Virus record (IMG/VR): IMGVR_UViG_3300033121_001033
Location: 1 to 64,000 of that record
Strand: one strand, 5' to 3'
From: a virus
Taxonomy: Duplodnaviria > Caudoviricetes
Length of the DNA stretch: 64,000 nt
Below, in pieces: positions 1-64,000 of the stretch. The notes under the pieces are model-generated. The model saw only the letters and a list, made by a program, of their open reading frames with translations, was not told the DNA's origin and did not search any database. Position 1 is the stretch's first letter. Every line of letters starts with the position of its first letter. A program made the translations under genes and the position numbers.

Positions 1-462
1 ACTAACACGGCGTTTAGTAGGATCTTTAACACCTTTTAACGTTAATTGTTTTAGATCTAATCCTCTTCTGGCCTCTTGATTACAACCAGGACATTTTCTA
101 GTAAATTTATAAATATCTCCTACCGTCGCTCGTCTTAAGAAAAGCATGGCAGCAATTCTATCCTGCGCTGTTAATGCCTGTCCTTGACCTGGTAATAGTG
201 TATCTCGAACAGCGGCTTCAATAACAGTTTTATCTGTTATTGTACCTAGTTTAGTTATACATGCAGTTAGAATTTCAGATATTCTATCAGTAACAAGTTT
301 ATCTTGTTGATCTAAAATATCCTCTTCAACACCTGTCATCTCACGAATAACTATAGAATTATGTAGTGTTCCATCAGGTCCTATATAACCATTTGGCAGT
401 TTCTCGCTAATACTTCCTTTTCCAAATATTTCAGCATTTGGAACTAACTCTGATTTCATCAT
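1..462 (-). CDS. Partial (runs off window edge) baseplate hub assembly / tail chaperone protein, T4 gp26/gp51-like
   Basis: Hand translation from ATG at 462: MMKSELVPNAEIFGKGSISEKLPNGYIGPDGTLHNSIVIREMTGVEEDILD...DRIAAMLFLRRATVGDIYKFTRKCPGC. The REMTGxEEDIL and CPxC motifs are typical of this myovirus family. No stop before position 1. Confidence 0.6.
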   Translation of the reverse strand, partial: MMKSELVPNAEIFGKGSISEKLPNGYIGPDGTLHNSIVIREMTGVEEDILDQQDKLVTDRISEILTACITKLGTITDKTVIEAAVRDTLLPGQGQALTAQDRIAAMLFLRRATVGDIYKFTRKCPGCNQEARRGLDLKQLTLKGVKDPTKRRVS

Positions 463-923
463 GATTGCACCTTCTTTTTATTTTGTTGTTTGCAAATATT
501 TACTATGTATTCTTCTACTTTAATTCCTAATTCATTGGATTGTTGATATAACCTATTAAAAGTCGTCTTATCTAATGTTATTGTTACTGTCTCATTAAAT
601 AGAGTACCAAGTCGGTTTTCTAAGAAATCGTGTAATAGCCGAGAAATAACGCCGCCTCTTGTTCCTAATTTCTCTAATTCTATTTTTTTATCCAGATGAT
701 CTAATAATTTATCAGGTAATAACATATTACTTCTGATACCATCCGTTGCATCTTTTGGTGGTCCTGCTAATTCACGTTCACCATTAATAAATTCTGAGAG
801 TAATTGCCTTATAACGTCGGAGGCCGATCTTCCAGTTTGCTCGCTATATTTATTTAAACCGTCGTCAACGTCTTTAGATATTACATAATTAAGTCTTTTT
901 CCAGCTAACATTATTGCACTCAT
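459..923 (-). CDS. Ribbon-helix-helix (CopG/MetJ-like) DNA-binding protein with three tandem RHH-like repeats
   Basis: Three beta-alpha-alpha units: KRLNYVISKDVDDGLNKYSEQTGRSASDVIRQLL, IRSNMLLPDKLLDHLDKK...TRGGVISRLL, TVTITLDKTTFNRLYQQSNELGIKVEEYIVNIC. Confidence 0.6.
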   Translation of the reverse strand: MSAIMLAGKRLNYVISKDVDDGLNKYSEQTGRSASDVIRQLLSEFINGERELAGPPKDATDGIRSNMLLPDKLLDHLDKKIELEKLGTRGGVISRLLHDFLENRLGTLFNETVTITLDKTTFNRLYQQSNELGIKVEEYIVNICKQQNKKKVQS

Positions 924-954
924 TGAATATGATAGACTCCACTGTATATAATAT

Positions 955-983
955 AGAGTATATCCGACTCATAATAAAGTCAA
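955..983 (-). promoter_or_regulatory. Possible sigma70-type promoter for the RHH gene
   Basis: Minus strand TTGACT-N17-TACTCT upstream of the 923 start. Confidence 0.35.
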
Positions 984-1342
984 GAAAATTTTATAATAGT
1001 TGGTTTTAGAAACATACCCACAGGGTTAAATGCGGAATCATATATTTTATGGTGTTGATCACATAGACCGAATTTATCATTATCATTGACAAGAATTAAA
1101 TGCGTTACTTTATTATCACCACAGATTAAACAAATATTAGGAAAATTAGTCTTGGTAATTTGTCCATCATAAAGCGGAAAGCCCTTTCCTGATAAAGGGC
1201 CTCCACAATCTGATTTTCCACAATCCTCTTTATTTTCGTTTAAACCTTTATATAAATATCTACAAGTAGCACAAGTAATAGGAAATCCTTTATTTAAAGC
1301 GTTTTGAACTATATCTTTTGTTATTTTATTTATTTTTTCCAT
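980..1342 (-). CDS. Hypothetical Cys-rich (probable zinc-binding) protein
   Basis: CATCRY, CGKSDC, CLICG, CDQH motifs. Confidence 0.5.
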   Translation of the reverse strand: MEKINKITKDIVQNALNKGFPITCATCRYLYKGLNENKEDCGKSDCGGPLSGKGFPLYDGQITKTNFPNICLICGDNKVTHLILVNDNDKFGLCDQHHKIYDSAFNPVGMFLKPTIIKFS

Positions 1343-1841
1343 GTTTCTTGATTTTCTCTAGTGCTTGAACAAATTGAGCTTTACGCGATTTAAATCCTTC
1401 TCGTTTTACAGCTGCTTTATTTAAGTTCTTACCTTCATGTTTATTTTCCGTTGCTTTACATTTAGCAAATGCAGAATGTAAGTCTTGTTGATTTTTTGGA
1501 TCTCCACTAGTAATTGCTCCGACACAACGTTGTACAAATTTATCGGTTCTGTGTGTCGCCTCTTCAACCTGTTTTTCTAAAATTTTCTTTCCAGATTTAT
1601 CATCAACTTTGTCTTGTTCGGGTTTCTTAATAACCATTAAAACCGTTCTAGACGCCATTGGTTCTGGATTTACAGAAGGAGCAGCACTATTTGAACAACC
1701 ACATGGAGATTGTTGTCCTAGCTTTGATAATATCATTTGCATAATAGGGTTACTATTAGCTGCTTTAGCTTCACAATCTTTACATGGTTTCTTAATAGTA
1801 TTTTGTAACATTTCGGCTTTCTTTTTGTTGATATCAGACAT
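1326..1841 (-). CDS. Hypothetical Lys-rich protein
   Basis: 171-aa ORF coupled to neighbours, RBS-like GGAG upstream. Confidence 0.5.
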   Translation of the reverse strand: MSDINKKKAEMLQNTIKKPCKDCEAKAANSNPIMQMILSKLGQQSPCGCSNSAAPSVNPEPMASRTVLMVIKKPEQDKVDDKSGKKILEKQVEEATHRTDKFVQRCVGAITSGDPKNQQDLHSAFAKCKATENKHEGKNLNKAAVKREGFKSRKAQFVQALEKIKKHGKNK

Positions 1842-1850
1842 TGTCGTCTC

Positions 1851-2498
1851 CTATAAACTTTTATCAGGTAAATTTTTTCTCTGGGCTTCGTACTTACTTG
1901 TCTTAGTTAACTCTAATGTATAAGAAGTAAAAAATCCACTAGCACCAAAGCGATGCGCATCTTTAGTTACAACATTGACATCAAAATAGTCATTTAGTAG
2001 TGTTGGTAATCTAACGATGTCACCAATTTCTGGCGAATAATTTGCTATTTCACACAATGCCCTGGCTAAATTTAATGTTATCTTATGATTTTCTATATGT
2101 CCTCTTTCATCTGCAACATCGCTTTGACTTGGTTGATATAGAACACCACGATGTTCAATTGGAGGAGCGTAATTCCAATCAGCTGCTACATTTTTAACTA
2201 TTGTATTTACTTCTTGATATAGTTGCATAGGTTCGCCATATAATGCTGCAACTTCAGAACCAGAGTGTCCTTTGACATCAAAAGGTCCTAGATTTGGATT
2301 ATTACTTAATGGTCTATCTCCATCTGTTCTGCTAGGAGCATCTAACTTCTTATAAATAAAGATTTGACAACCCCTTAATTTAATCATATCTAACGTTAAT
2401 CTATCTAAATATTTGCCATCAAAAGATTCAGACCCGAAAAACGTATCGGGAAATCCTGGTACTCCTTTAAGATATTCTTGTGGTAAATCATTAGACAT
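1851..2498 (-). CDS. Neck / head-closure protein (T4 gp14-like)
   Basis: Beta-rich head-closure pattern (PEIGDIVRLP...YFDVNVVTK...YTLELTK); lies two genes downstream of a gp13-like neck gene. Confidence 0.55.
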   Translation of the reverse strand: MSNDLPQEYLKGVPGFPDTFFGSESFDGKYLDRLTLDMIKLRGCQIFIYKKLDAPSRTDGDRPLSNNPNLGPFDVKGHSGSEVAALYGEPMQLYQEVNTIVKNVAADWNYAPPIEHRGVLYQPSQSDVADERGHIENHKITLNLARALCEIANYSPEIGDIVRLPTLLNDYFDVNVVTKDAHRFGASGFFTSYTLELTKTSKYEAQRKNLPDKSL

Positions 2499-2865
2499 TT
2501 TGTTGTTGATCCTTTTCGTCTTTTAGTTGCCGCATCATAACTTCAAATTTTCTTAAAACTACGAATGAATTTTCCTGTCCCTTTTTAAGTTTACTATCAT
2601 CCAATTTAGTTTTTGCTTGGTACTCTTTTTCAAAACCGTCTTTAGTTATTTCTATTTCACCATTTGTTATTAAAATTAAATGTTCTTTAACATACTTATT
2701 GATAGTAAATTTAAATGCCGCGAGATATTTATTATAAAGATTTCCCTGTCCTTTTTTAATCATTGTATACATCATTCTAATTACAAACAAAGGAACAGAA
2801 TCAGTTTTATTTATTGCGTAGTCTAGGTCTATTTCATGTTTAAATGGAATATCAGAGTGTATCAT
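2491..2865 (-). CDS. Hypothetical protein
   Basis: 124-aa ORF overlapping both neighbours. Confidence 0.5.
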   Translation of the reverse strand: MIHSDIPFKHEIDLDYAINKTDSVPLFVIRMMYTMIKKGQGNLYNKYLAAFKFTINKYVKEHLILITNGEIEITKDGFEKEYQAKTKLDDSKLKKGQENSFVVLRKFEVMMRQLKDEKDQQQNV

Positions 2866-3581
2866 TATCCAAAGAAGAAAGGCATTGCTCTCTTACGTGA
2901 AATAACTTCCTGTTCTAATTTAGCCATTTCAGCATTTGCTTCTTGTACTAACATAGCAGCATTAAGTCCGCGATCACCCGCTACAGTTGTATATTGCGAG
3001 AATTTCATTCGAATATTTCCAAGTTTATGTTTTGCTTTCGCAATAGACATACGAAGGAAAAAATCTTCATTTTCTGGTGTTAAATCTCTTGTGTCAACTA
3101 CTTTAGACCATACCTCAATTAATGCCGGACCGAGAACTCCTGGCGCCGGCATTATATTTAATTCCCTTGACTGTGTGTCAAAGTACCAATCCCTGTCTAA
3201 ACTAAATATTCGCTGTGAGGTCTCTAATAATTGTAGTTGTTGTACTAAACCGGAATAGGGCATAAATGAATTATTCATAGTGCCCCATTGACCGAATAAG
3301 GATGATTGAATGTAAGAAAATTCATCGGTTCCACCTAAAGAAAAATAATTCGTAGGTAGTATAACTCTAATAACTTCTATTACATCCTCATCAAGTAGAT
3401 AAACACTTGAACCATCTAATTGTAATTGACGAAAAGATCTTGCGCCGACTCTGATAGAGAACCAGCGTTTTGTGTCTTTAATAATGTCATTGAGATGGTC
3501 TGGAGTTAATTCAACATCAACTATTCCGAAACCTAGGTCTCGCTTGACATAATCTTTGATCTCTTCTTCAGTCATTCCCAT
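2865..3581 (-). CDS. Neck protein (T4 gp13-like head-tail adaptor)
   Basis: N-terminus EEEIKDYVKRDLGFGIVDVELTPDHLNDII matches the gp13 pattern (ELKDYILRRLGAPVINVEVT); C-terminal GNIRMKFS...LNA..LVQEA..EMAKLE. Confidence 0.75.
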   Translation of the reverse strand: MGMTEEEIKDYVKRDLGFGIVDVELTPDHLNDIIKDTKRWFSIRVGARSFRQLQLDGSSVYLLDEDVIEVIRVILPTNYFSLGGTDEFSYIQSSLFGQWGTMNNSFMPYSGLVQQLQLLETSQRIFSLDRDWYFDTQSRELNIMPAPGVLGPALIEVWSKVVDTRDLTPENEDFFLRMSIAKAKHKLGNIRMKFSQYTTVAGDRGLNAAMLVQEANAEMAKLEQEVISRKRAMPFFFG

Positions 3582-5077
3582 TAGATAGTAAACCAGGATG
3601 TTCCATTACTTTGAACAGTTACTTTTGACCATTGCGATGTAAGTGCTTGAGGAGAGTTTGAACCATCAATAAGCTCAGCACCGTTTGGAGTTACGTTAAC
3701 TGTGTTACCGGCAACAATTTTCTTTACCGTATAAACACGACCTGGGCAACTTGCGGCTGTAGGTAATGTTATTGCGATTGTTCCAGCAGTTGAATCGGCT
3801 AAATAGGTACTAACATTACCAGCAGCGGTATTTGATGATACAGATGCCATTAATCTAGCAGTTGATCCGAATACATGTAGTTGTGATGTTGGTGCGGATG
3901 TTCCAACGGCAACATAACTGTCAGTTCCATTAATTCTAAGCGCAGTTACTGAGGATGTACCGGCACCAGTATTTGCAACTTTAAATAACATATCACCTGA
4001 TGCAGTTGCTGCATCGCCAGAAATACCCGTGGCTAATGTTAATCCAGCGCCAGCAATTCCAGCACCTGAGCCGTCCGTACCTTTAAGAGTAACGGCAGTT
4101 ATAGCAGTTGTACTAACAGGCCCACGACCGAATGCAATTGTAGTAAGAGGTGTAGTATCAGAACCAATAGCAACTTGGTTGGCTGCTGAAGTTGTTGCAG
4201 ACACACCTAATGCAATCGCAGCATGACCGGCACTTGCGCCAAATCCTAATGCAGTACCATTTGCAGCTGTTACAGCGGCGCTTTTACCGAAAGCTGACCC
4301 GCCAGCAGCACTAACTGAAGCCGCTGCACCGAAAGCTGTACCATTATTAGCACTTACAGCAGAACCAGCACCAAATCTTTCACCTAACGTTCCTACAGTA
4401 CCGGGGCATGATATTGTACTCGCGTTAACAATAAGTCCACCGGTAAGCGAACTCGCACCATCGATTCTTAAACCATAATCACAATTTGCAGCTGTAATAA
4501 CTAATGCAGAACTTGTTTGTGTCCCAGATGGAGATTTTGATAGTGTGAGCGCAGCCGTATTATTTGCGCCATCGTTTGTAATGGAAACCGAACCGGAGTC
4601 GGCAGTTATTGCTCGACCAGCACCGGAGCCTCCGAAATCATAAGCACCATCTAAAGTCGTTCCAAGTGTTAGTGTTTGCCATGTAGCAGTTGTTGCGCCT
4701 GTTGCTTTTAATACTTGACCTGAAGTTGGAGGTGATGCAGCACTTACATCTACTGCGGCACCAGAAGTGGCTAATGATTCGGCAGGATCAGTATTTGTTG
4801 GACCAGGAGGGCCTGTAACTCCGGGAGCGCCCGTAGGGCCAATTGGTCCGGGAGGGCCACCAGCCGCACCACTAATTGTTCCACTAACGGTTATTCCTGA
4901 ATTTCCATTAGATGTTGAACTCGTAACTAATTTTAGTTTGCCTTTTGCAAAATAATAAGCAACGTCAGGACTATTACCTAAATCGGCAAACGTAGCACCG
5001 TCAGGAAATGTGATTGTACTACCTGATAATCTTAGCGTTAATCCATCAGTAGAATTAACTTGATAAACTGTACTCAT
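3581..5077 (-). CDS. Virion fibre with short collagen stretch and YadA/Hep-Hag head-like repeats
   Basis: [20 protein letters not shown]; 14-aa repeats SAVSANNGTAFGAA / ASVSAAGGSAFGKS / AAVTAANGTALGFG; C-terminal TLPTAASCPGRVYTVKK fibre-tip domain. Confidence 0.65.
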   Translation of the reverse strand: MSTVYQVNSTDGLTLRLSGSTITFPDGATFADLGNSPDVAYYFAKGKLKLVTSSTSNGNSGITVSGTISGAAGGPPGPIGPTGAPGVTGPPGPTNTDPAESLATSGAAVDVSAASPPTSGQVLKATGATTATWQTLTLGTTLDGAYDFGGSGAGRAITADSGSVSITNDGANNTAALTLSKSPSGTQTSSALVITAANCDYGLRIDGASSLTGGLIVNASTISCPGTVGTLGERFGAGSAVSANNGTAFGAAASVSAAGGSAFGKSAAVTAANGTALGFGASAGHAAIALGVSATTSAANQVAIGSDTTPLTTIAFGRGPVSTTAITAVTLKGTDGSGAGIAGAGLTLATGISGDAATASGDMLFKVANTGAGTSSVTALRINGTDSYVAVGTSAPTSQLHVFGSTARLMASVSSNTAAGNVSTYLADSTAGTIAITLPTAASCPGRVYTVKKIVAGNTVNVTPNGAELIDGSNSPQALTSQWSKVTVQSNGTSWFTI

Positions 5078-5190
5078 TATAATAAATCTCCTCTGTGTCT
5101 TATATTATAATCTTATTTTTCGTTATTGCCATTAATAAAGTATAATCCATTCAACAACTGGTTACAAATTGTATGTTACCACATTTGTAT

Positions 5191-5224
5191 AAAAACAAAA
5201 AGAGCCAGAATAAATCTGGCTCTT
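5191..5224 (-). terminator. Rho-independent terminator after 5249..5713
   Basis: Minus strand AAGAGCCAGA-TTTAT-TCTGGCTCTT followed by TTTGTTTTT. Confidence 0.8.
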
Positions 5225-5248
5225 GTTGTTGAGGAGGTAAAGAAAGAG

Positions 5249-5713
5249 TTAGAGGATTGTTTGGACTTGTGAGTTAACACCTTGTCCAAGAACTTGTGAA
5301 TGCGCTGAACGACGAACATAGAGATGAGCGGGGAAACGTGTAGCAGCCGCACATTCTAGGGTATTAGCGCCAGCAGCTGATTTCCATTGAACCGCAACAG
5401 TATGATCACCTTTTGTTAAACGAACAGTACGGTGCATATGAACTGGCGCGAGAACACCTGAAATACTTGGAGTAGCTAAAACGCCGTTTGTTCCACCTAG
5501 ACGTGAACCATCAACAGCAAAGTCTAGGTCAACTCGACCCGCACCGTTATCGTTTGAAACAACAGCTTGGAATTCGAGATCAACTAACATTTCTTCGGCT
5601 TCGACACGGAAACCAATTAAGAGAGCATTGGCGGTTCCAGTACCAATTGTGGCGAAAGATGTAGTAGTAGCTGTAATTGAAGCAGCTGGTTGTAATACGA
5701 TTGATCCTAACAT
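5249..5713 (-). CDS. Putative virion structural protein (beta-sandwich)
   Basis: All-beta pattern, strong GGAGGA RBS, skewed codon usage (CGT/GTT/GCT), located in the virion module. Confidence 0.5.
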   Translation of the reverse strand: MLGSIVLQPAASITATTTSFATIGTGTANALLIGFRVEAEEMLVDLEFQAVVSNDNGAGRVDLDFAVDGSRLGGTNGVLATPSISGVLAPVHMHRTVRLTKGDHTVAVQWKSAAGANTLECAAATRFPAHLYVRRSAHSQVLGQGVNSQVQTIL

Positions 5714-5734
5714 TGTATATTCCTCCTATAAACC

Positions 5735-6250
5735 TTAGAGATTCGCCGCGTTAAGACCGAAATCATAACGGCAACGTGAAACTCCAGTTAGATCGCCACC
5801 TGAACCATTCGTGAGACGAACGCGAATGAATTCACCGGCGCGAACAACAATCTTTGAGAGGAAAGTACTAACAATTGAAGCGTTAGTTGGGAATACTGTT
5901 GACGCATCACCAACATCTAATAGAGTACGTTGTAATTGAACTTGACCAACACCTGGCGCATCTGGGAAGCTTGAGAAACTTAAGTCGAGAGGAGCCATTG
6001 TGTTGAGTGGATCTAGTTTGAGGATATCTACTTTAACGAGATATACGTTAGCCGCTGTTAGTGTTGAGCTAAAGTCAACAACCGCTAAACCACTTTCAAA
6101 TTCTTTACGAAACGTAGGACGTTTGACGAAATCAATCGTGTTCGTTTCTGTTGTATCCGCTGGACGAGGAAGATCAATATTACCAGATGAACCATTTGTA
6201 ATGGTTGTGCTAGCTGATACAACCTCGTATTGAGTTCTTACTACTGCCAT
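5735..6250 (-). CDS. Putative virion structural protein (beta-sandwich)
   Basis: All-beta pattern, strong GGAGG RBS, 5' hairpin GACC-GAAA-GGTC at 6272..6283. Confidence 0.5.
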   Translation of the reverse strand: MAVVRTQYEVVSASTTITNGSSGNIDLPRPADTTETNTIDFVKRPTFRKEFESGLAVVDFSSTLTAANVYLVKVDILKLDPLNTMAPLDLSFSSFPDAPGVGQVQLQRTLLDVGDASTVFPTNASIVSTFLSKIVVRAGEFIRVRLTNGSGGDLTGVSRCRYDFGLNAANL

Positions 6251-6358
6251 AGGAACCTCCTATTTATCTGCGACCTTTCGGTCTGAATGGCAAAACATTA
6301 ATTATGTTTCTTTTATAAGTTTAACATTAACCGATTTTAATGCAACATTAATTTTTGA

Positions 6359-6589
6359 TTATTTAACTTCAAACCATTTACCGTCAACTTGTTCAAATCG
6401 AGAATTTTCGACAAGGTTATATTCTTGCATTAATTCAGTATTAGATTTTGCTGTATTATTAGCATAAACATCTAATAATTTTTTATTTAATTCTAATACT
6501 TCTTTTTTGAGTGCAACTACTTCGTCTCTTGACATTTTTAATTGGACGGCTAATATTTTTTCTTTTGAAACTTCTACTTTTTCACTCAT
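6359..6589 (-). CDS. Small coiled-coil protein, resembling fibre-assembly chaperones
   Basis: Heptad-like helix, directly downstream of a fibre gene, own promoter and RBS. Confidence 0.4.
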   Translation of the reverse strand: MSEKVEVSKEKILAVQLKMSRDEVVALKKEVLELNKKLLDVYANNTAKSNTELMQEYNLVENSRFEQVDGKWFEVK

Positions 6590-6611
6590 TTATAAAATCT
6601 CCTTGCACTAC

Positions 6612-6639
6612 ATACTACATTCTTAGTTTCCAATGTCAA
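6612..6639 (-). promoter_or_regulatory. Sigma70-type promoter
   Basis: Minus strand TTGACA-N16-TAGTAT upstream of the AAGGAG RBS of 6359..6589. Confidence 0.55.
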
Positions 6640-6643
6640 GAGA

Positions 6644-9376
6644 TTAAGAATCGATAGTCCACGTACCAAATTCTGATATTCTTACCCATTCTGTAGCATT
6701 AATAGCTACTAGAGTAACAACAGAACCAACAACAGTTGATTTTATATAACCAGCTGTTGCCGACTCACCGCCGTCTAATCTTATAGTATCACCAGTATTT
6801 GCTACAACTCTTATACCGTTAGCATCTTGGCAATAGAATGTATATGAAACACCTGCGACAGCCGAAGGTAGCGTATGATAGTTTTCTGCGCCAGTACCTT
6901 CATTAGTTAATACTTTACGCGATTCACTAGCAATTAAGATATTAGGAGAACCAGACCCGGCAGTATTTGCTTCTACGGTATATTTAGTTGTAAGACCACC
7001 ATTATAATCTACGTCAGTTATTATATTATCGTCGTGATCTAATACTAAGAAGTGACCGTTTAATCCACCACCGACACCAGCGCCTAACGTAAGATAAATC
7101 CAACCGCCGTGTTGTGTTCCGCCGCCAGTTGCATTAGAGCATGTGAGACGGATTTTACCACCTTCACCGTTATTGCTTGTTCCAGAGGCTAGTGTTATAT
7201 CTCCAGGGTTTCCCGTGCTACTTCCACCATTTCCAGAGACAATATCGACATTACCACCATTATATGTATCACCACCTTGTCCAGAACTTAGATATAAAGA
7301 TCCACCGGCTGCTGTTCCAGTAGATGCACCAGCAGTAATATCAATTTGACCGCCGGGTTTATTAGTTCCAACACCAGCGCCGCCAGTGATACTAATTGCA
7401 CCTCCATTACCTTCTGCTACTGCGGAACCGCCATTTATTTCTAATGCCCCACCGTGTCCAGAAACAGTTCCGCCAGGACCACCACTTATTTGGACTATAC
7501 CGCCGTCACCAGTTTCATCTGCTAATCCGCCTGTTATAGTAACAGAGCCGCCATCGCCAGATAATAATCCATCACCACCGGCAACGTAAGCTCCACCTGC
7601 GGCGAATCCATCTGCTTGAGGCGTACCTCCCTGGAGATAAGCAAATCCACCTTCTCCGCCAGAAATTCCACCGAACCCTCCATTAACTGCCGCGTCTCCA
7701 CCAGCAGCGTTATTGCCGCCATTACCTCCGTTTATTGTACAGTGACCACCTATTCCTGATCCATCACCTTGTCCGGCGAATAATTGTGCATATCCTCCTT
7801 GTGCATTAGAACCGGCGCCCGCGTTTCCAGCAACACCCCTTACTTGTCCACCCTGAGCACTAACACCACCATTTCCGCCGTGTAATATAACGCCACCACC
7901 GATACCAGTTCCGTCGCCATTACCAGAATAAATATTTACATCAAATCCTACGGTGTTGGCTGATGCGGCATTACCAGATGTGAGATCAATGGCGTTAACT
8001 GATGCTATACTAAATAATTGGTCAGAAGGTCCAATTATTTGATCAACAGCGCCCAACCCGGTATTTACATTAATTGGACCGCAATACATATTACCATTTC
8101 GTAATACACGCATTAATTGTGTAGCAGAATTATCAAAAATTGTAAAGGCAGCTGCCGCACCAGAACCGGTACCTGGATATAGATAAATTTCTACACCACC
8201 GGCATTCTTATTCGACCCACCTGGAGTAGCGGTAAAGAATGCATGTTTACCTGTATCGCCGTTAGTGCTTGCATCAATATAATAAAAAATATTACCGCTT
8301 GGTCCAGAACTAGAACCTCCCGCAGCTGAGAAGAATTTTAATTCAGCAGGACTACTAGCAGCAGCAGAACTACCGGGACGAATTTCAATATTACCACCAG
8401 CACCAGTTCCTGATGCTGCACCTCCTGTTAAATAAACAGTACCGGCTGTGACTGTTCCACCACCTGTTGCATCTCCACCGATGATTTGTACTATTCCGGC
8501 TTGTCCAAAAGCCCCTGCACGGGAGTTACCGCCAATAATATTGATATTTCCGCCAGACTGTGAGTCGCTTGTTCCACCTAAGCCACCTTGTAAGGTAATG
8601 GCTCCCGCTGTTCCGGCATTAGCTGTACTGCCAGGTGTTAAATTAATATTACCAGCAGAACGATTAGCACCGACACCATTACCTGTAACAAGGTTAATAG
8701 CTCCGATAGCCCCGTTTGATGCAGCACCTGTGGTTATATTAATAGCACCACTTGATCCAGAGCCAGACCCACCAGCGCCTGATGTTAATGATAACGTTCC
8801 GCCATTAAGAGAGGTTCCAGCGGCGCCGCTAGTAATTGATAATGCTGCTCCTGCTGCTGCACCTGTTGAGGCACCGCAAGAAACAGTTACTGCACCACCG
8901 GCTCTATTAGTTCCAACGCCGGCGGCGGATTGAATAACTATAGCACCTCCGACTCCATCGACAGGAACACCACCTAATAATTGTGCGGGTCCGCCATTTC
9001 CGGATGTGCCTCCGCCTGCACCGCCTAATACAGAAGATGTAGTCCCATTACTTGTAGTTGTTGCTGCTGAACCACCGCCTAATACTGCTGTTTGTCCGAC
9101 ATCACCTTTAACAGCGGTCCCTGATAATAAAATATCATTCGCGCCGGTTGTATTTCCAACAGCGAGCGTTGCAGATAATGATGCCGCAGCTGATGAACTT
9201 ATTGCCGCCCAACCTGTATTAAGAGTTGAAGCTGTTTCTTTTATATAGAAACTTGTACCAACACCGCCATCATCTCTTTGATATATGGATCCTTTACCGG
9301 CGTATATTACACCTTCTGGTGAACCCGAACCGCCTCTAATTATGGAAGCGCCTAAATAAATAAATTGTTCAGCCAT
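6644..9376 (-). CDS. Large Gly-rich repeat fibre/spike protein (910 aa)
   Basis: N-terminal GSGSPEGVIYAGKGSIYQRDDGG...NTGW phage fibre motif; dozens of 15-18 aa GGx[VI]x[IL]xGG repeats; C-terminal TLPSAVAGVSYTF fibre-tip domain. Confidence 0.7.
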   Translation of the reverse strand: MAEQFIYLGASIIRGGSGSPEGVIYAGKGSIYQRDDGGVGTSFYIKETASTLNTGWAAISSSAAASLSATLAVGNTTGANDILLSGTAVKGDVGQTAVLGGGSAATTTSNGTTSSVLGGAGGGTSGNGGPAQLLGGVPVDGVGGAIVIQSAAGVGTNRAGGAVTVSCGASTGAAAGAALSITSGAAGTSLNGGTLSLTSGAGGSGSGSSGAINITTGAASNGAIGAINLVTGNGVGANRSAGNINLTPGSTANAGTAGAITLQGGLGGTSDSQSGGNINIIGGNSRAGAFGQAGIVQIIGGDATGGGTVTAGTVYLTGGAASGTGAGGNIEIRPGSSAAASSPAELKFFSAAGGSSSGPSGNIFYYIDASTNGDTGKHAFFTATPGGSNKNAGGVEIYLYPGTGSGAAAAFTIFDNSATQLMRVLRNGNMYCGPINVNTGLGAVDQIIGPSDQLFSIASVNAIDLTSGNAASANTVGFDVNIYSGNGDGTGIGGGVILHGGNGGVSAQGGQVRGVAGNAGAGSNAQGGYAQLFAGQGDGSGIGGHCTINGGNGGNNAAGGDAAVNGGFGGISGGEGGFAYLQGGTPQADGFAAGGAYVAGGDGLLSGDGGSVTITGGLADETGDGGIVQISGGPGGTVSGHGGALEINGGSAVAEGNGGAISITGGAGVGTNKPGGQIDITAGASTGTAAGGSLYLSSGQGGDTYNGGNVDIVSGNGGSSTGNPGDITLASGTSNNGEGGKIRLTCSNATGGGTQHGGWIYLTLGAGVGGGLNGHFLVLDHDDNIITDVDYNGGLTTKYTVEANTAGSGSPNILIASESRKVLTNEGTGAENYHTLPSAVAGVSYTFYCQDANGIRVVANTGDTIRLDGGESATAGYIKSTVVGSVVTLVAINATEWVRISEFGTWTIDS

Positions 9377-9391
9377 AATAAACCTCAGTAA

Positions 9392-9436
9392 AATAAAATA
9401 AGCATACTAATATTATATCAGTATGCTTATTTTATT
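9392..9436. repeat. Perfect 17-bp inverted repeat, terminator-like on the minus strand
   Basis: AATAAAATAAGCATACT (9392-9408), 11-nt loop, AGTATGCTTATTTTATT (9420-9436). Confidence 0.8.
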
Positions 9437-9457
9437 AAAGATTTATGTTTTAATTTA

Positions 9458-9718
9458 TTACATTACGACGACTTTACCAGCACTTGGACCTTCTGTTTCT
9501 ACTGTTAAGCCTGATTTAGCAACATCGGCAACAATAGTTAAATGAAGTTTTCCATCGCTATTTAAAACAACAGCAAATTTTTCGCCGCTTGAGTAAAACT
9601 CAACACCTTCGGCTGTTTTAACAACTGTAACTTCGTGATCTGTAGTAAATGCCATATTCAATACTCCTTTTAAAAAATTAAGAATTTTATTAATAGTACC
9701 TATGATTCTATTATACAT
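9458..9718 (-). CDS. Small hypothetical virion-module protein (true start probably MAFTTD)
   Basis: GGAG RBS upstream of the internal ATG. Confidence 0.5.
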   Translation of the reverse strand: MYNRIIGTINKILNFLKGVLNMAFTTDHEVTVVKTAEGVEFYSSGEKFAVVLNSDGKLHLTIVADVAKSGLTVETEGPSAGKVVVM

Positions 9719-9744
9719 TACAATTATTATATTTGTAGTTTATT

Positions 9745-10848
9745 TTAAGAAGGTTCTACAATTAACCATGCAACAGTGGAAGTATCCGTTCCAGAACTTG
9801 ATGTTATAGTAAAACTCGTACCAACGCTTCTAGCCGAAATTCCTACCCATCCTGGAGTGCCACCGACCGATTGAGGTGTAATATATATTCGAGAATTTGC
9901 TGTTACAACTGTTGTATTAACAGTGACTGTTCCACCAACTAAAGTTGCAATCCCACCCCAATGATTTGAACCTTCTTTGATCGAAAGCATTGATCCATAT
10001 ATTGATCTCCAAACTTTAGAAGATGCTCCAAGATGATTACTGTCGTCAGTGACTGGTTGTACGAATCCGTTTGTAAAATCTACTTGCGCACCAGATGAAC
10101 TAATTCTTAAAACAGACGTTGAAGCGAATGCACCACCAGAATCTGCACCAATTGTTATTATTGGATGTGATACATCAATGTCTAATCCAAATCGGAGATT
10201 AGATCCGTTCGCAGAATAAACTCTAAACCTAGTTTCTCTGTTACTATCATCCCCGCTTCCAGTCATATTTGATGTAATTTCCCAAGAACGAGTTCCTTGT
10301 CGATAGTATCTTAACTCAGGAGTGGCGGCTGTGCTGTCCGAACAAAAATATATTCCACCATCTGAGGGTAGATTTAAGAAGCCATTTCCAATCTTAAGGT
10401 AATGCCCAGCCGAGTTAAAAAGAATTTGATCAGGGGCCGTTAAATATAAACTCTGCCCGGCAGCTGCACTAATTTCAAAAGGAACAGCTGCTGTTCCAGT
10501 CAGTAATCCAGACGGTTTAAGTTCTAACATTTTAGAACCTAGGTTGGTTTTAACTATGAATGATCCATCTGTTCCAGAACCATCTGCTAGTCCTATCCAA
10601 TTAGTAATGCTACCTCCATCACCATTTGATGCTGCGAGCGCAGATGATGAAACAAAGTTTATATTATACCCATTATCTATATTTGGATCACTTGCAGAAA
10701 TACCAATATCATTGTTTGTTGATAATAGTACTAATTGATCACCGTCGGCTCCGGTAATTGTTGATCCAGATGCGAAGGTAATATTGGTAGCAGCAGCAGG
10801 ATTAAATCCTCCGCCTCCTCCAGCTATTCCACTTCCTACTCCGCTCAT
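9745..10848 (-). CDS. Tail fibre-like protein
   Basis: C-terminal GIATLVGGTVTVNTTVVTANSRIYIT...SFTITSSSGTDTSTVAWLIVEP domain commonly ends phage fibres; Ser/Gly/Thr-rich. Confidence 0.65.
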   Translation of the reverse strand: MSGVGSGIAGGGGGFNPAAATNITFASGSTITGADGDQLVLLSTNNDIGISASDPNIDNGYNINFVSSSALAASNGDGGSITNWIGLADGSGTDGSFIVKTNLGSKMLELKPSGLLTGTAAVPFEISAAAGQSLYLTAPDQILFNSAGHYLKIGNGFLNLPSDGGIYFCSDSTAATPELRYYRQGTRSWEITSNMTGSGDDSNRETRFRVYSANGSNLRFGLDIDVSHPIITIGADSGGAFASTSVLRISSSGAQVDFTNGFVQPVTDDSNHLGASSKVWRSIYGSMLSIKEGSNHWGGIATLVGGTVTVNTTVVTANSRIYITPQSVGGTPGWVGISARSVGTSFTITSSSGTDTSTVAWLIVEPS

Positions 10849-10987
10849 TCAGTATAACTCCCTATAAAAATAACTAGATACCACTATACGAAAAATCTAA
10901 ATCATGTAGAATGGTTTATTAAATATTGTCTATTTTTTCACATTTTATATTTTTTGTCATTTGTATAAATCCTTATAAAATATATTC

Positions 10988-11296
10988 TTACCATGCGAAT
11001 ACACGAAAAGCCTCTCCGCCCGCTGCCGATCTAAGATATATTTTCCGTGCCCTGCGGAAGTCAAATGTAATTATATTTCCTGCGAGAGCTTTACCTGCAA
11101 CAGTTGTTCCGTCAAATGAAAATTCTATATAATTTGCTAAATCATCATTAGCAATAATAATACCCTGTGATAAAAATGGTGTTGAATCTGTCATATCAAT
11201 AAAATCTATTTGCGTACTTGCAAAAGTATTATCTACAACAGTAGACTCTACGTATAGATCATACGAACGAACACTTGTATTTCTTGTTCCGGCCAT
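10988..11296 (-). CDS. Small beta-rich putative virion protein
   Basis: 102 aa, all-beta pattern, in the structural module. Confidence 0.45.
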   Translation of the reverse strand: MAGTRNTSVRSYDLYVESTVVDNTFASTQIDFIDMTDSTPFLSQGIIIANDDLANYIEFSFDGTTVAGKALAGNIITFDFRRARKIYLRSAAGGEAFRVFAW

Positions 11297-11305
11297 TTTA
11301 ACTCC

Positions 11306-12022
11306 TTATAAACTCAATTTTCCGCGATACTTATAATCGCTCGAAGGTCCAAAAGAACTTCGGCCTATAAAACTTACACTTGATCTGTTTTGTCCAACTA
11401 TAGAGTGTTGAACTGTTTCCATAAAGGTTAAGCTAACTGTTGCTACTCTTGTTCTTCCTGATGGAAACCATGATTTATAGGTGATTTGACAGCTTTTAAG
11501 ATAGACTAAAATGCTGTCACTACCTTTTCTTCTACCTAATCTTGAATTAGGAAATACTAAATTTAATCTTGGTGGCGCTATCGCTCGACCACTTGTTTTA
11601 TCATAATCTACTGATTGATAGCTTTGCAAGTTATTAATTGCTGCATCAACATCAACTGTATATCTTGCAGATGGTAATAATGCTGTTCCTAATCCTGCGC
11701 CAGTTGTTGCGCCTGTTGCATCACTAAATGTTCCGCTAAAAGGATCATCTACTTCGGCAGTAAATATTGCATCAAATGATAGAGTTCTGCCGGCACCATT
11801 AATGAATTGAACAACAGGGTGTGATCCACCGGGAATTGTTTTTTCTGCCCAATTAGTATCACTATTGTCGGTTAACTGACTAGGCCAGTATTGAAATACG
11901 AATATATCATCTAACAAATCTGCATCAGCAGCAGTATTTAATCTTAATCCAGAAGGGACTAATTCTGGAAATAAATACGCGACTTGCGGTGTTGTTGATA
12001 TTATTGCATCAGTTAATGCCAT
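11306..12022 (-). CDS. Contractile-tail tube initiator / CIS-tube-domain protein
   Basis: FQYWPSQLTDNSDTNWAEKTIPGGSHPVVQFINGAGRTLSFDAIF...PPRLNLVF...R.ATVSLTFME is the CIS tube N-terminal domain pattern. Confidence 0.7.
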   Translation of the reverse strand: MALTDAIISTTPQVAYLFPELVPSGLRLNTAADADLLDDIFVFQYWPSQLTDNSDTNWAEKTIPGGSHPVVQFINGAGRTLSFDAIFTAEVDDPFSGTFSDATGATTGAGLGTALLPSARYTVDVDAAINNLQSYQSVDYDKTSGRAIAPPRLNLVFPNSRLGRRKGSDSILVYLKSCQITYKSWFPSGRTRVATVSLTFMETVQHSIVGQNRSSVSFIGRSSFGPSSDYKYRGKLSL

Positions 12023-12099
12023 TATTATTCTCCAAATATTATTATACCATAGATAATATCATTAACAATCAAAAACAAATGGAAACAAAAAAACCGGCA

Positions 12100-12795
12100 C
12101 TAGGCCGGTTTAGTTGGTTTCTTCCATTTGAATATTTCCAATTGTTTACCAGGATCTGGTGGTTTTTCATATATATCTATAACATCTGATACGCTTACCA
12201 GTCCTTGTTGTCGAGCTTTTATAAAAGTTTTAATTTCTACTAAAGACTGTATTAATTTTTGTTTGTCTTCATCATTTAATTTTTGTAAGTCTTGCTGTCT
12301 TGGTGCAACTAGAAATCTTGTACTATCATATATCTGTTTGCGTCTATAGACTTTACCTATTTTATCTTGAAATTTACCAACCTTTTCTGTTGAACCCCGT
12401 AGAAGACCCCATAATAAAGCATTTTCTCCAGCAAGAATAACCGCTAACGGTTTGATAATATTAAACTGTTGTTTAAAAAATGGAAAACATTTTCCGGGAG
12501 TGTTATCTTCTGGAAAATAATTCTTTTGTCCTCCATAACATTTCATTATATTAGTGAAGTAAACCTTTTCTGGGTCAATCTCAGCGTGTTGTAAGAGTTT
12601 GTCAAAAGCTTTACCGGAATTTCCAGTAAAGGCTTCATTGTTTTTATGGTCTGAATTAGAAGGATTTTCACCTAAAACAATAAGAGGAGACGCAGGGTCT
12701 CCTCGTGATATTGTTGGTTGTTCTCTTTCTTTAAAGAAAGGACACGCTTGACATAACTTTATATCAGTATAAAGTTGTTGTAGTTCTTTAGACAA
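12100..12795 (-). CDS. Uracil-DNA glycosylase, family 4 (Fe-S)
   Basis: CQACP, GENP (motif A), FTGNSG, TNIMKC, later Cys. Confidence 0.85.
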   Translation of the reverse strand: MSKELQQLYTDIKLCQACPFFKEREQPTISRGDPASPLIVLGENPSNSDHKNNEAFTGNSGKAFDKLLQHAEIDPEKVYFTNIMKCYGGQKNYFPEDNTPGKCFPFFKQQFNIIKPLAVILAGENALLWGLLRGSTEKVGKFQDKIGKVYRRKQIYDSTRFLVAPRQQDLQKLNDEDKQKLIQSLVEIKTFIKARQQGLVSVSDVIDIYEKPPDPGKQLEIFKWKKPTKPA

Positions 12796-13102
12796 GTTTC
12801 TCTACCACTACAGATTTAACTGAGAAAGTTTCACTGGTATTAAGAAGGACTAACTCTTTATTTAAGAAACGTTCTTTCATTTTTGGATCTGTCTCACAGA
12901 GTTTCTTAATATGGTCTTTTACTGTTTTAAGTGATGCATTCTTTTGGGATCTCTCATTAAAACCCTCTGGCCAATCAATTGGAATAAAAGATTTAAGTGA
13001 TTCTCCTGATGGCGAGCCCTTTGTGTGTTCAACGAATGCTAGTTGTTTAGTTGTAAAAGTCATTTTACGTTGTTTTTTAATACTGGTTTTTGATTCACTC
13101 AT
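12788..13102 (-). CDS. Hypothetical protein
   Basis: 104-aa coupled ORF. Confidence 0.5.
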   Translation of the reverse strand: MSESKTSIKKQRKMTFTTKQLAFVEHTKGSPSGESLKSFIPIDWPEGFNERSQKNASLKTVKDHIKKLCETDPKMKERFLNKELVLLNTSETFSVKSVVVEKLV

Positions 13103-13105
13103 AAA

Positions 13106-14041
13106 TTACTCCTTTGTTGTTTTTGTGTTTTCAAATATTTCTGGATGGTCATCTAGTAATTTTTCTAATTTTTCAAATACTTTTTCGTCTTTGAACCAAA
13201 TTAAACGACCACCACCCATTCGTTCCAATTGTTTCATATAGAAAGTCATTCTATCATGTACTTTTGTTTCTTTTGAAATTTGTTGCGATAAAAACTCAAC
13301 TAATGCACATGTTAGATTATTACCTTCTTTTGAACTACCCGTTAAATGCTCAGCAATCTCTAAAGCTGTATTGACAACTTGCATCTGTTCGGGATATAAC
13401 ATGAACGTTCTACGAGATGGCGATAAATTTTGTTGTTCTCGCATTGGAACAGGCAGCGCATCGGCAGTTTTAATAGAGTCTTTCTCTTGTAACTCTTTGG
13501 CTAATCTAGCATCATGTTCTTCTTTAGTCTCGACAATTACGGAGTTTTTAAGTTTCTCTATTTCTTTAGATCGCTTAGCCTTAGAAATTTCAGTGGTTAA
13601 ATCTTTAAGTTTTAGCTCTTTGGCTTTATTAACCCATTCATCAACATTATTATTATCTAGTACGGGTAATATCATCTGAACTCTACTGTAGCCAACACCA
13701 ACTAATTTTTTATTATCTACATTGAGTTGTTTGGCAAACTTCTTCCAAATTTTTCTAAGTCCATTAGCCATTGATTCAGTAATGCCAACTTCTTGTACTA
13801 CATAATCAATAAAAGTATGATAACCCCATTGTTCATATTTTTTATTATGAAATACAATGTATAAATCTTTAGCTAATAATAAATTGTCAGTATCTAATTT
13901 TTGAGATCGATTTATAATTCTTGATCTTAATTCTTCATCAGATTCAGATTTAATCAAATCATTGGGAAATGCTTCGTGTTCCATTATTGTTGCTAGTTCA
14001 GGCGGAACAATTTCTGGAATTATTTCTTTTTCTTCGGACAT
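13106..14041 (-). CDS. Hypothetical helical protein, possibly DNA-binding
   Basis: 311-aa ORF with WGYHTFIDYVVQEVGITESMANGLRKIW HTH-like segment. Confidence 0.5.
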   Translation of the reverse strand: MSEEKEIIPEIVPPELATIMEHEAFPNDLIKSESDEELRSRIINRSQKLDTDNLLLAKDLYIVFHNKKYEQWGYHTFIDYVVQEVGITESMANGLRKIWKKFAKQLNVDNKKLVGVGYSRVQMILPVLDNNNVDEWVNKAKELKLKDLTTEISKAKRSKEIEKLKNSVIVETKEEHDARLAKELQEKDSIKTADALPVPMREQQNLSPSRRTFMLYPEQMQVVNTALEIAEHLTGSSKEGNNLTCALVEFLSQQISKETKVHDRMTFYMKQLERMGGGRLIWFKDEKVFEKLEKLLDDHPEIFENTKTTKE

Positions 14042-14607
14042 TTAATACTTCCTTTATTCATTGAACTTCTTGCTAGGTCTAAGATCCAGAATGCATCTGC
14101 TTCGTTATCATCAGTAATAGTCTTAGAGTATTTTTGAGCCTCTTTAATCATTAAGTCTTTTTTAGAGTTTCCTTTGCCTGTAGCATGTTTTTTAATTGTA
14201 CCTACATCAAAAGAAAAATAAGGAATATTATTATCTTCACACCAAAGCATTAATACTCCTCGATAAGCGCCATAACTATGCGCTGGTGCCCAACCCGAAT
14301 GGGCAACAACATTTTCATAGAAAACAGCTTGAGCATCTTTAAATTGATTTAAAGCCTCATAAAATCGTGAATACCGATTACCATAATTAATTGGATTCTT
14401 TTTAGTTGAGCGTATGACTAAATTAAATACTCCAGAAGTAATAACTGAATCTGCGTAATACGCCCAACCACAACTTCCTCCGGTATCTACAGCGAGAAAT
14501 TTATCAATATTCGGATATGTCGGTGCCGTCTTCTGTTTCTTCTTCTTTATCTTCTTCGATTTCTCTGCTGTCTTTTTGCCAGGATTCCAAATCATCATTT
14601 TCTTCAT
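14020..14607 (-). CDS. RuvC-like Holliday junction resolvase (true start probably downstream of 14607)
   Basis: FLAVDTG, VFYENV, TIKKHATGKGNSKKDLM, DDNEADA acidic tetrad. Confidence 0.85.
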   Translation of the reverse strand: MKKMMIWNPGKKTAEKSKKIKKKKQKTAPTYPNIDKFLAVDTGGSCGWAYYADSVITSGVFNLVIRSTKKNPINYGNRYSRFYEALNQFKDAQAVFYENVVAHSGWAPAHSYGAYRGVLMLWCEDNNIPYFSFDVGTIKKHATGKGNSKKDLMIKEAQKYSKTITDDNEADAFWILDLARSSMNKGSIKCPKKKK

Positions 14608-14818
14608 CTATAACATCCATAATTTTAAAATCTCTAATATCTATTTCTTTACCACACCAAGGACAATACTTAAAGGCAATAACTGGTTTACCAGAAGGTA
14701 TTGTCACGTCAAACAACATGTAATCTGCTAGAATTGAATCCGATATTCCTGATTGTTCTTCGCTGATAACATCATATATAGTCACAATAACTTTTTCTTT
14801 CATCTTGCAGCAACTCAT
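14504..14818 (-). CDS. Small zinc-ribbon protein
   Basis: SCC and FKYCPWCGKEI motifs, acidic tail. Confidence 0.55.
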   Translation of the reverse strand: MSCCKMKEKVIVTIYDVISEEQSGISDSILADYMLFDVTIPSGKPVIAFKYCPWCGKEIDIRDFKIMDVIDEENDDLESWQKDSREIEEDKEEETEDGTDISEY

Positions 14819-15783
14819 AATGGAATTCTCTCACCTTCAATATCTTTTTTCGGAGGATCTCCGGGGGCTATTAATTTGAAACACCATTCTTTAACAGGAC
14901 AATACTTTGCTGCATCATCATTTTTACTTTGACATATTCTAGAACAGCTTTCAATTTTTGACATTGGAACTTGTTTCTTTTCATCTAAAATAGCTTGTAA
15001 TTCTAATGCTACTTTTTCACAATCTAAAATACGTTGTTCTATTTTATTCCAAAAAGCTTGGTCAAATTTTACAATAAATGGTTTGATATTTAATTTACCT
15101 GGTTTTATTCCATCTGGACCAAAAGCCCATTCGCATTGAGACCCTTTATTTTGATAAACTATTAATGTTTCTGTTGGACCCAATAATCTCATATACGCGT
15201 GCGCCTGTATAATATGTGATTCTTTTGGCGCTGTTATCGATTTAAAATCAGTCGGACTGGATGTTTTAAATTCAAAAATTCTTCTAACGCCATTTTTATC
15301 AATTAAAATTCCATCAGTATGACCGGTATATTTTAATCTTTTATCTTCTACCGGCAATTCACCATACAACATATTTTCTTGCCAAGGTGCGCCACATGGA
15401 CAATTTAATGGCATCGTTCCCTTTGTCTCTGTTTTACAAGATGAACAGGTCCAATCGCCATATAATTCACCCTTTGGCCCTAAATATCTATGTTGCCACC
15501 ACCAATGAAGTGCGTGACCAACATCGAAAGTAGCTTGCTGTCCGGCCTTTATAACTTCTTTTGGTGGCTTAAAAACATGATCTAACCAAATAGCTCTGGG
15601 ACATACACGAAATAATTCTGAGGCATGTAATCCAGGTGTTCTAACTCGTTGGTGTTTTGTTATATAATCGCCTTCTAACCATGAAGTAAAATCATTAAAC
15701 CATACCTCCGCAGTTAAATCTTGTTTTGGAGGATTATTGTCTTCCGGTTGTAGGAGATCCGCGATACCATCAAATAAACCCAT
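14815..15783 (-). CDS. Cas4/AddB-like PD-(D/E)XK exonuclease
   Basis: HASELFRVCPR, GHTDGIL, IFEFKT, QAHAYM, C-terminal Cys cluster (C..C...CPVKEWC). Confidence 0.8.
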   Translation of the reverse strand: MGLFDGIADLLQPEDNNPPKQDLTAEVWFNDFTSWLEGDYITKHQRVRTPGLHASELFRVCPRAIWLDHVFKPPKEVIKAGQQATFDVGHALHWWWQHRYLGPKGELYGDWTCSSCKTETKGTMPLNCPCGAPWQENMLYGELPVEDKRLKYTGHTDGILIDKNGVRRIFEFKTSSPTDFKSITAPKESHIIQAHAYMRLLGPTETLIVYQNKGSQCEWAFGPDGIKPGKLNIKPFIVKFDQAFWNKIEQRILDCEKVALELQAILDEKKQVPMSKIESCSRICQSKNDDAAKYCPVKEWCFKLIAPGDPPKKDIEGERIPL

Positions 15784-16175
15784 TAATTACTCGCAATTTT
15801 ATTTATTAAATTTTGAAATGTGTCCGAGGTCATAATAACCCAATCCTTGGGAATTGGGTCTTTTTGCCCTTCGAGTCTTAACTCGATTAATGGTGTTCTT
15901 TTTGTGGATAAAGCCTCGATAAAAATCTTCGAAAACCAATTACCTTGAAGAACCATTCCAGCACCGGATGTAGCCTTACATTCTCTAAGAAATGTAGCAT
16001 CATCTACATCGCCTGGTTTTCCTTTAATATTACCACTTCCGGGGGTCCTACGACCCCCAGATCTATTAGCAACAATTTTTTCATGTCTTTTTGAAATTTT
16101 AGTGGTAGGATCTTTTTGAAAATAATCTGGTTTTTTCTTGTTGCTTTCTTTGTTGAAATAATCAGGACTTTGCAT
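15783..16175 (-). CDS. Hjc-like PD-(D/E)XK resolvase/endonuclease
   Basis: HEKIVA..SGGRRTPGSGN..KPGDV....FLRECKAT. Confidence 0.7.
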   Translation of the reverse strand: MQSPDYFNKESNKKKPDYFQKDPTTKISKRHEKIVANRSGGRRTPGSGNIKGKPGDVDDATFLRECKATSGAGMVLQGNWFSKIFIEALSTKRTPLIELRLEGQKDPIPKDWVIMTSDTFQNLINKIASN

Positions 16176-16437
16176 TCATCTCTCGGATTAATTTTGAGTC
16201 TACATTAAGTTGATATCCATCGGAGGTGACTATAGTTGAAACACCATCTTGTTCAGATATTAATCCGACCATCATGGCACCCCACATTATAGTGCCCTCT
16301 TTTAATTCAGCTTTAAATAATGGTATATAACCATTCATAAACATAGTTCCTTCTGCGATACCATGTTTAGTTCTGATTCTATACATACACCAATTATCTT
16401 GATTTAATATAGAACATCTAATTAAAACTGGTTTCAT
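16162..16437 (-). CDS. Hypothetical protein
   Basis: 91-aa coupled ORF. Confidence 0.45.
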   Translation of the reverse strand: MKPVLIRCSILNQDNWCMYRIRTKHGIAEGTMFMNGYIPLFKAELKEGTIMWGAMMVGLISEQDGVSTIVTSDGYQLNVDSKLIREMNAKS

Positions 16438-17687
16438 TTACTTAATCTCTCAACTATTTCATTCCAAACTGCTTTTTGCATTTCTGGACTTGCAGCTAAC
16501 GCGGCTTCTAATTTTTCTTGTGTAGGTTCTTTCAAGTCCTTCCAGACATAACCTTCTTTGGTTTTTGTAAAAAGATTATAGTTCTTTCCATACGCAAAAA
16601 GACGTTCTACGTTATCAGGATCACCGACTCTGCGACCATGCGCATTTCTTAACCAATAGTTAAATGTTCCATAGCGACCTTTAGGACACATACTACTTTC
16701 GACTACTTTGAATTCTATTTCGGCATAGTCTGGGATCGCGTCTTCATCAGGAGTAAAACCTTTAGCGCCGCCACCAGCAGCTTTGTCTGTGAATTTTCCG
16801 TTACCATCGTCTACAAGATAGTGAACAGCACGTTTTGTGAATTTAATATCCAATGACGTAGCAAATCCTTGTCCTAATCCACCAGGAACAACGTCGGGCG
16901 AACCGTAACCATCTAATTTATTACGAATTTGATTCAATAATATAATTGTTGGCTTAGCTTTACCAGAGATTCCGCGTGCATTTAACGAAGATGTCCATTT
17001 GCGCATCGCTGAGTTAATAAGCATAGCGTTACGTCCCATAACTCCGCCATCTTCTGTAGCTTTATTAATCTCGGCAGAACTTACTACGTTAGCAATGGAG
17101 TCAAGTACTATAACACCAAATCCAGCTGATTCATCTCTAATAGCTGCGTCGATTAAGTCTACAACTTGCTCACCGGTTGGTGGTTGTTGAATCATAAGAA
17201 GATCCGGATGTTTAAATCCATGACCTAACATCCAACTTAAGTTATCACCTGATCGACCTTCGGCATCAACCCATAATACACCGGCAGGACTTCGATTATC
17301 ACAGTTACACTCTTCGCGTCTCATGCAAACAGAACAATGATTTTGCACTTCAGCAGCAGCATTTAATGCAGTCCCTGTTTTGGCTGATTTAGGCATTCCG
17401 AATAATCTGCACATTCGTCCTTGTGCTAGTCCGCCAAATGTAGCAATATCTAATGCAACATTACCAAATGAGATTCTAGGTACCTTAACATTAAGTTCTG
17501 ATGCCACACCGATATTTCCAGCCCACTTCTTTTGTGCAGCAGCTTTAAAAGCGCCAAATCCTTTATTTTCTCCTATTTTTTGTGCCGGTTTAACATTTTT
17601 TTCAGTTGTTTCTTCAACCTTTTCTGCTACTGTATCTTCGGACATATTTTCCTCATCACCTTCAGGATTCTTCTTTGGTCTTCCCAT
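16434..17687 (-). CDS. recA: RecA/UvsX-family recombinase
   Basis: GNVALDIATFGGLAQGR, LWVDAEG, VIVLDSIA, IILLNQIR, VVPGGLG...FATSLDIK; P-loop variant GMPKSAKT. Confidence 0.9.
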   Translation of the reverse strand: MGRPKKNPEGDEENMSEDTVAEKVEETTEKNVKPAQKIGENKGFGAFKAAAQKKWAGNIGVASELNVKVPRISFGNVALDIATFGGLAQGRMCRLFGMPKSAKTGTALNAAAEVQNHCSVCMRREECNCDNRSPAGVLWVDAEGRSGDNLSWMLGHGFKHPDLLMIQQPPTGEQVVDLIDAAIRDESAGFGVIVLDSIANVVSSAEINKATEDGGVMGRNAMLINSAMRKWTSSLNARGISGKAKPTIILLNQIRNKLDGYGSPDVVPGGLGQGFATSLDIKFTKRAVHYLVDDGNGKFTDKAAGGGAKGFTPDEDAIPDYAEIEFKVVESSMCPKGRYGTFNYWLRNAHGRRVGDPDNVERLFAYGKNYNLFTKTKEGYVWKDLKEPTQEKLEAALAASPEMQKAVWNEIVERLSK

Positions 17688-17697
17688 AATTCACCTA

Positions 17698-18066
17698 TTA
17701 CTTAGTTTTGTTTTCAGTTAATACTTTTTGAGTACGTCCCGTCAATTGAGCCAACGTTTGTTTAATTTCTGGAATATGCTCTTGAATCTTCTTGAAAGCT
17801 GCATCATAAGCCAGTTTAAAAGCTGCATCCATTTCTTCAATGTAACAGGGACGAGTAACACCAATTTCAATGCCTAGACTTTGATAATCCATACTAAGCT
17901 TTAAAGGAATGTGTACATGAACAGAAGCAGGAGTTGTTGCAAATTTATGAACTTCTAATGTTTCTTCTGTTGTATCAATTTTATCTATACCGTCTTTCAA
18001 TTTAGCAGTTTTCGTAACTGTCATCTTTGTAACTGCTATTTGTGAATCTTTTGATTTTGTAGCCAT
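17698..18066 (-). CDS. Hypothetical protein, lead gene of the recA operon
   Basis: 122 aa, strong AGGAG RBS, own promoter and structured leader. Confidence 0.6.
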   Translation of the reverse strand: MATKSKDSQIAVTKMTVTKTAKLKDGIDKIDTTEETLEVHKFATTPASVHVHIPLKLSMDYQSLGIEIGVTRPCYIEEMDAAFKLAYDAAFKKIQEHIPEIKQTLAQLTGRTQKVLTENKTK

Positions 18067-18121
18067 TTTAATCTCCTATATTAGCTTTTAGCGATACGCT
18101 GTAGCCACTATGATTATAACA
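18064..18121 (-). promoter_or_regulatory. Extended -10 promoter plus conserved 5' leader hairpin (copy A)
   Basis: TGtTATAAT-N6-GGCTAC AGCG TAT CGCT AAAAGCTAA TAT AGGAGATTAA aATG; near-identical element at 31146..31225. Confidence 0.75.
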
Positions 18122-18129
18122 CAATTCTA

Positions 18130-19500
18130 TTAATTTCTAGTAAACTTTTTAATCTCATGATCTTTACTTCTATAAAAAGCTTCACGTCTTTCCCATTTTT
18201 TCTTTGAGTATTCATTATTCTCATAGAAGTCTACTAATAATAGTCTTTCTCGATTAGCATCACCTTTATCTCTCAATCGTCCGGCTGGTTGTAAGGGATC
18301 TCCCGGAGGAGTAGCAAAGAATTCTGTATCCAAAGATGTAATATTTAAAGCGTCTCTGGCATAAGAAAATGTTGTAAAAATTACATCTCCTGCGACAGCA
18401 GTATCTCTAGTTGCTTTTTTCTGACCGCCGACCATTAATTCTACTTTAGTTTGCGGATAATCCTTAATTTTGGCTATTTCATTTTCAAACATTAATTTAA
18501 GTGTATCTAAGTGATTTCTTAATCTAGAGAAAACTAATATTCTGCGTTTTCCAGGTTGTCTGGCTTTTACTAGTTCCTCAACTATAATTTTATTTCTTTT
18601 ACCGTCTTTGGCTAATTTCTTATCATATTTAAGTGGGTCTGGTGGATAATTTCCCCATGCATCAGGTGTCCAACTTTTATAACTATTATATGGATAATCT
18701 ATATTTGTATTAATTCCGCATACTAATAATTTTGCTGTCTTTTTTTGAACTGTATGCCCTATTTCACCTAAATTCCATTTTATAATATTGGTTAAACCAT
18801 CTTTTCTATTAATATCAGCTGTGACAGCTAATCTATATTTTGCAGGAAATTGTCTCCAAACGGTTGACCATTTTTCACTACCAAATCTTTGTGTTTCATC
18901 ATTTATTATAAAACCAAATTGATTATAAAGTTCATCTGGATATTTTCTAGACAGTAAGCTTTGAATACTCATTAGAGTAATAGGTTTATTTAATATACAT
19001 TTATCTTGCTGTACTATTCCGATGTCTTCTTGTTTAATACCAAGAGCTTTCTCTGCTTCTTTAATCCAGTTATCAAACATATGCCCAGCATATATAAATA
19101 CACCAATAGAAGTATTAAATTTGGAAGCAATTGCATAACTTACTAATGTTTTGCCAAAGCCTGTACCTGCTATTAGTACTCCACCAAATTGCTGTTGTAA
19201 ATACTGCTCCATACTTTTAACAGCGGCTGTTTGACCACGACTCTCATCCAAAGTAGCAATAAAATTAAATTTTTGTGGTATTCCTGTTACTGTAGTATCC
19301 GTATATTGTTGATTTAATTGCTTTCCAAAAGCTCTTGGCACCCATAAATATTTATCATCTTCATGATAGGAACAAACAGTAAATCCAGGATTATCTTTCC
19401 AGGCTTGGGCCTCAAGAGTTAATTGTTTTTTAATGTTTTCTTTTTGTTGTTGTGTGAGTCTATTAAGGCTAATTCCATAATCTGCATGTAAGCAATCCAA
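18130..19500 (-). CDS. SF2 helicase (UvsW/XPB-like)
   Basis: GTGFGKT, INDETQ, VTA motif III, QPAGRLR motif VI; TTG start. Confidence 0.85.
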   Translation of the reverse strand: MDCLHADYGISLNRLTQQQKENIKKQLTLEAQAWKDNPGFTVCSYHEDDKYLWVPRAFGKQLNQQYTDTTVTGIPQKFNFIATLDESRGQTAAVKSMEQYLQQQFGGVLIAGTGFGKTLVSYAIASKFNTSIGVFIYAGHMFDNWIKEAEKALGIKQEDIGIVQQDKCILNKPITLMSIQSLLSRKYPDELYNQFGFIINDETQRFGSEKWSTVWRQFPAKYRLAVTADINRKDGLTNIIKWNLGEIGHTVQKKTAKLLVCGINTNIDYPYNSYKSWTPDAWGNYPPDPLKYDKKLAKDGKRNKIIVEELVKARQPGKRRILVFSRLRNHLDTLKLMFENEIAKIKDYPQTKVELMVGGQKKATRDTAVAGDVIFTTFSYARDALNITSLDTEFFATPPGDPLQPAGRLRDKGDANRERLLLVDFYENNEYSKKKWERREAFYRSKDHEIKKFTRN

Positions 19501-19527
19501 TTTGCGCTCTCATGCAGTACAAACCTT

Positions 19528-19758
19528 TTAAGTTACCGTTATGTTGAGATCAGGTATCATAGATTTGACTGCATGTAATAGATTCGCAGCTGATACCTCT
19601 AATGTCAAGCATTGTGAGTTTTTTCCTTGAATACTCAATACAATGTTACTAGTGTCCATGTTTCTACTAAACTCTAGCGTACCACCATCACCATCAACTG
19701 TTGCTTTTAATGTATTCATTACGCTCTCCTGTATTATGTAAACAAAGAAATATACCAA
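19528..19758 (-). CDS. Hypothetical protein (true start probably MNTLK)
   Basis: GGAGAG RBS before the internal ATG. Confidence 0.45.
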   Translation of the reverse strand: MVYFFVYIIQESVMNTLKATVDGDGGTLEFSRNMDTSNIVLSIQGKNSQCLTLEVSAANLLHAVKSMIPDLNITVT

Positions 19759-20311
19759 TCATAATTGTTATTATTAGACCGTAGTATGCTCCGATACCTA
19801 TTAAAAAGGCACCTAATACTAAACCGCCGAAGATTAAAAATTTTCTAACATTTTTAATATTAAAATTTAATAATTCACATATAGATAATACTATCTGACC
19901 TCCATCTAACGGAAGTACAGGAATAAGATTAAAAATACACATAATAATATTAGATGTAAATAAGATATCTAATAAATATAGAGGCCCTAAAATATACATA
20001 AATAATATAGCGATAATTGCGAGTATGATATTTACTATAGGCCCCATTATTGAAATAAATGACATATGAAATGGGTCTATTTTAGTATGATGATTAATAT
20101 GAGCTATGCCGCCAAATGGATGTAATACTATTCGTGGAACGCTGTAACCAAAGTATTTGGCAGTTAAACCGTGACCTAATTCATGTAATAAAACTGATGT
20201 ATATAATATAAAAGCTGGTAATAGTGTATTACTTAATAGAAAAGAAAGTAACATTATTAAAAATAATATATCAACAACTATCTCAATATTGAATATTTTG
20301 AATATTTTCAT
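19694..20311 (-). CDS. M50 site-2 protease (SpoIVFB-like intramembrane metalloprotease)
   Basis: LLHELGH, LHPFGG, GPIVN, FNLIPVLPLDGG; multiple hydrophobic segments. Confidence 0.9.
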   Translation of the reverse strand: MKIFKIFNIEIVVDILFLIMLLSFLLSNTLLPAFILYTSVLLHELGHGLTAKYFGYSVPRIVLHPFGGIAHINHHTKIDPFHMSFISIMGPIVNIILAIIAILFMYILGPLYLLDILFTSNIIMCIFNLIPVLPLDGGQIVLSICELLNFNIKNVRKFLIFGGLVLGAFLIGIGAYYGLIITIMIGIFLCLHNTGERNEYIKSNS

Positions 20312-21876
20312 TTATTTCTTCCTAAGAGGGAATTGATATAATTTAAGACTACTGACAATTCTCTACCACTCATTTGACTTCTTGATTTTTTAAATTGCCT
20401 AAAAAGCAGTTTATTCGTGGTGCCTCTTGGCAAGCGTTTAATAATATCGCGGCGTCTAGACATCATCTCAATCATCTTTCTCTGTTCTTGCTCATCTGGA
20501 GTAGCAATAGCAACATTCATTTCTTGTAGCTGTTCTAATTGTAGTGATGTTGTATTAGTTCCCGTAGATCCTGCACCTAACGGGGTAAATTTGATTATTT
20601 GTTCGGACCTTTCGGTATTTTCTTTTGCTTCCAATTCTTTCTGTTTTTTAACTTTAATTCCTCGATCTTGTTCTTCAGAGATAGTATAAACCACTCTTTG
20701 CATTCTTGGATCGTCTGGAACAAAAATATATGCTTTTTGTTTGTTGTAAGGATAATTATTTTTAATTGCCGTATAATCTACACGAGTTACGCGAGCAAAT
20801 GCTTGTTCTAACCAAGGAACGGATCTTGTATTTGTAAGACAAATTAAATGTTTACAATCTGGAACGTCTAATCCTTCATAAGCCATTCCTACTGTAACTA
20901 ATACTTGACCAATTCCTTTTCGAAAATCTTTGATCGTTTCTTGTGAACTGCTATCCTCAGAAATAGCAAGAGAGGCTTTGATTTTGAATTCGTCTTTTAA
21001 TTGAACAGTAATATCCTTAGCCATCTGTTGAGTGGCACAAATTATAATTGCTCTAGAAGGGTATATTTTTCTAGTCTCTATCCAATGATTAACGCCCCTT
21101 CGTAGAAGTTTATCTCTAAAGTCTGTTTTATCTAAAAATGTCTGAATAACCCTAGAGGTTTCTGAATCTGTTGCATTTGAAATATTAAGTTCATGAACAC
21201 CAAACTCATCTTCAAATTTGACCCAACCGCGTTCGTAAATAAATTCAATAGGTACTACTGCTTCTTCTAATAAGGCATCAAATCGAGAATAGATAATATC
21301 TTTAACTGGAAAATAAGAATCTTCTTCTTCAATATATTCTATAAAAGGAATAAGTTTCTTATCGTGACGTTCGATTGTTCCGGTCATTAATAATGTATGA
21401 GTAGCATTCTCGACTAATGGTTCTAATGCTTTAACCCATGCCCCGTCTGATTCGTCTTGTAGATGATGCGGCTCATCAAGAATTAATAAATATTTTGTAT
21501 GCTTTGTTGAATTAATATGCAATTCCGGATTAGCAGCAACAGATTGATATGTTGTTACATATCCTGCGCAGCCATTTGAAACATCTCTGAATAGCGGAGC
21601 AATATTATCAGCTTTACGAATTGTATAATTCATTCCTAATTCAGGAATTTTAAATCCGTCCGCTGCTTGTTGCGCTAACGAACTACGGGGGCAAACCCAA
21701 ACAACACGATTAATGTGTTGTCCTTTTATAAGGGCGTGCGCGTAAATACTTGCACCGCTTGACTTACCGGCTCCCGGAACAGAATGGGCGACTGTAGTTT
21801 TACTTACAATAGTACCATTAACAATCTGTTCTGCCCTTTTAAAGAGTTCAGATTGGTGTAATCTAAGTTTTTTCAT
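20308..21876 (-). CDS. SF2 DExH helicase, restriction-subunit-like (paralog 2)
   Basis: VPGAGKS, LILDEPHH, LMTGT, VTVGMAYEGLDVP, LEQAFARVTR. Confidence 0.85.
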   Translation of the reverse strand: MKKLRLHQSELFKRAEQIVNGTIVSKTTVAHSVPGAGKSSGASIYAHALIKGQHINRVVWVCPRSSLAQQAADGFKIPELGMNYTIRKADNIAPLFRDVSNGCAGYVTTYQSVAANPELHINSTKHTKYLLILDEPHHLQDESDGAWVKALEPLVENATHTLLMTGTIERHDKKLIPFIEYIEEEDSYFPVKDIIYSRFDALLEEAVVPIEFIYERGWVKFEDEFGVHELNISNATDSETSRVIQTFLDKTDFRDKLLRRGVNHWIETRKIYPSRAIIICATQQMAKDITVQLKDEFKIKASLAISEDSSSQETIKDFRKGIGQVLVTVGMAYEGLDVPDCKHLICLTNTRSVPWLEQAFARVTRVDYTAIKNNYPYNKQKAYIFVPDDPRMQRVVYTISEEQDRGIKVKKQKELEAKENTERSEQIIKFTPLGAGSTGTNTTSLQLEQLQEMNVAIATPDEQEQRKMIEMMSRRRDIIKRLPRGTTNKLLFRQFKKSRSQMSGRELSVVLNYINSLLGRNK

Positions 21877-23432
21877 GATTTATTTTTAAGTAGTTCCTCT
21901 ATATATAAAATAGCATCTTCTATTTCTTGTTGCGTCATTTGTTTGCCTTTTTTAAATTTTGAAACTATTAATTTTAATGTAGTTCCTTTATTTAAGCGAC
22001 GCATATGATCCCTGCGACGAATGAGAATACTAAGAAGTTTTATTCTTTCTTGTTCGCCGGCATTATAGGGTCTTGTCTCTTGTTCTTGGTCCGTTCCTAA
22101 TATTGTTGTAGTTGTTCCTTCAGAATCAGCACCGATCGGTTTAAAAATCATCGGTAATGCAGGACCATTTTCCTGTGGTTTTGGCTTTTGCGCTTTTCTA
22201 GCCTTAATTCCCCTATCCTGTTCTTCTAGCATCAACGCAACTATCTTCTGCATTCTAGGATCATCTGGAACATAGATAGAAGCTTGCTGTTCTTCGTAAG
22301 ATACACCAGAATTTAATGCTTTATAATCTACTCTTGTAACACGAGCAAACGCTTGTTCTAGCCAGGGCAGCGATCGAATATTTGTCAGGCATATAAGATA
22401 CTTACAGTCTGGAACATCCAGCCCTTCGTATGCCATTCCAACAGTAACTAAGACATCTCCAAACAAACGTTTACGAAATTGTTTAATAGTTTGTTGAGAG
22501 TGTTTATCATCTGATACAGCTAATGCGACATCAACACCATAATCCTTATTAATTTTTGCTGCTAATTCTCTTGCAATATCCTGACGTGAACAAATTACAA
22601 TTGCTCTTGAATTATATTTTGATCTTGATGCGAGCCAATCACTAATACCACGATCTAGTAATTTATTTCTAAAATCTGTTTTGGCGAGGAAAGTTTGAAT
22701 AACTTTAGAAACTTCGTCATCTTCAGCTGTTGAAATGTCTATATTGTGCGTTCCTAATGCGTCTTCAAATTGAACCCAACCCTTTTCAAATGTAAATTTT
22801 ATAGGAACTATCGCTTTTTCAGTTAAAGCATCATATCTTGTATATACGATATCTTTTACAGGATAATATGCCCCTGCATCAAAAACGTACGGAATGAATG
22901 GAATTTGTTTTTGATCATGCCGTTCAATTGTTCCGGTCATTAAAAGAGTGTGATAAGCTCCTTTAACCAAAGGTTCTATAGCCGCCGTCCACATTGCAGC
23001 AGTATTCATATTATCTTGCAAATGATGAGGTTCATCTAAGATTAGAAGATACCGTTTGTTTAATAATTCTCTGAGATGAAGATTAGGATTTGCTGCAACT
23101 CCCTGATACGTAGCTGAGTAACCAACACAACCTTCTCGATTTAAAATAAGAGGAGCTTTATTTCCAGGTCGTGTAATAAAATAATAAGGATTGATGTCTG
23201 AATCTTGAAAACCATCCGCCGCTTGAGTAGTTAATGATGTTCTTGGACAAATCCAAACAACAGCATCTATTAAACCGGCATCTAACAATTCTTTGGCTAA
23301 AATCATACATAGCAAAGATTTACCGCCGCCTGGAGTTACATGTGTTACAGTAAGTTTATCAGTAATAGAGCCAGAAATTATTTCTCTGGCTCTCATTAAA
23401 AGATCTTTTTGGTGCAGCCTAAGTTCTTTCAT
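21873..23432 (-). CDS. SF2 DExH helicase, restriction-subunit-like (paralog 1)
   Basis: TPGGGKS, LILDEPHH, LMTGT, VTVGMAYEGLDVP, LEQAFARVTR. Confidence 0.85.
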   Translation of the reverse strand: MKELRLHQKDLLMRAREIISGSITDKLTVTHVTPGGGKSLLCMILAKELLDAGLIDAVVWICPRTSLTTQAADGFQDSDINPYYFITRPGNKAPLILNREGCVGYSATYQGVAANPNLHLRELLNKRYLLILDEPHHLQDNMNTAAMWTAAIEPLVKGAYHTLLMTGTIERHDQKQIPFIPYVFDAGAYYPVKDIVYTRYDALTEKAIVPIKFTFEKGWVQFEDALGTHNIDISTAEDDEVSKVIQTFLAKTDFRNKLLDRGISDWLASRSKYNSRAIVICSRQDIARELAAKINKDYGVDVALAVSDDKHSQQTIKQFRKRLFGDVLVTVGMAYEGLDVPDCKYLICLTNIRSLPWLEQAFARVTRVDYKALNSGVSYEEQQASIYVPDDPRMQKIVALMLEEQDRGIKARKAQKPKPQENGPALPMIFKPIGADSEGTTTTILGTDQEQETRPYNAGEQERIKLLSILIRRRDHMRRLNKGTTLKLIVSKFKKGKQMTQQEIEDAILYIEELLKNKS

Positions 23433-24197
23433 TTATAATTTTTCGATAATTCTACTTACTATCTCACTACGTAAGACATCTCGGTTAGATAGTCGAACAA
23501 CCCCAATATCTGGTGTTCCTTCTAATCTTTCCATTACTTCTGCTAGTCCACTATCTGGAATATCGGTTTGTGTAACGTCACCTTCAACAACAACGATACA
23601 TTTTTTACCAATACGAGTTAGGAAAAGCTTAAGATCTTTATAAGTGCAGTTTTGTGCCTCATCTAGAATGATGAAAGCGTTATTAAAACTACGTCCACGT
23701 ATATAAGCTAAAGGAACTATCTCAATGTCTAATTGAAGAAGAAGTTCTTTTAGAGGATCTGCGCTTCCATTATGACTGGACTTATTATAGTTGTAAGAAA
23801 TTAGTTCACCTGCGGCATCTTTTAAGAGAGGACGTAGGAATGGATCCATTTTGTTTTCTAATTCGCCTGGTAACGCACCTAAGTCTTGATCATCACCAGC
23901 CATAATAGTTGGACGAACTATAACAATACGGAATACTTCTCCTTTAAAGTAAGATTGTAGGGCTAAACTCATAGCGCATAAGCTTTTACCAGAACCGGGA
24001 GGACCAGATGCAATTGTAACTATATTTTCTTTAATTGCATCAAATAATTCTTCCTGACCCTGTGTTCTCGGAGCTACTGGTTTGAAAAGATCCTTTACAG
24101 TCTTTACTTTACTTTGTTGTTTTGTTGAAAAATCTTGTACCTTGTGGTGAACCTTCTTTCTAGCCAAATGATTGTCTCCTTTAATTAGCGACAACAT
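23433..24197 (-). CDS. phoH: PhoH-family ATPase
   Basis: GPPGSGKS, LGALPGELENKM.PF, PLAYIRGRSF, ILDEAQN, GDVTQTD, DVLRS.IV. Confidence 0.92.
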   Translation of the reverse strand: MLSLIKGDNHLARKKVHHKVQDFSTKQQSKVKTVKDLFKPVAPRTQGQEELFDAIKENIVTIASGPPGSGKSLCAMSLALQSYFKGEVFRIVIVRPTIMAGDDQDLGALPGELENKMDPFLRPLLKDAAGELISYNYNKSSHNGSADPLKELLLQLDIEIVPLAYIRGRSFNNAFIILDEAQNCTYKDLKLFLTRIGKKCIVVVEGDVTQTDIPDSGLAEVMERLEGTPDIGVVRLSNRDVLRSEIVSRIIEKL

Positions 24198-24236
24198 TAT
24201 CTTAAACTATTTAAGGTTTTTATCCAGCCTTTAATT

Positions 24237-25409
24237 TCAAAAGCCTACACGAGAGACTTTAGTGGCTGGTTTATAATCTGGATCATCTTTAATAGCATAT
24301 AAATCGGCGAGTGTATATTCTGATTCTGTAAGTCTGTCTTGACTTACATTATTATGCGCCAGCCAATTATCTAGTGTATTGTCTTTTAACTTATCAAAGA
24401 CCAATCTTTGTATGCAACGACCAGATCGAATAATTGCGGGATCAAAGGCATCTATAGACTCATTGGCAGTTAATAACAACTTAAAATCACCATCTGACAA
24501 TAAACCATCAGTTATATTCAATAGACGTGAAAATCCAGGATTACTACGACAGTTCATCGAAAAGAAATCAGCCGAATCTTCTAAAATTATGATTCTTTTA
24601 GATAGTTTTGTCTCAGTTGACTCAGGACTATCTGAAGTTGATAATTCTCTATTTAAAGCCCCTAGCGTGCCATTGGATAACAACAATTCTTTCATATAAG
24701 AAGGAGACGCGAATAATTTTTCAACATCAAAAATTATTTCAGGCATTATGTTTTGTTTATAACACTCACCTAACAAGTACTTGATTGCAGTTGACTTACC
24801 AGTGCCAGGGTCTCCGGTCCAAATAATTATGTTGCCCGATCTGTTATGTATCTTATCCGGTAGATTTTTAACAGATTTAAAAATTGATTCTGAATAATTA
24901 TTAATTAAATTTTTCTCTTCTAGGAAATTAAAATATTTAATAACAAATGATGGACCACTATCTGACAAAGACCATACTGCGACAGGAAAATTAGTGATAG
25001 TTTTTGTCTGCGGTTTTTTAAGATACTTACTAAAATGATCTTTAAGCAATTTTAAAGTTGATTTTGCAAACGCTATAGTTTTGGCATGTATTTGTGGTAT
25101 TATATAATTTGTATTAAGTCCTACAAATAAATTAACTAATAGTGTTTCATTAGTATTGGTAGCGATATCATTAATAATCGCAATATTTAATTGATTATTT
25201 TCGATTTTAGAGAGTTTAATTTTAAATTCTATAGAGTCAGTAACTTTAAAACTTTCTACAATTTTAATTATATCATCCCAGTTTTTATCTTTTAAATCAA
25301 ATTCAAAACTATCTAATTCAGTATAATATAAAGCATTTTGTTCTATATACTCTTTTAATTTTGAATTAAAAATGTAAGAAGATAATGTATTTGTATCAAA
25401 TGTAATCAT
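24237..25409 (-). CDS. AAA+ ATPase
   Basis: GDPGTGKS, IIILED, LLNITDG, DPAIIRSGR. Confidence 0.85.
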   Translation of the reverse strand: MITFDTNTLSSYIFNSKLKEYIEQNALYYTELDSFEFDLKDKNWDDIIKIVESFKVTDSIEFKIKLSKIENNQLNIAIINDIATNTNETLLVNLFVGLNTNYIIPQIHAKTIAFAKSTLKLLKDHFSKYLKKPQTKTITNFPVAVWSLSDSGPSFVIKYFNFLEEKNLINNYSESIFKSVKNLPDKIHNRSGNIIIWTGDPGTGKSTAIKYLLGECYKQNIMPEIIFDVEKLFASPSYMKELLLSNGTLGALNRELSTSDSPESTETKLSKRIIILEDSADFFSMNCRSNPGFSRLLNITDGLLSDGDFKLLLTANESIDAFDPAIIRSGRCIQRLVFDKLKDNTLDNWLAHNNVSQDRLTESEYTLADLYAIKDDPDYKPATKVSRVGF

Positions 25410-25820
25410 TTAGTTACCTTTCTGTTGTTGTGCCATCTGCGCTTTCTGAATTTTCTTTAAAAGTGCTTTAATATGTTTGCGAACTACGAATTCTTTTGCG
25501 CTTGAGACCTTCTTACCTGTATCAATAGCAACATTAATATTTGTCAATTCTTCTACGTCAACACCTTCTTTTAAACAAGAAGGGTGTATAGCAATTGGCG
25601 TTTTTGCTTTATTTAATCCCATCATTACAACTTCGCAATGTTTAAAAGCTGTACTGCAAATATGACATTGTGCTCCTTGTATTTGTGGCAAAGGTTGTTG
25701 TTCAGCAGATTCAACTGGTGTTGATTCAGTAATAGTTGGTTGAATAGTCGGCGCAGTTGCTGTTGATCCCACGACATCAAAATGTACTGGTTCGTGTTTT
25801 ACTTCGGTATTTTCGCTCAT
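25410..25820 (-). CDS. Hypothetical protein with possible zinc site
   Basis: CHIC...HPSC. Confidence 0.5.
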   Translation of the reverse strand: MSENTEVKHEPVHFDVVGSTATAPTIQPTITESTPVESAEQQPLPQIQGAQCHICSTAFKHCEVVMMGLNKAKTPIAIHPSCLKEGVDVEELTNINVAIDTGKKVSSAKEFVVRKHIKALLKKIQKAQMAQQQKGN

Positions 25821-25829
25821 AATATCCTC

Positions 25830-26606
25830 TTATTGTTTATTCAAGAAATTAACTATGTCTTCTGACCCTTTTTCTACACAATCTTTACCATGCAGCTTAG
25901 CCCTAGCATCGGTCCAAATTATATAGGTATGATTAATGTTTTTAAATTTATTTAAATGATTTTTTAATGCTTCAGCTTGCGAAACAAATACATTTGAATC
26001 TTCTTGTCCGTGTATTGTTAATATTTTAATATTATTTCTACTATATGTTATTGACGTAGCCGAATTTAAATATTCCATTGTTGGTGTTGAACCAAACATT
26101 AAATTTGTAATACGATCATAATCGGAAAAGCATAAATTTTTATTTAAGGTAATGTCATGCCAGCCAGATATATTGATACAACTATTTGTAATATACTCAT
26201 TATCGGATAAACCTCTAAAAGTGCTTTGTACGGCTAATGTAGCACCAGCAGATGATCCGGCCATGATAATGCGTTTTTCATTTAAATTTTCATATGCAAA
26301 TTTTTGAAATTTTAAACAATCATCAATCTGAGAAGGCCATAGATTCTTATCTATAGTAAGACGGTAATTTGGGCTGTAAACTTTGTAGCCTAAAGGACAT
26401 ACAAGATTAGCAAATTCTTTTGCTTCACTCTTATCACCCATCATAAGAGCGCCACCATGAATGTATATTATTGTTTTGCCATTCCAATTTGTTGGTTCAT
26501 ACTTATCATATCTATCTGAGATTTGTTCGCCGTATGATAGATTTTCTTTTAAAGAGTAAGGAGCACAACCAATCATAAAGATAATTAATATCACTAAATA
26601 TTTCAT
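25830..26606 (-). CDS. Alpha/beta hydrolase (esterase/lipase) lipoprotein
   Basis: Lipobox MIGC, YIHGG oxyanion hole, GSSAG nucleophile, HGQED, C-terminal His. Confidence 0.85.
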   Translation of the reverse strand: MKYLVILIIFMIGCAPYSLKENLSYGEQISDRYDKYEPTNWNGKTIIYIHGGALMMGDKSEAKEFANLVCPLGYKVYSPNYRLTIDKNLWPSQIDDCLKFQKFAYENLNEKRIIMAGSSAGATLAVQSTFRGLSDNEYITNSCINISGWHDITLNKNLCFSDYDRITNLMFGSTPTMEYLNSATSITYSRNNIKILTIHGQEDSNVFVSQAEALKNHLNKFKNINHTYIIWTDARAKLHGKDCVEKGSEDIVNFLNKQ

Positions 26607-26615
26607 ATACTTTCC

Positions 26616-27422
26616 CTATTCAACTAAATAACAATTTGTAATCATAGAACTAGCATTAAGATGCCCTCCCCCACCATATATTTGGGCTATTTTAGAAACA
26701 TCAAAATTTCCAATAGATCTTAATGAATATTTAATTCTTCCATCTGAAAGCATATTCCAGACACAGCCAAAAGTTGCCTTCTCAGCAAGTCTGTTTCCGA
26801 TTTCTGATGCAAAACAGTATGAATTAACAGCTAAACCACTGAAACCATCTAATTCAATTGGTCTCGCTAATTTGAGCGCATTCTCAATTTGTTTGTTTTT
26901 TAATTTAAGCGCCGCTGAACCTTCTATTATTAAGTCGTTAATATTCATCTGTGAAAGTTTATTCCATTCTTCGAATGTTCTATCTCTTAAATCTATAGCC
27001 TCACAAATTTCTCTAGCATTTGGAAAATTCCATTTCCATAAATCTCTGTCTTCTACATAGTTAACTAGCCAATTTCTTTCTGTGCTAAATAAATAATCCC
27101 ATGCCATTCCAGCGCCGGATTTATTCATATCAAATGTACAAAAATCTAAGCCTTCAAGATCGTTTTTGGCACTTAAATGATGGTCTAGTACTTTAATAGA
27201 TCGAGCTTGTTCTTTTAACTTTAAAAGCGTTTCTTTTTTATAAGAAAAATCTAAAATATAAACATCTTTACCCGTAACGTCTGGTGGTGGATTTCCATGT
27301 TGCACAGGAATATACTCGGCTGAATTTTTATATGCGACATTAAAAGCCCATGCTGCTGTAAAACCATCGGCGCAATCGGCATGATATAATACTGTAGTCA
27401 TAATTTGACTCCTTATTAACAC
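26616..27422 (-). CDS. DHH/DHHA1 phosphoesterase (nanoRNase NrnB-like)
   Basis: YHADCADG, ILDFS, LDHH, YSLRS, GGGGH. Confidence 0.88.
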   Translation of the reverse strand: MLIRSQIMTTVLYHADCADGFTAAWAFNVAYKNSAEYIPVQHGNPPPDVTGKDVYILDFSYKKETLLKLKEQARSIKVLDHHLSAKNDLEGLDFCTFDMNKSGAGMAWDYLFSTERNWLVNYVEDRDLWKWNFPNAREICEAIDLRDRTFEEWNKLSQMNINDLIIEGSAALKLKNKQIENALKLARPIELDGFSGLAVNSYCFASEIGNRLAEKATFGCVWNMLSDGRIKYSLRSIGNFDVSKIAQIYGGGGHLNASSMITNCYLVE

Positions 27423-27466
27423 TATGTTAGACTCTTATATAGCATCATCACTGTTGGAGATTTTAA

Positions 27467-29380
27467 ATGTTAATGCCAAAAAACTATAAAGTAATTGATC
27501 CTCGTGGAGTAACATATGGAATAGTTACTTTCTCTTTGGATGATGTATTTCAAGCAAATCCTTTAGATCCTACTATTATCAATTTAATTGAAACATCTAG
27601 AATAATCGAGACACCTGCTGGTACATTAACAAACGCCTTAACATTTATTATCGGACCTCCTGGCCCTCCCGGACCTCCGGGAACTCCTGGCGGGCCTCCC
27701 GGACCAATTGGACCTGTAGGTTTAAGAGGTTTTACCGGACCTACAGGAGCAGCAGGCCCAATAGGACCTCCTGGAATTGATGGATCAAATGGTATTAACG
27801 GAGCCCCTGGTTCGATTGGCGCACCCGGACCTCCTGGTCCGACCGGGCCAATTGGTCCTTCTGGCGGACCTCCTGGTCCTACAGGCCCAACAGGATTAAC
27901 AGGCCCAACAGGCCCAAATGGTTCTCCTGGTCCTGCCGGACCAACTGGTCCAACAGGTCCAACCGGACCCACAGGATTTACTGGACCTCCCGGACCTACA
28001 GGTGCAAATGGACCAACCGGTCCGACGGGTCCGACGGGATTAACTGGTGCGACTGGTCCAACTGGAACAAGTGTTTTCGGGGGAGATGGTTCATTAGGAA
28101 ACGTTGTTATAAGTTCTAATGCTTTAGTGTCTGGAGTATTTAATTATAATAACTTAACCATAAATACAGGAGTCGTTTTAACAGTTTCTACAAGACGTGC
28201 TTTACATATTAAATGTCGTGGTAATTTTAATTTAAATGGCAAAATAAATGGATCCAATTATCTCCCAGGTGGTGCTGGAGGTATAAATACATCTAGTGCT
28301 GGTTCTGGCGAAGACGGAATGGGTTATTTATCTGGCGCTGCTGGCGGTGCGGGTGGTGGAGGAGCACGTAATAATGGATCTGGTAGCGGTGGTGGTAGAG
28401 GCGGTAATGGTGGTCCCAGAACAGTAGGATTACCATCTCTAACCTGCGAATGTTCACTCTATAATTCAGCAACTACTGGCGCTGGTTACCAATCGATGGC
28501 ATTCTCAAGCGAATATTATGATACAGATGGAATGCACAGTGGTTCATCATCCAACGTAACTATTCCAACATATGGTGATGGTTATTATTATATAAAGGCT
28601 TCAGGACGTGCAGTTAATCATAGGATTCGTGTAAATGGAACGGCTGTATTAACACAAGCAAGTACATCGGGCGCATTTGGTTCGCCAGATGTTTCTGTTG
28701 AGTACCGTGGTTTATTAAAAGCTGGCGATGTTGTTGATTATCAACAAGATACTCCATCTGCGACTACTAATAATGCTAAATTACTTGTAAGAAGAGAAAT
28801 CCCATTAGCTTGTAGTGTTGCAGTTGGTGGTTTAGGTGGTGCTCCAAGCGGTTCTGGTACAAGTCCCGGCGCTGTAGGAACTGTTCCTGGAAGAAATTCA
28901 AATATGGACTTCATTGGAGATTTAGATAGTCCACTTGCTTGGAATACATTTGCTGCCCCTGGAGCTTCTGGCGGTGGTGGTGGTGCTGGTGGTGGAAATG
29001 GTGTAAGTCCCGGCGGTGCTGGTGGAAATGCCGGAAACGTAGTATGTATTGAAGTATTAGGAGACTTAATTATTGGAACTGATGCTGCCGCTGGAGTTAC
29101 ATGTAGTGGAACTGCTGGAGCAGCAGGAACTAATTATACCGGAGCAGTTATGGCATCTGGTGGTGGTGGCGGTGGTGGTGCAGGATCATTAAGAATACTA
29201 TGGGCGGGTGCTGGAAGTAATGCAGGAACAACAGCCGCAGGAACAGTACACGCTAAAATAACCTGCGCTGCTGGTGCTGGAGGCGCAGCAGGAAGTAATA
29301 GCGGTGGTGGAGATTCAGCCGCAGCAGGTACCGCCGGTGAAAGCTCAAGTTATTTCCGTGTTATTAAAATAGGTGCTTAA
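27467..29380 (+). CDS. Collagen-repeat, Gly-rich fibre with internal C1q-like beta-sandwich
   Basis: Long interrupted G-P-x triplet run; Gly-rich region; EYYDTDGMH...[13 protein letters not shown]...LKAGDVV domain. Confidence 0.7.
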
Positions 29381-29595
29381 TGGCTGATTTTAATTTAGTC
29401 TGTACTTGTGGTAATAGATTATTAACAGTTACTAGATGTAATCCAAAACAATGGTTATCAAACTTACATCATTTCGAATTTAATTGTAAATGTGGACTTA
29501 ATTGGAAATTAGGATCTACATCACAATATCCTGTTATTAATGATTGTACAGAGCGTCCTGCTAGTTGGATTGGCTTAACATTGGTTGCTAAATAG
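29380..29595 (+). CDS. Small Cys-rich protein
   Basis: CTCG, CKCG; coupled to the collagen gene. Confidence 0.45.
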   Translation: MADFNLVCTCGNRLLTVTRCNPKQWLSNLHHFEFNCKCGLNWKLGSTSQYPVINDCTERPASWIGLTLVAK

Positions 29596-30025
29596 GTAAT
29601 TTATTCCAATAATATTCTCTATGTGGAGATTTAATATCGATGAAACTTTCTTCTATTAAATCTCCGTAAGTATCACCTTTAACTAACACTAATTCAAATA
29701 CAGCGGCTGCTTGAATATTATTTTCAGTTGGGAAATACTGAGATAATAGTTTATACATGCAAAAATCTGTTTGATACAATAAAGGATCCATATAAAGCTT
29801 AATAGATTCAACCAGATGCAAATAAGGGGTTCTCATTTGTTCTCTATGTTTTAATTTAACCATCATTAGTTCTGAATTGTTAAGTAATGTTCTTGCTCTT
29901 AATGCAAATCTCCAAAAAAGCCCGTCGTAGTACTCGATAATTGTTCCTAATTTAATTGATGCGCTATCATCTTTCTCTGGATCGAGTATATAATCTATAT
30001 CTGCAAATAAAAACATATCACTCAT
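29588..30025 (-). CDS. Hypothetical protein
   Basis: 145-aa ORF. Confidence 0.45.
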   Translation of the reverse strand: MSDMFLFADIDYILDPEKDDSASIKLGTIIEYYDGLFWRFALRARTLLNNSELMMVKLKHREQMRTPYLHLVESIKLYMDPLLYQTDFCMYKLLSQYFPTENNIQAAAVFELVLVKGDTYGDLIEESFIDIKSPHREYYWNKLPI

Positions 30026-30070
30026 ACTATGAATTTAGTAGGAGTGATATTAAATTGCTATTAAAATATA

Positions 30071-30208
30071 TTAATAGTTATCAAGCAATAATTTTGCTGC
30101 TTGTAATGCAGATTGTGGATCTTGGTTGTAATTATTTAATATTTCAAGAAGTGCAAATTTAACTGATTCGCGCGTATCTAATTCTTTTTTTATTTTTATA
30201 ACATCCAT
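30071..30208 (-). CDS. Small unlisted ORF (45 aa)
   Basis: Hand translation MDVIKIKKELDTRESVKFALLEILNNYNQDPQSALQAAKLLLDNY; GAGG RBS. Confidence 0.45.
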   Translation of the reverse strand: MDVIKIKKELDTRESVKFALLEILNNYNQDPQSALQAAKLLLDNY

Positions 30209-30389
30209 TTAAATCCTCATGTTATCTATTATTATTTAAAAGTTCCGACAAATTTCGTGAGTATAAAAGAATATACATTTTTTCACTATAGAGATAACAA
30301 GAATCGAACTTGTTCTGTTGCCGTATGAAAGCAATTGATCGCCACGATCTATATCTCTAAATGCCGCAGAATTAACTGCGGCTAATTTT

Positions 30390-31148
30390 TCAGAATGGTA
30401 TATCGTTATCTGAAGCGGCTTCAGCAATTGCAGCAGTTGCAGCCGTATCTTTACGAATTTGAGCAGCTACTTGTTCTAACTCTTCAAATGACATTGGTTT
30501 TAATACCTCATCATAATTGAAAGGAGTTAAGTACTTCTCAACAGTTGTACCATAATCCGCAGCGGCTTTGCTGTAACGTTCAGCTAATTGAGCCTCTGTT
30601 AATGGATTACCATTTGGTAACCACATATCCCCAATTCGTGGAGTTTTTTGGTCAGTTCCTCTCGAAATTGACCACTCACGACCACGCCACGGAGTAAATT
30701 TTGATACTAATTTCTTCATAGCTTCTAGTTGACGAGCGTTAACTAGAAGTAAACGACGTTGATCTTTAATCACTCGTCCTTTATTTTTACCTGAAGGAAT
30801 TTCCCATTCTGAACCGTCAAGAATTGTTCCCGCTGTAAACCACTTGCCTTTTTCGCCTGTGGCATCACAAACTGGACAACCTTTCTTTGAGAATTGTGAA
30901 ATACAAACTATGTTATTACTGAAACTATTGTTAATCTTAACGCCTTGGTGCATACGAACTGAAAATTCGAATGGTTTTTCGTCAAGAGTTGTTCCGGTTA
31001 CTTCACTATTGAGACGAACTAAGAAAGGTGAAACTTTCTTTTGTGTCTCTCCTACCTTTTCAGATAGAACGTATTCAAGTTTCTTAAAGCGACTTCCGGT
31101 TGCATTTGGTGTTGGGGGTGGACCGCCTGATCCTCTAAATGTAGTCAT
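30390..31148 (-). CDS. Single-stranded DNA-binding protein, T4 gp32-like
   Basis: H...VC.....GCPVCD zinc-site pattern, ISRG..K..R.GD.W, acidic C-terminus DNDIPF; adjacent to primase and helicase. Confidence 0.75.
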   Translation of the reverse strand: MTTFRGSGGPPPTPNATGSRFKKLEYVLSEKVGETQKKVSPFLVRLNSEVTGTTLDEKPFEFSVRMHQGVKINNSFSNNIVCISQFSKKGCPVCDATGEKGKWFTAGTILDGSEWEIPSGKNKGRVIKDQRRLLLVNARQLEAMKKLVSKFTPWRGREWSISRGTDQKTPRIGDMWLPNGNPLTEAQLAERYSKAAADYGTTVEKYLTPFNYDEVLKPMSFEELEQVAAQIRKDTAATAAIAEAASDNDIPF

Positions 31149-31225
31149 TTGTTAATCTCCTTATTTAGCTTTTAGCATTATGCTGTAGCCATTGTTATAC
31201 TACACGACCTCATGTAGTATGTCAA
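31146..31225 (-). promoter_or_regulatory. Sigma70 promoter plus conserved 5' leader hairpin (copy B)
   Basis: TTGACA-N17-TAGTAT-N6-GGCTAC AGCA TAA TGCT AAAAGCTAA ATA AGGAGATTAA caaATG. Confidence 0.8.
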
Positions 31226-31246
31226 TCAAAAAATATCTCACTAGCA

Positions 31247-33448
31247 TCACTGAGATAAATCATGAGAAAATTCAACTTTTTTACCAAGAACATACTTGGC
31301 GGAATTAAATAATCTCACGATGTCTTCTGCTGGAAGATTGCCGGGATCTTTTTTAGATCCATCTTCTAATAGATCTATAGGGCATTCTATTAATTTAATA
31401 GAAACTCTTCCTTGTAACATTCTATGTATCTTTTTTGTCATTGTTCTACCTGGACCATCACCATCCATAAAAATATAAACATATGGTGGATTAAAAGAAC
31501 AAATAGTGTCTGCGTGTTCTTTAGAAAAACCCTCGCCAAGAACAGCAACAGAGCACGCCATTGGATACAAAGCCTGATCTGTTTTAACCACTCCTGTAGC
31601 ACCCTCAACAATAACAATTGGTTTGTTTGGTTCTAATAAATGCTCGCCAAGAAGATATAATTGCCGATTAAAATTATCGTAATTATGATGTCTTCTTTCA
31701 GCTTGATTTGTTATATCTCTGCCCTGCATTCCGACTAAATTTTTATCTTTATCTCTAATTGGAAAAACTAATCTTTTTAATTTTACATCGTGGCCCAAAG
31801 ACCAACGTTCTGCTGTTTCTGGTTTTATTCCACGCTCACTAGCGTATGAAGGTAAAGGATGTTTAAAATCATCCCATCTCGATTCTGGAATTATATCCTT
31901 AGATTTAATAATTTTCTTCTTAAGAGATTTTTTCTTACTTTTATCTAACAATGATTCCAGTGTAACGGCTTCTGTTTTTTGAACAGACTCCAGTAGTTCT
32001 TTATGCTCTGTTCCGTCTAGTGCTAGTTCTAGCATTTTGGCCCATGAGCCTTTAAAACCGCATGAACCAGAAAAACACCTAACAACACTTGGGCCATCTG
32101 GGTCGATTTTTACACTACAACCCATATTATGATCATATGGATCTTTATGTCTTAAAGGGGCCAAAGGACAATTTTTAACAACTACTGATCCCACTATATA
32201 ACTTTCGTCATTTTCAACAGTCATATTATATACTAAAATGTCTTTAACTTCTTTAGTTACAATTTCTTTAATAGGATATGTCATTTTATTAAGTATTTTT
32301 TGACCAACACATTGGTCTTGTGTATCCGCCCAACATACTTCATAACTCTCTCTATGGTGAACTCCATTTTTATCAATTCTTTCTGCACGAGAAGTTCTTC
32401 TACACGCTATTCCAAGAGATCCAAGTAGTATAGGTAATTGAAAACTCATTGTAATTGATGTAGTACTTATAGATTCCCATTTACCGGCTTTTGTCGATTT
32501 GCTACCTGCATACCTACATCCATCTCCTGCTCGTAGTCCTTCTAAAAATGCTTTTTTAATCTCGATGGAAGATGTCATAATGAACTCTGGTATAATTTTG
32601 TTTGGTGCTTTATGACCTAGTATATATGGAAGCCATCGCGCTATAAAACTATTATAGATATATACTCTTTGCGTATTATGTTCGGCATCTGTACGTATCG
32701 TTGGCGTTTCATTAAATATATTTTTTATTAATTTAGTACATTTTTTAACACTCGGTTCTCCATTTCTAAATGTAAATCCAGTGTAGCTGTATCCACTTCC
32801 TATATCTCCAGTAGAACATCCCTTAGCCGACCACAATCCTAGCAAATGAGCCAATTCTTTAGACAAATAAACCTCGGGACATGACTTTCTATGTTTTCTT
32901 AATTTTCCTGTAGACGTTCTTGTATTAAATAATAGTGGATCTATCAAAGGAACTAATATATCTTTATTTGGAATAAAAGGTAATACGAGTCTATCTTTTA
33001 TCTTTAAAGTCTTAATTTCAGACAATTCTTCTGTCGCATGAATTTTTGGAGGTACATCATTTATTTTAACTGATTCTTTACCAGAATTTGAAATTTTAAT
33101 ATCTTTTCGAAGTTTTATAATATCATTATTTTTATAGTTATAAACCCTGTGATTATCAGTACTTGTAATAGAATAATTAAGTCCTTTAAAAGATGTAGTT
33201 ATTAAATTTCCGGTAAACGATTTAACATGAGTAGCTTTAACTTTTTGGTAGCCGCTTTCATGAGTAAGTACATAATCACCTATTTTTATCTTATCAATAG
33301 GAACTAATCCTTTTGATGTCATAACAGGTGTACCTTTAGGAAAACAACTTATTGATATTTGTGGACCAACCCTCTCGTTATTATCACGAACATGAGAATA
33401 ACTAAGTTTAAGTTGATTACAAATTTCTACTATCCCTTCGAGATCCAT
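31247..33448 (-). CDS. DNA primase (zinc-binding + TOPRIM) interrupted by an intein
   Basis: Spliced product about 341 aa: ..ISIS|CPLAPLRH...CFSGSC zinc finger, LVFPIRD, QGRDI, IVEG, FMDGD. Confidence 0.85.
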   Translation of the reverse strand: MDLEGIVEICNQLKLSYSHVRDNNERVGPQISISCFPKGTPVMTSKGLVPIDKIKIGDYVLTHESGYQKVKATHVKSFTGNLITTSFKGLNYSITSTDNHRVYNYKNNDIIKLRKDIKISNSGKESVKINDVPPKIHATEELSEIKTLKIKDRLVLPFIPNKDILVPLIDPLLFNTRTSTGKLRKHRKSCPEVYLSKELAHLLGLWSAKGCSTGDIGSGYSYTGFTFRNGEPSVKKCTKLIKNIFNETPTIRTDAEHNTQRVYIYNSFIARWLPYILGHKAPNKIIPEFIMTSSIEIKKAFLEGLRAGDGCRYAGSKSTKAGKWESISTTSITMSFQLPILLGSLGIACRRTSRAERIDKNGVHHRESYEVCWADTQDQCVGQKILNKMTYPIKEIVTKEVKDILVYNMTVENDESYIVGSVVVKNCPLAPLRHKDPYDHNMGCSVKIDPDGPSVVRCFSGSCGFKGSWAKMLELALDGTEHKELLESVQKTEAVTLESLLDKSKKKSLKKKIIKSKDIIPESRWDDFKHPLPSYASERGIKPETAERWSLGHDVKLKRLVFPIRDKDKNLVGMQGRDITNQAERRHHNYDNFNRQLYLLGEHLLEPNKPIVIVEGATGVVKTDQALYPMACSVAVLGEGFSKEHADTICSFNPPYVYIFMDGDGPGRTMTKKIHRMLQGRVSIKLIECPIDLLEDGSKKDPGNLPAEDIVRLFNSAKYVLGKKVEFSHDLSQ
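32171..33346 (-). mobile_element. Intein (392 aa) with LAGLIDADG-type homing endonuclease
   Basis: Block A CFPKGTPV, block B TDNHRV, blocks C/E LGLWSAKG and FLEGLRAGDG, block F VYNMTVENDESY, block G VVKN followed by Cys+1. Confidence 0.9.
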
Positions 33449-33466
33449 TAAATATCCTTTTAAATT

Positions 33467-34789
33467 TTAGAAAGCTATTTGATTCATAGGCCCGAGATCT
33501 GGTAATTGGTCTATTGCCAATGATGGCTCTCCTGGCAAATCGTTATTACTATTTAATACTTTAATTTCAGAATAGTCTTGTGTCGACATATTAAAATTAA
33601 TTAGAAGATCTATTGGTTCGAAATCACGGCCTTTCATACCACGCATAACTCTTTGCTTTTGTGCAAGAAAAGTAGTGTCAGCAAATAAACCATCCACTGT
33701 ATCGGCGTAGTCACCTATTGCTTTTGCATATGCAGCAGAGTCAGCTTCACCATCTAAATCTTCTTTTCCGACTGAACCACTTAATTGTGAAGTTACTATA
33801 ACAGGAACATTCTGTGAAACTGCGACATCTAATTTTATCATCTGAATATTTTCTAATGTTCTCTCCCATATAGGTTTACGAGAACTTTTACCCATTATGT
33901 AAAAACCATCAATAAGTACTAAAGAGGGTTTATATTGTGCAGTATATCTTGCTGCATCACTTGGCGTATCTACTAAATCAGAACCGATAACAATGATTTC
34001 AGATCGTTTGTCATCTTTCTTTTTCATTTCAGCGCACCAATTCATAAATTTTAATTTTTGATCTGGCGGCAACTTACCGGATCTGAATTGTGCGAAATCT
34101 AATTTGTTATGAATTGCAAATAATCTTGAATTAATTTGCCAAGGTGGCATTTCCATCGAAATAATTAATATTTTCTCGCCATTTTTAAAGTAATTAGACC
34201 AGGCATGATTAATCCAGGCAAGTGATCCTTGTGTCTTTCCGGTACCTCTTTTTGCTAGAATTGCTGCTAATTCACCTTTATGTAAACCTAGAGAAGCTTT
34301 ATCTCTAGAAGGCCACGGAGATGGAATTCCTAATGTTTTATCACCGGCGTTTTCTGCTTCTAAGTATCTCTTCTCAATAATTTCGATTGAGAGAGGATTA
34401 TTTGTACTTTGTATTGTGCCTTTAACTTGAGCGGTATCTATAACTAATTGATCTAATTCTAATCTAGCTTTAACAGGATCTTCAAGTTTACGAATTATTG
34501 CATCTAAACCAGTTTCTAGACTAGTTTTTAATGTTCTATTAGAAATTATCGTGGAACATGTATCAATGTCTAATTTATCTTTTTGTTCTTTTATTTCTAT
34601 TTGTGTTAATAGATCTATTTCTGATGTAGAAGGTAAACGACCTTTTGGAAGATATGTTTCAAATAGATCGTATACCTGTTTGTAATCTCCGAATAAATGC
34701 TCGGACTTAATACCTTTTTGTCTTGCATGTGAATAAGCTTCTACACCGCCTTGTAATATGGCGTGTATTAGTGCTTCATCTGGGGTCAA
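33467..34789 (-). CDS. dnaB: Replicative DnaB-like helicase
   Basis: AKRGTGKT, ISMEMP, LIDGFY, IVTSQL, AYAKAI, MKGRD. Confidence 0.88.
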   Translation of the reverse strand: MTPDEALIHAILQGGVEAYSHARQKGIKSEHLFGDYKQVYDLFETYLPKGRLPSTSEIDLLTQIEIKEQKDKLDIDTCSTIISNRTLKTSLETGLDAIIRKLEDPVKARLELDQLVIDTAQVKGTIQSTNNPLSIEIIEKRYLEAENAGDKTLGIPSPWPSRDKASLGLHKGELAAILAKRGTGKTQGSLAWINHAWSNYFKNGEKILIISMEMPPWQINSRLFAIHNKLDFAQFRSGKLPPDQKLKFMNWCAEMKKKDDKRSEIIVIGSDLVDTPSDAARYTAQYKPSLVLIDGFYIMGKSSRKPIWERTLENIQMIKLDVAVSQNVPVIVTSQLSGSVGKEDLDGEADSAAYAKAIGDYADTVDGLFADTTFLAQKQRVMRGMKGRDFEPIDLLINFNMSTQDYSEIKVLNSNNDLPGEPSLAIDQLPDLGPMNQIAF

Positions 34790-34798
34790 ATTACACCT

Positions 34799-35467
34799 TT
34801 ACTTTGATTTTTTAATTTTCTTGCGTTTTTGCTTAGAATCAGGATCTTCTACGATCGGAACAGTAGCATCGACCATTTTGAGCGGATTTGTTAGATTAGG
34901 ATCTTGTTTAACTATTTTAGAAATTTTATAAATAGTTCTATTTTCTAATCTTCCCGGCATCACTTCAAAAGTTACATTTTTTGAGTTTAGATACTTTTTA
35001 AATGTTTGCTCCGTTGGTCGTACAGAGTTACCATTCATAATCTCTTGTTGCCCATGTACAATTTCAATGAATAATGTTGATACATTTTCGATTACTTTAT
35101 CTAAAATAGTCAATGGATCCGGTATTTGTTCAAATCCTTCGGACCAAATAGCAGTATCATATTTATTATTAATATTTAATACTTCTGTGGCAGGACTTTT
35201 AACAACAGCAAGTATTCTTGACAATCCTTTTTTGTATTGTAAGCGTGGTTCATAATAGAAAGTCTCATATAAATCTGAAACTTCATTAATTAATCCACCA
35301 TAACTTGGAAATAAAATTAATACTTTACCATTTAGATTGAATTTTTTTAAATATAACGTCGGGTCATATTTTCCAGGAAGCGTGTATTTAGGTGTTTTAA
35401 CAGTAAAACTTGTTTGATCTCCTGCATAAAAATCTGAGGAGTGTCTAATATCTTCTAATGTTTCCAT
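34799..35467 (-). CDS. Possible degenerate class I SAM-methyltransferase-fold protein
   Basis: NLNGKVLILFPSYGG (eroded motif I) and KYDTAIWSEGFEQIPDPLTILDKV (post-II pattern). Confidence 0.35.
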   Translation of the reverse strand: METLEDIRHSSDFYAGDQTSFTVKTPKYTLPGKYDPTLYLKKFNLNGKVLILFPSYGGLINEVSDLYETFYYEPRLQYKKGLSRILAVVKSPATEVLNINNKYDTAIWSEGFEQIPDPLTILDKVIENVSTLFIEIVHGQQEIMNGNSVRPTEQTFKKYLNSKNVTFEVMPGRLENRTIYKISKIVKQDPNLTNPLKMVDATVPIVEDPDSKQKRKKIKKSK

Positions 35468-35468
35468 A

Positions 35469-35699
35469 TTATCCTTTTTTCTTTTTAAACTTCACTGACT
35501 GTAGTGTTGTTCTACTCTCATATATTTTATGAGGATGTAATTTTCTAAATTCTTCTTCTGTAATTTCAAAAGTCTTAAAATCGTGTTTGCAATTACTGCA
35601 TTTACGACGACGCCATTTAATATTATCAATATTTTCGTCTACTGGAATAATAGTTTTTAATACAGAGGTTGATAAACGATCACAATTAGGACACCGCAT
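35469..35699 (-). CDS. NrdR-like N-terminal zinc ribbon protein without ATP cone
   Basis: MRCPNC...T.V......RRRKCSNCKHDFKTFE parallels NrdR MxCPxC...RRRxCxxCxxRFTTFE. Confidence 0.7.
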   Translation of the reverse strand: MRCPNCDRLSTSVLKTIIPVDENIDNIKWRRRKCSNCKHDFKTFEITEEEFRKLHPHKIYESRTTLQSVKFKKKKG

Positions 35700-35919
35700 T
35701 TCTAACCCCGCCTATTTTTCCATCCCTTGGAAGATTTATTAAAGATTTACGCTTAGGAAAACTAAATGGATTAGGTTTCTTAGCATCATTCATTCTAATT
35801 CTTCGTGCCTTAAAGACATCTCTGACTGGAGCAACAGCCTTTTCGCGTATCCTACGCTCCAATCTAGAGTGTAAATCGCGACGTTCAGGCTCGAATGCTT
35901 CTATAATACGATAAATAAT
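35686..35919 (-). CDS. Unlisted basic ORF (about 77 aa), start codon uncertain (ATT or internal TTG)
   Basis: Open frame IIYRIIEAFEPERRDLHSRLERRIREKAVAPVRDVFKARR... fills the gap after terminase; GGAGG 9 nt upstream of ATT at 35919. Confidence 0.35.
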   Translation of the reverse strand: MIYRIIEAFEPERRDLHSRLERRIREKAVAPVRDVFKARRIRMNDAKKPNPFSFPKRKSLINLPRDGKIGGVRNAVS

Positions 35920-38900
35920 GGTGCATCTCCTCCAGTTTGATCGTCATCAGGGAATATATAGTCACCCTTCATATTATAACCTACTTCATTAATAGGGCTA
36001 GAGTAATAATTATGATGTCCTCCTTTAATTATTGAAGTACCAGATGAAGGCTTGGCATTAAGAATTAACCAATAAACAGCGGCAGCAAGTGCGTCTGCGC
36101 TATCTTTTTTACCGGAAGGTGAATGTTCTACTTTTCCATCCGGGGTTAACTCTAGATCATACAACTCTTTTTTAAGAACTTCATGTATTGGACATTCTAA
36201 TCTATCTTCATAAATTAGTGACTTTAATGTTATATATGCATCTGGTTTTCTGACAACACTAAAATCTCGTTCTACTTTAAATCCAGCTTTAATTAGTTCT
36301 TGGGCATTAGGAGGACCGGACCATTGATCCAGGCTAACCGATTTAATCGGAATTCCGTCATCACGTAATTTAGCAATTAATTCTCTAACTGCTCTATGAT
36401 CTACTTCAGTTCCTTTACCAGCAGGTGGTACTATTTGTAATATAGCATCAACATGAATATAAGGTGCCTCTACTAAACTTTTAGCACCGTCTGTTCCACT
36501 ATGTCGTATTACTTCTCCATCAGCTGCTCTATGCGCAATTACAAATCCTGTATCACACATATTTTTACTTAAATCTAGCGCGACGTGACGATTAGCATTA
36601 GGACAACAAGTCATTATTAAATTTCCCTTTGCGTCCTTAGTTGAAATGTCATTCCATTTAACATTTATTCTAGTACCTGTGGCCCAACTATCTCTATCGA
36701 ACAAAGAAGGTTTATCTTTAAATACTCTATCAATCGCTAATCTATCTGATAAGAAAGCACTAGCAGAGTCAATTGAGACTCCTCCTATATCTCTTAAACT
36801 ATTATGCACTATGACTCCATCACCTAAAGCAAAGTTATGATAGTTATCTACAGTAATATCGTAAACATCAGCTATTCCATTTGATTCAATTTTGAAAATT
36901 GAAGTTGGCTGATTAGTAACTAATCTTCTTCTGACTTTAAGTTTATCTATAGATTTAAGATTTCTAGCCTCTTTGTATTCTCCACTTTCTAACATAAATA
37001 AATGATTTGGGGTACAATTATAAACGGCACCATTATCTAATGTTATTTTAATAATCTCGGCATTTTTTTTAGTTAATCTAGCAGAATGGCCGTTGCCCTT
37101 TGTGAAATTTCCATTAGAATCACAAGAGTAGACAAAAAATTGATTTTTTCCCACTAGATCTTGAATATTAGAATATGAACCATCATACATTTGTATTTGC
37201 GTATCACCGGTAAAACAACCAACAGAGTCTTTTTCAAACTCGGGTAAGAACTCTTCTGGAAATTTAATAACATTCCATCCGTCTGGTGCTTTTTCTTGAT
37301 CGTTTTTAAGAATTAAAGGGCTGGATCCTTTATCGGAATATGCAATTCTATACCATTTTTGTTTTGAAAATCTAAAAGGTTTGGTATCCCATGTAGCATA
37401 ATCACGTACGAATACTGAATCATCTTTTGCTTCAATTGATTCTCTTATTCTTCTTTCAGTAAAGTCATTACTATTCTTTTTAGAACTAACTAGAAATAAC
37501 TTCCCACGTCCTTTAAAGGTACCTTTAATACGACGGGCCAACGAGTTATAAACCTGTTGGGCTTTATCATATCCGTCGCCAGATGCTGATTTTTCTGAGT
37601 TAACTTTTACTGATCCTAAAAAGTTTAATTCATCTCCGATTGCTGCGAAAACGTTAGTTCCCAGAAGATCTTTGTCAGAGCTAGCCGCTCCAATTACGTG
37701 AATACTTTTACCAGGGAATCTAATTTCATCTTTGGTTTCTTCATATCTTTCTTTAAAGAAAGGCGACTGCATTAACATATTTTTAAGTTTTGCAAATAAT
37801 ACTTTTTTGGCAGCTTCTTTAGTATGAGAAAACATTACTATTTCTACAGGTTCGCCAGCGCCTTGAGCGTTTGATCGTGAAGGGTCTGCTAAACAGTATA
37901 GTTCATATATAACTCTTAATATTCCTGCGCAGGCTGAGTACGATTTTCCGCTGCGTGTGCTGCCGCTATTTCTGCTAAATACTCCTGATCTAAGGACTTG
38001 CAACTTATTTTCCTCATAAAGTGGTATGCCAGGAGTGACGATAGCGAAGTTAGAAGTTTCAGGAACTGTTAGACAATAGACATCACCTTTACCTACTTTC
38101 TCAACTGAGACAACGTAATGATTATTATTATATTTGCTAACATCAGTCCAATGTAAATCTTGATGATCTTTCCAGGTGAGAAATTGAAGGTTTTCTGGTG
38201 TATTATTTTCTTTAAGAAAATTAACATGATGAATAATAGACGCAGATTTTTCTCTAACAGTATTGATATGATTATGTGCAACCATTCTATGAGTAAATTC
38301 CCACCTACCTGTATTTGGTTGTTGAATCATTTCATAATCTGCAATTGAATCTCTAGATTTCTCAGATTTTCGAGTATTGAAAGGCATTAAACTATCACCT
38401 TTTTTCATATCGGAAACTCTGAGTCTTGAGCCATCACGCGCCATCATCTCATGTTTACTATTCGCAATGAAATAGCTACCATTATCTAAAGTGACTTTAT
38501 AATAATCATCTACACCTGTTGGTCTAGGAGCTACAGCTTGTGCAGGTATTATTTCTCCATCTCTCATACTGTAAACCCAGAATGGTTCTCTGTCTTTATT
38601 CCACTTCTCTGAAAGTTCTTTCAAAGTTGGGGTTGTTCCGTCCAATAAAGGAACTCTTGTGTCCGGGTGTAAACATAAAATTATCTCAGAGTAGTTATTA
38701 TTAAAAATCTCAGCTAGATCTTTTTTAAACACAGGGTAAATATCTTTGGCAGTTTGTCCTAGAAAGTATTCTGAGTTTAGCCAATCCTCAATTGGGACTG
38801 GTGGACCTGTATTTGGATCCCATTGAACTGTATCTATATTTTCAAAAATTTGATTACTATTTGTTTTTAGTAATTCATTAAAAGCTTCTAATTCATGTGG

Positions 38901-38993
38901 CTTAAGATCTCTGACTAAATCGTTGAATCTTTTATGTTTTTCAATTTCATTTTTGTAACTAAACCAACGACCGTCACGCTTTTCAATAGGCAT
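35901..38993 (-). CDS. terL: Terminase large subunit with two inteins
   Basis: Spliced product about 655 aa: IIL|SGSTRSGKS Walker A, AAIGDELNF Walker B, HVALDLS nuclease, SLDQW, KKDSADALAA. Confidence 0.9.
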   Translation of the reverse strand: MPIEKRDGRWFSYKNEIEKHKRFNDLVRDLKPHELEAFNELLKTNSNQIFENIDTVQWDPNTGPPVPIEDWLNSEYFLGQTAKDIYPVFKKDLAEIFNNNYSEIILCLHPDTRVPLLDGTTPTLKELSEKWNKDREPFWVYSMRDGEIIPAQAVAPRPTGVDDYYKVTLDNGSYFIANSKHEMMARDGSRLRVSDMKKGDSLMPFNTRKSEKSRDSIADYEMIQQPNTGRWEFTHRMVAHNHINTVREKSASIIHHVNFLKENNTPENLQFLTWKDHQDLHWTDVSKYNNNHYVVSVEKVGKGDVYCLTVPETSNFAIVTPGIPLYEENKLQVLRSGVFSRNSGSTRSGKSYSACAGILRVIYELYCLADPSRSNAQGAGEPVEIVMFSHTKEAAKKVLFAKLKNMLMQSPFFKERYEETKDEIRFPGKSIHVIGAASSDKDLLGTNVFAAIGDELNFLGSVKVNSEKSASGDGYDKAQQVYNSLARRIKGTFKGRGKLFLVSSKKNSNDFTERRIRESIEAKDDSVFVRDYATWDTKPFRFSKQKWYRIAYSDKGSSPLILKNDQEKAPDGWNVIKFPEEFLPEFEKDSVGCFTGDTQIQMYDGSYSNIQDLVGKNQFFVYSCDSNGNFTKGNGHSARLTKKNAEIIKITLDNGAVYNCTPNHLFMLESGEYKEARNLKSIDKLKVRRRLVTNQPTSIFKIESNGIADVYDITVDNYHNFALGDGVIVHNSLRDIGGVSIDSASAFLSDRLAIDRVFKDKPSLFDRDSWATGTRINVKWNDISTKDAKGNLIMTCCPNANRHVALDLSKNMCDTGFVIAHRAADGEVIRHSGTDGAKSLVEAPYIHVDAILQIVPPAGKGTEVDHRAVRELIAKLRDDGIPIKSVSLDQWSGPPNAQELIKAGFKVERDFSVVRKPDAYITLKSLIYEDRLECPIHEVLKKELYDLELTPDGKVEHSPSGKKDSADALAAAVYWLILNAKPSSGTSIIKGGHHNYYSSPINEVGYNMKGDYIFPDDDQTGGDAPLFIVL
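36801..37217 (-). mobile_element. Intein 2 (139 aa mini-intein)
   Basis: CFTGDTQI ... CTPNHLF ... VYDITVDNYHNFAL..GVIVHN, Ser+1; no room for an endonuclease. Confidence 0.92.
37968..38675 (-). mobile_element. Intein 1 (236 aa) carrying an HNH-type endonuclease domain
   Basis: CLHPDTRV ... ANSKHEMM ... FTHRMVA...IIHHVNFLKENNTPENLQFLTWKDHQDLH ... VYCLTV ... GVFSRN, Ser+1. Confidence 0.88.
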
Positions 38994-39091
38994 TTTTTCC
39001 TCAATTTAACTCATGATGCTATTGAGTTATGTACTTTTAGAGTATCAACTGCTATTAGCTCGCGCAATAGCAACGTAATAAGGAGAAATGA

Positions 39092-40138
39092 ATGAACGAG
39101 TTAAGTGATGCAGAAGAACTACTTAGAAAGGAAATAAGTAAATTAAAAGGACAGATAACACGTCATAAAAGCGTTGAACAAATAATAAAAGCTGCTGTAT
39201 TCGATGCGATGGGCGATAGAAAAAATATTGAAATACCTCAAACTCCAAGATTAGACCGAAGAGTAATGGATAGTGAAGTTGCTGTATTGCACTATTCTGA
39301 TTCACAAATTGGTAAAACAACTGATTCATATAATACACAAATCGCTGCTGATCGTCTTAACACCTTAGTTGACAAGACTTTACAAATAACTAATGTTCGT
39401 CGTAATTCAGCTAAAATAGAAGAGATTCACCTTTATTTAGGTGGTGACATTGTTGAAGGTGATCAAATTTTCGCAGGTCAGGCGCACGAGATTGATTCAA
39501 ATGTATTCCAACAAGCTGTAACTAATGGTTCAGAGATGATTACAAGTGCTGTACTTAAGCTTCTTGAGAATTTTAGAAAAGTTAAGGTAGTTGGTGTGCC
39601 GGGAAATCATGGAAGAAATGGAAAATATGGTGGTGATTCACATGCCGATACAAATTGGGACTCAGTTTGTTATTCTATAGTTCACAGAAATTTACTTGGT
39701 TCCACAACACATCCTCGTCGTGAATTTGCCGGGAGATTAGAATTTCCAGGAAAATTTGATTGGTTCTATATTGATCGAATTTATAATTGGGGTAATTTGA
39801 TTGTTCACGGAGATCAAATAACTGGAGGAGGCGGTGGCTTTCCACTAGCCTCGATTAGAAATCGGGCACTAGGCTGGATTGATAGCATGACAAGCCCCTG
39901 GGATTACTTATACTTAGGTCACTTTCATACTTATACAAGTTTTATGTTAAATCACAGATTCGTATTAGCTAATGGAACTACAGAAAGTGGAAATGATTTC
40001 GCTAAAAAGAATCTTGGAGCTACTGGTTGGCCGGTTCAACGCCTTGCTTTCTATAATGAGAAACACGGATTAATCTCAGATAATCCAGTCTACTTAGAGA
40101 ATCGAACCTCAAATATGGATCGCGCTAAACAGTTTTAA
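39092..40138 (+). CDS. Calcineurin-like metallophosphoesterase with N-terminal coiled coil
   Basis: SDSQIG, GGDIVEG, VPGNHGR, IVHGD, YLGHFH. Confidence 0.85.
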   Translation: MNELSDAEELLRKEISKLKGQITRHKSVEQIIKAAVFDAMGDRKNIEIPQTPRLDRRVMDSEVAVLHYSDSQIGKTTDSYNTQIAADRLNTLVDKTLQITNVRRNSAKIEEIHLYLGGDIVEGDQIFAGQAHEIDSNVFQQAVTNGSEMITSAVLKLLENFRKVKVVGVPGNHGRNGKYGGDSHADTNWDSVCYSIVHRNLLGSTTHPRREFAGRLEFPGKFDWFYIDRIYNWGNLIVHGDQITGGGGGFPLASIRNRALGWIDSMTSPWDYLYLGHFHTYTSFMLNHRFVLANGTTESGNDFAKKNLGATGWPVQRLAFYNEKHGLISDNPVYLENRTSNMDRAKQF

Positions 40139-40559
40139 TCTTGAGTCGATGTTGTAATTTATTAATATAAGCTAGTAACAAACCAAGCTCGGCAGCACAT
40201 CTATTTGGTTCTATATAGAGTGCGCCGGGCTTTTTTGTTTCTACTAACTTTTTATCAACCTCTAAAAGACCCCACTCATCTGGAAGTTCTTCTATAGGAA
40301 TAATTCCTTTAGGTGCTAAATAATACCTAATTTGACCCATTCCGGCGTCTAGAGAACGGAACCATTTATCTTTATCTTTTCTAAAATCTTGCCGCGACGC
40401 TTTGCATTCAATAAGTATAGATGTTCTGGCGCCTTTAAATCCGATTATATCAGGAATTTCTGTAGAAATAGAAGCGCCACGTTCACTAATTATAACGTGG
40501 CACTTTTGAACTTTTTTCAAATAACTTTTACCGATTTTTATTAGGTCTTTATGAGTCAT
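40125..40559 (-). CDS. MmcB-like PD-(D/E)XK protein
   Basis: EIPDIIGF...SILIECKASRQDFRKD...RYYLAP...ELPDEWGLLEV. Confidence 0.7.
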   Translation of the reverse strand: MTHKDLIKIGKSYLKKVQKCHVIISERGASISTEIPDIIGFKGARTSILIECKASRQDFRKDKDKWFRSLDAGMGQIRYYLAPKGIIPIEELPDEWGLLEVDKKLVETKKPGALYIEPNRCAAELGLLLAYINKLQHRLKIKTV

Positions 40560-40785
40560 CCCTTTGTATATTTCTGACCTTGAGTCTTTCTAATGTGGCT
40601 AATAAGTTAGGATTAGTTGTATTAGAAAGTTTCTTAATTATATTCTCTCTTAATTTGCCAGATCGGCCATTTCTTTCTGCATTGTTAAGATTCTCTTCTG
40701 CAATTTTAAATTCACCGCAGCGCCAGAATCCTTCGCTGTTATATATCCAACCGCACTCTTCTAATATTATTCGGATGCTATTCAT
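40549..40785 (-). CDS. Hypothetical protein
   Basis: 78-aa coupled ORF. Confidence 0.45.
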   Translation of the reverse strand: MNSIRIILEECGWIYNSEGFWRCGEFKIAEENLNNAERNGRSGKLRENIIKKLSNTTNPNLLATLERLKVRNIQRDDS

Positions 40786-40922
40786 TTTTTATCACGATTT
40801 ATTTTTTTGGAGGCTTTAATATCTTTCTCAAGAGCCTTTGCTGAGTTAGTACATGCTTTGGCTGTTGAAACACATTTTTTATGAGCGGCATTGAGTGCGT
40901 TTTGTAATTCTTCTTGACTCAT
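40782..40922 (-). CDS. Small unlisted ORF (46 aa, helical)
   Basis: Hand translation MSQEELQNALNAAHKKCVSTAKACTNSAKALEKDIKASKKINRDKK; GGAGG RBS. Confidence 0.5.
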   Translation of the reverse strand: MSQEELQNALNAAHKKCVSTAKACTNSAKALEKDIKASKKINRDKK

Positions 40923-40930
40923 AAGACCTC

Positions 40931-41212
40931 CTATTTATTGATGTCTTTACGTACTGCTTCTAAAGCTTTAGTCGATTCGCTAAGAGCTTCAGTTACACTT
41001 TCAACTAATTTAAGTTCACCTTTGTATACTTCTTCTAATTTTGCTCTAAAATCCTCTTCGATCTGACGTAATTTTTCATCGCATCGTTTATCATCTTCTC
41101 TGTGTTGATCGATGACTTTTAAATGATGTTTTGCAAAGAGATATAATATAATTAATGACAAGGCCGGAATTCCACCGTGTAATACTAGTTGTAATAATTC
41201 AACTGATGGCAT
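40931..41212 (-). CDS. Single-TM plus coiled-coil membrane protein, possibly BhlA/UviB-type holin-like
   Basis: Start MPSVELL with GGAGGA RBS; GGIPALSLIILYLF TM segment followed by a charged coiled coil. Confidence 0.45.
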   Translation of the reverse strand: MPSVELLQLVLHGGIPALSLIILYLFAKHHLKVIDQHREDDKRCDEKLRQIEEDFRAKLEEVYKGELKLVESVTEALSESTKALEAVRKDINK

Positions 41213-41282
41213 GTATTCCTCCTTTAGTTCTATGTTATCATAGAAACCAAAGGAGGACAAGTAAAATAAGGTTATATTAGAA

Positions 41283-41726
41283 TTATCTGTTATCACCGTC
41301 ACCGTGTAAAACGTTTCTAACTTGTCTTGATTTTAACTTTTCTACATTACTTTGAGCAACCTCCTCAAGTGTTAATCCTAGTGATCTGGCTTGCTGAGCA
41401 ACGTACCAGAGAATATCTGCACATTCTGCCTTTAGCGCATCTTTTAATTCTTGATTTGGTTCTGGGAGAACATCACAAGGAATCTGGGCCTTTCTAACTT
41501 GTTTCTTTAGTACTTCTGCTTGTCTTCCTAAAGTCTCAATTTCAGTTGCTAACGTGTGATATTTAGCTGCAATCTCACCTGTAAGATGATCTTTAGCAAA
41601 GGAGAATACCTTTGCTAAAAATTCTGAAGCTTCTCCTACTCCGCCAAGTGAGGTATAAACTAGTCCTGCGTGTTTTGGATATAATGCAACAGAATCTGTA
41701 AAATCTTGATATTCGTTTAAATTCAT
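41283..41726 (-). CDS. MazG-like nucleotide pyrophosphohydrolase
   Basis: LGGVGEASE...KAECADILWYVAQ...LTLEEVAQSNVEKLKSR. Confidence 0.85.
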   Translation of the reverse strand: MNLNEYQDFTDSVALYPKHAGLVYTSLGGVGEASEFLAKVFSFAKDHLTGEIAAKYHTLATEIETLGRQAEVLKKQVRKAQIPCDVLPEPNQELKDALKAECADILWYVAQQARSLGLTLEEVAQSNVEKLKSRQVRNVLHGDGDNR

Positions 41727-41953
41727 TCTGACTCTTCCTGTTCTTCCTGTTCTTCCTTTTTAATTGGGTTTGTTATACCCTTAAGTTCAATATTATATTC
41801 TTTAGCGGCAGCAATAATATTATCTATTGATTCTAATTTAAACTCTTCGGTAAGTCCGGGATCATTAAAAACTTTATATATTAAATTAATAAGACCTTCA
41901 CTAGACCAGAGTTCTTTACTTGTTCTGTCCGCCATTTTGTAAGGTTTTGCCAT
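41723..41953 (-). CDS. Hypothetical protein
   Basis: 76-aa ORF. Confidence 0.45.
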   Translation of the reverse strand: MAKPYKMADRTSKELWSSEGLINLIYKVFNDPGLTEEFKLESIDNIIAAAKEYNIELKGITNPIKKEEQEEQEESE

Positions 41954-42470
41954 TTATTCTCCTGCGTTTAGTCCATTCATCATACTTTATACGATCAGAA
42001 CGGGAAGCATGGTCAATAAAAAGCACACCTTTTAGATGATCAATCTCGTGCAAAAGTATTCTGGCAAAAATTCCTTCAAAAGTATCATGAAAGTGTCTTC
42101 CAGTTTCATCCTGCCATTTTAATTCTAAATTAGACTGACGTTTGATATCTAAAAATAATCCTGGTGCTGATATACAACCCTCAGATTCTTTAATTTTATT
42201 TCCATACTGTTTTACTATAATAGGATTAATAAAAAATACAGGTTTAACTTCTTCCAGAAGTTTATTGACTATGATTGCTAATGCATTAACATGCCAACCA
42301 GCCTGTGGAGCAGCTATTGCAACTCCATCATTTTTAGCAAGATTTGCCAATTCATTGAGTTTATTTAGTAACTCAACACTATTAAACTCTGTGGTTTGAA
42401 TATCAATGTTTGGATTTCTAAGTGTGTTAGGTTCGTCAAATAGTTGAATTTTCATAACTAATAAGCTCAT
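41916..42470 (-). CDS. def: Peptide deformylase
   Basis: GVAIAAPQ, EGCIS, HEIDHLKGVLFID. Confidence 0.9.
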   Translation of the reverse strand: MSLLVMKIQLFDEPNTLRNPNIDIQTTEFNSVELLNKLNELANLAKNDGVAIAAPQAGWHVNALAIIVNKLLEEVKPVFFINPIIVKQYGNKIKESEGCISAPGLFLDIKRQSNLELKWQDETGRHFHDTFEGIFARILLHEIDHLKGVLFIDHASRSDRIKYDEWTKRRRINGKTLQNGGQNK

Positions 42471-43008
42471 TATAAAATAAATACTTTGTATTCGTTGTGT
42501 CTAATAAATGAAATTTAGCTGCCGCTATTTCTTCAGGTGTAATATCAAAATTAACACCCGGCCAACCATCATCATCAAATTCGGGATCGTAACTAAATAG
42601 TTCTTTAGATTCAAGTCTTAGAAGAACATGATCTGCGTGTTTTATAATCTTCTTATCTTCTTCAAATAAGATAGGAATATTAAATCGTTCAAAAATAACA
42701 TCTTCTAATTTATTTTCCAATTCTTTAAATCCACTAAGTTGTGGTTTAACAGGGCTTGGAACATCTGGTAAATAAGCTTCGGCAGCGTCATGCAAAAGAG
42801 CAGGTAAATATAGATCTGGTGCTACTAACCGAACAACAGAAGCAACCCGTAAAGAATGATGTGCTACACTGTAAAAAGTATTACAGTGACCCTGCCATCT
42901 TACTTTAAGACTTAAAGCATGGGCAATATCTATAGGATCTATGTCTTCAATTGTTGCATTAAATACGTCAATCTTTTTTCCCGAAAAAGTTCTAATATAA
43001 CTACTCAT
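42436..43008 (-). CDS. HD-domain 5'-deoxynucleotidase (YfbR-like)
   Basis: DIAHALS..VRWQGH..FYSVAHHS...LLHDAAEAYL.D. Confidence 0.85.
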   Translation of the reverse strand: MSSYIRTFSGKKIDVFNATIEDIDPIDIAHALSLKVRWQGHCNTFYSVAHHSLRVASVVRLVAPDLYLPALLHDAAEAYLPDVPSPVKPQLSGFKELENKLEDVIFERFNIPILFEEDKKIIKHADHVLLRLESKELFSYDPEFDDDGWPGVNFDITPEEIAAAKFHLLDTTNTKYLFYNELISYENSTI

Positions 43009-43282
43009 TGTTCACATCATCTTCATCTTTGTCATCGTTTTGATTTGACAGATTATCAATCAATTTTTGTTCGTGATCTTCCAATCGAAGAACTCTTTCT
43101 GGTTTAATTCTATAGTAACTTCCATCTTTCAACTGAACTATTAAATACTGCGACCACATGCCACTTTTATGTTCGTTTGTATTGAACAGCAGAGAAATTT
43201 TTGTATCTTCTAACTCTGGAACATTTTTGATATAGAATTGTAATGATTGAATTAGGTGTCCGATAAATGTCTGTTTAGTCAC
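43001..43282 (-). CDS. Hypothetical protein
   Basis: 93-aa coupled ORF. Confidence 0.45.
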   Translation of the reverse strand: MTKQTFIGHLIQSLQFYIKNVPELEDTKISLLFNTNEHKSGMWSQYLIVQLKDGSYYRIKPERVLRLEDHEQKLIDNLSNQNDDKDEDDVNNE

Positions 43283-43745
43283 TTAAAGTTAATGACTCCT
43301 TCATAAATTTTATTAAGTCTTCTACCGTGTCACATTCGCCTTTTTGAGGGGCAAACTTTCTACTGTTGAAAGACCACCTAATCGAACCTGTGGTTGCGTG
43401 TGTTAGCATCCCATTTTTAATAGATGACTTTTTATTATAATTTATTAGTATGATTGAAAAAATATCTCCAGTTTCTAATGTAAAATATAATTGTATGGTA
43501 CCATTTAAATTATAGCCGATTGTCGGTGCTGGAAGATAACTTAATTCTTTTTTTATTAAATTTTTAACGTTTTCTGCCTCGATAATACCAGTAACTAACT
43601 GTTTAATGTCTCCTGGTAAAGATGCAAGTCTAACATATTTTTCTAAATTATCCGTATCTTTAAAAGATACTAAGAGGTCGTTAGGTGCATCTAGTCTTTT
43701 AGAGACTAAACAGTCAACATTTAGAGATTCTATTTCAGTTGTCAT
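43275..43745 (-). CDS. Hypothetical protein
   Basis: 156-aa coupled ORF. Confidence 0.45.
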   Translation of the reverse strand: MTTEIESLNVDCLVSKRLDAPNDLLVSFKDTDNLEKYVRLASLPGDIKQLVTGIIEAENVKNLIKKELSYLPAPTIGYNLNGTIQLYFTLETGDIFSIILINYNKKSSIKNGMLTHATTGSIRWSFNSRKFAPQKGECDTVEDLIKFMKESLTLSD

Positions 43746-43905
43746 AATTATCTTCTAGTTCGTCTGCATCACAAAAATCACAATTCCAGCAATTTCTTGG
43801 ATACTTAAGTTTCTTTTTTGGTAATTTTCCATATAAATCTAATGCGCACTCACGACAGATTGGATCTCCATCATGTTTAGTATCTGTATAACACTTCTTA
43901 TTCAT
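43735..43905 (-). CDS. Small unlisted Cys-rich ORF (56 aa)
   Basis: Hand translation MNKKCYTDTKHDGDPICRECALDLYGK...NCWNCDFCD; GGAG RBS. Confidence 0.5.
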   Translation of the reverse strand: MNKKCYTDTKHDGDPICRECALDLYGKLPKKKLKYPRNCWNCDFCDADELEDNYDN

Positions 43906-43913
43906 TATTACTC

Positions 43914-44714
43914 CTATGGAATAAAAGGACTATTAGTAAATCTTTCGATATCATAGGATATTTTTAATCCTGTGCCAGTCCAAAAATCTGCAAATTTGTG
44001 TCTAAAATTATTAAACGGTTGACCAGCATTTTTAAGTGTACAACTCGATAGATTTTGGTGTTCTCGTAGCAAGGGAATTATAGTCGAATAAAAAGAAGTA
44101 TTACCCGAAGACTCGCAAGGAGTAGTAGCGAAACCATCCGGGGCATTAGTTATAATAGTTCCTTTAAATTCTTTAGGTATCACAGCTAAAGCAGATCCTG
44201 CTTGGCAACATCCTATTAGTACACAAGTTTCGTTAGTGTTTAATAGTGATATTAATTCAAGTACTTCTTTATATTTAATCTTAGTGCCAGAAAGGCAGGT
44301 ACTATTATTAAATAGGTATCTAAAAGGAATGAATGCTTTTGATTCTCCTTCCCCGATAAAGCATATTAGTAATCTATTAATTTTTGGTTTATGCGATATT
44401 TGCGTTAATGTTTTAATTAATTCATCATTAGATGAAACTTGAAAAATATTATAATTATTTAGACATTCTTTAATATCCTCCACATCTTTGTCTAAATATT
44501 GATCAACAATATATGTATCTTCTGGAGGATATGTAACATCTGAATAAGCGTATGATTTATTATCTAATCCCTTAAATGTAATTGTTTTAACAATAATAAG
44601 AACGTCTTCAGAATTATAATTCTGAGAGTCTATGTAATGAAATGTTTGAAATTTCATTTCTTCATTAATGGCGCAACCTGTTAATAACATTAATAATAGA
44701 ATTATTTTATACAT
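43914..44714 (-). CDS. Lipoprotein with caspase/legumain (clan CD)-like fold
   Basis: Lipobox LTGC; LLICFIGEG resembles xFxGHG; VLIGCCQAG resembles xDxCxSG. Confidence 0.45.
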   Translation of the reverse strand: MYKIILLLMLLTGCAINEEMKFQTFHYIDSQNYNSEDVLIIVKTITFKGLDNKSYAYSDVTYPPEDTYIVDQYLDKDVEDIKECLNNYNIFQVSSNDELIKTLTQISHKPKINRLLICFIGEGESKAFIPFRYLFNNSTCLSGTKIKYKEVLELISLLNTNETCVLIGCCQAGSALAVIPKEFKGTIITNAPDGFATTPCESSGNTSFYSTIIPLLREHQNLSSCTLKNAGQPFNNFRHKFADFWTGTGLKISYDIERFTNSPFIP

Positions 44715-44811
44715 TTAACAAATTCCTTTAATTTTAGTACAGAAAATATAACTGAAGAGTATTCAAAATTAATTCTTTATATTAACTATTTACCATATTT
44801 GATATATTTGA

Positions 44812-45138
44812 TTATGCACCGCTCGATATAAGATCTATAATTATTTTTTCAATAGTATTAAATAAATTAGGATCAGAAAATGATAATTTTGTACTAATTT
44901 TATTTGTATATTCTATATTTTTTGTATAAATAGTTACATAATTAGATTCTATAGAATAAAAATCAAATTCAATTGCGCGATCATTATAATTGAACCCCGA
45001 TATTTTATTTTTATGAATAAAATAGAAAAAAGGAGTCGTATCAGTGGGTCCACGGAAAAACTCGTGGAATGAATAATTATCATCAAAATACTTTTTACAA
45101 ATATCTTTACATTTATTAATAACTATGTCTCTAAGCAT
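44812..45138 (-). CDS. DP-motif small paralog family member
   Basis: C-terminal LSFSDPNLFNTIEKII. Confidence 0.6.
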   Translation of the reverse strand: MLRDIVINKCKDICKKYFDDNYSFHEFFRGPTDTTPFFYFIHKNKISGFNYNDRAIEFDFYSIESNYVTIYTKNIEYTNKISTKLSFSDPNLFNTIEKIIIDLISSGA

Positions 45139-45376
45139 TTAAACACTTTTTAATATGATTTTCCATTATTTCAAAAAAATTAGGATCTGATAAACAAACT
45201 TTTACAAGACATCTATGATTATCATATAATATAACTAAATCCTTTTCGGTATTAAAATCCATTTCTAACAGAGAATTATATTCGTATATAAATTCTCCAT
45301 GCTCATAGAACCTGATATTTTGTTTATATTTACTAACAATAAATTTAAACTTATCAAAAACCAAACGTCGGATCAT
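45131..45376 (-). CDS. DP-motif small paralog family member
   Basis: C-terminal VCLSDPNFFEIMENHI. Confidence 0.6.
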   Translation of the reverse strand: MIRRLVFDKFKFIVSKYKQNIRFYEHGEFIYEYNSLLEMDFNTEKDLVILYDNHRCLVKVCLSDPNFFEIMENHIKKCLNA

Positions 45377-46671
45377 TCAAAATCCTTTAAATCATAAACA
45401 TTGCATTCCGTTGGAATACAACTTCTATAAGATGTTGATAAAAACCAATGCCATCTTTCTGGATATTGAGGTTTAACATAATCACCATAACCATCGGTTA
45501 TTAAATAACAACATTCTGGATATGGTATATCTTGTTTTTTGATTTCATCTTGAATATATCTTTCAATACAACTAAAAGATGTTCCCCCACCATAATATAC
45601 GTTATTCTCTTTAAATGTTGTTGGTATAACACGAGTATCAAAATAAAATAGCTTAATATCAAATCTTCTAGGATCCAATGTTCTGGATGCTTTAAAGAAT
45701 CTTTGTGCTAAGTGAGCACATGAGCCAGAACAATCTTGAAAGAACCAAACAGTAATTCTATTTTTTTCTACATGATCTGATTCTTCTTCGGAAGGAAGCA
45801 ATAGATTGCTCGAGAGCATTGTGTAACGTCGATTCTTTTTAACCCATTGGTCTACCAATACATCATCTGATAAATATTTTTTACTCCATTTTTTTATAAC
45901 TGTTTCCCATTTCTTTTTATACTTAACCTTGACTTTCATTTGGACCCAACTACCAAAACTTCCAGTTCCGGGCTTTAAATCATGTGTTGTTTTATTTAAA
46001 AAATCTTGTTTATCTTCATTTGTTAAAAAGTCATTTAAATCTTGTAAGGGCTTATCAAAATCTTTTGGATCCCCGAGCTTATCATTTTTATCAGAACTAT
46101 TTTCACCAGAGCTATCATCCTCACCAGAACTTCCTTTAGAAATCGAATCTATTTTTTCTGACTCTATTCCTATTCCAGAATGCGAATCCAACGGCTCTTG
46201 TATTTTTTGCGGGGGATTATTATTTAATAGGTTGTAATAATATTCAAATGATTCATTGTCGGGAACGTTTCTATTTGGAAAAATAGTATCAACCCAGCAA
46301 ATTTTGTCATTATCTTTTAGTGCTTGCCTGTTAAATCCAAACCCATTGACCAGTAGGTGATTAACACATATATCCATAGCGATGTTTGCTAATTGTTGAT
46401 TCTCACAATTAATACCTCGCTGTCCGTGTCTTAGGACAATATGTAGACATTCGTGCGAGATTACAAATAATCGTTCGTAATGAGATAATGAATCCCAAAA
46501 CTTCGGATTAAATTTAAATTCTAAATATTCGCCTTCTTTATTGAAGTAAACAGCTGCTGTAGGAATAGATTCTGTGAATACTGGTTTTCCCATTCCCCAT
46601 AGTTTATAAAATATAACATGATACTGTTCTAGATCATATGATATTTTAAGCCAGTCATCATTTTCAATCAT
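45373..46671 (-). CDS. Metallopeptidase-like + VWA domain protein (DUF2201 type)
   Basis: SHECLH...NIAMDICVN; FFQDCSGS MIDAS; GGGTSF; TDGYG. Confidence 0.85.
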   Translation of the reverse strand: MIENDDWLKISYDLEQYHVIFYKLWGMGKPVFTESIPTAAVYFNKEGEYLEFKFNPKFWDSLSHYERLFVISHECLHIVLRHGQRGINCENQQLANIAMDICVNHLLVNGFGFNRQALKDNDKICWVDTIFPNRNVPDNESFEYYYNLLNNNPPQKIQEPLDSHSGIGIESEKIDSISKGSSGEDDSSGENSSDKNDKLGDPKDFDKPLQDLNDFLTNEDKQDFLNKTTHDLKPGTGSFGSWVQMKVKVKYKKKWETVIKKWSKKYLSDDVLVDQWVKKNRRYTMLSSNLLLPSEEESDHVEKNRITVWFFQDCSGSCAHLAQRFFKASRTLDPRRFDIKLFYFDTRVIPTTFKENNVYYGGGTSFSCIERYIQDEIKKQDIPYPECCYLITDGYGDYVKPQYPERWHWFLSTSYRSCIPTECNVYDLKDFE

Positions 46672-48089
46672 GTTGTTATCTTTGGATATACTGGTTGTTG
46701 ATCTAATGCAGACATTATCGAATTAAATCCGAGACCAGGAGCGGGGTTTGATACTAGTGCTTTATCCCATAATTTAACTAAGTCAATGAAGCCATATGAT
46801 TGTAAACATTGTTTTGTCTCAACATATGGATTAATAATGGCGCACACTTTTTTAAGATTTTCTATAACTAATCTAGCATGATATACTGAAAGTGTTCTCT
46901 TGCCAGCACATGCATTATTTATTGCGTGTAAATAATTATGAGCCATAGAAATATCTATTTCTTTCATTGGTATCTCTAGTATTTCTGAGAACGCCTGGTT
47001 TTTCTCGTTCGCTGATTTGAGGTATGATCCTTTAATTCTTAATACTGCTGTTTGCCAATCAGTTGGAGATGAAACCTTTGGTTTCTTTTTATTTAAAACT
47101 GTATGAATCTTCTTACAAAGTCCTCTATTAGCATTAGTCTTTAACACACTATTAATAGTATTTGAGAACTTTGGTTCGATACTCATATCATCTGTAATTA
47201 CATCTAGAACACGATTATCATCTAATAGTGTTGTAAGCTTTTCATTAGTTAATAATGGTAAAAAGAATCTTAAACGATTTTTATCGTCTAAAATATATTT
47301 CATGGCATAATTATAATCATTTTCATTAATTAATAATTTATAGGCCGCTTCTTTATCACGCCGATTAAAAATATCTTCAACTTGTTTATCATAAGGACCA
47401 ACCTTAATTAGAGCAATTAAAGCTGAAACATTGGCTGAACTCGGGATAACGTCACGAACATCACCACCTTTAGTAAGAATATCCAAAGCGTATTCTGCTC
47501 TGCGGGGAGAAACTTTAAGTTTTTCAGCTTGAGGTAAAGCTTTCCACCATTCTGCCAAACCAGCAACAAGTTGTTTGTCATATTTGGATTTGAAATACGA
47601 TACATCTAATACGTAAGGGAAATCTACATGCACTTGAAATCTATCTCGACTAGCCTCATCGAGAGCCTCAACATTATAATCGTGTTCTTTGCTATCAGAG
47701 GGATTAATAGCGGCCCAGATCATTCTGAGATTATTGAACTTTCTCCCGTTAATTGTTTTGAATTGAATTAATTCCATTAGAGCATTAAGTGTCTTTGGTT
47801 TTGCTCTATTCAATTCGTCAATAAAGATAGCTTCGATCTTATCTTCAGCTAAATCTCGTGGCATGATAAAATCAAGATAAGTTTTACCTTCTGCATCAGT
47901 TTTAGCAGTTGGAACACCAACTAAATCAGTAAATGGGTCCAATGTTGGTGCGCTAAAATACTTATAATTTATATTATTACGTTTAAATGTTTCTAAAACT
48001 GTAGCCGTTTTACCACAACCAGCTAATCCAGTAAATAGTACATTATAATTATGTTTAACCCAGAAATCTAATTTCTCTTGTTTTATCAT
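46668..48089 (-). CDS. MoxR-like AAA+ ATPase
   Basis: GLAGCGKT, DLVGVP, FIDELNRA, AAINP, DEASRDRF. Confidence 0.85.
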   Translation of the reverse strand: MIKQEKLDFWVKHNYNVLFTGLAGCGKTATVLETFKRNNINYKYFSAPTLDPFTDLVGVPTAKTDAEGKTYLDFIMPRDLAEDKIEAIFIDELNRAKPKTLNALMELIQFKTINGRKFNNLRMIWAAINPSDSKEHDYNVEALDEASRDRFQVHVDFPYVLDVSYFKSKYDKQLVAGLAEWWKALPQAEKLKVSPRRAEYALDILTKGGDVRDVIPSSANVSALIALIKVGPYDKQVEDIFNRRDKEAAYKLLINENDYNYAMKYILDDKNRLRFFLPLLTNEKLTTLLDDNRVLDVITDDMSIEPKFSNTINSVLKTNANRGLCKKIHTVLNKKKPKVSSPTDWQTAVLRIKGSYLKSANEKNQAFSEILEIPMKEIDISMAHNYLHAINNACAGKRTLSVYHARLVIENLKKVCAIINPYVETKQCLQSYGFIDLVKLWDKALVSNPAPGLGFNSIMSALDQQPVYPKITT

Positions 48090-48880
48090 GCATTCCTTTC
48101 AATTCGTGATTTTAAATTTGAATATAGTGTGTTTGGATCGTTTCTAGATAGTCCGGATTGTTGTCCATCATTTAACTCTATAACAATCCATTCTCCATCT
48201 TTTGTCTCTGCGATGTCAATTACATAAAAATTAACATAGTGTTGGACAATATCTGCGACTTTTTGGGCAAGTTGTAATCCCTTAGCATCAAGAGGAGGAT
48301 CGAACTCAGAATTATCCCAATAATACCCATGCGATAAAAGTGTATTCTTATAGAAAAATAAACGGTGCTCATTTGCAATAGGCATTCTATTAATTGGATC
48401 TTCGGCAAATGTTCTCAATTCTATAAATTCTCTATAAATAATACTCTGTTGCCCCACATAACAATCTTTCGCAATATTAGAAGCAACTCTTGATGCCTCT
48501 ATTCGATTTGCAGCATACATATTTTTATAAAAGCTATTTTTAAGTGAGTTTGTTGCACCTTTAACTACAAAAGGTCCTTTATGATTACAACTTGGGAATT
48601 CGTATTCACGCCAAGATCTGGGAGTAAATTGTTTGATTTCATCGTAGTAATCAAAATTAGCTATCCAATTATGTTGTGTGTTAGAATTTATTAGTTTTGA
48701 TCCTAAGTTTAATAAATCTAATTCTAATTCTCTATTATCCGGCAATGCTGCGTATCTACATATAACAGTTGAACCTTCTGGAATTTCAGTCCGTAATTTA
48801 TAGGTATTAAAATATTTACTCGCTACCTCAATCTCTTCTTTATTAAAACTATTTCTTTTATATAGAATATTATATGTCAT
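48086..48880 (-). CDS. ATP-grasp protein (R2K-clade-like)
   Basis: FVVKG...SLK, EHRLFFY, FYVIDIAETKDGEWIVIELNDGQQSG. Confidence 0.8.
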   Translation of the reverse strand: MTYNILYKRNSFNKEEIEVASKYFNTYKLRTEIPEGSTVICRYAALPDNRELELDLLNLGSKLINSNTQHNWIANFDYYDEIKQFTPRSWREYEFPSCNHKGPFVVKGATNSLKNSFYKNMYAANRIEASRVASNIAKDCYVGQQSIIYREFIELRTFAEDPINRMPIANEHRLFFYKNTLLSHGYYWDNSEFDPPLDAKGLQLAQKVADIVQHYVNFYVIDIAETKDGEWIVIELNDGQQSGLSRNDPNTLYSNLKSRIERNA

Positions 48881-49017
48881 TTTTGCCTCTTAAACTCTGG
48901 TTGTTTTGCATGATAAAAATTATACGGAACAGTATCACCGGATGGAATTTGTATTAGTGGTTTTCTATTAAACACAGAAATCGGAGTATTATTTTTAACT
49001 TTTGTTTGTTTTGGCAT
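48877..49017 (-). CDS. Small unlisted ORF (46 aa)
   Basis: Hand translation MPKQTKVKNNTPISVFNRKPLIQIPSGDTVPYNFYHAKQPEFKRQK; GGAG RBS; ATGA overlap. Confidence 0.45.
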   Translation of the reverse strand: MPKQTKVKNNTPISVFNRKPLIQIPSGDTVPYNFYHAKQPEFKRQK

Positions 49018-49158
49018 AATTATCTCCTACTTAGAGTTTAACCTGGCAGGAAACAATATCAAGTCATGACAAACTGACATACTTAGCATCAAACGGCTTT
49101 ATAGATGTAACACTTTAAACACTAAGGGGTTACAAACAATTTTAGAAAATATTTTCAA

Positions 49159-49175
49159 TTGGCATACTTTTTGCT
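49159..49175 (+). promoter_or_regulatory. Sigma-54 (-24/-12) promoter upstream of hsp20
   Basis: TTGGCATACTTTTTGCT: GG (49161-2) N10 GC (49173-4), matching TGGCAC-N5-TTGCW. Confidence 0.7.
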
Positions 49176-49187
49176 ATATAGGGGGTA

Positions 49188-49207
49188 TCAAGACAATGAT
49201 GTCTTGA
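49188..49207 (+). repeat. Perfect 8-bp inverted repeat in the hsp20 leader
   Basis: TCAAGACA-ATGA-TGTCTTGA directly before the AAGGAG RBS. Confidence 0.7.
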
Positions 49208-49220
49208 AAAGGAGATTAAA

Positions 49221-49568
49221 ATGTTTGCTATAAATAGAATACACGACAATTTTTTTAATGATGTTTTCGATGTCAGTCCTAAAGTAAAAAATAACTATTG
49301 GTTTGATGAAACAAAAGATTCTTACGTATTAACAGTAGAACTACCAGGTTATAAAAAAGAGAATCTTGATGTAACGGTTGATAATGGAAAATTAACAATT
49401 TGTGCTAAACGGGAGTCAACAAAAGTAAAAGCTAGTTACAAACAATGTTATAGTTTACCAAAAGATGCGGATCTATTGAAAGTAACAGCTGATTTAAAAG
49501 ATGGATTATTAACTGTAACAATAGATAAAAATGAGGAGCAAAAGCCAAGACAAATAGAAGTAAAATAA
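49221..49568 (+). CDS. Small heat-shock protein (Hsp20/alpha-crystallin)
   Basis: ETKDSYVLTVELPGYKKENLDVTVDNGKLTI...SLP...A.LKDGLLTVTI.K....PRQIEVK. Confidence 0.92.
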   Translation: MFAINRIHDNFFNDVFDVSPKVKNNYWFDETKDSYVLTVELPGYKKENLDVTVDNGKLTICAKRESTKVKASYKQCYSLPKDADLLKVTADLKDGLLTVTIDKNEEQKPRQIEVK

Positions 49569-49573
49569 TGAAG

Positions 49574-49602
49574 AAGGCCAGTGTGATAACTGGCCTTTTT
49601 TT
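49574..49602 (+). terminator. Rho-independent terminator after hsp20, between convergent genes
   Basis: AAGGCCAGT-GTGATA-ACTGGCCTT-TTTTT. Confidence 0.85.
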
Positions 49603-49604
49603 GT

Positions 49605-49922
49605 TTATCTATATTTTTTGTTATAGTTTTGTTCTCTATTTTTAATCCTTTCAAGTTCTTTCTCACCTTCAATTTTATTTATTTTACCATATCGTCCTAA
49701 TGCTTTATTTTTCGCCATTCTCTTTGTTTCATAGAAATTTTCATCTTTATGTTGTTGACATAGATAACAATTCTTTTCAGAGCACCTTGCGAGATGATCG
49801 TTACCCACTTTAGCAACTAAATCTTCTAATTTATAGCCGAGTTCTTCGCCGTGGCATTCGAAGCAAAAAGAATGAACCTGCTTTGGATTAACACCACAGC
49901 AGGAACACATGTATTTATTCAT
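49605..49922 (-). CDS. Hypothetical Cys-rich protein
   Basis: CSCC..CFEC..C..CYLC. Confidence 0.5.
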   Translation of the reverse strand: MNKYMCSCCGVNPKQVHSFCFECHGEELGYKLEDLVAKVGNDHLARCSEKNCYLCQQHKDENFYETKRMAKNKALGRYGKINKIEGEKELERIKNREQNYNKKYR

Positions 49923-49965
49923 ATTTATTGTCCTTGTTTAGAGTGACAATCTTATTATATCTTAA

Positions 49966-50223
49966 TTAATTTAACTTTTCTTGTAAATAATTAACTGTTT
50001 CTTGGAGATCAATTAATTTTTTAAATAAAAATTCTTCTCTACATTTATCACAAACCATTAAAGGTATATGGTTGTATTTATTATATTCTATTACTATTGG
50101 TATTTTTCTATATTCTACTAAATCTAATTCACAGCTTTTAATACAGCGATCATTAGATTTTATATAATCAGTATCAGCGCATAATATTCTGTTTTCATTA
50201 CTATCTACATACATTGAATGCAT
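49966..50223 (-). CDS. Hypothetical zinc-finger-like protein
   Basis: CIKSC, CDKC. Confidence 0.45.
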   Translation of the reverse strand: MHSMYVDSNENRILCADTDYIKSNDRCIKSCELDLVEYRKIPIVIEYNKYNHIPLMVCDKCREEFLFKKLIDLQETVNYLQEKLN

Positions 50224-50224
50224 A

Positions 50225-50521
50225 TTAAAATGTTACTCCTAAAGTATTTTTTGCGTATGTGAATCCTTTATTCTTAAAAGTAAAAGTTAATTTTCTAATT
50301 CTTTTTGATGAGACTTTGATATTTTTAGTCTCACGCCAATTAGCTATCACCATTCTATAGCGCCTAACATTATTTCTTAAACGATCTCGTAATGCAATTA
50401 TATTAGGAACATCCGGAATGGTTATATTTTGTTGTATTGCTTTTGATAACAATTTACATGTTTTAACAGCATCACATTTTTTTAGATATGCCTCATGGAA
50501 TCTTTTATCGACTGAAAACAC
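50225..50521 (-). CDS. Hypothetical basic protein
   Basis: 98-aa Arg/Lys-rich ORF. Confidence 0.45.
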   Translation of the reverse strand: MFSVDKRFHEAYLKKCDAVKTCKLLSKAIQQNITIPDVPNIIALRDRLRNNVRRYRMVIANWRETKNIKVSSKRIRKLTFTFKNKGFTYAKNTLGVTF

Positions 50522-50819
50522 TATTTATAGTCTCTTTTAATTTTAATTCAGATGGAACACCAGAAAATTTGTGGAGTATCTTATTATCTCGCTGGAAAAC
50601 TAGAGTTGGTACTGATTCTATCTCATAGAGTTCGGCAATTTCCGGACTAGCATCTATGTCGATAGATAAGAATGTTTTACTCTCAGTAAAATTTGCTACT
50701 TTATCATATATTGGTGTTAGTTTGACACAAGGATTACACCAACTAGCCCCAAATTTTATTACTACATCTCCAACTAATTCTTGTTTGAGTTCTTTGACTG
50801 TTACTGGTTTTTTAATCAT
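50505..50819 (-). CDS. trxA: Thioredoxin
   Basis: FGASWCNPC, IESVPTL, FSG. Confidence 0.9.
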   Translation of the reverse strand: MIKKPVTVKELKQELVGDVVIKFGASWCNPCVKLTPIYDKVANFTESKTFLSIDIDASPEIAELYEIESVPTLVFQRDNKILHKFSGVPSELKLKETINSVFSR

Positions 50820-51193
50820 TATAATCCTTTCCCTAGTTTACAATCCTTACACTGAGTAGATCTTCCAGATTTTAAAGCATATCCTGGAATAACACTTTCA
50901 ACACCACACTTACATCTGCATAAATATGAACGTTTTTTAGCATCAACAAGTTCTTGTTCTCTTATAATCTCCCATCTACCAAATAATGTTCCTGGTTTGA
51001 ATAATTCGGCAGAAACTCCTAATCTAGAGGCACCTGCGCACGCGCGACACTGAGTTGATCTTCCATATCTAAGATTGTTTAATTCAACTTCAGATATTTT
51101 TCCGCATTCACATACTACATTATAATAGTGTTTATTTCCTTCTATTTTACCTTCTGATAAAACTTTCCATTTACCATATTTACTACCGATCAT
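50819..51193 (-). CDS. Tandem CxCG zinc modules of the kind found at the N-terminus of phage HNH endonucleases; no nuclease domain
   Basis: Two repeats G.KYGKW.V...CECG...L..GRSTQC..C and GTLFGRW.I...CKCG...L.SGRSTQC..C. Confidence 0.65.
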   Translation of the reverse strand: MIGSKYGKWKVLSEGKIEGNKHYYNVVCECGKISEVELNNLRYGRSTQCRACAGASRLGVSAELFKPGTLFGRWEIIREQELVDAKKRSYLCRCKCGVESVIPGYALKSGRSTQCKDCKLGKGL

Positions 51194-51252
51194 ATTTAAT
51201 TAACTCCTTGATGCTAGTATATACGCAGCATTGAGAATAGCTAGGAGAAAAT

Positions 51253-51573
51253 ATGCTTATACCACATGAATATTTACAAACTGTGTTTTTAAGGACGTTC
51301 AATAGATTAAATCTTAAATTTCCTGATCTTAAAATTAGATATGGAGAGACGCATAATTGCCCCTCTATAGATATTAGTTACAAGGAGTTATATATTAATA
51401 TCTATTTTAAACAGGATAAAAGCGAATTTTTAATTGATAGCACAATTTATAACGGTATAATAAGAACAATAAACCCCTTTAAATATGTTAAGTTATTATT
51501 AGCTGATCCAGAAGTCGACAAATCAATAGTTAAAGCGTGTGAAAGTATTATAAATGAATATAGCGGGAATTGA
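51253..51573 (+). CDS. DP-motif small paralog family member
   Basis: RLNLKFPDLKI ... LLADPEVDKSIVK. Confidence 0.6.
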   Translation: MLIPHEYLQTVFLRTFNRLNLKFPDLKIRYGETHNCPSIDISYKELYINIYFKQDKSEFLIDSTIYNGIIRTINPFKYVKLLLADPEVDKSIVKACESIINEYSGN

Positions 51574-52144
51574 TGAGGCTGGTCGTGGTTGTATTATCGG
51601 ACCAATGGTAATGTGTTGTGTTAATATAGATGAAAAAGAGCAAGATGCATGGAAATTACTTGGTATTAAAGATAGCAAACAACTTACAGTTCCAAAAAGA
51701 GAAAAACTTTATGAAAAACTTATAAATAATGTTAATTATGAATTACAAATATATACTGCTAACGAAGTAGATGAAGCAGTATTAAGTAGTACAACCAATT
51801 TAAATTGGCTGGAAGCAGATGGAACAATTAGATTACTTAAAGGTATAGATGCCAAATGTTATATTGATTGCCCCTCGACAAATACTAATAGCTATAAACA
51901 GTATCTTAAAAAAGAACTTACACAGGATTTAATTGTAGAACACAAAGCTGATGTTAATTATACTGTTGTTGGAATGGCAAGCGTTATTGCTAAAGTTACA
52001 AGAGACAATATTATTCACAAAATTAAAAAAGAAGTAGGATTCGATTTCGGATCTGGATATTTAAATGGAACGGCGATTTATGAATTTCTTAAAAATTATA
52101 AAAGCAAACATATTAGAAAAAGTTGGAATTATAAAATGAAATGA
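51554..52144 (+). CDS. rnhB: Ribonuclease HII, archaeal/eukaryotic-type motifs
   Basis: GIDEAGRG.IIGPMV, KDSKQL, IDCP, EHKAD, AKVTRD, DFGSGY, IRKSW. Confidence 0.92.
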   Translation: MNIAGIDEAGRGCIIGPMVMCCVNIDEKEQDAWKLLGIKDSKQLTVPKREKLYEKLINNVNYELQIYTANEVDEAVLSSTTNLNWLEADGTIRLLKGIDAKCYIDCPSTNTNSYKQYLKKELTQDLIVEHKADVNYTVVGMASVIAKVTRDNIIHKIKKEVGFDFGSGYLNGTAIYEFLKNYKSKHIRKSWNYKMK

Positions 52145-52392
52145 AAGCTCTAGTACTAGAAACAATTTTAGATCAATTAGATTTAGATAGAAACCGACTA
52201 TCAGTGATATTGACATATACTAACTCTGTCTATTACTATGGATATCTATTAATTACCTTATTACATGATTATATTTATATAGGCTTAGACTATAAAGGTT
52301 ACTGTTTATCGGATCCAAACTTAATTAAATTAATTATTCCTAAATTAAAAGCTTTACAACTTGATATTGAAAGAACTAAGCGATATAATTAG
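52141..52392 (+). CDS. DP-motif small paralog family member
   Basis: YCLSDPNLIKLII. Confidence 0.6.
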   Translation: MKALVLETILDQLDLDRNRLSVILTYTNSVYYYGYLLITLLHDYIYIGLDYKGYCLSDPNLIKLIIPKLKALQLDIERTKRYN

Positions 52393-52407
52393 AAAAAGGA
52401 GATTTTT

Positions 52408-53094
52408 ATGTCATATTTTAAAATATTAAAAGAGTCCTTATTGGCTAATAAAGATTTTAATTCGATTGTTGAAGATACAGGGACAAATAAATCTCCTTCT
52501 TCAAGAGATGTTGCTGATGAAATTCTAAAACGATTAGATTCTGCTGAAACAGAACATGATAGGATTCTAAAAAAAGCTGAAGTTCATAAAGTTCATAATA
52601 AAGAAATAGAACAATTAGAAAAAAATTTAAAACGAATTCGCGATATGAAAAATGAACTTAAATTAGCTGCTGTTCATGCAGGACAACAAGGAAAAGTTAA
52701 ATTTCCAGCTGTAAGACACGGTCTTTTTGATAAAGGCTTTAAATCAAAAGACAAACATGCTCAATTAAAAGCTGTCCGCGAAACAGGAAAAGGACTACCT
52801 GGTTATAAAGAAAATAAACGTAAAAAACTCGGTAATGTTGAAAAGAAAGTTGAAAAAGTTTTAGCGGAGCCAAAAGGTAAATTAATGGGCGGAAAGCCAG
52901 GTATTGATAAAGTTATTCCTGTTACCAGAGTAAAACTACACAATCTTAATGCTCTTGGTAAAACCGCAGATTCTCACATTAAAAAAGTCGCCAAAGAAAA
53001 TGCAAAAAATAAAGAATTGTTAGATCCTAAAGAACCCGATTTTCTCAAGAGTCTAGGCGCTGGTATTCATAGAATGGGCACAAGACCTGTTTGA
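52408..53094 (+). CDS. Lys-rich hypothetical protein, possibly an internal head protein
   Basis: Strong GGAG RBS; N-terminal LKESLL...IVED; highly basic. Confidence 0.45.
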   Translation: MSYFKILKESLLANKDFNSIVEDTGTNKSPSSRDVADEILKRLDSAETEHDRILKKAEVHKVHNKEIEQLEKNLKRIRDMKNELKLAAVHAGQQGKVKFPAVRHGLFDKGFKSKDKHAQLKAVRETGKGLPGYKENKRKKLGNVEKKVEKVLAEPKGKLMGGKPGIDKVIPVTRVKLHNLNALGKTADSHIKKVAKENAKNKELLDPKEPDFLKSLGAGIHRMGTRPV

Positions 53095-53396
53095 TTTACG
53101 AAACAATAGCTAAATATCTTTCAGAACAAATTGGAAGAGAAATAATATTTCATTCAAGATTTCATCCAGATTTTGTCGAGTTCTGTGTTGTAAGTAATAC
53201 ACTTAAACAAAAGAATGAAATATTATTATTTAGTGTTCTTGTAAACGAACGTAGTCAGTTATCTTCATTCCATGATGAAAATTTTAGAATATCCAATCCA
53301 AATTTTTTGAAAGTTGCATTAGAACGAACAAAATTAAGAATAGCAGAGATTATAAAAAGACAAGATTTTTACGGTGCGTATTACAAACAACTTTGA
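53091..53396 (+). CDS. DP-motif small paralog family member
   Basis: MIYETIAKYLSEQI ... RISNPNFLKVAL. Confidence 0.6.
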   Translation: MIYETIAKYLSEQIGREIIFHSRFHPDFVEFCVVSNTLKQKNEILLFSVLVNERSQLSSFHDENFRISNPNFLKVALERTKLRIAEIIKRQDFYGAYYKQL

Positions 53397-53409
53397 TGAT
53401 AACTAGAAA

Positions 53410-53448
53410 TACACCTACTTAATTAAGACTGGTAGGTGTACTTTGTTT
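53410..53448 (+). terminator. Terminator-like hairpin overlapping the RBS of 53447..53701
   Basis: TACACCTAC-N13-GTAGGTGTA followed by CTTTGTTT. Confidence 0.55.
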
Positions 53449-53701
53449 GATAGAAAGTGTAATTCTTGATTTTTTTAGAAAACTAAAATGTACTGTTAGA
53501 CGTACTACATTATCGAAACATTATTATCTCGCTTGTAATTCTGTCTATATAATTCATTTAAGTGGACAACACAGTTGGTTTGTTCTGTTTTATAGCACGT
53601 ATTTTACCGTGTATACTTATACATTTGAGTATAATGATCCAGAATTTTTAACTAAACTAGAACAAGCTATTATTAATTATAGGTTAGTAAATGAAATATA
53701 G
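53447..53701 (+). CDS. DP-motif small paralog family member
   Basis: FEYNDPEFLTKLEQAI. Confidence 0.6.
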   Translation: MIESVILDFFRKLKCTVRRTTLSKHYYLACNSVYIIHLSGQHSWFVLFYSTYFTVYTYTFEYNDPEFLTKLEQAIINYRLVNEI

Positions 53702-54014
53702 TGAAATAATTGTCAATGACATAATCAACAATACAATACCTGATGCTATGGTTGGCTATCACTATAAGGTTGATAGCTCCTATTATAAAGTAGATGAATT
53801 TATAGAAATAAAAATTATCTATGGAGAATCACCAGAAGATCTAAAATTTAATTATTGTATGTTTATACCAAATACTAGTCCATTCGATTTTTATACGGCA
53901 TATAATAATGTTACAGTTATTGATTATAATGATCCGGCATCAATACCTAAACTCAGATGTTTGATTTTAGAATCCATTAAACAATATCTTAAAGAAAAGA
54001 AAAGGAAAGTCTAA
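53691..54014 (+). CDS. DP-motif small paralog family member
   Basis: IINNTIPD ... IDYNDPASIPKLR. Confidence 0.6.
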   Translation: MKYSEIIVNDIINNTIPDAMVGYHYKVDSSYYKVDEFIEIKIIYGESPEDLKFNYCMFIPNTSPFDFYTAYNNVTVIDYNDPASIPKLRCLILESIKQYLKEKKRKV

Positions 54015-56195
54015 ATGACAAAAAATAAAGAAGTATCTGATTATACAGAAAAAGATATGGTTCACAAAGAAGGTGTTGACGCAGTTAGGCAAAATATTGC
54101 TATGTATGCTGGCGACACATCTTATAACGGATTTCACCACCTCGGAAGCGAGGTCATTGACAACAGCCTGGATGAATGTTTAGCTGGTTATGCGAATAAA
54201 ATTGACGTTATAATTCATCAAGATGGTTCGTGTACAATAACTGATAATGGTCGTGGTATTCCGGCAGAAAAACATCCCGATCATCCTGTCTCAACTCTAG
54301 AAGTTTCAACAAGCTATTTACATTCTAGTGGAAAGTATACAAAAAACGCATACAAAAAATTCAGCTCTGGTTTACATGGAATTGGATTAAAACTTGCCAA
54401 TTTTTGTAGCAATTGGATGGAAATAACAGTACAAAGAGAAGGAAAGAAATACTTCCTTAAATACGTAGAAGGTGTTGTAACAGAACCAGTTAAAGTAATT
54501 GGTGATAGTAAATTACATGGAACATCAATTAAATTTAAGCCATCTACAAAACTTTTTAGGGACGTTGAAAAATTAGACAGACAATGGTTCCTAAAAAGAT
54601 TACGAGACCTATCATTTTTAAATCCTGGAATAACAATTGTATTTAAAGATGAACGTGATAAACCACATGAAGAAACATTTTTCCAACAAAATGGCATCAG
54701 TGATTATGTAACTTCACTATGCGGAACTAATTCAACACTTTTGAAAGAGAATTTCAAATTAGCAATAGTTGAACCTGACGGCATCTTAAAAGAAGACAAT
54801 ACTCAAGAAGATATGAAAGTTGATATAGCTTTCAATTATGTTGAAATGGAAAATGATATTATCTTGTCTTTTACCAATAACATTTTTAATAAAGATGGTG
54901 GAACACATACTCAGGCATTTCAAACAGCAATAACAAACTGCTTTAATAGTTATTTAAAGAAAACACCAGATATAATTTCTAAGAAAGACCAAAAAGAACT
55001 AGGGGATAAGTCCCTCAGAGGTGAAGACTATAAGCAAGGATTAATTGCAATTATAAGTCTTAAATTAAGCAGACCACAGTTCGCTGGTCAAACAAAAGAT
55101 AGATTGACAAATCCAGAAACTCTCGGTGCTGTTAGATCTGCTATTAGTAAACATTTAAATAAATGGATCGAAGAAAATCCGGGGCTAGCTAAGAAAATAG
55201 TTGAAAAGGCTGTTCTAAATTTTAGAGCGTATACAGCTTCTAAAAAAGCTATTGAAAGCATTAAGAAGGATAGCAAATCACTTATCGGTAACAATCATAA
55301 ACTAAAAGATTGCACAGACGACGATCCAGATAATATAGAATTATTTCTAGTAGAAGGAGATTCAGCCGCTGGAACCGCAATTAACGGTCGCGATCCAAAA
55401 ACACAAGCTGTCTTAGCCCTTGGTGGTAAAATTTTAAATACATGGAAAGCCACGACTTCAAAAATGTTAGAACACGAAGAAGTTGGTTCTATCATAAGGA
55501 GTCTAGGCACAGGAATATTAGATAACTTTGATGTTGATAAATGTAAATATGGAAAAATCATTCTAATGTGTGACGCTGACGTTGATGGATTACATATTAG
55601 AACTCTGCTATTAACGTTTTTGTTTCAACGAATGAGAAAACTTATTGAAAACGGTAAAGTTTTCATAGCACAATCACCATTATTTAAATTACAACGAACA
55701 GACAAATTTATTAAATGTCAGATTTGTGAAAATAAAAAGGCACTTGTTGAAAATTGCGGCGCCTGCTCTGGAAATGGTAAAGCACAAGATTACATTCTTA
55801 CCAATGAAGATTTTGATGACAAATTAATTGAAATTGGTGCTGATGGAATGGATATACAAGATGCAAGTGGCAAGACAATTAAATACACTAAAGGACTTAC
55901 TGGAAAAGGAAAGATTAGTCTTAATGGAAAATCAACAGCAATAGATTTTAGTAAATTACCTCCAATATTAATGCAGATTGGACAAAAACGTGTAGAAGTT
56001 ACACGATTCAAAGGATTAGGCGAGCTAGATGCTAGCCAATTGTATTGGACAAGTATGCATCCAGAGAAGCGTAGATTGTTACAGATTAATATTAAAGATA
56101 TTAATAACACTACACAATTGTTAGAAACATTAATGGGTAATGATTCCAATAAACGAAAGACTTTTATCTCAGAAAAACTACATAAGGATCAATAA
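54015..56195 (+). CDS. gyrB: DNA gyrase subunit B
   Basis: EVIDNSLDE, DNGRGIP, GLHGIG, GGTH, GQTK, LVEGDSAAG, DADVDG.HI, RFKGLGE. Confidence 0.95.
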   Translation: MTKNKEVSDYTEKDMVHKEGVDAVRQNIAMYAGDTSYNGFHHLGSEVIDNSLDECLAGYANKIDVIIHQDGSCTITDNGRGIPAEKHPDHPVSTLEVSTSYLHSSGKYTKNAYKKFSSGLHGIGLKLANFCSNWMEITVQREGKKYFLKYVEGVVTEPVKVIGDSKLHGTSIKFKPSTKLFRDVEKLDRQWFLKRLRDLSFLNPGITIVFKDERDKPHEETFFQQNGISDYVTSLCGTNSTLLKENFKLAIVEPDGILKEDNTQEDMKVDIAFNYVEMENDIILSFTNNIFNKDGGTHTQAFQTAITNCFNSYLKKTPDIISKKDQKELGDKSLRGEDYKQGLIAIISLKLSRPQFAGQTKDRLTNPETLGAVRSAISKHLNKWIEENPGLAKKIVEKAVLNFRAYTASKKAIESIKKDSKSLIGNNHKLKDCTDDDPDNIELFLVEGDSAAGTAINGRDPKTQAVLALGGKILNTWKATTSKMLEHEEVGSIIRSLGTGILDNFDVDKCKYGKIILMCDADVDGLHIRTLLLTFLFQRMRKLIENGKVFIAQSPLFKLQRTDKFIKCQICENKKALVENCGACSGNGKAQDYILTNEDFDDKLIEIGADGMDIQDASGKTIKYTKGLTGKGKISLNGKSTAIDFSKLPPILMQIGQKRVEVTRFKGLGELDASQLYWTSMHPEKRRLLQINIKDINNTTQLLETLMGNDSNKRKTFISEKLHKDQ

Positions 56196-58622
56196 ATGGA
56201 ATATATAGATATTAATGATGAATTATCAAATAGTTATTTAGATTATTCATTAAATGTGTTAACAGATAGAGCCATCCCTGATATTAGGGATGGATTAAAA
56301 CCTTCTCATAGAAGATTATTAATCTCTATGAATGACTTAAATCTTTATCCCAATAAAAAGTCAGTTAAGTCCGCCACAATAGTTGGACAATGTCTGGCAT
56401 TTTACCATCCGCACTCTGACGCATCAGCATATGGTACGATGGTTAGAATGGCACAACCTTTCTCTCTTCGGTATCCCCTAATAAAAGGACAGGGAAATTT
56501 TGGTAACGTTGGCGGAAGTCCAGCTGCTGCAATGCGTTATACAGAAGCCAGAATGAGCAATGCCTGTGAAGATCTTCTGGATGATTTACAAGTAGATGGA
56601 AAATGGACAGTTAAAGTTGCTAAAAACTTTGACGGATCACGCGATGAACCAACAGTGTTACCAAGTAAATTTCCCAATTTATTAGCTAATGGTTCTGAAG
56701 GTATTGCTGTTGGATGGGCGACATCAATTCTACCACACAATATTAAAGAATTAAGCGCCGCTTTAGTTGAGATGGTTAAAGATCCTAATATTACAGATGA
56801 TAATTTACTTAAATTAATTACAGGTCCTGATTTTCCAACTGGTGGTATTATTCACGGAAGGGATGGAATCAAAAAACTATTTACAACAGGTAGTGGGACT
56901 TTAGTTGTTACTGGAAGAACAGTTATTGACCAATCGGGTAAAAATTCAACAATAACAGTTAAAGACCTTCCATATGGTGTTACAACCAACAGTTTCCTAG
57001 AAAAAGCTGATCAAGCCTTTAGAGATGGAAAACTTACTGGTGTTTCACACCTTAAAGATGCATCTTCTGAACGAGCAGGTGACCCTGTAAATGTAATTTT
57101 TTATCTCAAAAAGGGCGAAGATCCTAATACTGTATTGAATCAGTTATATGAAAATACACAACTTAAAACTACAGTTAGCGGTAATATGATTGCCCTTATA
57201 GACGGACCTGGTGGACAAAGAATTCCGTCTAAGTGTCCATTGCCAATGCGTAGATTAATGTCTGATTGGATTGCTTTTAGAAAATCAGTTGTAAAACAAA
57301 AATCACAAATTCAATTAGAAACTACGAAAAAAGATATTGAAAAATTAGAAGCCTTACATAAAGCAGTTGATCCTCTTAAAATAGATGCAGTAATAAAAAT
57401 AATAAAAGAGGGTGATGACGAGGCAGATGTAATTAGTAAATTAACTAAACTTTTAGAGATTAATGAAATACAGGCTAAATATATCCTTGACATAACGTTA
57501 CGTAAACTAATGAAATTAGAACGAGATACGTTAGCTAAAAATCTTGAAAGTAAAAAAGCTACAGCTAAACGACTTGAAGCGATTATTAATGATCCAAAAG
57601 AAGTAGATGCAATAATAATAAATGAACTTCAAGCAATTTCCAAGAAATATGGTGACGAGCGTAAAACCGAAATTCGTGGAGCACTAAAAGAGGTTGATCC
57701 TTTAGACACCATTAAACAAGAAGATGTTGTAGTTACACTTACACAATCTGGTTATGTCAAACGTACTCTATTGAGTGATTATCGTCAAACCGGACGTGGA
57801 ACTAAAGGTGTTATCTCAAATGTCCCAGATGAAGATACGGTTACCAAAGTATTAACTACTACAACGCATGATGATTTATTAATCTTTACGAATGGTGGTA
57901 ATGTTCATAGTATTAAAGTACATCAGATTCCAGAAAGCTCAAGAACAGCAAAAGGCCGATCTTTAGTTAATCTAGTTGAATTAGGAACTGAAAAAGTTGT
58001 CAATGTACTACCTGTTTCTAATTATGATGGTGCATTATTATTCGGAACCCGTAATGGTCTAATTAAGAAGACTATGTTGTCAGAATATACCGATATTAAT
58101 AGACGAGGCATTACGGCTATAAAATTGAATCCAGAGGATGCATTGGTTGCTGTTTGTCAAGAAACAGGTGATCAGATATTATTTGTAACACAAAATGGAA
58201 ATGCAGTTAGAATTCCGACAGATCAAGTAAGTTCACAAGGGCGAGCTACGTTAGGTAAACGTGGAATCAAACTGAAAGATAATGATATGATTTGTGCAAT
58301 GCATAGTATTACAAAAGATGACACACGTTTCTTGTCTACAGTGTCACGCGCCGGATGTGGTAAACTAACTCCTCTTTCAGAGTATCCAGAACATAATTGT
58401 GCAACAAGCGGTGTTCTTACCTCACTGGTAACTGATGATTCTTCAAAACTTGCTACGGCACTAGTTGTTACAAAAGATGACAGTTTATTAATTACTACAA
58501 ACTATGGAAAAATAGTTCGCATAGAAACAAAGGATATTCGAGTGTCTGATCGAAGAACTAAAGGTGTTAAGTTAATGAATCTAGATGAGAATCACTCAGT
58601 AAGTAATGCAACAGTAGTATGA
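56196..58622 (+). CDS. gyrA: DNA gyrase subunit A with beta-pinwheel CTD
   Basis: DGLKP.HRR, YHPHSD, AAMRYTEAR (catalytic Tyr), GPDFPTGG, GyrA-box-like RQTGRGTKG, repeated CTD blades. Confidence 0.95.
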   Translation: MEYIDINDELSNSYLDYSLNVLTDRAIPDIRDGLKPSHRRLLISMNDLNLYPNKKSVKSATIVGQCLAFYHPHSDASAYGTMVRMAQPFSLRYPLIKGQGNFGNVGGSPAAAMRYTEARMSNACEDLLDDLQVDGKWTVKVAKNFDGSRDEPTVLPSKFPNLLANGSEGIAVGWATSILPHNIKELSAALVEMVKDPNITDDNLLKLITGPDFPTGGIIHGRDGIKKLFTTGSGTLVVTGRTVIDQSGKNSTITVKDLPYGVTTNSFLEKADQAFRDGKLTGVSHLKDASSERAGDPVNVIFYLKKGEDPNTVLNQLYENTQLKTTVSGNMIALIDGPGGQRIPSKCPLPMRRLMSDWIAFRKSVVKQKSQIQLETTKKDIEKLEALHKAVDPLKIDAVIKIIKEGDDEADVISKLTKLLEINEIQAKYILDITLRKLMKLERDTLAKNLESKKATAKRLEAIINDPKEVDAIIINELQAISKKYGDERKTEIRGALKEVDPLDTIKQEDVVVTLTQSGYVKRTLLSDYRQTGRGTKGVISNVPDEDTVTKVLTTTTHDDLLIFTNGGNVHSIKVHQIPESSRTAKGRSLVNLVELGTEKVVNVLPVSNYDGALLFGTRNGLIKKTMLSEYTDINRRGITAIKLNPEDALVAVCQETGDQILFVTQNGNAVRIPTDQVSSQGRATLGKRGIKLKDNDMICAMHSITKDDTRFLSTVSRAGCGKLTPLSEYPEHNCATSGVLTSLVTDDSSKLATALVVTKDDSLLITTNYGKIVRIETKDIRVSDRRTKGVKLMNLDENHSVSNATVV

Positions 58623-58885
58623 ATCGTGAAAGCTTAATTAGAAGCATCCTAGATGAATTAATATCTAGGATGCCTTTTTTAGAGTATGTATATTACGGCG
58701 CTCTCTTTTTGATACATAGGGATCATCCAAATTTAATAATTATAGGAGAGAGCTATAATAAAAATTATCTATTATACTTTTACTATAAAGATGACAATAA
58801 TTATGATGCTGTCAGTATAAACAATCCTGAATTCTTTGAAAAAGTTGAAAAAGAGATTCGCGATATTTGTAAAATGTTTGAGTAG
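58619..58885 (+). CDS. DP-motif small paralog family member
   Basis: ILDELISRMPF ... VSINNPEFFEKVEKEI. Confidence 0.6.
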   Translation: MNRESLIRSILDELISRMPFLEYVYYGALFLIHRDHPNLIIIGESYNKNYLLYFYYKDDNNYDAVSINNPEFFEKVEKEIRDICKMFE

Positions 58886-58930
58886 CTTCCATTTATATAT
58901 GTAGTCGTTATAATATAATGGGGTGTAATT

Positions 58931-59638
58931 ATGGATGTTAATATGTTTCAGGAACTTCCTGATAATAAACAAAAAGAAGTTAGACAAAAATTAAATAGAG
59001 CTATTGTACGATTATCCAAACCCGGATCTCAAAGTAATACCCAACTTCTTTGGAAACTATCTGATAAAATCCACTCAAAACCAAAGATTAATGATGATAA
59101 TATTGTTATTAAAAAACTATTAAATAAATACGAAAAATCCAATAAACATGATAAAGTTCGTGGACTGTTGAGTAGGAACCCAGAGCTTAGAAATTATAAA
59201 CCGTTCGAATTAAAACAAAATGGCGATGGGAGTTGGGCATTAAACGATAAATACGCTGTTATGCCTAATAATGATGATACTTATCATATAACTAAAGATG
59301 GAAAGAAAATAGGAAGTTCTCATGCTATTAGCACATATGGTAAAAAAATATCTAATATGTTTCCCCCAAGTGAAGTTACTGGAAAAAATCTAGCTCCCAA
59401 TATTTACAAAATACTTAATTATTTGCATAAAGGTATAGAAAGCGATCAAAGTGTAACACTCCGTCCTGCCGTTAGACTTTGGGACAAATTAGTCCAGCAA
59501 GGACTGGCTGATAAAATGACTGATAAGAGCGGGAATCCAATTTTAAATAGTAGTGGAGATCAACGTTATAAAATGTTTCATCATAATACCAAACCTTTAA
59601 TCGATAAACTTAAAAACATTCAATCTAAACAACAATGA
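58931..59638 (+). CDS. Basic protein with C-terminal GNAT-like domain (paralog A)
   Basis: VTGKNLAPNIYKILNYLHKGIESD...LWDKLV...GDQRYKMF. Confidence 0.45.
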   Translation: MDVNMFQELPDNKQKEVRQKLNRAIVRLSKPGSQSNTQLLWKLSDKIHSKPKINDDNIVIKKLLNKYEKSNKHDKVRGLLSRNPELRNYKPFELKQNGDGSWALNDKYAVMPNNDDTYHITKDGKKIGSSHAISTYGKKISNMFPPSEVTGKNLAPNIYKILNYLHKGIESDQSVTLRPAVRLWDKLVQQGLADKMTDKSGNPILNSSGDQRYKMFHHNTKPLIDKLKNIQSKQQ

Positions 59639-59646
59639 TGCTAAAA

Positions 59647-59684
59647 CATAGCTAACCTCATGATTTGTATGAGGTTCGACTATG
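59647..59684 (+). promoter_or_regulatory. Hairpin sequestering the SD and AUG of 59682..60131
   Basis: CATAG-ct-AACCTCAT-gatttgt-ATGAGGTT-cga-CTATG; GAGG and ATG lie in the 3' arm. Confidence 0.55.
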
Positions 59685-60131
59685 TATAGAGAAAATATAA
59701 TTTTAAATGAAATTGCAGACAAATTACAATCTGAGTACCCTGATTTAAATATTATCTCCACCCATGACACTATTTATATTTGTATTGATATAGTTACTTA
59801 TCATAGAATGATTCTCATACAAAATCGATTAGACAATGTTGATCTATCAGATCCAGATCTTTTTAAAAAACTTTCTGATATTGTTAACACTATTAAAGAA
59901 CAATTTATTTATAATAAAATTCTCGAAGAAATATATAATAAATATATCACAATCCTACCAGAACTTACTCTTACAAAAAATAAATTATATCTAGAACGAG
60001 ACAACACAAATTTTACAGAAGACGTTGTTACTGTATACGCCTGGCAGAAAACCATTCAAATCAGCAGTCAATTTTCAGGTCTGGCTAGATTTATTAAAAA
60101 TCCCTCAAATTACGGAATTGTTATCGTATGA
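59682..60131 (+). CDS. DP-motif family member with a second partial repeat
   Basis: DKLQSEYPDLNI ... VDLSDPDLFKKL, then IYNKILEEIYNKYITILPEL. Confidence 0.6.
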   Translation: MYRENIILNEIADKLQSEYPDLNIISTHDTIYICIDIVTYHRMILIQNRLDNVDLSDPDLFKKLSDIVNTIKEQFIYNKILEEIYNKYITILPELTLTKNKLYLERDNTNFTEDVVTVYAWQKTIQISSQFSGLARFIKNPSNYGIVIV

Positions 60132-60415
60132 GTCTTATTTTAGAAGTAGTTAAACGAGAGGCCAGGAAACAAAAATATTATTATAGAACCTGCAATGATG
60201 CGGTTCTGCTTTCAAGATTTAAGCCGCCTTGGTATATAGGTGACATATTTGCTGAATTTAATACCGTAGATCAGACCTTTTACCTATACAATAAATCATA
60301 TCCTTTATTTAATAAACATACTAGTGCCATATTATCCATTTCGGATCCCGAATGTTTTAAAAAACTTAAACAACATAGCAAAAGATTTAGGAAAAGTAAA
60401 TCATGCTGGGATTAG
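60128..60415 (+). CDS. DP-motif small paralog family member
   Basis: LSISDPECFKKL. Confidence 0.6.
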   Translation: MSLILEVVKREARKQKYYYRTCNDAVLLSRFKPPWYIGDIFAEFNTVDQTFYLYNKSYPLFNKHTSAILSISDPECFKKLKQHSKRFRKSKSCWD

Positions 60416-60684
60416 AAATATTAAAATATTTAGGTAAAAAATTTAATTTTAATAGTTCGGTAAATTATTATTACAAATCATTTAGCCTATTATATTATAA
60501 TCATAGTTTTAATGAGTTGTCTTTATTAACAATAGGTGACACTCCCACTATTAATATAAATAGTCCAACTTTTCTCACAGATCTTGAGAATTATATTATC
60601 TACCTCAAAAATTTTATTGATCAGTATCCATCAATTTATTACTCTTTAAAAGATGAGAAAATTTCATCCATTGTACTATGTTAA
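60403..60684 (+). CDS. DP-motif small paralog family member
   Basis: EILKYLGKKF ... ININSPTFLTDLENYI. Confidence 0.55.
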   Translation: MLGLEILKYLGKKFNFNSSVNYYYKSFSLLYYNHSFNELSLLTIGDTPTININSPTFLTDLENYIIYLKNFIDQYPSIYYSLKDEKISSIVLC

Positions 60685-60953
60685 TAAATACAGTTTTCGA
60701 ATACTTTAAACAACGATATCCCGAATTTTCACTAGAGACACGATTCGGTAGACATGAATTATATCATCCAAACGATAAAAGTCGTTTTGTTTTAATATAT
60801 TCTTCTTCTCATAATAATAAACCTATCATATATTATCGATCGTCTAATCATCCATACAATTATAAATATTTAACTTTTAATAATCCTGAAATGATAACAA
60901 TTATTAACAATACTATAATGGATTTTTTAAATGATACTAAAAACTTTATTTGA
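60678..60953 (+). CDS. DP-motif small paralog family member
   Basis: VFEYFKQRYPEF ... LTFNNPEMITII. Confidence 0.6.
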   Translation: MLINTVFEYFKQRYPEFSLETRFGRHELYHPNDKSRFVLIYSSSHNNKPIIYYRSSNHPYNYKYLTFNNPEMITIINNTIMDFLNDTKNFI

Positions 60954-61149
60954 ATATTTAGCTCAAAAATATAAACTTAAGTTAGTTCACATACCTAATT
61001 ATATTTATTTGTCAAACAATAATATTATTCTAGATAGTTTTGGTGATGCTGTTTATTGCGATGCTAATTATGGTTTAGTATCTATTTCTGATCCAGAATG
61101 TCTACCTAAAATAGAAGAATATTTAAATAGAAAAGTATATGGTATCTAA
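60931..61149 (+). CDS. DP-motif small paralog family member
   Basis: LFEYLAQKY ... VSISDPECLPKIEEYL. Confidence 0.6.
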   Translation: MILKTLFEYLAQKYKLKLVHIPNYIYLSNNNIILDSFGDAVYCDANYGLVSISDPECLPKIEEYLNRKVYGI

Positions 61150-61384
61150 AGAAATTACCGATTATTTGAATAAAAAATTTCCTGTTTTGAAAAATATATT
61201 TGATTGTGAGTTACATAGCTCGGTATTTGGAATTTCAATATTTATTTATGACAATGAAATAGCATATTATTCGAGAAGTTCAAATAGAGTATTATTTAAT
61301 TTAGCTGACCCAGAAAGTCTCAAGCAGATAGAACTAAATATTTATAGAGATTTAGGGAATAGTGGTAATAAAACAATTATATAA
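61139..61384 (+). CDS. DP-motif small paralog family member
   Basis: ITDYLNKKFP ... FNLADPESLKQIE. Confidence 0.6.
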   Translation: MVSKEITDYLNKKFPVLKNIFDCELHSSVFGISIFIYDNEIAYYSRSSNRVLFNLADPESLKQIELNIYRDLGNSGNKTII

Positions 61385-61424
61385 AGTAAATTAATATTGT
61401 ATACTCTATTAGGAGACAATATTT

Positions 61425-62249
61425 ATGATACGAAATCTATTACATACTATAACTAACGTACCCGATACTGTATTAGAGTCTGAAAACGATTTAGAAGGGC
61501 TGCCCGCCTCAGAATTAGAGAAATTGTATCATAAATTAAAAAATACAAGTAGTAACATCTCTTATAAAGACTATGATACTCCTAAAGCAGTTCTATCTCG
61601 TAATTATTTAGGCAAACTTAACCAAGCTTTACAAAAGTATTACAATCCAAACGATAACAAACCAAAAAGTTCAAATAGTATCGAGAGAGAATTATATTAC
61701 AAATACAGAAACAGTCCGAATGAAAAGAAACAAGGACGCTCTGGAAAAATAGCAAGAACAAAACCAGAAATTCTCAAAGGCAGTTATGATATTCCGCCTG
61801 CTGGCATTAAATCTCACGGCGCTTATAAACTATCAGATAGATATAAATTATTTAAAAGAAATGCAGATCAACGACAAGCTTATCAAGTAGTTAAACATGG
61901 TAAAACTTATGGAAATGCAACTGTTAAAAATAAAGGTTCTTATCAAACACCGGAAATTGGCGGAATGTATTTATACGGAGCAAAAGGCCAAAATTTAGCG
62001 CCCGCAATTTACAGAACATTAAATAATATCCATAAAGGTATTAGTAGTGACTCAAGCTCAACATCTAAAGATGCACAAGCTGTTTGGAAAAGATTAGTGC
62101 GTCATCATTTAGCCGAGCCCATGCGATGGCGTGATGATAGGCCAGCAAAGAACTACAATGGTGATCAGAGATATAAAATGTTCTATAACAACATAGCTAA
62201 AAATGTAAATAAACTTAGAAAATTAAATAATGAAAATAACAAACATTGA
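61425..62249 (+). CDS. Basic protein with C-terminal GNAT-like domain (paralog B)
   Basis: AKGQNLAPAIYRTLNNIHKGISSD...VWKRLV...GDQRYKMF; strong AGGAG RBS. Confidence 0.45.
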   Translation: MIRNLLHTITNVPDTVLESENDLEGLPASELEKLYHKLKNTSSNISYKDYDTPKAVLSRNYLGKLNQALQKYYNPNDNKPKSSNSIERELYYKYRNSPNEKKQGRSGKIARTKPEILKGSYDIPPAGIKSHGAYKLSDRYKLFKRNADQRQAYQVVKHGKTYGNATVKNKGSYQTPEIGGMYLYGAKGQNLAPAIYRTLNNIHKGISSDSSSTSKDAQAVWKRLVRHHLAEPMRWRDDRPAKNYNGDQRYKMFYNNIAKNVNKLRKLNNENNKH

Positions 62250-62682
62250 TATTTATAACGACATAATAAAATTTGTACACGAAAAAATTCCGTTTACAAT
62301 ATTTCACAGCTATAAAACAGCATACCATGATTATTTACATTATGAAATTCGATACAAGAATGAAGTTTTACTTTCAGTAAGATATGAATCATTATATTTA
62401 ATAGAATTTGTTAAAACATTTCCTCGTGGAGAAAGCGAAAGCAAAATAAAACAATCTATTTCAAATAATTTAAATGATCCAGAATTCTTAAATGTATTAA
62501 TTAATTATCTCATGCGTATAATAAATTTAATTGACATTAAAGAACATCTAAAAGAATTTTATATCGTCGATGAGAAGATTTATACTTCTAATGATGTTGT
62601 AGTTTCTAAAGAGTTGCATGATATGATACTTCCATATATTGGCTTTTTTGATTTAGAAGAAATTTTTGATGAGAGTGCTTAA
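62230..62682 (+). CDS. DP-motif family member with C-terminal extension
   Basis: IIKFVHEKIPF ... NNLNDPEFLNVL. Confidence 0.6.
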   Translation: MKITNIDIYNDIIKFVHEKIPFTIFHSYKTAYHDYLHYEIRYKNEVLLSVRYESLYLIEFVKTFPRGESESKIKQSISNNLNDPEFLNVLINYLMRIINLIDIKEHLKEFYIVDEKIYTSNDVVVSKELHDMILPYIGFFDLEEIFDESA

Positions 62683-62683
62683 T

Positions 62684-62894
62684 ATGATTCATCAGTATCT
62701 TGTTGAATATATAAAATCCAAAAATATGCATTTATGGATTGGAATGGTACGAGATTGGGAAAATAGAAATATGGTTTGGTGATGATTTTATTTGTTTAGA
62801 TAATGAAATCGTAGAGTTTAGTGACCCTCATTTAATTTCCAAAATTGATAATAAAATTTTGGAGTACAAAAACGCAGCATTACAAAGTCTATAA
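62684..62894 (+). pseudogene. Frameshifted DP-motif family member
   Basis: Frame 0 MIHQYLVEYIKSK... stops at 62782; +1 frame ...IEIWFGDDFICLDNEIVEFSDPHLISKIDNKI ends at 62894. Confidence 0.6.
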
Positions 62895-62922
62895 TATATA
62901 ACAAGAATATAGGAGTACGGTA

Positions 62923-63255
62923 TTGAAAACTGATATCATCCCATCTAATAATATGATATATGAAGCAATATTAAATTATCTTGTAGATAAAATTCCAAAT
63001 ACATATATCGGAAAATATCCAGAGGCTGGTCCAGCTTTCGGTAATATGTTAATTGCTAAGGGAATTAATAAATTAGATGAACATTTGTTTTGGCATCATA
63101 TACCAAGTAATGCTTTTTATGTAAGAAGACAATTTAATCGAGGAGCTTATGAAAAGCCAATTACACCTGTTGATTTAGCTGACCCTGAATTCTTATATAA
63201 GATAGAAATGCAAATAAAGGAATTTTTAACACAATGTTATACGAAGTTATCTTAA
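62923..63255 (+). CDS. DP-motif small paralog family member
   Basis: MIYEAILNYLVDKIP ... VDLADPEFLYKIE. Confidence 0.65.
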   Translation: MKTDIIPSNNMIYEAILNYLVDKIPNTYIGKYPEAGPAFGNMLIAKGINKLDEHLFWHHIPSNAFYVRRQFNRGAYEKPITPVDLADPEFLYKIEMQIKEFLTQCYTKLS

Positions 63256-63497
63256 AATATTTAGAAGATAAAATCCCCCATACTCAAATATCTGAAATGG
63301 ATACTACAAGAACTGGACTGATCTTAAAATCAGAACCAGAGCTATTTCTTTTTTGGGAATACAATGAAACATACTATATTAGAGAAAACACGGGTTTAAA
63401 TTTTTCAAAAGTAAATCTCTCAGATCCTAATATTCTAAATTATATAGAAACTAAACTTAAAAATTATATTAATATGAGAACTAAATATGAATGCTAA
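63234..63497 (+). CDS. DP-motif small paralog family member
   Basis: MLYEVILKYLEDKIP ... VNLSDPNILNYIE. Confidence 0.65.
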   Translation: MLYEVILKYLEDKIPHTQISEMDTTRTGLILKSEPELFLFWEYNETYYIRENTGLNFSKVNLSDPNILNYIETKLKNYINMRTKYEC

Positions 63498-63750
63498 CTA
63501 TATTCCTAAACAAATTCTTATAGAATTAAATAATAAATTTCCCACCACACAATTAAAATTAATTGATTCTCCAGAGCATCTGTACGAATATTTATTATCA
63601 TACGATGGTATAAAGTTATATTATACTCGAAACGGAGAACTCAGATCTGGATTAATGACAATAGATTTGGCCGATCCTAATATAATACAGAACATAGAAA
63701 ATGATATTAAGGAAACCATAAAACTGTTCTCACTAAAAGGGATTACATAA
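63487..63750 (+). CDS. DP-motif small paralog family member
   Basis: QILIELNNKFP ... IDLADPNIIQNIE. Confidence 0.65.
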   Translation: MNANYIPKQILIELNNKFPTTQLKLIDSPEHLYEYLLSYDGIKLYYTRNGELRSGLMTIDLADPNIIQNIENDIKETIKLFSLKGIT

Positions 63751-64000
63751 TGAATTACAATGAGATATTAAATCAGATTGTAATAGAACTTCATAATAAA
63801 TTTCCAGGTACTGAGTTAGAAACGGGTGTTACAGATTATAAACAATTGAACTGTGTTAGATTGCGATACAAAGCATTACTAATTATTACTACATGGAACT
63901 CTCGTCTTACATTAAAGATTGTTGAAAGCGAAAATAATAATAAACCAATGTCTTTGTCAGATCCTAATTTTATGAACGAACTAATGTCTAAAGTACAGCG
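63750..64000 (+). CDS. DP-motif family member, partial (runs off window edge)
   Basis: Hand translation MNYNEILNQIVIELHNKFPGTEL...MSLSDPNFMNELMSKVQ. Confidence 0.65.
   Translation, partial: MNYNEILNQIVIELHNKFPGTELETGVTDYKQLNCVRLRYKALLIITTWNSRLTLKIVESENNNKPMSLSDPNFMNELMSKVQ

Follow-up and report, generated by a model that had tools for sequence, protein, structure and literature searches.

A two-tier hairpin at the predicted 5' ends of a gp32-like SSB message and a recombination-operon message in an uncultured phage is very probably a control element

Do the messages for a single-strand DNA-binding (SSB) protein and for a RecA-type recombination operon of one phage begin with the same small RNA structure, and if so, what might that structure do? 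The question is raised by the viral record IMGVR_UViG_3300033121_001033 (G000), which comprises 72,461 bases at 35% G+C and is judged to be about 18% complete; its first 64 kb (64,000 nucleotides) are the stretch analysed here, referred to as the window. An earlier note on this DNA had described the same layout at two loci, and both copies are indeed present as it wrote them when the minus strand is read. The 26-nt block GGCTACAGC-N5-GCTAAAAGCTAA has exactly two matches in the whole 72,461-base record, both within the window (18081-18106 and 31165-31190) and both on the minus strand. The same genome-wide pattern found no match in any of 100 dinucleotide shuffles, with a chance expectation of 0. 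Each block starts 6 nt past a -10 box and ends 16-18 nt ahead of an ATG, so that GGCTAC does fall at the expected +1 position, behind a 6-nt spacer in both copies.

Copy A is headed by an extended -10 promoter, TGtTATAAT (18121-18113, minus strand), read from the sequence, which has no good -35 element and lies across the 3' end region of the helicase gene upstream, whose stop is at 18130-18132. It continues with the spacer catagt, the block GGCTAC AGCG TAT CGCT AAAAGCTAA (18106-18081), the Shine-Dalgarno (SD) sequence AGGAG (18077-18073) and the ATG (18066-18064). Copy B, also on the minus strand, has a promoter with 10 of 12 matches (31197-31225), made up of TTGACA (31225-31220), N17 and TAGTAT (31202-31197), then the spacer aacaat, the block GGCTAC AGCA TAA TGCT AAAAGCTAA (31190-31165), AGGAG (31161-31157) and the ATG (31148-31146). 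As continuous sequence, 18106-18081 is GGCTACAGCGTATCGCTAAAAGCTAA, followed by tat, AGGAGATTAA and ATG, and 31190-31165 is GGCTACAGCATAATGCTAAAAGCTAA, followed by ata, AGGAGATTAA and ATG. From +1 through the AGGAGATTAA ribosome-binding block, whose end is a few bases from the ATG, 33 of 39 positions are identical between the copies. The likeness begins one base before +1 and stops at the ATG; the 40 nt upstream agree at 16 of 40 positions, which is the random level, and the two promoters are of different types. Transcription starts at G18106 and G31190 are predicted from the -10 spacing. No terminator was found ahead of either promoter, so read-through from the upstream genes is possible. Within copy A the octamer TGGCTACA occurs twice on the minus strand, at the -1/+1 junction of the leader (18100-18107) and across the start codon of the 122-aa gene (18060-18067), and the start codon of copy B carries TGACTACA.

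The gene behind copy B (30390-31148, minus strand) encodes a 252-aa protein, P0002, with a CPVC zinc-type motif and an acidic C-terminal DNDIPF tip. P0002 has no Pfam match. The top PDB matches of its AF2 model (pLDDT 81, 11 homologues used) are the gp32 proteins of T4 and RB69, with a Foldseek probability of 0.97-0.98 and a VIA Z of 6.9-7.8 over 165-188 residues, the next unrelated fold reaching 4.5. Rhodobacter phage RcDurkin has a remote homologue, which carries the annotation T4 gp32-like and is found in the same primase-SSB-helicase order. As judged from the modelled fold, P0002 is confirmed as a gp32-like SSB, which bears out the placing of copy B before an SSB gene. The element is accordingly a 5' leader of a gp32-family SSB gene, a feature that it shares with the T4/RB69 operator. 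Directly behind ssb lies a tRNA-Met (CAT) gene (30288-30359, minus strand), preceded by a G+C-rich hairpin (30363-30382) and probably belonging to the copy B transcription unit. The primase gene upstream of ssb (31247-33448, minus strand) carries Hint and homing-endonuclease domains before its Toprim/DnaG core, which indicates an intein.

Copy A heads a recA-type operon, as the note had said, the RecA/UvsX-like recombinase gene (16434-17687, minus strand; Pfam RecA 3.2e-25, PHROG UvsX-like 3.8e-38) being the second gene. A 91-aa ORF stands between it and a resolvase gene (15783-16175, minus strand), which is followed by a PD-(D/E)XK/Cas4-like nuclease gene (14815-15783, minus strand) and by more genes on to a candidate terminator at 12111-12091. 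The RecA-resolvase-Cas4 order is the same in RcDurkin. The strongest intrinsic-terminator candidate on the operon strand is this one (12091-12111, minus strand; 8-bp stem with 5 G-C pairs and a clean T run), and it is the probable end of the copy A transcription unit; other minus-strand matches inside the operon, such as 12704-12684, are weaker consensus hits in a scan that returned about twice as many matches as in shuffles. The first gene after copy A (17698-18066, minus strand) encodes a 122-aa protein, P0001, with no assigned function, for which Pfam, PHROGs and Atlas gave nothing usable. This protein had been taken for a ribbon-helix-helix (RHH) protein, but it has neither an RHH signature nor a Pfam match, and its AF2 model, of low confidence (pLDDT 50), has four strands and one long helix.

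The two leaders are predicted to fold alike, as ((((..((((...))))...)))) in both the MFE and the centroid structure, with a G-U first pair. The hairpin of copy A, GGCU AC AGCG UAU CGCU AAA AGCU (18083-18106), and that of copy B, GGCU AC AGCA UAA UGCU AAA AGCU (31167-31190), both on the minus strand, start at the predicted +1 and score 47.9 bits each with the covariance model CM R2; pair probabilities in copy A are 0.88-0.99. The outer GGCU/AGCU stem encloses the inner stem as the note proposed, and the G-C to A-U swap that it had seen to preserve the inner stem is at the fourth inner pair. This compensatory swap is the sole stem difference between the copies, and the unpaired positions of the hairpin are all identical but one loop base. 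An unpaired A-rich spacer with the SD follows, at 18067-18082 in copy A (AGGAG and then AUUAAA, 16 nt from hairpin to AUG, SD unpaired probability at least 0.97) and at 31149-31166 in copy B (AGGAG and then AUUAAC, 18 nt). At -6.3 and -5.5 kcal/mol (z of -0.8 and -1.0), both stems of G000 are weak and no better than those of shuffles, and folding energy alone therefore does not stand above chance; the case for the element is one of repetition, position and comparison with relatives, not of folding energy. Neither leader type is a known RNA family: there was no Rfam match at gathering thresholds in the 64-kb window, and relaxed Rfam scans of both leader types gave only chance-level matches (E of at least 0.5).

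Relatives of this phage are few. IMG/VR scans returned two records only, a 98%-identical twin of G000, in which both leaders are unchanged, and IMGVR_UViG_3300019487_000040 (G001). A metagenome scan added two short contigs, L111 and L112, a scan of genome contigs for relatives gave nothing, and GenBank phages contributed only remote Rhodobacter and Rhizobium phages. The clade of G000 is rare. Two relatives whose SSBs are only 39-53% identical carry the same two-tier hairpin at the predicted +1. The ssb leader of G001 reads TGtTATAGT-aatagt and then GGCUAG GUCA AUAG UGAC AAG AGCC, and that of L112 reads TATAAT-cagtcc and then GGCUAA GUC AAUCAC GAC AAG AGCC; both fold better than shuffles (z of -3.5 and -2.5, respectively). 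The ssb leader of L111, TATATT-ctagt and then GGUUAGCGAAUUGCUGAAUUUCCAGAAGCU, fits a hand alignment and thermodynamically prefers another pairing register. The G001 orthologue of the 122-aa gene is preceded by TGgTATAAT-atagata-GGCUAAAAGCUC. This recA-operon leader keeps GGCTA...AAAGCT, has lost the inner stem and has essentially no stable fold, and looks, from its sequence, like the G000 leader minus the inner stem-loop. The fully shared leader is therefore specific to the G000 lineage, and the two G000 leaders are much more alike than the two G001 leaders. CM R2 gives no score to L111, to the G001 recA-operon leader or to RcDurkin. In all six leaders (two each of G000 and G001, L112 and L111) a -10 hexamer lies 5-7 nt ahead of GG(C/U)UA, the start sites being predicted.

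The A-rich tract downstream of the hairpin is 16-22 nt long, unpaired, and contains at most one UUAA. In the ensemble, the SD of the G000 and G001 leaders has an unpaired probability above 0.9, and three of the four SD bases of L112 are unpaired as well, so occlusion of the ribosome-binding site (RBS) by RNA folding alone is unlikely; the free SD points to a protein reader and not to control by folding only. The firm members are predicted to fold as simple nested two-tier hairpins, and by inspection their loops (UAU, UAA, AUAG and AAUCAC) share no complementarity between loop and downstream sequence.

Pattern and covariance-model searches found no third copy in G000 or G001, except for one antisense match inside the ssb coding region (window 30996-31030, plus strand; GGUUAC UUCA CUAU UGAG ACG AACU and then AAAGGUG). 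It forms a two-tier hairpin (CM R2 23.5 bits, E of about 0.0015), has no upstream -10 box, no ORF behind it and no counterpart in G001, and is probably a chance match. Several other structured elements were seen in and around these genomes. In the soil relative L112, a strong 9-bp hairpin, which itself starts with GGCTA, has its end exactly at the ssb promoter's -10 box (L112:4078-4103). The SSB homologues of remote Rhizobium phages have a different and far more stable structured intergenic leader (L127:1081-1170 and L134:218-274); that of RHph_Y1_11 reaches -24.6 kcal/mol over the 73-nt stretch that was tested against shuffles (z of -2.85) and -32.9 kcal/mol over the whole 90-nt intergenic region. 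Outside the window, at 66.5-72.4 kb of G000 (L125:6500-12461), a unit of about 60 nt, in which CTTAGCGGGCCT follows a hairpin, is present at least three times among small ORFs and on both strands; these units may be phage-specific promoters or terminators.

The note had proposed looking for covariation in related phages, and compensatory changes are found there. A search with a covariance model of the two G000 copies recovers the ssb leaders of L112 and G001 and aligns them to the same eight pairs. In the resulting alignment of four rows (copies A and B, G001 ssb and L112), all 31 scorable pair cells pair, whereas sliding the partners by 1-3 columns, as a control, lowers the share of pairing cells to 11-37%. 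In the inner stem, both partners have changed together at three of four pairs (AU/GC, GC/UA and GC/AU), and the first outer pair is G-U in some rows and G-C in others. With its few rows, and fitted to the structure as it was, this alignment is supportive and not statistical proof: copies significant by covariance model come from three independent lineages only (G000 with its 98% twin, G001, and L112), and the covariation amounts to about 2-3 phylogenetic events. The G001 and L112 hairpins are identical at 21 of 25 positions, against 46% identity for the SSB proteins, 46.5% for their coding DNA and 24.5% at third codon positions (P of about 1e-4). The hairpin is thus under stronger constraint than the gene, its unpaired positions included, so the sequence and not the fold alone is under selection, which suggests a specific binder.

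This conservation bears on whether the hairpin needs a binder at all, as the stem could simply pair the first nucleotides of both messages and block 5'-end-dependent decay (by RppH/RNase E or RNase J1), giving high and lasting expression with no specific protein. Stabilisation of mRNA by 5'-terminal stem-loops is well established (ompA and papA of E. coli, and the B. subtilis aprE leader; references in PMC3997798), and those of ompA, papA and aprE are of similar size. Like them, the leader has a small hairpin followed by a strong and accessible SD, and from the predicted starts this hairpin would begin at or beside nucleotide 1. In all firm members the first predicted nucleotide is already part of the stem, the SD stays free, and SSB and RecA-type proteins are needed in bulk. 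However, the known stabilisers act through structure alone and a generic one needs nothing else, whereas here the same sequence is found on two operons, the unpaired nucleotides (internal loops, GGCUA, AAGAGCC) are conserved far above coding DNA, and the two G000 copies share nearly all of theirs. The G000 stems are, moreover, marginal, and the G001 recA-operon leader has retained the words and not the fold. Stabilisation as the whole explanation is therefore unlikely, although it is compatible with an operator role. Whether the element acts as RNA or as DNA can be judged from its geometry. A DNA operator, which the note gave as its alternative, would consist of inverted repeats just past the -10 box, to which a repressor dimer of phage or host origin binds and so stops RNA polymerase at both promoters, as a phage analogue of LexA boxes. 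LexA/SOS boxes are one DNA operator common to bacterial ssb and recA, and the element is like them in placing one cis element at both an SSB gene and a RecA operon. Both stems are also DNA palindromes at +1 to +24, the classic repressor position, and paired changes in half-sites would also be expected of a homodimer site. Yet a palindromic operator of the LexA type has a fixed dyad geometry, with concentric dyads, constant spacing and unbiased imperfections, and none of these is seen. In the four firm members, 3, 3, 4 and 6 nt separate the inner half-sites; the constant 2-nt/3-nt internal loop offsets the inner and outer dyads by 0.5 bp, so that they are not concentric; and six of the seven imperfect stem positions are G-U (G-T in DNA) on the sense strand, with one A-C and not an even mix of the two, in a count that includes the by-eye rows of L111 and RcDurkin. 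Variable loop length, off-centre dyads and the G-U bias together favour an RNA over a DNA operator, and the recurring hairpin with compensatory changes in relatives weakens the alternative further. No repressor-type Pfam or PHROG match was found among the few neighbouring genes scanned, and to our knowledge the sequence is unlike the known LexA box types. A DNA operator is for these reasons improbable.

Two further explanations are both very improbable. The shared leader might be a relic of duplication or gene conversion, a promoter-proximal stretch copied between operons with no role of its own. That the two G000 copies are so much closer to each other than the two G001 leaders fits copying in the G000 lineage, but their promoters are unrelated, their only stem difference is compensatory, and the hairpin has been kept across genomes whose synonymous sites are saturated. 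Near-identical hairpins heading two operons also recall lambda nutL/nutR, and a phage factor on the nascent hairpin might modify RNA polymerase, or a nuclease might cut read-through transcripts, which are likely to carry the hairpin internally as no terminator precedes either promoter. Against a nut-like or processing site stand the fixed distance from the -10 box, which argues for a primary 5' end, and the lack of a boxB-like GNRA-type loop and of a boxA-like partner. Antitermination would also have little to act on, as the one strong terminator candidate of the operon strand stands at its end and the matches inside the operon are weak consensus hits. The reading of the earlier note, a structured RNA leader, thus holds in that the leader lies at the predicted +1 of two promoters and shows compensatory changes in relatives, while the antitermination role that it listed finds no support.

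Other readings of the same bases were tried and rejected. Translation of a mini-ORF or leaderless message, ATG/GTG GCT ACA GC... from 2 nt before +1, lacks an SD and has no conserved counterpart in G001, L112 or L111. Three nGCUA(A/C) words occur in each G000 leader, and this cluster is real in G000, but the ssb leaders of G001 and L112 have one word only, so the hairpin explains more than repeated words do. GGCTA at +1 is not a general promoter feature, as it is absent from the other promoter-like regions of G000 and G001. The ssb leader of RcDurkin has a by-eye likeness (GGU C UACGG ACA CUGUA AAA ACC, 4 nt after TATATA), and was not accepted as a member, since CM R2 gives it no score.

We regard the shared hairpin as very probably a genuine control element, of a general kind that is known. 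By analogy, the G000 leader most resembles the T4/RB69 gene 32 operator in miniature. In T4 and RB69, gp32 represses its own mRNA by nucleating on a structured element, a pseudoknot, and then spreading over an unstructured A/U-rich tract that overlaps the RBS (PMC3014915, PMC535899). As in T4, T2 and RB69, the element here is in the 5' leader of a gp32-fold SSB gene, is specific to its gene class within the genome, and has its structured part on the 5' side; an unpaired A/U-rich stretch leads from it into the RBS, though a shorter one than in T4. Unlike the T4 operator, it is a plain 24-nt two-tier hairpin and not an H-type pseudoknot, and its tract is 16-22 nt with at most one UUAA in place of about 40 nt with several UUAA. 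It also lies at the very 5' end of the predicted primary transcript and has a second copy on a RecA-type operon; it has no sequence similarity to the T4 operator. The operator of T4 gene 43 (DNA polymerase) has a hairpin tens of nucleotides upstream of the start codon and an RBS-overlapping sequence, and is read by a replication protein (PMC3014915). It is alike in having a hairpin upstream of the start codon, but concerns another protein class, there is no homology, and the reader is only putative here.

We consider the chances about even that the leader is a protein-read translational operator of the gp32 type with a 5'-end-protecting side effect. Such an operator would be a cis-acting RNA, a 24-nt two-tier stem-loop whose outer 4-bp stem begins with the first G of the transcript. 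Above this stem there would be an A-rich internal loop, conserved and asymmetric, with 2 nt on its 5' strand and 3 nt on its 3' strand, and then an inner stem of 3-4 bp closed by a small loop. The SSB mRNA would start with this stem-loop, as would, in G000, the recombination-operon mRNA, and 16-22 unpaired A-rich nucleotides including the SD would lie downstream. A reader protein, most probably the gp32-like SSB once free single-stranded DNA (ssDNA) is saturated, would recognise the hairpin and spread onto the adjacent unstructured RBS, throttling the synthesis of SSB and recombination proteins together, and the base-paired 5' end would shield both long-lived messages from 5'-end-dependent decay. 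We infer the transcription starts, the action at the RNA level, the binding partner, the direction of regulation and the co-regulation of the two operons. Particular to this case are the two-tier architecture at +1, with its conserved asymmetric internal loop, the second use of the leader at a RecA-type operon, which is the new point, and the vestigial trace of this second copy in G001. That vestigial second copy, a matter of retained words, suggests that the link between the two operons is old. A wider reading is tentative and somewhat doubtful: the leaders may form a small post-transcriptional regulon, in which the gp32-like SSB would sense free ssDNA and set the output of SSB and of the recombination operon (RecA-like protein, resolvase and Cas4-like nuclease) through the same leader. 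The regulon would do at the RNA level what the bacterial SOS system does in coupling ssb and recA, and would be older than the split between G000 and G001.

That gene 32 of T4 controls itself is textbook knowledge, but this regulation has been studied almost only in T4-like phages, where it concerns a single gene. Here the leader belongs to a very distant SSB of gp32 fold from an uncultured phage clade, and its structure is different, much smaller and better conserved than the protein. If the hairpin were a stabiliser only, it would be an ordinary feature apart from its unusual sequence conservation. If the proposed binding is true, a phage could, by copying a 24-nt RNA, bring several operons into one regulon under feedback of the SSB type, and the leader would be a compact and portable operator and 5' stabiliser for the control of expression.
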